A stretch of DNA of 32,000 nucleotides. Origin: Candidatus Saccharimonadota bacterium (GTDB lineage Bacteria > Patescibacteriota > Gracilibacteria > Absconditabacterales > Absconditicoccaceae). Positions 1 through 32,000 of the stretch are shown in pieces (the first letter of the stretch is position 1; each line of letters begins with the position of its first letter). The position numbers and the translations under genes are program-made. The notes under the pieces were generated by a model, which worked only from the letters and a program-made list of their open reading frames with translations, searched no databases and was not told where the DNA came from. The DNA is taken from contig JAUIDC010000001.1 in NCBI GenBank assembly GCA_030429145.1, positions 30,001 through 62,000 on the forward strand, in the 5' to 3' direction.

Positions 1-397
<397 letters not shown>

Positions 398-457
398 ATA
401 ACAACAATAAAGTAAATCTGTGAACGATTATAGTTTTTTGGCATCTGTTTTCCATAC

Positions 458-901
458 ATGCTTGAACAAATAAAAAAGTCCGTCGTAGCAAGATATAAGC
501 GAGATGATACAAAAGGTATTTTTTTATCGACTTTTGACAAAAAAGGCGAACTTTTAAACTCTCAAGGTGTGCTACATACCGATAAAAAGCTCGGGGATGT
601 CATAGAAAAACTCTATAAGTGATTTGCTGAGGATAATCTCAAAAAGATAGGATTGATCACTGTCGATATTGTGACTTCTCTTTTTGAGGAGACAAATATC
701 AGTAAAATACCATCAACTTCGGTAAAACAATACGGATTTTACGTGATTGATGCGAACAACAAATCCGGCGTGATACTTCCCAATACTAAATGAATCGCTG
801 ACGCGAAAAACGCACTCTTCGTGCTCAAACAAAAATATGGCATCAGCGGAAAGGTTAAAGTATTTCTTTTTACAACTGATAGAATTATTGTAACAACATA
901 A
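458..901 (+). CDS. hypothetical protein, 147 aa (weak AMMECR1-like C-terminal motif GVILPNTKGIADAKNAL)
   Basis: Open frame ATG 458 to TAA 899-901 with two in-frame TGA. Missing from the standard-code track because TGA splits it. Stop abuts the next ATG at 902. Confidence 0.55.
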
Positions 902-1489
902 ATGTATATAGGTAAAACTCTATGGAGGAAGCGCACATTTACACTGATTGAAATGCTTATTGTCATTGTGATAATAGGTGTTTTGGCAGCAGCGCTTGTT
1001 CCAAGGCTGAATTCAGTACAAGGAAGAGCAAGAGATACCAAAAGGAAAGCAGATCTCAGAAATATTGCTAATGGGTTGGAAATCTATCTATTGGACAATG
1101 GTACCTATCCTTCAGCCCAAAACACTCTTTGATCATGCTCCAACCCGCCAAATGGTTCAACATGCTATGTGTATAGCAACAATGCCTCTCTATGGATTTC
1201 TGGATTAAACACTATCCTTACGAGCATGCCTAAAGATCCTATAGAAAATGCTGCACAAAACAGCGTGTGAATATACGGCTCATGACCATGGGTAGACTGA
1301 TACTATATGTATGCGTATGGCAATGTTGCGAGGACAGCCGTGAACGGCAAAAATCATTTTGATCTCTACACACAGCTAGAAAATCGTAAAGACCCAGAGA
1401 GAAATGAACTACAACGTTATACATTTGGCTATACATATAATGCTCTCTATCCGACCTACTCACGACGAATGTATGCTATTAAACCATAA
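902..1489 (+). CDS. type IV pilin-like protein (prepilin-type N-terminal domain), paralog 1, 195 aa
   Basis: MYIGKTLWRKRT|FTLIEMLIVIVIIGVLAAALVPRL. Track ORFs 902..1132 and 1307..1489 share a frame and are joined through 4 TGA. C-terminal motifs MPKDPIEN and TQLENRKDPERN are shared with the other paralogs. Confidence 0.85.
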
Positions 1490-1501
1490 TCTATTATAAT
1501 A

Positions 1502-2074
1502 ATGCAAAAAAACATCGGATACAAAAAAACATTTACCCTCATCGAGATGCTCATTGTCATCGTCATTATTGGTATACTTGCAGCAGCACTTGTTCCAAGG
1601 CTAACAGCAGTGCAGGCAAGAGCGAGAGACAGCAAAAGGAAGGTTGATTTTAGAGCTATCTATAGTGCAAATGAGATCTACCTCATCGACAATGGTACCT
1701 ATGCACCAGTCAGTGGCTCATGTGCTATCAACACACTAGTATGATGTGTAGCACTCAGCTACAATAGTGCGCCATGGATCCCGACACTAACTGGATACCT
1801 AAACTCTATCCCTATTGACCCAGTCAATACCAATGGTGCACCTACCATCACAGGCAATTATTCATATATTTACTATAGAGTACTTGATACTCCTATCGAT
1901 ACCTACAGCCTTGTAACACAACTAGAAAATCAAAAAGACAATGACAGATGTGCGATACAGAACTATCAGTATACGGTCAGTTCTTGAGGAAGTACAGCCT
2001 CGCGATGTACACCTGCACTCGGTAATGCCTACACCTACGCTATAGCACCCAACATGGGCAATAGTAACTATTAA
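1502..2074 (+). CDS. type IV pilin-like protein, paralog 2, 190 aa
   Basis: MQKNIGYKKT|FTLIEMLIVIVIIGILAAALVPRL. Extended past TGA 1742-1744 and one further TGA to TAA 2072-2074. Motifs IPIDPVN and TQLENQKDNDRC. Confidence 0.85.
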
Positions 2075-2088
2075 CTCCTTATAACCAG

Positions 2089-2685
2089 ATGGGATATAGA
2101 AAAGCCACAGCTTTTACACTCATAGAGATGCTTATTGTGATAGTCATAATAGGTATTTTGGCAGCGGCTTTAGTCCCTAGGCTAAGAGATATACAAGAAA
2201 GAGGGAGAGATACAAAAAGAAAGGTTGATATCCGTCAAATCCGTAACGCTATAGCTATATATTATGCAGACAACTCTTCTCTTCCTCAATATAAACCTCA
2301 GACCTCTTGTGGATGATCACAATCGATCCTTGCTGTCAGTTCTGGCACATGTTGATGACAATGGTTGACCACTTCTACGTCTTTTTATACTATTATGTCT
2401 TCTGTCCCCGTCGATCCTGTCAATCAATGATATCCTCACGCAGTATATGGAGATAGCAACTATATATATACCTATCTCAACGGAACATGAAGTATATTTG
2501 TCACCCCAGATAGGGATTATCTGCTTGCCACTCAACTAGAAAACACCAAAGATCCCGATAGATGTGGTATAACACCTTACTATTACCTACACACGGCATC
2601 TGCAACATGAGGCCCTTGGTGTCCTCCACATTCTGGATATCTTGACACAAATAGAAGTCAAAGAATCTATGCTCCCAACTATTAA
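2089..2685 (+). CDS. type IV pilin-like protein, paralog 3, 198 aa
   Basis: MGYRKATA|FTLIEMLIVIVIIGILAAALVPRL. Six in-frame TGA, ends TAA 2683-2685. Motifs VPVDPVN and TQLENTKDPDRC. Confidence 0.85.
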
Positions 2686-2711
2686 TCTTTATATACTAGA
2701 GCTGTTTTACT

Positions 2712-2924
2712 ATGAGTACAGAAAAAGCAAAAGGTGCATTGTTTGGAACTCTGAGTGAGTTCTGGAAAGCAGGCACACAAGAGCTTAGTAAAAATATGTC
2801 ATCGGTGATGACAACGCCTTCGGCGAAGAACGCTCCCAAGAGTGGTAATTTTATCTCGCCAGAGTTAGAAAGACGGGAAAAAGATTTGATAGAAGAAAGA
2901 AAAAATACTATTATCAATGAATAA
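2712..2924 (+). CDS. hypothetical small protein, 70 aa
   Basis: Uninterrupted ORF ending in TAA, same strand as its neighbours. No recognisable domain. Confidence 0.4.
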   Translation: MSTEKAKGALFGTLSEFWKAGTQELSKNMSSVMTTPSAKNAPKSGNFISPELERREKDLIEERKNTIINE

Positions 2925-2947
2925 TCTGAATGCTGTAATTACTCATT

Positions 2948-3868
2948 ATGACCATAGAGATGAACAATAAAATGTTGAAGAAAGGTTTTGTGATACTTTT
3001 AGGAGCTGCGCTTTACGTGCGAGGGCTTTATCATGGCTACCTCGATCCACAGCGATGAGGCTGGATGTTTGCGACTGCACTCCTCTATATCATGATGCAC
3101 TACGTAACGCTGTCACGGAGTGATACCGTGCATAAGTATAGATGGTTTGTGCTTATGTTCGTATTGATCATCACTGGGATAGTCATCACTCGCACAGGAA
3201 GTGTCTGGATAGGTTTAAGTGTCCTTTTGCGGCACGCAGCACTACGAGGAGTTATGCACTCGCTCGAGAATATACTCTCGACCCGCAAGAAGTTTAAAAA
3301 GAGTGTGTTTTTTCAGGCAGGTGGAGCACTGTTTTCTATCTTCTTTACCCTCAGCTTCATCACTGCATTTATCGGAAGAAACGAGAAGTTTAACCTCACC
3401 TGTGATGATATCTATGATGCAGGGTTTGCTGTGGTTAACTATAGCGAAGAAAAGTTTAATGTTGGCTGGCACCAGATAGAAGCTTGGCAGGCTCACATGC
3501 TCGGAGAGGTAATCTCTGGTACAGGCGATGAGGTAGAACTACCAGAAGGACTTTCATGATTTGATGATGGGAGCTTTGCAGCGATGCTTCAGACCTACAA
3601 ACAGCAGTTGATTGATGAGACGATAGCTAAGCAGAAAGACGTGAATCAAAGAGTATGTCAGGTCTTTGTTGATCAGATCAAAGATCTTTATCAGAAGCCT
3701 TCATTTAGAGTGTCGGTCATCATCTTGATGTTCTTAGTTATCTCACCTCTTCTTAGGATCACACTCTTCATCATCAGTGGTATCAACATCCTACTCTTTA
3801 TGATACTGAAGAAGCTTGGAGCATATACGATCACGAAGGAGACAGTCGAAGTCGATAAAGTAGAATAA
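2948..3868 (+). CDS. hypothetical multi-pass membrane protein, 306 aa
   Basis: Track ORFs 3065..3559 and 3584..3868 share a frame and join across TGA 3557-3559. The frame stays open upstream through TGA 3056-3058 to ATG 2948 (alternative starts 2960, 2972, 3065). Several hydrophobic helices. Confidence 0.6.
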
Positions 3869-3870
3869 GA

Positions 3871-3900
3871 AAAAACTCACCACTATGGTGAGTTTTTTTA
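3871..3900. terminator. bidirectional intrinsic terminator between convergent genes
   Basis: A-run, stem ACTCACC/GGTGAGT (3875-3881 / 3887-3893), then a T-run. Confidence 0.7.
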
Positions 3901-3917
3901 TAATAGCATAATGTAGT

Positions 3918-4514
3918 TTAATAGTACCTCCTAAATGTTCCAACAACCTTGCCAACTATCTCCATGTTGTGTCTTGGATAGATTGGTTCAAAGTCATCAT
4001 TGGCAGGTTTAAGATACTTTCTGCCTTGGCTGTCTTTCATGAAATATTTCACGGTAAAGGTATCAACTTCGTCTACCACAGCAACAACCACATCACCTTC
4101 CGAAGGATTTTTCAGTGCCTGGTCGACGATCACCACATCTCCATCCATAATGCCCGCATCTTTCATACTATCCCCTTTTACCTTCACGAGAAAAGTCGTC
4201 TGAGGCTTTCTGACGAGAAATCCCTGGATATTGATCTGGTCTTGCACCTCATCAGTCGCAGAGGTTGGCACACCAGCTTGTACGTACTCAAATAGTGGCA
4301 ATGCCCCAAGTTTCTCTGTAGCTACATAGTCATCACCAAGCTTCATCACATAACCCTCTTTCTCAAGTCCTTTCATAAAAAGGTGAATACCACTCTTCGA
4401 AGCGAGACCAAACATCTCCATCAGAGTCGTATACGATGGGATGCTATAATTCTCAAAGTAGTACTCCTTGAGCCTCATCAGACGCTGCTGAAACTTATCA
4501 TAGATATCGTGCAT
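3918..4514 (-). CDS. lexA: LexA repressor (wHTH plus S24 self-cleaving peptidase), 198 aa
   Basis: N-terminal LexA-type wHTH (SIPSYTTLMEMFGLASKSGIHLFMKGLEKEGYV), Ala-Gly cleavage site in EYVQAGVP, catalytic GDSM and a downstream TVKYF lysine. No in-frame TGA; stop TAA. Confidence 0.9.
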   Translation of the reverse strand: MHDIYDKFQQRLMRLKEYYFENYSIPSYTTLMEMFGLASKSGIHLFMKGLEKEGYVMKLGDDYVATEKLGALPLFEYVQAGVPTSATDEVQDQINIQGFLVRKPQTTFLVKVKGDSMKDAGIMDGDVVIVDQALKNPSEGDVVVAVVDEVDTFTVKYFMKDSQGRKYLKPANDDFEPIYPRHNMEIVGKVVGTFRRYY

Positions 4515-4530
4515 AGTTGTACGATTAAGA

Positions 4531-4550
4531 TATAGAACGGTTGTTCTATA
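4531..4550. promoter_or_regulatory. candidate SOS (LexA) operator in the lexA promoter
   Basis: TATAGAAC-GGTT-GTTCTATA, with 8+8 perfectly inverted arms containing the Gram-positive-type GAAC-N4-GTTC core. Lies 17 nt upstream of the lexA ATG. Confidence 0.7.
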
Positions 4551-4580
4551 TTGTTTTTTTGAGGGAATGCAAGGGGAAAA

Positions 4581-5231
4581 TTACTGCAGACTCAAGCCAT
4601 ATTTTTTCATCCACGCAATAGCTTCTTCTTTATTCGGATACAAATCATCAACGACCTTCCAAAACCTCGGAGAGTGATTCATCTCACGCAGATGTGCCAG
4701 CTCGTGACAGATGACATACTCTATAATACGCTCTGGCATCTTGATCAGCTTCCAGTTGAGCCCGATATTCTTTTTGGATGAACAGGTTCATCGCTTGGTT
4801 TTTTGATCTCTGATATAGGTGTTGTTGTATGAGAGTTTGTGTTTGGCTACGATCTGTTTCGCTAGAGGGACGAGATATGATTTGGCATATGATTTGTATC
4901 GAAGCTTTTGTTTCGTGGGAGTCAAAAGATCTATACCGCTGGTAATCTGTTTCTGCTCGTGATCGATATCTACTCTCTTCTGGAGCGATTCATCATGAAT
5001 AAACTTATATTGCTCTCCATGGAGAAGAATATTCCCCTGCTCCACCGTGAATGCCCTCTTCGCATTTCTCATCTTCTCCAAAGCTTTGTGGATCCAAGGT
5101 TTTCTGCTTTCGATAAATTTCTCTACGTAACTATCGGTTACACGCTTGGGCACCGACACGATCACGCTTTCGTCAGCGAGAACTCTGATGCGGAGAGATT
5201 TGATGGATTTGCGTTGGATGGTGAGATGCAT
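4581..5231 (-). CDS. DUF45/YgjP-like zinc metallopeptidase (M48/SprT-like fold), 216 aa
   Basis: Track ORF 4788..5231 continues through TGA 4788-4790 into ...TCSSKKNIGLNWKLIKMPERIIEYVICHELAHLREMNHSPRFW (HExxH motif). Stop TAA 4581-4583. Confidence 0.8.
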
Positions 5232-5296
5232 CTATTGTTGATCAACAATGTGATAGAAAAAACAATTCAAGTACTTACAGAATTCCTATAATAAAT

Positions 5297-6448
5297 TTAG
5301 ATATTTTCATCTTCATTTAAATCCTCTTCCTCGCTGATATCGCTGTATGCCACATCTACCTTATAACGCCCTTCCTTTATTTTTGTAATTTTCAAACTAT
5401 CAAACCCTGCTTTAAGTAGTTTATCATAAGTTAGTAGCTCTTTTTCTTCAAGTCCTAATATCCCCCTTAGTAGCCATCCTTCTAGTGCATTATTGGGATT
5501 AGTCATAAGTGCTTTTCTATTTTCTTGGCACATCTTTGCACTCAGTATTTCTCCAGTTGGAGTTTCCAACAAAAATATAGTATCTCTATCCGGGAAAAAA
5601 TTAGAGTTCTCTTTGTGTATATGAGCAGGGACTGGAATATATAATTCTCCACTAGCTCTTGCTCTTCCTCCAGCGTTCCATTGATTGAGTCCACTTTTTT
5701 CAGCCACCACTTTCTTATCTTTATTACTCTGTTTAGTAGAATATAAAGGCAACAAAACATATTGATTTCATTCATTGACATCTGCAAACGCTCATAGTTT
5801 CTCTTCTTCAAAAAGTCTACTGAGCAACTCATAAGGGTCCTCTAATATGCCCACTTCTATTTTAAATGCATTGGCAGGAGTGACAAACTGTTTGTATAAC
5901 GTACTTTTTGAAGTATTAAACTGATATATGTCTTTTCATTCTTGAAAAGAGATACCTGATTTAGTTTCTTTGATATTACGAATATTGTCTTTATTTATTT
6001 TATTATATGGAGCTTCAAAAACGTGAAGAGAACCCTCTGCTCTTGCGATACAATGATATAAACTTTCAGTAATTCCATAAAGATTATTTGCTATCTCTAT
6101 TCTTTCATTTCTATAATCTGCAAGAAGATAAGCCAAATCTTTTGGGTCTTTATCTTTAAAATTTTTAGAAAGCTTATTAAATTCAGCTATTTTCTCAGTG
6201 GACTGACCTTTGGCAGATATGAATGTCTTGATTCATATCCCTAATCAGTCAAACTTTGCATCATATGCATTATCTTTTCTAGATAAGTTTTCTGCTTTAA
6301 AAGATCTACAGAAAATATTTTCGGTGATACGATAGTTAAGAATAGGTATTGGATTTTCACTAAAAAGCTTTGAAAGTGATCACATGATTTGTAGTAGTTT
6401 ACGATAATCATGTAGCTGTTCATTAGATTGAGACAAAAAGAAGCTCAT
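5297..6448 (-). CDS. type II restriction endonuclease candidate, 383 aa (family uncertain)
   Basis: Track ORFs 5297..5755 and 5936..6136 (both TTG artefact starts) join in one frame through 6 TGA back to ATG 6446-6448, with TAG upstream at 6452-6454. C-terminal SGLNQWNAGGRARASGELYIPVP resembles, from memory, the B3-like DNA-binding domain of NgoFVII/BfiI-type enzymes. N-terminal half has ...SRKDNAYDAKFDGLGIGIKTF, a possible PD-(D/E)xK-like core. Starts 14 nt after the MTase stop. Confidence 0.65.
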
Positions 6449-6462
6449 CAGCTATATATAAT

Positions 6463-7422
6463 TTATAAAACTTTTGCCATACATTCTGCAACTCTTTTCA
6501 TTAATGGGACAGTGACTGAATTTCATATTTGGTAATATAGTTTGCTATCTGCCAATGGAGGCAATATATAATCTTCTGAGTATCATTGAAATCTCAAACA
6601 TTCTCTAGGCACTAACTTCCTTATTCCAAATTTGTCCTTAATTAAAGGAACATTATGTCATCCTGTACCCATATTTGCAGTCAAAGTAGGACAAACATTA
6701 TTTTTATTTTCTCTGACATAGTGCCTTCTTCGCTGATATACAGTGTCGGCTGATTTAATAGACTTTACTAATTCTTTATAATACGGATGAGTTTTTCAAT
6801 AATAATATTTATTATCTTTTTTGTCATGATCAATAATATCCTTTATAGTTTTCTGAAGAGTCACTTTTTGGGGGAATTTAAAATTGGCATAATCCGGAAC
6901 CTTCTTTATATTAAAACCAACAATTATGACTCTCTCTCTGTTCTGGGGAACATTGGTATATTCCATAGTATTTAATACTTGATAGATGACATGATATCAT
7001 AGATCTTTCAAGACTTTCAATATCGTTGCTAAAGTTTTCCCTTTATCATGATTAATGAGTCATTTAACGTTCTCTAACAAGAATGCCCTAGGTTTATGAT
7101 ATTTAATTATTCTAGCAACATCAAAGAATAAAGTCCCTCTAGTATCCTCAAATCCTTTTCTGTGACCCGCAATACTAAATGCCTGACAAGGGAATCCTCA
7201 CAATAATATGTCGTGAGACGGAATTTCTTTTTCTTTAATCTTTGTAATATCTCAATGAGGAATTTCTCAAAAATTAGCCTCATATGTTTTTTGTACATTT
7301 GTATCAAACTCTGATGAAAAGACACATTTTGCACCCAGACTCTCAAACCCTAACCTAATACCACCAATACCAGCAAATAAATCTATAAAAGTTAATCCCT
7401 CAAGGGTATCTTTCTTAACCAT
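6463..7422 (-). CDS. DNA (cytosine-5)-methyltransferase, 319 aa
   Basis: All canonical m5C motifs present: [18 protein letters not shown] [G][17 protein letters not shown][G]L, VIII QNRERV, X QI[G]NSVTV. Nine in-frame TGA, several on motif glycines. ATG 7420-7422, TAA 6463-6465. Confidence 0.95.
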
Positions 7423-7507
7423 ATTGCAAATTTAATTTGACGACTAAATATATTATCTCTAATAAGTTATGATTCTTCTATACAAAATCAAATACAATAA
7501 CGTTAGA

Positions 7508-7577
7508 TTCCCGAACATATCCTAAAATCCCCTTGCATTCTCTCTCGAAAACCATATATTATTTCCGAACATATTCT
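7508..7577. promoter_or_regulatory. pair of 16-nt direct repeats in the divergent MTase/DUF134 intergenic region
   Basis: TTCCCGAACATATCCT (7508-7523) and TTTCCGAACATATTCT (7562-7577) match at 14/16 positions, 54 bp apart. Both contain CGAACATAT, a Cheo-box-like left half without the right half. Confidence 0.4.
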
Positions 7578-7599
7578 TTTTATTAATACAAAATGACGT

Positions 7600-7908
7600 A
7601 TGACTGCCGGAAGAAAGAAAAAATGCAGAACGATTGATTTTGATACAAATAATATGATATGTCACTGTTTTGGCCCAGTTTCATTACCCAAGAAAGATCT
7701 TGAATCATTAGAGAAGATCGTGCTCGGAGAAGATGAACTTCAAGCCCTTATCTACCAAGATAAAGAGTGATTGATAATGGATGAAGCGGCGAAGAAGATG
7801 GGAATATCCAAGACAGTTTATGCAGGCATCTATACATCTGCAAAGAAAAAACTGGTAGACGCGATCATCACCCCAAAAGTCGTGATGATTGACTGCCAAA
7901 AAGCATAA
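7600..7908 (+). CDS. DUF134 (UPF0251) family predicted DNA-binding protein, 102 aa
   Basis: MTAGRKKKCRTIDFDT...FGPVSLPKKDLESLEKIVLGEDELQALIYQDKE[G]LIMDEAAKKMGISKTVYAGIYTSAKKKL. Typical DUF134 layout with a sigma-r4-like HTH. One TGA at the conserved E-G-L. Confidence 0.75.
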
Positions 7909-7932
7909 TTTTTACTCTCTCCATGATATAAG

Positions 7933-8241
7933 ATGAAACAGATAACAGCACAAGAATTTGATCAGGCAATAGCAGAGTGAGTAGTCGTCGTAGACTTCTT
8001 TGCAGAATGGTGCCCGCCTTGTAAAGCATTGACGCCAGTTTTAGAGAACTACCAAGTGATCTATGGTGACAAAATTAAAATATACAAAGTAGACGTCGAT
8101 CAAGAACAAGGGCTTGCCATGCAACAAGGCATCACCGCCATGCCTACCCTACAATTTTTCAAAAATGGAACGCAGGTAAATATGGTAAGATGATTTGACC
8201 CAACAGCAATTATGGCCGCGATTGACGATATGTTGAAATAA
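7933..8241 (+). CDS. trx: thioredoxin (WCPPC active site), 102 aa
   Basis: MKQITAQEFDQAIAE[G]VVVVDFFAEWCPPCKALTPVL...MPTLQFFKNG. Two in-frame TGA; TAA 8239-8241. Confidence 0.9.
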
Positions 8242-8292
8242 TATAGACTTATACCATTAGATAGGTATAATATCTATCTAAAAACAAATCTT

Positions 8293-8802
8293 ATGAAAAA
8301 ACTAAAAATAATTCTTCACATCATTGCTCTCGTTATCAGTGCAGGCATACCTATTCTTGCAGTGCGTTCTCTACCAGAGTTTCCAGCTGAAGTCCCTGAA
8401 GAGACGGTTGCAACGATAAAATTTATCATCGGCTTCCCCATGTTCTTCTTTTTGTGGGGCCCTCTCACCATTGGGATGGGAGTATCTCCCCTGCTTCGTA
8501 AAAAAAATGCGACATGGAGGTGGGAAGATGCTTACAACCACAATTGGACTACAGCGAACAACAGACAAACATTTTGGAAAATCCTTAATACAAACTTCAA
8601 ACTGATGTCTATCGGATATGTTATACTATTTTCGATAGTAAACACCTTCTTCAATCTGATAGCTGGCGCAACCATATTTCAAGCTTTTAGTAATGCTCTG
8701 CTGGAAATACTAGTCTTAATATTCTATTTCTTAGCAATGATGGGCATCGGTTGGTGTATCATGTATCTCATCAATCGGAAAGATTATCGGTTGCCACTGT
8801 AA
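8293..8802 (+). CDS. hypothetical membrane protein, 169 aa
   Basis: Uninterrupted ORF with about 4 hydrophobic helices, ending in TAA. Confidence 0.6.
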   Translation: MKKLKIILHIIALVISAGIPILAVRSLPEFPAEVPEETVATIKFIIGFPMFFFLWGPLTIGMGVSPLLRKKNATWRWEDAYNHNWTTANNRQTFWKILNTNFKLMSIGYVILFSIVNTFFNLIAGATIFQAFSNALLEILVLIFYFLAMMGIGWCIMYLINRKDYRLPL

Positions 8803-8815
8803 AAAATATATTAAG

Positions 8816-8850
8816 AAAAAGGAGCTGGGAAAACCCTGCTCCTTTATTTG
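8816..8850. terminator. intrinsic terminator hairpin between convergent genes
   Basis: A-run, GGAGCTGGG-AAAA-CCCTGCTCC (one T.T mismatch), then a T-rich tract. Confidence 0.6.
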
Positions 8851-8869
8851 TTTCTTTAATCAGGCTGTG

Positions 8870-9235
8870 TCACTCGAAGAGACTGTGCATATAATGAACT
8901 ATGGTCGTCTCTTTTATTTTTTTGAAGCCTCCTTCACTACGTTCATACTCGTAGAGCCGGATCGTACCACCAAGTGGAACATGAGAGACAGTCGCTTCCC
9001 CACCGAAGACAAATGTGAGTTGACCAATCATGATCTCTCCCGTTTGAGTGTTAGGTGGTGTTGCAAAGGCAAAATCTCTGCGTTCATTGTGTGTTATTTT
9101 AACTACACAGGTGTTCCCTACCGTTTCCAACAACTCAAATGTAAAGTTGTCTTTGACGGCTTGTTTTTTCGATAACTCTTTGTCTCCACATGAAGTGAAA
9201 ACCAGCACGAGCATTGCAATAATTAATTGTTTCAT
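8870..9235 (-). CDS. putative lipoprotein, 121 aa to the TGA; under table 25 the frame stays open to TAG 8723-8725
   Basis: Signal peptide plus lipobox MKQLIIAMLVLVFTSC. The apparent natural end ...HYMHSLFE is a TGA (8870-8872). See findings. Confidence 0.65.
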   Translation of the reverse strand: MKQLIIAMLVLVFTSCGDKELSKKQAVKDNFTFELLETVGNTCVVKITHNERRDFAFATPPNTQTGEIMIGQLTFVFGGEATVSHVPLGGTIRLYEYERSEGGFKKIKETTIVHYMHSLFE

Positions 9236-9407
9236 ATACTTTATTGGTTTTTGATTGTTTACGTATTGATATAAGGCATTCTCTTAAGTGATATAGCCTG
9301 TTAATGAACCGTCGAACTATTATTCGACAACCAAATTATAACAAATAAATTGTATTTGTCAATGTTTGTGAAGAACGAATAGGTTCCCATTAGAACTCTA
9401 TTTTTTA

Positions 9408-9435
9408 TTGACTTATATGCTTAAGTTGTTATAAT
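9408..9435 (+). promoter_or_regulatory. sigma70-like promoter for the 9456 gene
   Basis: TTGACT (9408-9413), 16-nt spacer, TATAAT (9430-9435). Confidence 0.5.
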
Positions 9436-9455
9436 TAATTTCTAAAACAAATATT

Positions 9456-9797
9456 ATGAAAATTAAGAAAATACTATTATGGGCAATGGTACATGGAGAC
9501 TACCATCCCCTACAAACTGAAAAAGAAAAGCAAATAAACGCTTACATGCCGCTCATTAGCGCGCTTTTCCCAGGAATAGACTATTATTCCATATCTGGAT
9601 TCAGTCAAGTACAGCAAGACTATCTGGTCCCAACCTTAAAGAAGCTATTCCCAGAGCTCATCGAAATGTCTGCTGATGATGTCTCTGCTACCGAAAAGGT
9701 AGAAATCAAAGAGCCTTTTCTACCATGTAAGGGTTATGAACACCAGGATGATCCTAAATGGAAAGAAAGACTTGATGAGCTTTTAGAAGCTGCTTAA
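9456..9797 (+). CDS. hypothetical protein, 113 aa
   Basis: Uninterrupted ORF ending in TAA, with its own promoter and terminator. No domain recognised. Confidence 0.55.
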   Translation: MKIKKILLWAMVHGDYHPLQTEKEKQINAYMPLISALFPGIDYYSISGFSQVQQDYLVPTLKKLFPELIEMSADDVSATEKVEIKEPFLPCKGYEHQDDPKWKERLDELLEAA

Positions 9798-9820
9798 GGC
9801 AAAAGCATTAAAAAATTACC

Positions 9821-9851
9821 AAGGATATTCTGAATCAGGGTATCCTTTTTT
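9821..9851 (+). terminator. intrinsic terminator
   Basis: AAGGATA - 13-nt loop - TATCCTT, followed by TTTT. Confidence 0.55.
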
Positions 9852-9856
9852 CAAAT

Positions 9857-10102
9857 ATCAAAAAAATAACCACCCGAAAGCGATTATTTTTGGAGCTCTT
9901 ACTCCGCGTCAATTCGAACAAATTTACAAAAGCATACTTTCCATGCCTCTTCACCATTCAAGGCAACTTTTTAGGGTTTATGCAGAAATAGCTCCTAAAG
10001 GCAAAGATATTACTGATACTCTATCAAAGAAACAGCTTGTACTCTATGGACTTTCTGAAAATGAAGACTCCCCTTTCTCTATAAGGTAATGAGATTTGAA
10101 CA
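9857..10102 (+). repeat. copy R1 of a ~245 bp repeated module (hairpin + start-less conserved ORF + conserved 3' tail)
   Basis: Aligns with 11669..11913 and 12924..13174. Open frame ...FGALTPRQFEQIYKSILSMPLHHSRQLFRVYAEIAPKGKDITDTLSKKQLVLYGLSENEDSPFSIR*. No ATG/GTG/TTG upstream of the conserved region; the first ATG is at 9943; stop 10087-10089. Hairpin 9866-9887. Tail ...TAATGAGATTTGAACA. Confidence 0.8.
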
Positions 10103-10113
10103 ATAAGTATGTA

Positions 10114-10141
10114 TTGACAGATATGTATATTTTATTATAAT
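10114..10141 (+). promoter_or_regulatory. sigma70-like promoter for the 10176 gene
   Basis: TTGACA (10114-10119), 16-nt spacer, TATAAT (10136-10141). Confidence 0.55.
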
Positions 10142-10175
10142 ATATAAAGTATTTATACATTACCACTAATATCAC

Positions 10176-11594
10176 ATGTCTACTCCAAATAAACCTCATG
10201 ACAATCCTGAATCCCAGATAGTTGAAAATGATATTAAAGCTAAATTAAAGCAGTTTAGAGAAAAAGCACCAGGTAAAGAAGAAATTTTATATGATTTTGT
10301 AGATTTTCTTTCTGTGTATCCATATCTTAATGATGAATGTGTGCCAGGTGGTTTCTTAGTAGCTATGGCTTTAGCTATGCATGACCTTGCTGAAGGCAAA
10401 TCAAATGGTGAAGAGATTACACACCCAATTATGAACTATCCACATGAACAAGTGAGTACATTAATCAATGAAACACCTACTATTGCCGAAGTGTGTTTCA
10501 GTGAGGAGTTTGCTGAAGATGTAAAAACTTCTTTCGAGAATGTAAAAAAGCTTATGCTAGAAAAGCAGACAAATCAGAGATTACTAGCTGAGACTTTGGA
10601 AGGTGGTGGTGAACTCCTGCAACTTTTATGAGGAACAGGATTTGAAAGAATAAATGACGAAACTGAAGATACAACAGAAAGTATAACATTTTCTGAACAG
10701 GAGTATTTTGATACAGCTCATGAAATTGCAAAATATATCATTGATTTCATTGAAAACAACGAAAATATCCATACTTCATGAAATAATAACCTATCTGAAT
10801 CTCCAAACCCATTCTACAACCAGACGAAGAGTGGATTCTTTCTCGAATACTCGTATAGCACTCCGAGTAATTTATGGACTCCATGGGGAAAATGGAAATT
10901 AACAAGCAACTGAGTAGCTACAAGTGGGAAAGTTGACCTTTCCAAAATGCTTGAGGGACTCTGAGCTACATTATTCATAGAAGAAGGAAGCAATAAGATG
11001 GGAAGCTATGGACCAGTATATAAGCTTACACAGTTTAATGGTCAACCTTTGCCAAAACCTACAGAAAAGACAAAAGAAGAATATACACCATATAAGGACA
11101 TAAAGGAATCTTGGAAAAGCTTCGATGCTCTATATCTAGAAAGACAGATTGCAGAAGCAGCTAAAAATGCTCCAAAAGAAGCACCTATAGATACTTTCAA
11201 ACTTATTTCACTACTTGATGCTTATGAAAATGACTCTCTCTCTGAAGATGAGATTAAAGAAAGAGATGAGCTACTTACTGCAATTACTGTAAAAAATAGA
11301 CTAAGTTATGTCATGGGTTCGTGAAGAGATAAAGAGTTTGTACATATTTTACAGTATCCTACCAATGTGAGACATAAATCAGGGAACTCTAATGACCTCT
11401 GAAACGTAGAATACAATAAGGATGAAACAAAATTAACAGATACTGTTAATGTTGATAATGAAGAAATACAACTTATTGCTAGATATATTGGAATTTGTCT
11501 CCAGAAATATGGAAGTGCCTATGCTGGGGCAGGCAAAGACAATGATAGCAAATTATATGTACTCTATGAAGCAGATGACCTAATCAAGTTCTAA
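10176..11594 (+). CDS. hypothetical protein, 472 aa, no recognisable domain
   Basis: Track ORFs 10176..10631 and 10998..11324 share a frame. Reading by hand, the frame is open throughout with 6 TGA, ending TAA 11592-11594. Track ORF 10708..10902 is out of frame. Confidence 0.7.
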
Positions 11595-11616
11595 TTAATT
11601 TTCATTACTCATATTA

Positions 11617-11645
11617 AAAGGCAACCTCAAGGGGTTGCTTTTTTA
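11617..11645 (+). terminator. intrinsic terminator
   Basis: GCAACC-loop-GGTTGC (11621-11638), followed by TTTTTT. Confidence 0.65.
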
Positions 11646-11668
11646 AATACAGAGAATAATATTTGAGT

Positions 11669-11913
11669 ATCAAAAAACCGCACCCGAAAGCGCGATTTTA
11701 AGTTAGCTCCTAATGAGAGAAGTTTCGAACAAATCTATCAAAGTATAGTTGATATGCCGATTATACAAGTAAGGAAAATATTTTATGTGTATACAAACCT
11801 CTTTGGAACCGACAATAAAGTAATTAGCAACCTTACCGAAAGACAGTTGGTACTATATGGATTAGACGAATAGCGACTATACTCTTTTACTATAGCTCGA
11901 CGATATAGGAACA
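11669..11913 (+). repeat. copy R2 of the repeated module
   Basis: Frame ...LAPNERSFEQIYQSIVDMPIIQVRKIFYVYTNLFGTDNKVISNLTERQLVLYGLDE*. First ATG at 11754; TAG 11871-11873. Hairpin around 11675-11700. Tail ...CGATATAGGAACA. Confidence 0.8.
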
Positions 11914-11951
11914 TGTATTATATTCTGATATACATGGGGTTTATTATGATT

Positions 11952-12329
11952 CTATCAAATTCTTTTCATAATATCAATGAATGTTATATTTCCATCTTGT
12001 TTACCCTTTGCTAGAAAATTTTCTATTAATGCCTCTCTAAATTCAGGATTTAGTATTTTTTCTCTTAGTACAATATCATCAAATACTCTCAATGCATCCA
12101 TTGATTTTGTAATAAGATCATGATCATTATTTTCCATAGCTTGCTCTGAGGGAGCAATAATCGCACTAAGCAGTCAGTCATTACGAAAATGCGTAAATAC
12201 TATCTCAATTTCTTTTGCAGATCGAGAACTTACTTCTAGATACTTTCTTAAAAATTGTTCTTTTTCTTGGTCTGATTGTAATTTATCAAAAGCTCTAATT
12301 ACTTTTTCAGAATTTCCGTTCAAGAACAT
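11952..12329 (-). CDS. hypothetical protein, 125 aa
   Basis: Track ORF 11955..12137 extends upstream across TGA to ATG 12327-12329 (MFLNGNSEKVIRAFDKLQ...). Its terminal TGA (11955-11957) is followed immediately by TAG 11952-11954. Confidence 0.55.
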
Positions 12330-12446
12330 TGTAATATTATAAACAGTAAATTTTCTTCTTTAGATATTATATAATCACCTTCAATTAAATCAAGAAAAAA
12401 ACCCCGCCATAGGCTAAGGGATTACTGCTATTATAAGATCTACAAC

Positions 12447-12869
12447 CTACTCTTCATATGGTAGAAACCTCATAATATGTTCTTCTGTCTTAATTAAGAC
12501 CATCATTTTTTTCACTTTTTTCGCTTTGAGCTTTACGAACAAAGGTAATACCATCTTGGAATTGAAGTTGTTAGCAAGATGAGGATGTGGAGTTCCAAGG
12601 TCTTGCTCCACATAGCCAACTTCTAAGCCATTCAATTTATCACCCATGATATTCATAGCTAACATTACCATGAAGTGATCGTTATACCTTTCGTTCTCGC
12701 TTTCACCATAACGAAGGATTTCAATATCTATAGCAGCTATTTCATCGACATCATATGTGTCAACAAAATTAGAAAATGTTTTTCTCAAGTCTGCTATTAC
12801 GTCGAACAAAGCATTACCGCCTTGGTCCCAATCGCATGGTTCGATTAATATGTGTTTTATTTCAGCCAT
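12447..12869 (-). CDS. hypothetical protein, 140 aa
   Basis: Uninterrupted ORF ending in TAG, with the promoter below upstream. Confidence 0.55.
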   Translation of the reverse strand: MAEIKHILIEPCDWDQGGNALFDVIADLRKTFSNFVDTYDVDEIAAIDIEILRYGESENERYNDHFMVMLAMNIMGDKLNGLEVGYVEQDLGTPHPHLANNFNSKMVLPLFVKLKAKKVKKMMVLIKTEEHIMRFLPYEE

Positions 12870-12890
12870 AATCTATTTGTTTTAGGCACA

Positions 12891-12919
12891 TATTTTAATC
12901 AATTAAATGTATATGTCAA
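12891..12919 (-). promoter_or_regulatory. sigma70-like promoter for the 12869 gene
   Basis: On the minus strand: TTGACA (12914-12919), 16-17 nt spacer, TAAAAT (12891-12896). Confidence 0.5.
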
Positions 12920-12923
12920 TATA

Positions 12924-13174
12924 ATCAAAAACGAAAAAAGATTCCCCGTGAGGAATCTCTTTTGGAGCTGTGCTACCGCAGCAATTCGAACAAATATATA
13001 AAAGCATAAAGGGAATGCCAGTAGTTCAGACAAGGCAACTTTTTAAGGTTTATACCCAATATATACCTAATGGTAATAAAATCATAGACAAACTGTCTGA
13101 GAAACAGCTTGTTCTATACGGATTTAAGGACAAGTGGGACACATAATATACTATAGCCTAATGAGATATGAACA
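12924..13174 (+). repeat. copy R3 of the repeated module
   Basis: Frame ...FGAVLPQQFEQIYKSIKGMPVVQTRQLFKVYTQYIPNGNKIIDKLSEKQLVLYGFKDKWDT*. First ATG at 13015; TAA 13144-13146. Perfect 7-bp hairpin AGATTCC/GGAATCT at the left edge. Tail ...TAATGAGATATGAACA. Confidence 0.8.
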
Positions 13175-13190
13175 TATAGTTAGCATAGTT

Positions 13191-14216
13191 TTAATGTTCT
13201 GCCTCTATATTTTGTTTAATTTCTTGTAGACGATTATAAAGCTTTTCAAGTAATGGAAGCTTTTTATTTTGGTGCTTACATATTCTTATAATTTTGCCAA
13301 TGAAATGTTCTTCATCGCTATGAATATAATGTTGGTCTTTTGGTTTCTTATAATACTGATAGTATGTACTAGGATATTTATCTGCAAACTTATCTATTGC
13401 ATTCTCTATATCTTCCTTAATCTCATTAAGTTCCATATGAGCCAATTCATCTCAAGCTATATTGTTATTAAATTCTAATAGCTCATTATAGACTTCCTGT
13501 TGTGCATCTGCTCCATATTCATCTTTAAATGCTTCTAATGCCTTTTTTGTTGGTAATTTATAAAGAACAGATATTGTATTGATAAATGCGTTAATGTATC
13601 CCTTTTTTCTCTCTTCTTTTCTTAGTATTATACTATCCATTCATTCAAACCAGTGATTTTGATGAGGTCATTGATTTAATGCACTAGTTAATGTATTAAT
13701 AAGTTCTCTGTCACCAGTAATAGGTGATGGTTTTGCTAGTGCTATATCTACCTTATCTCAACCATTCGTCTTAAAAGAAAAGTAAGGAACGGCTTGAGTA
13801 GGATGAGCCGTATTCAATAATACTTGTTTTATCTTATCTCTTATGCCTATACCGTTTTGGAAAAAAACCATTTTATTAGCTTTGTCTTTTATAAGTTTTT
13901 CTGGCAGACACGTTTTTAATAGTTCTATATCTGTTGCTGTACAGCATATAAGCACTACATCAATATCATCATATGATATTGGTAGGTTAAAAGCATTAAA
14001 ACATTCTACATTATGTTTTAGAGAGTATTCATCTTTGTATTGTCTTCAATTTAGTGAACAAACATACACATTTTGACCTGACTCTGTTAATAATTGATGC
14101 CATCACTTTCATAAATCTCAAAATCCTATAATCACAAAATTATGTTTTTTAGAAGACATTACTTCTATACTCTCTTTTTTATTCTGTTCTTGTAGTTGTG
14201 GCTCTAAATATTTCAT
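13191..14216 (-). CDS. NAD(P)-binding oxidoreductase, ketopantoate reductase (PanE/ApbA)-like, 341 aa (or 322 aa from ATG 14159)
   Basis: Track ORFs 13191..13445, 13452..13640 and 13758..13955 share one frame, joined by about 8 TGA. Rossmann HNFVIIGF[G]DL[G]K[G]W; FFQNGIG matches the PanE HNG region; C-terminal RKKGYINAFINTISVLY and SDEEHFIGKII resemble the ApbA_C motifs. Confidence 0.6.
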
Positions 14217-14337
14217 ATATTTCTTAGGATAATAAGTCTTATATATATTATATGCCAAATTCAAATATAGTCAAATTATGACTTAATTTTTATATATAAC
14301 TAAAAATCGCTAGAACCTAGTAGGTACCAACGATTTT

Positions 14338-14414
14338 TGGAGCAGGCGACGAGACTCGAACTCGCAACCAACTGCTTGGAAGGCAGTGACTCTAGCCAAT
14401 TGAGTTACGCCTGC
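14338..14414 (-). tRNA. tRNA-Gly (anticodon UCC), CCA encoded
   Basis: Hand-folded cloverleaf, 77 nt: acceptor GCAGGCG/CGCCTGC, anticodon arm ACTGC-CTTCCAA-GCAGT, T arm GCGAG-TTCGAGT-CTCGT. Confidence 0.85.
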
Positions 14415-14439
14415 ATGACGTATATGTATCAATAATTAA

Positions 14440-14516
14440 TGGTGGGCCTAACTGGACTTGAACCAGTGACCCAGCGATTATGAGTCGCTTGCTCTAACCA
14501 ACTGAGCTATAGGCCC
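14440..14516 (-). tRNA. tRNA with CAU anticodon and an Ile-like body (probably tRNA-Ile2/lysidine; could be elongator Met), CCA encoded
   Basis: GGGCCTATAGCTCAGTTGGTTAGAGC...AGCGA-CTCATAA-TCGCT...TAGGCCCACCA, 77 nt. Confidence 0.8.
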
Positions 14517-14566
14517 TCAGTAGTAGCGAATGTAACCATTAACCATATGATTGCAATGGTATTAAG

Positions 14567-14643
14567 TGGTGGACGATACTGGACTCGAACCAGTAACCCC
14601 CTGCTTGTAAGGCAGATGCTCTCGCCAATTGAGCTAATCGTCC
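14567..14643 (-). tRNA. tRNA-Val (UAC), CCA encoded
   Basis: Anticodon arm TCTGC-CTTACAA-GCAGG, 77 nt cloverleaf. Confidence 0.85.
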
Positions 14644-14681
14644 ATCAAACATTTCAAAGATCATTTGTATAACCAACTGCA

Positions 14682-14756
14682 TGGCGGTCCCACGGGGAAT
14701 TGAACCCCGATTTATGGATTGAAAATCCACTGTCCTAACCATTAGACGATGAGACC
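14682..14756 (-). tRNA. tRNA-Glu (UUC), CCA encoded
   Basis: GGTCTCATCGTCTAATGGTTAGGAC-A-GTGGA-TTTTCAA-TCCAT..., a Glu-type D arm, 75 nt. Confidence 0.8.
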
Positions 14757-14757
14757 A

Positions 14758-14834
14758 TGGCGGAATCGACGGGGCTCGAACCCGCGACCTCCCGCGTGAC
14801 AGGCGGGCGTTCTAGCCAGCTGAACTACGACTCC
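14758..14834 (-). tRNA. tRNA-Asp (GUC), CCA encoded
   Basis: CCCGC-CTGTCAC-GCGGG anticodon arm, 77 nt. Only 1 nt separates it from tRNA-Glu. Confidence 0.85.
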
Positions 14835-14847
14835 ACATAAATTAACT

Positions 14848-14919
14848 AGCCGGCTGCTGGACTTGAACCTGCGACCCACCGCTTACAAGGCGGTTGCTCT
14901 ACCACTGAGCTAAGCCGGC
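14848..14919 (-). tRNA. tRNA-Thr (UGU), CCA not encoded
   Basis: ACCGC-CTTGTAA-GCGGT. Acceptor GCCGGCT/AGCCGGC. One A.A mismatch in the T stem. Confidence 0.75.
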
Positions 14920-14935
14920 ATAGAAGGGGTAATGG

Positions 14936-15205
14936 CTATTTACCCGCTGCTGTCTTATTGACTAGTTTTGTTAGTCTTGATTTCTTTCTCGCTGCATTGT
15001 TCTTGTGAACGATGTTCGCCTGTGCAGCTTTGTCAATAAACTTGTACGCTGTCGTAAGCATCTCTGTCGTGTCACCCTCACCCTTTGCAACTGCTTTTTT
15101 AAGTGTCTTAATAGCACCTTTCATAGCAAGTTTGTGCTGAAGGTTTACCGCTCTGAGCTTCTTTGATCTTCTGTCAGCTTTAGCAGCAGACTTTTTAATA
15201 GGCAT
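14936..15205 (-). CDS. rpsT: 30S ribosomal protein S20
   Basis: MPIKKSAAKADRRSKKLRAVNLQHK...IVHKNNAARKKSRLTKLV, a typical S20. Stop TAG. Confidence 0.9.
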   Translation of the reverse strand: MPIKKSAAKADRRSKKLRAVNLQHKLAMKGAIKTLKKAVAKGEGDTTEMLTTAYKFIDKAAQANIVHKNNAARKKSRLTKLVNKTAAGK

Positions 15206-15248
15206 GTAAATATATGAATTTAAGATTAAATTTACTTAATAATTTCTC

Positions 15249-15320
15249 CTCCGGGGGTCGGGTTCGAACCGACGGCCAATTGGTTAACAGCCAACTGCTC
15301 TACCACTGAGCTACCCCGGA
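15249..15320 (-). tRNA. tRNA-Asn (GUU), CCA not encoded
   Basis: GTTGG-CTGTTAA-CCAAT. Acceptor TCCGGGG/CCCCGGA. Confidence 0.85.
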
Positions 15321-15421
15321 ATAAAAAGAGTACGTGCTTTCACACGTGACCTTCATTGTATCAAATTGGTTCTCAATTTCAAGATTATTTATCGTCTAGC
15401 AGTCTTCTTCGCATTAATTTG

Positions 15422-15506
15422 TGGTACCAGGGACAGGACTTGAACCTGCACACCGTAAGGCACTGCGTTCTAAGCGCAGCGTGTCTACCAGTTCCACCAC
15501 CCTGGC
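15422..15506 (-). tRNA. tRNA-Leu (UAG), long variable arm, CCA encoded
   Basis: CTGCG-CTTAGAA-CGCAG, 13-nt variable arm, 85 nt. Confidence 0.85.
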
Positions 15507-15517
15507 TTCTGTATACT

Positions 15518-15590
15518 CTCGGGGACTAGGGATCGAACCTAGGACCTCCAGATTCAGAGTCTGGCGCTCTACCAGCTAAGCTATCCCCGA
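15518..15590 (-). tRNA. tRNA-Gln (CUG), CCA not encoded
   Basis: CCAGA-CTCTGAA-TCTGG. U1:A72 and G73 fit Gln identity. Confidence 0.7.
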
Positions 15591-15638
15591 ATGTTATTTG
15601 TATATAATGATGACTTCTCTGTAACATACGTATTTTTC

Positions 15639-15713
15639 TGGTTGCGGGGGATGGAATCGAACCACCGACCTCCAGGTTATGAGCCTGGCGAGCTACCTCT
15701 GCTCTACCCCGCA
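15639..15713 (-). tRNA. tRNA-Met (CAU) with an initiator-like body, CCA encoded
   Basis: TGCGGGGTAGAGCAGAGGTAGCTCG-CCAGG-CTCATAA-CCTGG...CCCCCGCAACCA closely resembles E. coli tRNA-fMet. Differences: a U1-A72 pair and only two G-C pairs at the loop-proximal end of the anticodon stem. Confidence 0.75.
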
Positions 15714-15738
15714 TCATAATCCGATGCATGAGGATACA

Positions 15739-15809
15739 CTGGGGAACTAGGATTCGAACCTAGATAGACGGAGTCAAAGTCCGTAGTCCTACCATTAGAC
15801 GATTCCCCA
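15739..15809 (-). tRNA. tRNA-Gln (UUG), CCA not encoded
   Basis: TGGGGAATCGTCTAATGGTAGGAC-T-ACGGA-CTTTGAC-TCCGT, a Gln-like body, 71 nt. Confidence 0.8.
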
Positions 15810-15883
15810 TTAAAAAAAACCCACAGCGTGTGTGGCCTCTTGTATACTGATTTGTCAATACAATGCAAGAGGAAAGTACAAGC

Positions 15884-16264
15884 CTACATATACTTCTCTA
15901 AGATAATCTCATGTTCCTTTCCATCATCAAAACACTCATCTTTTACACCCGCTATACAACATAATATCTGATCTTCATCCGTATCGATCAACGGCACAGA
16001 TACTTTTCCTATATCTATATCTTCCATACCCTTTTTTACTTTTGCCGCACAGGTAAAACATGCTCCTGCTTGACAAGAAACAGGAATTTGTACTCCGTGC
16101 TTTTCACCATTGTCAACGAGGCTTCCTGTCTTCTCTGCAGGAAAAGCAGAGATCACATCTCCTTGGTCATCAACAATTTTTATCATCACGTTATGTTGCT
16201 TTGTTCCTTCTTCCAGTACGCCATCCTGCGACGGAAGCAATGGATCATGTCATGTGTACGTCAT
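15884..16264 (-). CDS. 2Fe-2S ferredoxin (plant-type), 126 aa
   Basis: SCQAGACFTCAAKV (C-x4-C-x2-C) plus the downstream LCC. Track ORF (TTG artefact start) extended through one TGA to ATG 16262-16264 (MTYT[G]HDPLLPSQ...). Confidence 0.8.
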
Positions 16265-16356
16265 GCGTGAAAGTATAAGTATTTAGTGTTTTTTTTCAAC
16301 AGACAGACACAATGTTTTATCTTGCATGCATACACGAAAAACATACAAATAACTTT

Positions 16357-16899
16357 ATGAAAAATCGCGAATCATTCACACTCATAGAGATGTTGATAGT
16401 GATAGTCATTATCGGTATTTTGGCAGCTGCTCTTGTCCCGAGATTGACATCAGTGCAGTCAAGAGCAAGAGACACAAAACGTAAAACAGATTTCAGAAAT
16501 ATATACAATGCTGAAACTATTTTCAAATTAGACAATGGTAGATATGCGCAGACATGAGCTGCTATCTTCTATAGTTATAATGTCTCAACTTGGTTAGCCG
16601 AGCTCTCTGGAGTCATGAGTAGCATCCCTGTAGATCCGATCAACAATACAACAAACAATAGAACTACTGGCGGTTACAATTACTACTATTCGAACTATGA
16701 TGGCGTGGGCGTTGCAACGAGTTATCAACTCAATACACAACTCGAGAATACAAAAGATCCAGATAGATGTGAAATCAAGGAATATCTCTATCCTCACTCA
16801 AGTTATGTGAACGGGCTACCACGATGTCCGCAAGTTGCTCTACCTGCCACAAGATATCAGTATCTCTTTGATCCGCTCAATCTGAGTAAACATCAATAG
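16357..16899 (+). CDS. type IV pilin-like protein, paralog 4, 180 aa
   Basis: MKNRES|FTLIEMLIVIVIIGILAAALVPRL. Track ORFs 16312..16557 and 16615..16899 share a frame across TGA 16555-16557. IPVDPINN and TQLENTKDPDRC. An upstream ATG at 16312 is possible but gives an atypically long leader. Confidence 0.85.
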
Positions 16900-16900
16900 C

Positions 16901-16928
16901 AAAAAGATGCCATACGGCATCTTTTTCT
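16901..16928. terminator. bidirectional intrinsic terminator
   Basis: AAAAAGATGCC-ATAC-GGCATCTTTTT. Confidence 0.75.
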
Positions 16929-16955
16929 TATGGCTTTATAGTAACTTTTAGAAGC

Positions 16956-18257
16956 TTAATTGAGCAATTTGATCACCTCCTCTTTTGCTCTTTCTAGCTG
17001 GTTATCAGTATTGTCTTCCTGATAGAGTTCAGCATCAAACTCTACTTCTACGTCAGGCGTGAGACCCTCTTCTTTGACATTGGCGCCAGTCGGAGTGTAT
17101 CGTCTTCCGATAGTATATTTGATAGCGGAACCTGAACCAAAGTCTTCTATCGTCTGGATAGAGCCTTTACCAAATGTTTTGGTACCAACGATAACGGCAC
17201 TATTGATGTCACGAAGTGCTGCAGCGATGATCTCTCCTGCTGAGGCAGTAAGATGATCAACAAGCACGACCGTTGGGAGATCTTCAAAATCACCATAACC
17301 TTCTGATCTATAGACCTCGTCGTATTGCTCAACGCTATATTTTGTCGTTACTACTGTCTCACCTTTCGGTACGAAGTGCGATGCTATTTTCACACCGATA
17401 TCAAGAAATCATCCTCCGTTGCCTCTCAGGTCAAGTATCATTCCATCAAGGTCTTCTTGCTGGAGCTCTGTAACAGCCTCTTTCAGTGCATTTTCTGTTT
17501 CCTCTCCGATGATGGAGATATTGATGTATCCAATTTTTCTTGTACCCATCGTCAACACGTCACTTGAGACAGACGGGATACTAACCTGTCTTCTTACGAT
17601 ATCAACTTCGAATACTTTCTCTTGGATATTCTCTTCAGAGGGACGCAGGATGGTTAATGTGACTGTTGTTCCTTGCGGTCCGCGGATCTTGTTGACTGCG
17701 TCCTGCGTCGACATATCTTGTGTGCTCTCTTCATTGACTTCGATGATGAGGTCTAACGGGCGAAGCCCGGCCTCGTAGGAAGGCGTTCACTTATATACTT
17801 CTTGGATTTCTATAGCATCATTTTTTTTCATAATCGCCGCACCGATTCCCTCAAAGTCTTCCTGACCTTTCAGCTCTTCGGTAAAACTTGTATTTTCTTC
17901 GACGTCTAAAAATGCTGTATAGGGATCACCAAGTGCTGCGACAAATCATTTGAGTGCGCCGTCCATCATCGCACCTGTATCTATCTTCTCTTGGTCATAA
18001 TATTGCTCCTTGAGCAAACCATACAACTCTTCAAATTTACTATAATCAAATGTATCACCATCTCTTGGAGCTGATGTAGTTGTTCCTCATTTCCAACTGT
18101 TCCATCGATCTTGGAGCGTTACAGTTGCCGTTTGCGGGAGCGCATTTCCTGGCTGTGCCATGCCACTCGCATAGACTACCACCATCGATGCCGCACCGAC
18201 AACAACACCAAGTATCGCTATTCACACATGTGATTTCTGCATCTCTTTTTGTATCAT
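16956..18257 (-). CDS. ctp: S41 family C-terminal processing (tail-specific) peptidase with PDZ domain, 433 aa
   Basis: Track ORFs 16956..17393 and 17409..17714 plus the upstream region form one frame with 5 TGA. Motifs: N-terminal TM, GIGAAI (PDZ), LDLRGNGG[G], TASAGEI, TFGKGSIQ. ATG 18255-18257. Confidence 0.9.
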
Positions 18258-18306
18258 ATAAAGACAAATACCGTTATAGTGATCTACCGTACTTTTACAA
18301 GAACTG

Positions 18307-18335
18307 AAAAGGGGGCTTAGAACAAGCCCCCTCCT
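18307..18335 (-). terminator. intrinsic terminator
   Basis: GGGGGCTT-AGAAC-AAGCCCCC with flanking A/T runs. Confidence 0.75.
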
Positions 18336-18372
18336 TTCATACCTATGCTATTGTCACCCCTAACAATATTTT

Positions 18373-18702
18373 CTACGCAGCGATAGCAAACGTATCACCA
18401 TCTCCAAGTAGGGTCATACCCTTATCTGGAGCATTTGGAATAATGTGGTTCACACAAATGATTTTGCTGTCTGGACGTATGTGCAGTATGCGTACATCTC
18501 TGTGTCGCTCTTTAATGCTCCAAACCTCCAAGGTTGCAACACCTTCAGTAGTAAGATACGCAGCACTGATGTTCACTTCCAGTGGGTCTCCTAACGAAGC
18601 TACATTGATTTGCATCATTTTGCCCACCAGTGATTTGATTGTGGCGCTACTAGGATTTGCCCAGCCAGCTTTTATAAGAATATTTTTCACAGTTTGTTCC
18701 AT
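18373..18702 (-). CDS. hypothetical protein, 109 aa
   Basis: Uninterrupted ORF ending in TAG, immediately downstream of the pseudopilin genes. Confidence 0.55.
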   Translation of the reverse strand: MEQTVKNILIKAGWANPSSATIKSLVGKMMQINVASLGDPLEVNISAAYLTTEGVATLEVWSIKERHRDVRILHIRPDSKIICVNHIIPNAPDKGMTLLGDGDTFAIAA

Positions 18703-18762
18703 AGCCTTGTATTTTTGGTTTCAGTTATTATAGCAATAGCCTAGAGCAAGTCAACAGGTAGA

Positions 18763-19311
18763 TTACTCTACCCTTTGGAGAGTATAGAATTGTTGCACCG
18801 AGGTATTAACATCTCGAATCCGCTCCTGCGGATTGTATTTTGGTGTTTGCATCTCTGCCATCAGTCGGAAACCTGGGTGTTGGATATCGAGAAATCCGTC
18901 GGTTGGAAGTTTGGTAAATGGAATAATTTTGAATGCCCCTTCAGTAATGAGTGCTGAACCTGTGGAGATAAGTGAAGTTGTTTCGTTGTTATCAACCCGT
19001 AGCAGGTTGTCCCCAGAAAAAATAAGTGCTGCACCAGAAGCGCCATTGCCAGTCAGATAGAGTGACTTGGTTCGACCATTGGTCGATCTCAGGGTTGTAC
19101 CGTACTGGCTGTAGTCTATCTGATATGTGTCGGCAATATTCTGCACTGTTTCAGTAAGGTATGTTATCTCTGCGTTGAGTTGTTTTTCATGCTGCATCCT
19201 CGTTGCGATCTCAGTAATGCGCACATATGCTCTGAAAATAAGCGTGAATAAAATCGCTGCGAGTACGATCGCTATAAGTATCTCTACCAAGGTGAACGCT
19301 TTTTTCTTCAT
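18763..19311 (-). CDS. pseudopilin / minor pilin (prepilin-type N-terminus), 182 aa
   Basis: MKKKA|FTLVEILIAIVLAAILFTLIF. Stop TAA. Its ATG directly abuts the stop of the upstream gene. Confidence 0.75.
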   Translation of the reverse strand: MKKKAFTLVEILIAIVLAAILFTLIFRAYVRITEIATRMQHEKQLNAEITYLTETVQNIADTYQIDYSQYGTTLRSTNGRTKSLYLTGNGASGAALIFSGDNLLRVDNNETTSLISTGSALITEGAFKIIPFTKLPTDGFLDIQHPGFRLMAEMQTPKYNPQERIRDVNTSVQQFYTLQRVE

Positions 19312-19947
19312 CTATTTCTTGATAGCTCAGATAAAACTTTCCAATGTTACTTCTCCTTGGATAGCACCTTTTTGATACAAGACGTGCGAGGTGACTTTGA
19401 GGAGCTTATCAGTATCTACTGCTGTCTCTTCCTGATAGACTGGCTCAAATGTGATATATCTCGCAAACAACGAACCCGTACCCTGGGTGGTATCATGAGT
19501 AAGGAGCTGTCATGAATATGCTGTTGTTTGGAGATTTGTGATGAAAAGCTGATTGTCTGTGAAAAGCTGTTCGAAGGTAGCTCCGCTGTTAGTCTCTGCG
19601 GCGAATAGTCTTCCTTCTGGATCGACCGCTACGCGGAACGCGCTGTCTGGTCAAAATGAGCCGCCGCAGATTTGCCCATTAAATGGCTGACGCTCCTCTA
19701 GCTTACTTATAGCTTCTGGATTGATATAGGCACACTGCCAGTCAAGACCTCTCGCAAGGTTTGTATCGCGGATGTTAAATACAAGATCTATCCCCTCCTT
19801 AGCGAGTGACTGTGCCTGTATTTTTAGCTTCATGGTATCTATGACTGAGATATTTGTCGTGATCACTCTCACTACTGCCAAAATACCCACTGCAAAGACA
19901 AACAGTGCGATGACAATTTCGATAAGCGTCACTCCTTTTTTGTGCAT
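19312..19947 (-). CDS. pseudopilin / minor pilin, 211 aa
   Basis: MHKKG|VTLIEIVIALFVFAVGILAVV. Track ORF 19651..19947 extended through 3 TGA to TAG 19312-19314. Confidence 0.75.
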
Positions 19948-19989
19948 AAAGCGTATAATGATTATGGGTGAAAATTGCTTTGTATCATT

Positions 19990-20889
19990 TTAATGCAGTG
20001 AATGAATCTTTTCTGCCATACCCATACCATCTCGATTTGCCTCATCCCACAGATGGTCAGGCAGTATGGTGTTGATCTTCTCAATATCAGGATAGATAAA
20101 ATGTATCTGTGTATCTACAAGTCCCGCATCCCACAGCTTTGCTTTGACGAAAGATTCGTACATCACACCAGGTTGCTGGTCAAGGAGGAATACTATATTC
20201 TCTGTCTTAATGATACTCTCTTTGAGTGCAGCACCGATAGAAAAGTTGTAATCCACTAGCCCGAAAAGATCGTATGACTTCCCCTCTTGTTTCAGGTGCT
20301 GCGCCGCATGGATAGCATGAACCAAAAGATCTCCGGGAGCGATCATTGTACCTGCTATACCTTCAAAATCATGTGCTCTCAGATCAACAATACCTCCTTC
20401 CGCTTTCAGCTTTTTCTCAAAAACTGCATCTTGTGTGTCACCATGCGATACTCTAATGTAGTTCTTACCTTTCTGCCCGAGTGCATCAAATAAAGAGACC
20501 TGATCATAAACCTCACGCACATTTGCATATGGCATCATCAAAGGAATATCCTGCAAATCTGGATTACTCTTGCTCATAAATCCAGCTATACCCGCATTGA
20601 GTTGCAAGACAGTTGCATTAGCTTTTTTAGGCAGATTACTGAGCCGTGGCACGAGATAGATAGCACTGAGTGTCTCTGTGATGAGTAATATACGCTCGTA
20701 TTTCTCGCTCAATGCAGCCATCTTTCCGGCCACACCAAAATCATAACTTACCTCAGCAAGCTGCATATGCTTATATTTCTCATCTGGATCTTTAGGCATT
20801 TTCTCCCAAACAATGAGGTCAAATGGCAATATCTCATGACGAAGAAAGTGTCACTCCTGGATAGCGTTCACAAGGTTAATAATCTCCAT
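19990..20889 (-). CDS. divergent transketolase C-terminal / pyruvate dehydrogenase E1-beta-like protein, 299 aa
   Basis: Track ORF (TTG artefact start) extended across one TGA to ATG 20887-20889. The C-terminal third (GIAGTMIAPGDLLVHAIHAAQHLKQEGKSYDLFGLVDYNFSIG...IVFLLDQQ) has the pattern of Tkt/E1-beta C-terminal domains. The N-terminal part is poorly conserved. Confidence 0.4.
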
Positions 20890-20913
20890 ACCTACAAATC
20901 AAAAATATAAAAT

Positions 20914-21471
20914 TTACACACCAATCTTTTCAAGTACCTCTTCTATACGCTTGTGTAGCTGCTCAACCGAACCATCATTGATAATAACATAGTCGGCAAG
21001 AGCCAAGCACCCTTTTAAATTCATATGCGTTGGGTCTTCATTGTCCATCTCCGACTCCTCTTGTTTTACAAACTCTTCAAAGGTTACATTGTCCGTACTG
21101 CTACCTCTCTCAACTATCCTCTGGTATCTCAGTTTAATAGGAGCATCTAAGCCAAGGAGCGTAAAGTTCTCCTTCTGCTTCAGCATCTCTGCCTCACCAA
21201 TCGCGCGGATAGACTCAATAACTACTGGTTGATGCTGACGAAGTGCCTCTTCATAGAGCATACGGATAATATAGTCTGGACCGTGTGTTCCTCTTAGATC
21301 GTCCGCAAGCGTATGCATCTGATCTCTATTGACCGGTCTTCATTGCTTCTTCAACATGTCCTCTAAGAGCTTTCTCGCAGAGAAGTGCACAAATCATCTC
21401 GACTGTTCGAGATAGTCCACTACCGTACCCTTTCCGGCACCAAACGTGCCTGTAATACCTATAATACACAT
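20914..21471 (-). CDS. P-loop nucleoside/nucleotide kinase family protein (CoaE/UPF0200-like), 185 aa
   Basis: MCIIGITGTFGAGKGTVVDYL (Walker A). Two TGA. ATG 21469-21471, TAA 20914-20916. Confidence 0.55.
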
Positions 21472-21517
21472 GATTTACATAGTAATTTTCTCACGAGCTG
21501 ATACAATAGAAAATAAC

Positions 21518-22606
21518 CTACCAGTCTTCTTCCGAGAAATGTTCATGTCATTCGTGTCCCTCATCATCTTCCACATACTCCGCTATATCCCTGTATTTTT
21601 TTGACATCTCTATAAACTTATCAAGTTTTACATCCTCATTGGGTATTCTCATATACACCATGATATCCTGCAACAGCGAGAAAAAAGGATAATCATCAAC
21701 AATATCAAGATCACTCCAATTCTCAAAGATTTCCTGATGTACATATCTTGCACTTCCAAACACATTCATCCGCAAGAAATGTTCAAATCCCTCTATGCCA
21801 CCATCCTGAAATTCAGGCATAACATATTCTTCTTGCCATCAATCTAGCTCCTCAAATAGGTGTTCTTCTATTTTTTTTAGCCCAATAATTGCATCTTCTA
21901 CCTCATCCATAGAGGTGCTTTTTCGCAACACCAGAGATGCAAGAAAATACGCACGCCACACTGGTGGGCGCTCTTTCTGCATCACATCCTGCTCCGCATC
22001 CTCCTCATAGAGATCCTCATCCACATTACTCATGTAGCGAGCGATCTGTTCTTTCAACTGATATACCGAATCATGTGCATAGATTTCTAGGAACTCCTTG
22101 ATTTCCTCTTCAGAAGCAAATTCTTGATGATAGGTATTACGGAGAAAATGATGGAGCAATCATATCCCTATAGTTGTATAATTAATCCCTCTACGCTTCC
22201 CCTCTCGACCAGGGACCTGCGGTTCCCTCGGCTTTTTTCTTTTTTTATAATATGGTGTATTCATCTCCTGCTTTTCGGTCAGCAGATGCGACTCGTAGAG
22301 TCTTTGTCCGAAATCCGTGTATAGTAGCTCTTTCATTAAGCTCTCCTTCGATTCGTCTGAGATGTTGCCAGTGAGGGCATTCGCTATTTGTTCAACGGCA
22401 AAGTGATAAGCCGTCTCTCATCTGTCCTGCAAAGGCTTTGCATAAAGCGTTGCGAGAATATCCGATGCATAATGAGTGAAAAGCGAATGCTTATCAATAT
22501 TGATATGGGCACCTTGTTGTTCTGGCGATTGCTTTTTCTTTCTAGCCATGGCAGCAACAATTACTATTGACAAATAGCTTTCTGCGGATAATATACGTTT
22601 AATCAT
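21518..22606 (-). CDS. hypothetical protein, 362 aa (343 aa if it starts at ATG 22549)
   Basis: Track ORFs 21548..21820, 21839..22159 and 22418..22606 are one frame joined by 4 TGA, with true stop TAG 21518-21520. Acidic, with one K/R-rich stretch (YYKKRKKPREPQVPGREGKRRG). No domain recognised. Confidence 0.6.
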
Positions 22607-22623
22607 TTACATTACAAGAGCAC

Positions 22624-23133
22624 ATGAAAGAAAAAGAGTTGAAGATACTCGATATCAATCCATTAGTATTGATTCCACAGCTTGAGGCACTCGGGGCACA
22701 GAAGACATTTGCAGGAAAAATTACTGATCAGTATTATGACTTTCCGCAGAAGGAGTTAAAAGAAAAAGGATGGTCACTGAGAATTAGAACCATCAATGGC
22801 AATGAGCACCAGCTCTGCTTCAAGGAAAAGATTAAGGATAAGAAAGTGAAGATAAGAAAAGAGTACGAGATAGATCTCCTCTCTCCGAAGCAAGGTGAGT
22901 TATTCATCAACAGTTTTGGTTTGTTTCCTTGTTTTTTTAAGGAAAAAATGAGACTGAGTTATATGATAGACGACGTAAAATTTGATATGGACTTTTACGA
23001 TGGGTTGAAACCTATGCTTGAGATAGAAGCACCAAAGAAAAAACAGATCTTTCAGTGGATCGAAAAGTTAGGTCTTGAAGACCATGTTACCTCGAAAAAA
23101 GGTGCGAGAGCGCTCTTCAAGCACTATGCATAG
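22624..23133 (+). CDS. CYTH-domain protein (triphosphate tunnel metalloenzyme; CyaB/ThTPase-like), 169 aa
   Basis: N-terminal ExExK (EKELK), ...QYYDFP...LRIRT...KEYEIDL..., a typical CYTH strand pattern. Stop TAG. Confidence 0.75.
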   Translation: MKEKELKILDINPLVLIPQLEALGAQKTFAGKITDQYYDFPQKELKEKGWSLRIRTINGNEHQLCFKEKIKDKKVKIRKEYEIDLLSPKQGELFINSFGLFPCFFKEKMRLSYMIDDVKFDMDFYDGLKPMLEIEAPKKKQIFQWIEKLGLEDHVTSKKGARALFKHYA

Positions 23134-23215
23134 ATAATGTTTTCGTCTGATAATAGCAAAAGCTTCCCCTCGATAAGGAAGCTTTTCTTATATAATGATA
23201 TTATTGCTACCAACA

Positions 23216-24109
23216 TTAGAAGTTTTTCTCTTTCATCTTGTTTGCTATGGCTCTTTCTTTTGCATGCACCTCTTTTTTCACTGAAGCGAGTTTACTCTGT
23301 ACCTTATTCACTGTTGTAATCTCTTTCATGTGATGCTTGTCGATAAATTCAATAGTCTTCTTAAATCTATCATGTGAGTGCATTCTACCAAAGTAGTGGA
23401 TACCTAGGCAGTACTTACTACATCCATGCGCCTCTTTAATCTTCAACTTCTTCATTACCTTTCTTCCGTGCCCGTCTTCTGTTCTTGCCTTACTTTCGAC
23501 TATCGCAATATTACCTAGTTTGATCCAACGACCTGCATTATCTCTCATATCATTGAGTTCAACATCAAAATCGATGGTCAATCTCTCATCACTCTCTTTC
23601 GAGCAGAGCGTGATACGTTTATATCTTGTCTCTATAGAAGGGAATATTTGTTCCTTTGCATATGAGAGACCAAGTGACTGCGCTATAGAGGTGTAAAACC
23701 TTACGGCATCCTTATTCATTTGGCCATGTGCCTCCAAACTAGTAGGATAGCGGAACTTACGAAGGAGCTTCTTTTCTTTCAGCTTCATCTCAAAGTAGAC
23801 GAGATCTCCACTATCAACATAATGTCTTGTTCTTACTTTCAGTCTCTGCTTTTCTCCCTGTTCATGTTGCTTATAGAACAGGTAGTCTTTTGTATCCATA
23901 TAGATGTTGTCGTAGGTGAAAATCGACACATCTTTGATATTGAGTACATAGAAACTATCCTGTAGTTCTCCAAGCAGTTTATCGAGCTGCTTAAGATTGA
24001 GAAGATACTTTGCCTCGATACGCTCAAGAAAACTCATAGAAGCGTTGAGCTGATCAAGTGAGATAGTTGTGTACTCTTTCAAAATCGACTGCAAGTTTTG
24101 CGTTTCCAT
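23216..24109 (-). CDS. VTC-domain (polyphosphate-polymerase-like, TTM superfamily) protein, 297 aa
   Basis: FLERIEAKYLL...SIFTYDNIYMDTKDYLFYKQHEQGEKQRLKVRTRHY matches the VTC pattern R-x-E-x-KY ... Y-x-DT ... R-x-K-x-R-x-R-x-Y. Confidence 0.75.
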   Translation of the reverse strand: METQNLQSILKEYTTISLDQLNASMSFLERIEAKYLLNLKQLDKLLGELQDSFYVLNIKDVSIFTYDNIYMDTKDYLFYKQHEQGEKQRLKVRTRHYVDSGDLVYFEMKLKEKKLLRKFRYPTSLEAHGQMNKDAVRFYTSIAQSLGLSYAKEQIFPSIETRYKRITLCSKESDERLTIDFDVELNDMRDNAGRWIKLGNIAIVESKARTEDGHGRKVMKKLKIKEAHGCSKYCLGIHYFGRMHSHDRFKKTIEFIDKHHMKEITTVNKVQSKLASVKKEVHAKERAIANKMKEKNF

Positions 24110-24204
24110 ATCTTTTGTCTTTGTTTAGGGGTGTAAATAAGGATTTTTTGTTTAGTAGTCTTCACTGATACAACTTTGATTATAGTGACTTTTTTGTGAT
24201 ATTG

Positions 24205-24236
24205 CTAAAATAGCAATCATTTTATTGTATGATTGC
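24205..24236 (-). terminator. probable typA terminator hairpin(s)
   Basis: GCAATCAT (24213-24220) / ATGATTGC (24229-24236), overlapping a second inverted repeat ATTGCTA-AAA-TAGCAAT. On the minus strand it is followed by TATTTT. Confidence 0.5.
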
Positions 24237-24282
24237 ATATCTCATAATTGACTTATTTTTAATTTATGGGAAAATATGTGTT

Positions 24283-26103
24283 CTATCCGTTATCCGCCTT
24301 AAGTAAGGCATCTTTTTCCTGTTTTTTTGCAAGAGCTCTTGCTGATTCGGTCAGATACTTCTTTCTAAGACGAATATTTTTCGGCGTTATTTCTACGAGC
24401 TCGTCCTGTCCAATATAGCCCAATGCATCCTCCAGCGTCAAGTGAACAATAGGATCGAGACGCATAGCTTCATCATTTCCGCTATTGCGAACGTTAGTGA
24501 GCTGCTTATTGACTGTAAGGTTGACAACTAGGTCTCCTCCTTTGAGGTGCTCCCCAACGATCATACCCTCATAGATTTGCTGTGCTGGGTCAACAAAAAT
24601 AGGTCATCTCTCCTGGAGCTTAAAGATACTGTAGTTCATCACGCCTCCAGTATTTCCTGAGATCATTGATCCTACCTGACGCTTCGCGATCTCACCTTTG
24701 TATGCTTCATAATGAGAAAATGATGAGTACATGATCCCCTCGCCTCTCGTCAGCAAAATAAACTCTCCTCTCAGTCCAAGTAGTCCTCTTGTAGGCACCT
24801 CAAACTCGATCGTCGTCAGACCGTTTTCTGATTTCATCGACTGCATCATACCCTTTCTATTTGCTACTGTCTCTATGATGGCACCCGCAAGGTTATCTTC
24901 TACGTTAACTATGAGTTGTTCTATGGGTTCGAGCTTTTCACCATTTTCCATCTTGAAGATTACCTGTGGTGCTCCCACTTGTAACTCCCATCCCTCTCTA
25001 CGCATCGTTTCAATAAGTACAGACAAGTGGAGCTCTCCTCTTCCTGACACGACAAAACGCCCGTCTTGATTCTCTACCTTCAATCCTACGTTTGTCTCAA
25101 GCTCCTTATCGAGTCTCTCTGCAAGGTTTCTGGTCGTCATATACTTCCCTTCTTTTCCTGCAAATGGACTATCATTGACCAAAAACTCCATACGAAGTGT
25201 TGGCTCATCAATACTGATTGACGGCATAGGCTCAACATCTCACACACCTATTGTTTCACCAACGAAAATAGTAGGTATTCACGCAATCGTGACGATGTCA
25301 CCGCATCTCGCCTCTTCGCTCTCGATACGTTGTAGTCCCAGTGTTGTAAAGATTTTTGAAATTTTTCCTGTTCTTGTTTCTCCTTCGTTAGAGATAATAG
25401 TCACCTGTTGTCCGACTTTTGCTGTACCCTCATAGACACGACCGATACCAAGTCTACCAAGGAAGTCGTCATATCCCAGGTTTGCGACCTGCATACGAAA
25501 TGGCTTATCTGAATGATTTGGCGCCTCTGGCACGTGTGCAAGGATAGCATCGAAGACTGGCTTCATATCCTTTTGCTCATCTTCGAGGTTTTTCATCGCA
25601 AAACCATTTTTAGCACTCGCATACACTACTGGAAAATCTGCCTGCTCGTCGGTTGCGCCAAGCATGATAAACAAGTCAAAAAGCATGTTAATCACCTCCT
25701 GTGGTCTCGCAGTCGGTTTATCAATCTTGTTGAGGATTACGATCGGTTTGAGCCCAAGTTCCAATGATTTTTTGAGGACAAATTTGGTCTGAGGCATCGG
25801 GCCCTCATATGCATCTACAACGAGTAATACAGAGTCGACCATACGAAGCACACGCTCCACCTCACTTCCAAAGTCGGCATGGCCTGGTGTATCGATAATA
25901 TTGATAGTATCACCCTCATACTGCACTGCAGTGTTTTTTGCATAGATAGTAATACCCCTCTCACGTTCCTGGTCGTTGTTATCCATCACCAAGTCCTGTC
26001 ACTCAATTGCTTTGAGTGTTCCAGAGTATTTTAAAAGCTGGTCGACAAGAGTCGTTTTTCCGTGGTCAACGTGAGCAATAATTGCAATATTTCTAATAGC
26101 CAT
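24283..26103 (-). CDS. typA: translational GTPase TypA/BipA, 606 aa
   Basis: Track ORFs 24283..24564, 24604..25227 and 25279..25992 plus the N-terminus [24 protein letters not shown] form one frame with 3 TGA. Collinear with E. coli BipA as I remember it. Two of the TGA align with Gly in E. coli (..AITG.., ..QDRG..). Confidence 0.95.
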
Positions 26104-26131
26104 AACAGATGGGAGTACATAAAATCATGAT

Positions 26132-26160
26132 AAGAGAAAAGCCCTTGGAGAAAGGGCTCA
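26132..26160 (-). terminator. intrinsic terminator after the DipZ-like gene
   Basis: AGCCCTT-GGAGA-AAGGGCT. On the minus strand it is followed by TTTTCTCTT. Confidence 0.6.
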
Positions 26161-26223
26161 TCTGAACCTATACTTCTTGTAAAGAGTATAAGGAATAGTC
26201 TATAAAAAACAATCTGTTGTTTG

Positions 26224-27939
26224 TTATCCAAATGTATACGCATATGCTGAGACGCCTGCACCACTAAAGCGTATCTCGACCTTATGTTCTCATGGCGTCT
26301 CATTGTCCATAAGATTGTAGAGCTGATAGGCCTGGACGGTAAAGCTCTGTGTTTTTACTCCATCTATATAGACAGTTGCCTCTACTAGGCTATTTTCTGC
26401 TCATAGAACTAAGTTTGCTTCACTCGCATAGGCATTGATAGTGATTGACCCTGCCCCATCAACAAGAACAACTTTTTCGCCATCAGCTTGTCGATTACCA
26501 TCGAGCCACCATTTGTGAAGCTCGTCTGTAGCTTCATTGACATAATTTGCTCTCCTTCTCTCTCCGAGGTAGGTCTCATGTGTCTGCTGTGAGGTATATC
26601 CTCTTTTCTGTTCTTCAAGGACACCTTCTTCATTGAGGCCGAGCAGATATTGTACTACCTGTTCTGTTTCTTCATATTTTCCTTCACCGAAGTGAGTGTA
26701 ACGCACACGACCATTTCTATCTATGATATATTTCGCCGGCCAGTAGAGATTGTTGTAGTTTCTCCGTGTTTGAAAGTCGTTATCCTGTACAACGGGATAG
26801 GTAAGATTGAATTTTTCTACTGCATCTTTGACGTTTTCTACATTTTTTTCGAATTGGAATTCTGGTGCATGCACGCCGATAAGTACTAGCCCGTCATCAG
26901 CATAGTTCTCGTGGAGCTGTCTGAGATACGGCAAGGTACGAATACAGTTGATGCAGCTATAGGTCCAAAAGTCGACAATCACTACTTTACCACGGAGCTC
27001 ACTAAGCGAGTCTCGGCCTGTCGTATTGATCCAGTTTTGGAGTCATTTGAAATCAGGCGCCTCATAGTTTGTATTGAGTAGCTTTGCTCTTGGGTCTTTA
27101 CTATCGAGAGAGTTCACCCCACCCTGCATCTGCTCGGCCGAACCGCTACAGTTATACACCCCGCTATCAGACTTGAAGCATGCCTGATCATCTTTTTTGT
27201 CCATCTCTTTGTCGAAATCAACACGGTCTATCAGTCTTTGCTCCAGCTTTGTCACATCAAAGAAGCTTCCATTTTGCAAGAGAGCCGTTTCGATTCTCTT
27301 CATCAAACCAGTTGCAACGAGGACACCTACGATGATAAGAAGGAGACCCAAAGATCTCTTAAACCACCCATATGGATTCACGGCCCAACTGATACGATGT
27401 AAGGCAGCCCTCCCTGCATAGATGATGATCAAAAGAAATAATACAAAGCCAAGCGAATAGACCAAAGTATAGACAATTCCCAATGCTATACTTTGTGGAA
27501 AGACCAGTGAAAGTAAAATGAAGTATGTCGGAGAACAACTTGCAAATATAGGCCCAAATGCCGCACCTAGAAGGATATCCCCCCATACGCCTTGATGTTT
27601 TTGCGCTTTCGATGCAAGTGTATTGGCACGCGACAACCCAAGCTTGTATGATATCTTCTCCCATGCGTGAGGAAAGACGAGGGTTAAGCCATAGACTATG
27701 ATGATCGCTGCTGAAAAACCAAGCCAAAACCCTTCTGGCACATTAATAAACGCTGTAGACACTTTCAGCAGCACCGTAAACAAGGTAATGCAAACAGCTG
27801 TCGACAGTGCTATGATCAATGGTCTATACCAAGCACGAGCAGTCAACCCTCCACCAAGCATCACCGGTAAGACTGGTAAAACACATGGTGCAAGCACACT
27901 CAAAACTCATGCAATAAATGCAAGTATCCACAATGACAT
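26224..27939 (-). CDS. dipZ: DipZ-like fusion: CcdA/DsbD-type membrane thiol-disulfide transporter + thioredoxin-like domain + C-terminal beta domain, 571 aa
   Basis: Track ORFs 27043..27903 and 26401..26982 plus a 59-codon C-terminal extension form one frame with 4 TGA. MSLWILAFIA[G]VLSVLAPCVLPVLP (CcdA), FWTYSCINC (Trx-like CxxC). ATG 27937-27939, TAA 26224-26226. Confidence 0.85.
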
Positions 27940-27967
27940 CCTTTCCTATAAAACCATAAAATAATTT

Positions 27968-28543
27968 TTACTGAAGCATACCTACAACCGCCTCGAGATC
28001 TGCACCTACTTTCTTATCTATCATATTCATCTCTTTATCGATAGTAACGATAGTATGCTGCGTTGTTACGCCATACTGTGATTTGAGCTCTGTTGATGAG
28101 TCATAGTCTACCTTAAAGACAACTGCGTTGGTTGGAATTGCTTCCATAGTCGACTTAAGTTGCTTGTCTAATTTTCGACAGCTTGGACACCACGAAGCAT
28201 GGAAAAAGAGTGCTACTTTTTTTCCAGCAGTAAGAGCCTCTTTCACTTTTGCCTCATTGTAAGCTTCGTATTTCATCTCAGACTCCATCATCATCTTGTC
28301 ATCATCTCCTTCTTCTTTCATCATACTATCGTCTTCCTTCATCATAGCGTCATCTTCCTTTTCCATCATTTTGTCGTCCTCCATCATCATCTCACCTGAC
28401 ATATTTGCTTCGAGGTTTCCTGACATCATCGTGTCATCACCACTCATCATAGCATCGTTATTTTCTTGATTGGCTGCTTGATGCATACAACCTGCTAAAA
28501 ATACGACACCGAGCATAGTTACGGGTACAAGTAATTTTTTCAT
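27968..28543 (-). CDS. thioredoxin-like lipoprotein (WCPSC) with a Met/Asp/Glu-rich linker, 191 aa
   Basis: Lipobox VFLAGC. Residues ~31-90 are repeats of MMxxDD / MMKEDD. C-terminal Trx fold FFHASWCPSCRKL. Confidence 0.8.
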   Translation of the reverse strand: MKKLLVPVTMLGVVFLAGCMHQAANQENNDAMMSGDDTMMSGNLEANMSGEMMMEDDKMMEKEDDAMMKEDDSMMKEEGDDDKMMMESEMKYEAYNEAKVKEALTAGKKVALFFHASWCPSCRKLDKQLKSTMEAIPTNAVVFKVDYDSSTELKSQYGVTTQHTIVTIDKEMNMIDKKVGADLEAVVGMLQ

Positions 28544-28664
28544 AGGGATGTTGATAAAAAATAAAAAGTACTATTTTACGATAGCACTTTCACGAGCAAA
28601 ATCAACCTCCTCTCACATTCTCACAATACAGAGAAAACAGCAGTCTTCACCTAATAGTTGTCTT

Positions 28665-29075
28665 TTATTGTGTCTGCTTCATCACCTGAGCGATACCATC
28701 ACATTTCACTGCGTCATCTCCAGTATAGTGACCGTCGAAAACAATATTGATGTTTTGCAGATTGAAGTTTTCTGGTATGGTAATACCTTCAAACAGCACG
28801 TCGTGAATATCTACGTCGGTTATCCTTCCCGACTTCTGACACACAATATGCCCATGCAATGGCTTCTTCTTCTCGTACATGGTCTTTTCTAAGATGCCTG
28901 ATGTTTTCATGATCTTCTCCTCGTTGACCAATTGTGTAAGATTTCTATAGACGGTTCCTATACCCAAAAATCGATAGTGCTTTTTGAGTTCAGCATAAAT
29001 CTGCTCTGCAGTCCAGTGATTTCCATCCTCTAGCAATAGTTCTATTTCTTTTTTGTAACGAGACTGGTTAGCCAT
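28665..29075 (-). CDS. Fur-family metalloregulator (Fur/Zur/PerR not distinguishable), 136 aa
   Basis: GIGTVYRNLTQLVNEEKI (wHTH recognition helix), HGHIVCQKSG and a C-terminal KCDG. Confidence 0.8.
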   Translation of the reverse strand: MANQSRYKKEIELLLEDGNHWTAEQIYAELKKHYRFLGIGTVYRNLTQLVNEEKIMKTSGILEKTMYEKKKPLHGHIVCQKSGRITDVDIHDVLFEGITIPENFNLQNINIVFDGHYTGDDAVKCDGIAQVMKQTQ

Positions 29076-29092
29076 CCTTTTTTATCAGTAAG

Positions 29093-30022
29093 TTAAAAGG
29101 TTCGTACACCTAGTGTATATAAGATATAAACAATATACAAGAGGATGAAAAATGCACCCTGCCCTCTTTGCAGGACCTCCTTTCTTCCGATCACAAAAGA
29201 AAGCAAGAAAAGCACAGTCACACCGACACAAATAACAATATCTAGCCAGCCAGCTACTGTCACTTGTAGCGGAGAGATCATTCCAGTAACAGCAAGGACT
29301 AGAGCGATATTGAGCACATTAGAACCGACGATATTACCGATGGCAATGTTGTTATTTCCTTTTCGCGCTGCAACTACTGAAGTGACCAGCTCTGGTAATG
29401 AGGTTCCTATAGCTACTACCGTCAGTCCGATGACTCTTTCTGCGATACCAACATATCTCGCAATCGCGACAGCACCCTCTACAACTCGTTTTCCACCAAG
29501 CATCAGCAAAAGGATACCAAAGAAAATATACAAAGCTGTCTTTCGCTTCGGCAGGGCGGGAATGTCATGATTTCCTACGCCTCACGAGGTAAGGATATAA
29601 TAGATGAAGATAATAAGAAACAGTATCAGAATACCTGCATCCATACGTGTCAGATTGAGATCATAGGTCAGCATCGCTAGCCCAACAATGATGAGAAGCG
29701 CAAACGGGATATCTGTCACTCTTGTCTTGCGATTGATAGCTAAGGGTAAGATAACTGATGTTACGCCAAGCACCAGCAATATATTTGCAACATTACTACC
29801 AATCGTATTTCCTAGCGCTATATCTCCGGCTCCCTGTAGCGCTGCGAGGACATTGACAACGAGCTCTGGCACAGAGGTACCAAGTGCAACCAAAGTCAGA
29901 CCTATCACCATCGGCGAAATTTTCAATCTTCTTGACAGAGACGACGACCCTTCAACTAACCAATCTGCGCCTTTTACCAGTAAAATAAACCCAATCACAA
30001 ACAATGCGTATACCATACTCAA
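29093..30022 (-). CDS. CaCA-family cation/Ca2+ antiporter (YrbG-like), 309 aa
   Basis: Two alpha-repeats, GTSVPELVVNV...GNTIGSNVANI and GTSLPELVTSV...GNIVGSNVLNI. The two track ORFs join across TGA 29582-29584. Start is TTG 30022 or ATG 30016. Confidence 0.85.
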
Positions 30023-30045
30023 CTTTTTCCGTAGTAAAATAAATA

Positions 30046-30615
30046 TTATGAGAGAGAAGCTACTTCCTTATATCTAAAGCAGCTTACCAGATGATCATTG
30101 ATCACACCTATCGCTTGAAGGTGTGCATAGACTGTGGTAGAGCCAAGAAACGCAAAACCTCTTTTTTTCATATCTTTTGCGATAGTGTCAGAGAGCTCAC
30201 TCGTAGGTTTATAGTCCTCTATGGATTTCAATTTGTTATCTATAACGCTGCCAGCGGTAAATGACCAAATATACTGATCAAAAGAACCAAACTCTTTCTG
30301 TACCGTAAGAAATGCTTGAGCATTTTTCACTGCAGCACGGACCTTTGCCTGATTACGGATGATTCATTCGTCTTGTAGCAACTCTTGTATTTTATCTTCA
30401 TCAAACTGTGCCACCTTTTTTGCATCAAAACCAGCAAATGCTTTGCGATAGTTTTCACGACGACGTAAGATGGTCAGCCATGAGAGTCACGCCTGCATCG
30501 TTTCAAGCAAAAGAAATTCAAAGTGTTTGCTTTCATCATGCATAGGCACTCCTCGCTCCTCATCATGATAGCGAATGTACTGTTCATCTTTCATACACCA
30601 TGGACAGCGAATCAT
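30046..30615 (-). CDS. tag: DNA-3-methyladenine glycosylase I, 189 aa
   Basis: MIRCPWC...LLLETMQA[G]LSWLTIL...DE[G]IIRNQAK...FLGSTTVYAHLQAIGVINDHLVSC. Two TGA, both on conserved Gly. Confidence 0.9.
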
Positions 30616-30643
30616 TTTGAAAATAATTATGTAAATAGACAAT

Positions 30644-30670
30644 AAAAAAGAGAGGATCGCTCCCCTCTTT
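30644..30670 (-). terminator. intrinsic terminator after the DUF1761 gene
   Basis: Minus-strand GAGGGGA-GCGA-UCCUCUC (one G.U pair), followed by TTTTTT. Confidence 0.6.
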
Positions 30671-30693
30671 CATGGACATGATGTTGTATTTTT

Positions 30694-31083
30694 TTAAAGA
30701 GAGATAAGCAATGCACCTGCAGCGAGTGCGCAGATAAGGCGGCAAATAGAGCTAATCCACATAACTGTATTGTTGCCATTAGCCCACATATTGTTGCTCC
30801 AAGTAGTGATAAGAGAGAAACCAAGCCAAAGCACACCAGCGGTCATGAGAGCGTCATTCATCTCAGTCACACCTGCTTTCATAAATATCCAGTAGAGAGC
30901 CCATACTGTGACAAGGTTGAAGATGAACTCGAGAACCATCATGAAGACCATGTTGTTCTTGTTGTTGTCACCGTGATGTCCTACTGCTTTCATATACATC
31001 TTACCAAAGAGCATAGGAGAGTACCAAAGCATTCCGATGATAAATGTAACCACCGCTGCTACAATTATTGCTGTATAGTTCAT
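30694..31083 (-). CDS. DUF1761-family membrane protein, 129 aa
   Basis: IIGMLWYSPMLFGKMYMK signature, four hydrophobic helices. Stop TAA. Confidence 0.65.
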   Translation of the reverse strand: MNYTAIIVAAVVTFIIGMLWYSPMLFGKMYMKAVGHHGDNNKNNMVFMMVLEFIFNLVTVWALYWIFMKAGVTEMNDALMTAGVLWLGFSLITTWSNNMWANGNNTVMWISSICRLICALAAGALLISL

Positions 31084-31303
31084 GAGATATGTTAGATAAA
31101 TAATAAAACATTTTTACTTTATCTACTGTGTCACATTTTCCCATTGTCTTTCTCCTTTATTACTGTTTGCTATATTTTATAGTAACCTTTGTACGTTCTG
31201 CAAGAGATTTTTTATCTCTGTCATTTATCGAAAAAATCTCCACTTTTGCAACTACTTCTTTGATTTCGTCAAATGTGTAAAGCATGAAAGTATGGTCTCT
31301 TAT

Positions 31304-31909
31304 TTACTGGCCTAAATCGCTTTTTACATATAATTCACCACAATTTATTCATCCATAGCACGTGTGCAAACATGAGGTATATCAACCGCCACAAGCTGTA
31401 TTCACCTGGCATCACCAAAATGTTCATCACGCATAATCAGTATACCAGTGATAGTCAGCGACTGCACATCTATCAGCATCTTTGGTATTTTCTAATCTAC
31501 TTATCAAACTAAATGTCAGCCCATTTTTGAAAACATTGTTGTACATGTACGTATATCATCATGTCACTACAACCATATTACTACCAGGAGCTACATTATT
31601 AACTGGATCTATTGGCAAGGAAGTCATGATGCCTGTTAGTTGAGGGAACCAGTTCGTTCCAGTTGCAGTATTGATGAGACAAGAACTATTGACAGAACAG
31701 CCCCCTGCTAAAGGATAAATACTCTGATCAGTCTTATAAATCTGTATTGCATTGTATAAAGAGGTCATATCCACTTTTCTTTTAGCATCTCTTGCTCTCT
31801 CTTGTACATCAGTGAGTCTTGGCACAAGGGCCGCCGCCAAAATACCGATAATCACAATGACTATCAGCATCTCTATCAACGTAAATGTTTTATTTTGTTT
31901 TATCACCAT
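31304..31909 (-). CDS. type IV pilin-like protein, paralog 5, 201 aa
   Basis: MVIKQNKT|FTLIEMLIVIVIIGILAAALVPRL. Track ORF 31559..31909 continues through 7 TGA (including two TGA-TGA doublets) to TAA 31304-31306. LPIDPVNN and SRLENTKDADRC. Confidence 0.8.
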
Positions 31910-31911
31910 AG

Positions 31912-31943
31912 AAAAAAGAGAGAAATAACTTCCTCTCTTTTTA
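31912..31943. terminator. hairpin with flanking A/T runs just upstream of pilin paralog 5 (terminator of the next gene to the right, or a 5' leader structure)
   Basis: AAAAAGAGAG - 10-nt loop - CTCTCTTTTT. Confidence 0.45.
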
Positions 31944-32000
31944 TTATTTTTTAGATGATTTGCAATTACATTTATGCTATGGTGTCTAATCGATACTATA

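What the first reader, a model, noticed from the sequence alone, without database searches (positions are those of the whole stretch)
9857..13174. Three diverged direct copies of a ~245 bp module (hairpin + start-less conserved ORF + conserved tail) that partition an orphan-gene block
Seen in sequence: 9857-10102 (R1), 11669-11913 (R2) and 12924-13174 (R3) align in the same orientation. R1 and R3 are roughly two-thirds identical by eye.
- Each copy has one open frame of about 60-70 codons: R1 GALTPRQFEQIYKSILSMPLHHSRQLFRVYAEIAPKGKDITDTLSKKQLVLYGLSENEDSPFSIR*; R2 LAPNERSFEQIYQSIVDMPIIQVRKIFYVYTNLFGTDNKVISNLTERQLVLYGLDE*; R3 GAVLPQQFEQIYKSIKGMPVVQTRQLFKVYTQYIPNGNKIIDKLSEKQLVLYGFKDKWDT*.
- Many differences between copies are third-position synonymous changes (att/atc/ata, tac/tat, agc/agt, cct/cca/ccg, cta/ctg, gta/gtt, ctc/cta). 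That is a signature of selection on a protein.
- No copy has ATG, GTG or TTG upstream of the conserved FEQIY region. The only conserved ATG is internal (9943, 11754, 13015), and the in-frame upstream sequence soon hits a stop.
- Each copy starts with a hairpin (R1 9866-9887; R2 ~11675-11700; R3 AGATTCC/GGAATCT). In R1 and R2 it needs G.U pairs that form only in the minus-strand transcript, where a U-tract follows. It therefore reads as a minus-strand terminator.
- R2 and R3 begin 39 and 17 nt beyond the stops of minus-strand genes (11952, 13191), so they would be transcribed antisense as 3' UTRs.
- Each copy ends in a conserved non-coding tail: CTATA(A/G)..(A)TGAGAT(A/T)TGAACA in R1 and R3, and a more diverged CTATAG..ATATAGGAACA in R2.
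Inference, all unproven: (a) scars of serial site-specific insertions, each bringing a replacement 3' end of a target gene; (b) orphan C-terminal modules kept for recombination with a full-length locus elsewhere; (c) a small-protein family (39-48 aa from the conserved ATG) with a conserved leader. I do not recognise the peptide.
Basis: partly seen in the sequence, partly recalled or inferred. Interest (0 to 1): 0.8.

Follow-up and report, generated by a model that had tools for sequence, protein, structure and literature searches.

The report
Split integrase scars at tRNA-Gly
The three repeats are left-end scars of mobile elements that inserted one after another into the end of a glycine tRNA gene; each keeps the last ~57 codons of the element's own serine integrase gene, which integration cuts off from the rest of that gene.

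Summary
R1, R2 and R3 are homologous. Only the + frame is open in all three, and it alone shows coding-type substitutions.

Each module is an attL-type junction. Its hairpin plus TTTTGGAGC is the minus-strand terminator and last bases of tRNA-Gly. An empty site in a related genome (L023) has the same hairpin joined to the tRNA.

The start-less ORF is the 3' end of a recombinase gene whose reading frame runs across its own attP. In five other loci it is fused in frame to integrase C-terminal fragments. In four others the same integrase ends run into antisense tRNA-Gly instead. One of these (L020) is a full-length large serine recombinase.

All junctions share only AGC. A TCGAAC motif lies 12 nt from it in tRNA arms and 17 nt in module arms, matching the published 5-bp attB/attP shift of serine integrases.

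The window holds three decayed elements (cargo 10176-11594, 11952-12869, 13191-14216) ending at tRNA-Gly 14338-14414. It holds no integrase.

This resembles Mx8 IntP/IntX and archaeal 'suicidal' integrases, but uses a serine recombinase in a code-25 bacterium. I rate it a new variant of a known kind.

The parts
9862..9891 (-). R1 B arm: displaced tRNA-Gly terminator hairpin (A-run, stem, UUCG-type loop, U-run on the minus strand).
   Evidence: Minus-strand fold -10.5 vs plus -4.6 kcal/mol. 33 of 45 nt left of the core are identical to the arm of the empty tRNA-Gly site in L023. The right arms match at only 7 of 40.
9894..9896 (.). R1 core AGC, within TGGAGC (reverse complement of the tRNA 3' end GCTCCA). 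Presumed crossover region.
   Evidence: AGC is the only sequence shared by all 20 junctions tabulated.
9892..10089 (+). R1 int(C): the last 65 codons plus stop of a recombinase ORF. It has no start of its own. The first ~25 nt (up to TCGAAC 9914-9919) double as the P' half-site.
   Evidence: Only open frame, with coding-type substitutions. TCGAAC lies 17 nt after AGC, as in all module arms. 33 of 40 nt of the right arm are identical to the attP-like junction in L003.
10079..10102 (+). R1 tail CTATAAGGTAATGAGATTTGAACA. Conserved element of unknown role at about +189 from the core.
   Evidence: Same position and motif in copies from at least 5 genomes.
10176..11594 (+). Cargo of element 1: 472-codon orphan gene containing in-frame TGA (Gly), with its own TTGACA-16-TATAAT promoter at 10114-10141.
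   Evidence: (no Pfam family).
11674..11699 (-). R2 hairpin (B-like arm).
   Evidence: Minus-strand fold -16.1 vs plus -6.5 kcal/mol.
11705..11707 (.). R2 core AGC, here within TTAGC. The same variant is seen at tRNA-Gly in L028 and L030 and at the L012 junction.
11703..11873 (+). R2 int(C): 56 codons plus stop. It belongs to a second subfamily, 66% amino-acid identity to the truncated copy L1b in L001.
   Evidence: TCGAAC 17 nt after AGC.
11890..11913 (+). R2 tail CTATAGCTCGACGATATAGGAACA.
   Evidence: Shared with L1b in L001.
11952..12869 (-). Cargo of element 2: two orphan genes (125 and 140 codons) on the minus strand.
   Evidence: no Pfam family above threshold.
12934..12963 (-). R3 hairpin (B-like arm).
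   Evidence: Minus-strand fold -13.7 kcal/mol. Listed as a minus-strand terminator-like site.
12966..12968 (.). R3 core AGC (TGGAGC).
12964..13146 (+). R3 int(C): 60 codons plus stop.
13151..13174 (+). R3 tail CTATAGCCTAATGAGATATGAACA.
13191..14216 (-). Cargo of element 3: 341-codon PanE/ApbA-like oxidoreductase. The syntenic locus L011 has a haem-oxygenase-like gene at this position instead.
   Evidence: Pfam PF02558 and PF08546. Synteny break.
14302..14343 (-). attB-like junction now in place: terminator hairpin, then TGGAGC, joined to the tRNA body.
   Evidence: Minus-strand fold -17.0 kcal/mol. AGC at 14341 with TCGAAC 12 nt after it, as in all tRNA arms. By eye, about 25 nt of this arm (TCGCTAGAACCTAGTAGGTACCAAC) recur next to a module at L14b in L014; the ungapped arm comparison scores only 15 of 45 because of a register offset.
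14338..14414 (-). tRNA-Gly(tcc), the integration target. It is the first gene of a tRNA cluster (Gly-Met-Val-Glu-Asp-Thr) followed by rpsT.
   Evidence: The same cluster follows integrase-tRNA junctions in L016 and the empty site in L023.

Best explanation
**What the locus is.** Window 9857-14343 is a tandem array of three decayed integrative elements. They sit at the 3' end of tRNA-Gly(tcc), which lies at 14338-14414 on the minus strand.

**How the elements work.** Their recombinase is a large serine recombinase whose reading frame runs across its own attP. The crossover region is the AGC inside TGGAGC, which is the tRNA's terminal GCTCCA on the other strand. It lies about 57 codons before the integrase stop codon.

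- In the attP configuration, the integrase ends in a small helical domain: GAxxPxxFEQIY...LVLYG.
- The first ~25 bp of that coding segment, up to TCGAAC, is also the P' half-site.

**What integration does.** Integration into hairpin-AGC-tRNA (attB) gives two products.
- attR: the integrase body joined to the tRNA, so the protein now ends in 18 residues read from antisense tRNA (GAGDETRTRNQLLGRQGL).
- attL: the old tRNA terminator hairpin joined to the orphaned, start-less last ~57 codons plus the conserved tail.

R1, R2 and R3 are such attL-type junctions.

**Which steps are shown and which are inferred.**
- Shown: the four junction types, the shared AGC core, the 12 vs 17 nt motif geometry, the in-frame fusions, and the serine-recombinase nature of one lineage.
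- Inferred: elements whose P arm carries its own terminator hairpin (as in L1a and L14a) rebuild a hairpin-AGC-tRNA site when they integrate. That would allow the next element to enter next to the tRNA.
- Inferred: the integrase genes were later deleted, leaving module, cargo and hairpin units.
- Inferred: the coding signature comes from selection while the segment served as the integrase C-terminus, not from translation in situ.
For: **1. Junction logic.**
- R1 shares its left arm with the empty tRNA-Gly site L023 (33 of 45 nt) and its right arm with the integrase-module junction L003 (33 of 40).
- The integrase-tRNA junction L016 shares its left arm with L003 (42 of 45) and its right arm with L023 (40 of 40).
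- The crossed comparisons are at chance level (7 to 13 matches).
- Only AGC is common to all 20 junctions.

**2. Motif spacing.** TCGAAC lies 12 nt after AGC in 8 of 8 tRNA arms. TCGAAC or a one- to two-base variant of it (exact in 9) lies 17 nt after AGC in 12 of 12 module arms. Serine-integrase attB sites carry the zinc-ribbon-domain motif shifted 5 bp toward the centre relative to attP (Rutherford et al. 2013, PMC3783163).

**3. In-frame fusions.** Five junctions from at least four integrase lineages read from an integrase C-terminus into the module without a stop:
- L003 and L012, with no hairpin.
- L015.
- L1a and L14a, read through a hairpin.

**4. Integrase-to-tRNA junctions.** The same integrase ends run into antisense tRNA-Gly in L016, L020, L026, L029 and L030.

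**5. A full-length recombinase.** L020 1857-3590 is a 577-codon ORF with Resolvase PF00239 (E 4e-22) and Zn_ribbon_recom PF13408 (E 1e-7), both above Pfam cut-offs. Its last 18 codons are antisense tRNA-Gly. Its C-terminus matches P0001/L015, where the module follows instead.

**6. Coding signature.** It is confined to the frame continuous with the integrase. There is no conserved start codon.

**7. Synteny.**
- L011 matches the window from tRNA-Gly rightwards. To the left it has different cargo between its own two modules.
- L023 has the same tRNA cluster and no modules.

**8. Decay by deletion.** L026 keeps only the last 115 codons of the L020-type integrase. L11b has the same hairpin arm as L14a (41 of 45 nt) but no integrase fragment.
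Against: - No integrase gene or fragment is in the window (tblastn). Its array is interpreted by homology with other loci.
- No single contig shows one intact element with both ends. No circular attP form was seen. Every integrase-module junction found has a truncated integrase.
- Serine-recombinase identity is proven for the L020/L015 lineage only. The other lineages' C-terminal fragments give only weak PHROG_95 'integrase' matches (best E 0.002, 4 of 6 members). They show no detectable similarity to the L020 protein.
- Hairpin-bearing P arms look like B arms. In the canonical serine-integrase model that would make the site attL-like and inactive.
- All three window ORFs are still intact although the integrase genes are gone. 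This needs either recent decay or some function in situ.
- The modules in L005 and L001 have no tRNA within the 20 kb held.
Confidence: 0.85

Rival explanations
1. The module encodes an independent small protein, for example an excision or directionality factor next to attL. It would be translated from a non-canonical or copy-specific start.
For: - The ORF is intact in all three window copies and under purifying-type substitution.
- Some copies elsewhere have an in-frame ATG upstream of the hairpin (L5, L11b, P0002, P0003, P0007).
- R3 has an in-frame GTG at 12970.
- The predicted fold is a compact four-helix domain with pLDDT 80.6.
Against: - No start codon or ribosome-binding site is conserved. 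The N-termini of the called proteins are unrelated.
- The internal Met is Ile or Val in six of the copies from other genomes.
- Conservation begins exactly at the tRNA-type core.
- In five loci the frame continues upstream into an integrase C-terminus.
Confidence: 0.06
2. One reading: the ORFs are displaced 3' ends of a chromosomal protein-coding target gene, each replaced by a copy brought in by the element.
For: Direct repeats in one orientation separate blocks of unrelated genes. This pattern is known for islands in protein genes.
Against: - No full-length chromosomal gene with this C-terminus was found in 1.84 billion representative proteins. The only longer contexts are recombinase C-termini.
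- The sequence at the repeat's left edge is a tRNA 3' end plus its terminator.
Confidence: 0.03
3. The module is a non-autonomous dispersed repeat (MITE-like or REP-like) that spreads on its own and happens to contain an open frame.
For: Multiple diverged copies per genome, intergenic position and a hairpin at one end.
Against: - The window-wide repeat scan lists no inverted-repeat pair bracketing any module. I saw no flanking duplications when reading the module ends, but did not test for them.
- Every module copy found, in the window and in loci from at least five other genomes, has the same orientation relative to a tRNA-type core; only one other complete genome was sampled, and only 20 kb of it.
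- Codon-position bias is not expected of a non-coding repeat.
- The left and right arms have separate homologues in attB and attP-type junctions.
Confidence: 0.03

Closest known systems
Myxophage Mx8 IntP/IntX (tyrosine integrase whose attP lies inside the int coding sequence)
   Same: attP lies within the integrase ORF. Integration creates a recombinant gene with a new 3' end, so the integrated and free forms of the enzyme differ at the C-terminus (PMC6070905; PMC4383910).
   Different: From my own knowledge, not checked here: Mx8 Int is a tyrosine recombinase and its attB overlaps a tRNA-Asp gene. Here one lineage is shown to be a large serine recombinase, the identity at the core is only about 3 bp, the host is a code-25 candidate-phylum bacterium, and arrays of orphaned 3' ends accumulate.
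SSV1 / pTN3 / pT26-2 'suicidal' integrases of archaea
   Same: The att site is inside the integrase gene. Integration partitions the gene into two pieces at the two ends of the integrated element. The pieces persist next to tRNA genes. Excision would rebuild the gene (PMC8371274).
   Different: Those are tyrosine recombinases, are described as exclusive to archaea, and are split so that the catalytic part is separated from the N-terminal part. Here only the last ~57 codons are removed, and the catalytic and DNA-binding domains stay together in L020. The enzyme may therefore remain active.
Phage large serine integrases (A118/LI, Bxb1, phiC31, SPbeta)
   Same: Resolvase plus zinc-ribbon architecture with a coiled-coil region. 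Minimal shared core at the crossover. A distal motif lies 5 bp closer to the centre in attB than in attP.
   Different: Serine integrases were stated not to be known to target tRNA genes (PMC4383910). I found no report of their ORF spanning attP. The extra C-terminal four-helix domain has no Pfam, PHROG or PDB match.
tRNA-targeting genomic islands (Islander-type signature)
   Same: An island abuts an intact tRNA gene and a displaced piece of the tRNA end marks the far boundary. Tandem islands occur at one tRNA.
   Different: The displaced tRNA piece is only about 6 nt plus the terminator. That is far below what tRNA-fragment searches detect. The recognisable repeat is the integrase's own 3' end instead.

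Membership tests
Large serine recombinase (serine integrase) integration system | Recombinase with an N-terminal resolvase catalytic domain and a zinc-ribbon recombinase domain. | tested here: met
   L020 1857-3590 has PF00239 (E 4e-22) and PF13408 (E 1e-7), both above cut-off. This holds for one lineage (L020/L015) only. The window has no recombinase. Other lineages give only PHROG_95 at E 0.002.
Large serine recombinase (serine integrase) integration system | attP and attB share only a very short core around the crossover, without a long identity segment. | tested here: met
   AGC is the only sequence common to 20 junctions. The flanking bases vary: GG, TT or TC on the left; T, A or G on the right.
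Large serine recombinase (serine integrase) integration system | The distal (zinc-ribbon-domain) motif lies 5 bp closer to the centre in attB half-sites than in attP half-sites. | tested here: met
   TCGAAC lies at +12 in 8 of 8 tRNA arms. TCGAAC or a one- to two-base variant lies at +17 in 12 of 12 module arms. The rule is from PMC3783163. Only the right half-sites were tested. The left half-sites show no clear mirrored motif.
Large serine recombinase (serine integrase) integration system | All four junction types (attB, attP, attL, attR) are related by exchange of arms. | tested here: met
   Arm identities are 33/45, 33/40, 42/45 and 40/40, against 7-13 for crossed pairs. The attP-type junctions are from integrated or tandem contexts, not from a circular molecule.
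Large serine recombinase (serine integrase) integration system | Catalysed recombination, with a recombination directionality factor for excision. | not testable with these tools
   Needs in vitro or in vivo assays. No directionality-factor candidate was identified.
Integrases whose ORF spans attP (Mx8 IntP/IntX; archaeal suicidal integrases) | The att core lies inside the integrase coding sequence, so integration changes or splits the gene. | tested here: met
   In-frame integrase-core-module in 5 junctions. Integrase-core-antisense tRNA in 5 junctions, ending after 18 codons.
Integrases whose ORF spans attP (Mx8 IntP/IntX; archaeal suicidal integrases) | Tyrosine recombinase chemistry (Phage_integrase or Phage_integr_3 fold). 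| tested here: not met
   The full-length enzyme is a serine recombinase. It works like these systems but is not a member of their families.
Integron gene cassettes | Cassettes bounded by attC imperfect palindromes and a tyrosine IntI with attI and a Pc promoter. | tested here: not met
   The boundaries are 245-bp modules with a coding segment. The hairpin is a tRNA terminator. No IntI is present.
MITE / IS ends | Terminal inverted repeats and target-site duplications. | tested here: not met
   The window-wide repeat scan lists no inverted-repeat pair bracketing any module. The arms have separate attB and attP homologues. Target-site duplications were not tested; none were seen on reading the module ends.

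The most novel reading that the evidence does not exclude
A bacterial, serine-recombinase counterpart of the archaeal 'suicidal' integrases.

- Integration into tRNA-Gly swaps the integrase's C-terminal four-helix domain for 18 residues of antisense-tRNA-coded peptide. This switches the enzyme between an integration-competent form and a prophage form. It would be a built-in directionality control that does not depend only on a separate directionality factor.
- The orphaned int(C) modules kept in the array could be re-joined on excision from any of the upstream attL sites. That would generate composite elements and chimeric integrases.
- Hairpin-bearing P arms would renew the attB site, making the tRNA-Gly end a self-perpetuating landing pad for cargo genes in reduced code-25 genomes.
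Probability: 0.3. Interest if true: 0.8.

Novelty: new variant of a known kind. Interest (0 to 1): 0.6.

Why it matters
**It explains a puzzling feature with one mechanism.** Conserved, codon-constrained ORFs without start codons, each behind a hairpin, all follow from a recombinase gene spanning its own attP.

**It extends that architecture in three directions.**
[quoted passage not shown] Here the enzyme is a large serine recombinase.
- The host is a bacterium of the Gracilibacteria/Absconditabacteria group that reads TGA as glycine.
- The target is a tRNA gene. Serine recombinases were stated not to be known to use such targets (PMC4383910).

**Practical consequences.**
- It gives a marker for variable cargo islands in these poorly annotated genomes: hairpin, TGGAGC, FEQIY-type ORF and tail. 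tRNA-fragment-based island finders and standard gene callers both miss it.
- It provides candidate attP and attB sequences for new serine integrases with a very short core.
- If the C-terminal swap alters activity, it would be a new way of controlling directionality in serine integrases.

Tried and rejected
**Family and homology searches on the peptides**
- Pfam and PHROGs: nothing significant.
- Word-indexed search of 5.8 billion proteins with the three peptides: nothing. The exhaustive profile search was what found relatives.

**Collection scans**
- Metagenome scan with a protein alignment: no relatives, because the single pattern chosen was too narrow.
- Viral-contig scans with a module DNA pattern and a tRNA pattern: nothing relevant, only high-GC tRNA hits.

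**Attempts to classify the integrase C-terminal fragments of the other lineages**
- PDB sequence searches, NCBIfam and Pfam: no informative hits, only coiled-coil noise.
- hhalign and BLASTP against the L020 recombinase: no similarity.

**Structure.** Foldseek of the predicted module domain against the PDB gave no match.

**Ideas considered and dropped**
- Diversity-generating retroelement template/variable repeats: the substitutions are not adenine-specific, and I noticed no reverse-transcriptase gene nearby (not specifically searched for).
- Pilin-type silent cassettes: the peptide is unrelated to the pilin paralogues in the window.
- Type I toxin-antitoxin: the peptide is not hydrophobic.
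- Read-through or frameshift extension of the upstream genes: only R2 shares the upstream gene's frame.
- Crossover inside the hairpin loop: the stems are perfectly complementary and covary between copies, which hybrid sites would not be.

Full report
**1. The observation**

R1 (9857-10102), R2 (11669-11913) and R3 (12924-13174) align in direct orientation. Each peptide finds the other two copies by tblastn at E 1e-13 to 1e-21. Nothing else in the window scores below E 0.02.

The genome reads TGA as a sense codon. Long genes such as 10176-11594, 13191-14216, 6463-7422 and 24283-26103 are open only under code 25.

The + frame holding FEQIY is the only one of six frames free of stops in all three copies. 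Differences pile up at third positions: 13/10/27 for R1-R3. pN/pS is 0.41-0.67 in this frame and is lower there than in each of the other five frames for every pair of copies.

The hairpins fold much better as minus-strand RNA: -10.5, -16.1 and -13.7 kcal/mol, against -4.6, -6.5 and -11.1 on the plus strand. Each has a 4-nt loop and a U-run.

- R3 has an in-frame GTG at 12970.
- The in-frame upstream stops are 13-36 codons away.
- The internal ATG is not conserved in other genomes.

**2. Relatives elsewhere**

Pfam, PHROGs and a word-indexed protein search gave nothing. A scan of species-representative genomes found one locus, L001, in a 1.1-Mb MAG chromosome. It has the same hairpin, TTTTGGAGCT, ORF and tail, plus two further degraded copies.

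An exhaustive profile search of 1.84 billion proteins found nine true relatives of 66-130 residues. The module is always at the C-terminal end, behind unrelated N-termini.

Fetching their contigs gave more than a dozen copies from at least five genomes. One is named Candidatus Absconditabacterales by NCBI.

In 35 of 36 pairwise comparisons of nine copies, pN/pS is below 1. Position 2 changes least in every pair.

**3. What the ORF belongs to**

In L001 (L1a), L003, L012, L014 (L14a) and L015, the module frame continues upstream without a stop into 45-130 codons. These codons end in a shared pattern, for example ...IFFSNIIVDNQKRLHIAVKPLFKELFVAN|GAPTQCQFEHIY.

A search with these upstream parts returned fragments that end differently...VAN|GADDETRTRNQLLGRQ. 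That tail is the translation of the reverse complement of tRNA-Gly(tcc). In the window this is 14338-14416, read on the + strand as TGGAGCAGGCGACGAGACTCGAAC....

L016 shows such an ORF running straight into tRNA-Gly(tcc). It is followed by the same Met-Val-Glu-Asp-Thr-rpsT cluster as in the window.

So the conserved TTTTGGAGC at the start of each module is the tRNA's 3' end (GCTCCA) plus its terminator, seen from the other strand.

**4. The recombinase**

A scan of metagenome contigs with a 40-mer of this tRNA gave nine loci.

- **L020** carries a 577-codon ORF (1857-3590) with a Resolvase domain (E 4e-22) and a recombinase zinc ribbon (E 1e-7), both above Pfam cut-offs. Its last 18 codons are antisense tRNA-Gly...HLNDAKVSS|GAGDETRTRNQLLGRQGL. 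Its C-terminus matches P0001/L015 (...IQGDKVSS|GAVSPKEFEHIY...), where the module follows instead.
- **L026** keeps only the last 115 codons of this gene beside the tRNA.
- **L023**, whose flanks match the window's YgjP-like gene and tRNA cluster, has no module. It has an empty site, aaaaaaagaccacccgaaagcgatcgtttttGGAGC-tRNA. Its hairpin is the same type as R1's.

For the other integrase lineages the evidence for a serine recombinase is weak:
- PHROG_95 'integrase' at E 0.002 in 4 of 6 fragments.
- A PF07508 fragment nearby in L001.
- No detectable similarity to the L020 protein.

**5. Junction logic**

I aligned 20 junctions on AGC and compared arms.

| Pair | Left arm identical | Right arm identical |
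|---|---|---|
| R1 vs L023 (empty site) | 33/45 | 7/40 |
| R1 vs L003 (integrase-module) | 9/45 | 33/40 |
| L016 (integrase-tRNA) vs L003 | 42/45 | 7/40 |
| L016 vs L023 | 13/45 | 40/40 |

These are the B-B', P-P', B-P' and P-B' relationships of a site-specific integration. Only AGC is common to all junctions; GGAGC, TTAGC and TCAGC all occur.

TCGAAC lies 12 nt after AGC in 8 of 8 tRNA arms, where it is part of the T-arm. TCGAAC or a one- to two-base variant of it (exact in 9) lies 17 nt after AGC in 12 of 12 module arms, where it forms the F-E-Q/H codons.

Serine-integrase attB sites carry the zinc-ribbon-domain motif 5 bp closer to the centre than attP sites (PMC3783163). This also explains why TTC GAA CA is nearly invariant at the nucleotide level. 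The first ~25 bp of the module serve both as coding sequence and as the P' half-site.

**6. Reading the window**

The array is:
- R1, then a 472-codon orphan gene.
- R2, then two orphan genes on the minus strand.
- R3, then a PanE/ApbA-like gene on the minus strand.
- A hairpin (14302-14338), then TGGAGC, then tRNA-Gly.

L011 is syntenic from tRNA-Gly rightwards. To the left it has a haem-oxygenase-like gene, a module, cobW plus a nicotianamine-synthase-like gene, and another module. The blocks between modules are therefore variable cargo.

The window has no integrase remnant.

In L1a and L14a the integrase frame runs through an A-run, a hairpin and a T-run before the core. L11b has the same arm (41/45) without the integrase.

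From this I infer three things:
- Such elements bring their own tRNA terminator.
- Integration rebuilds a hairpin-AGC-tRNA site for the next arrival, so the newest element lies nearest the tRNA.
- The integrase genes were then deleted.

This would also explain why the frame stays open through all three window hairpins. These steps are inference. A B-like P arm sits uneasily with the canonical serine-integrase model.

**7. Comparison with known systems**

- Mx8 has attP inside int, and integration gives the gene a new 3' end (PMC6070905).
- Archaeal SSV-type 'suicidal' integrases split their own gene on integration. They are described as exclusive to archaea (PMC8371274).
- Both are tyrosine recombinases.
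- The Islander paper notes that Mx8 and SSV integrases extend across attP. It also states that serine recombinases are not known to target tRNA genes (PMC4383910).

The present system works like these but uses a serine recombinase. Only the last ~57 codons are lost. They form a predicted four-helix domain (pLDDT 80.6) with no match in the PDB.

My limited literature searches found no description of such a case. This is not proof of absence.

**8. Open points**

- The tail, TATAGC-N10/11-TNGAACA, lies at a fixed +186 to +190 from the core. Its role is unknown.
- Why the orphaned ORFs remain intact is unknown.
- Whether the C-terminal swap changes recombinase activity is untested.

**Verdict**

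The finding is real and now largely explained. The modules are attL-type scars carrying the integrase's own 3' end, in a tandem array at tRNA-Gly. I rate it a new variant of a known kind and of moderate to high interest.

Noticed in passing
window 10176-11594, 13191-14216, 6463-7422, 24283-26103: The genome uses genetic code 25 (TGA = Gly). These genes are open only if TGA is read as sense. Table-11 ORF lists fragment them.
   Followed up: yes
window 902-2685 (three genes), 16312-16899, 31304-31909 (minus): Five paralogous type IV pilin-like genes with the N-terminal FTLIEMLIVIVIIGILAAA motif account for the largest direct and inverted repeats in the window (D1, I1-I4).
   Followed up: no
window 9403-9453 and 12874-12924: A 51-nt inverted repeat (73%) is the promoter plus leader of two orphan genes, 9456-9797 (+) and 12447-12869 (-). 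One lies outside the array and one inside it. The upstream regions are related although I did not test whether the proteins are.
   Followed up: no
window 5297-7422 (minus): A restriction-modification pair (NgoFVII-like endonuclease and C5 DNA methylase) lies between the YgjP-like gene and the array. The related locus L023 has a desaturase-like gene, a HAD-like gene and a transporter gene there instead. The variable region may therefore be larger than the module array.
   Followed up: partly
L001 5990-6881: A duplicated N-terminal fragment of an ABC-F ATPase follows the intact ABC-F gene (4289-5932). It is followed by a PF07508 Recombinase-domain fragment. This looks like a separate integration scar at a protein-coding gene. 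In L005 a module sits directly upstream of an ABC-F gene.
   Followed up: partly
L028 about 4118; L030 741; window 11705: Some tRNA-Gly genes end in ..GCTAA (core TTAGC) with no encoded CCA. This matches the R2/L012 type of core. Integration by such elements appears to rewrite the last bases of the tRNA gene.
   Followed up: partly
L029 1111-1184 and L030 741-814: One integrase lineage is found abutting tRNA-Gly(tcc) in one contig and tRNA-Gly(gcc) in another. The target is the shared 3' part of glycine tRNAs rather than one gene.
   Followed up: partly
L003, L016, L001, L014, about 70-105 nt left of the core: TTTCGAACATC, read as F-S-N-I, recurs in the integrase C-terminal coding region of four lineages. 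It is the same TCGAAC motif as in the att arms but in a different reading frame. No explanation.
   Followed up: no
window 11592-11873: The R2 frame is the same as that of the upstream 472-codon gene, separated from it only by that gene's TAA stop. I treated this as coincidence because R1 and R3 do not share the pattern.
   Followed up: partly
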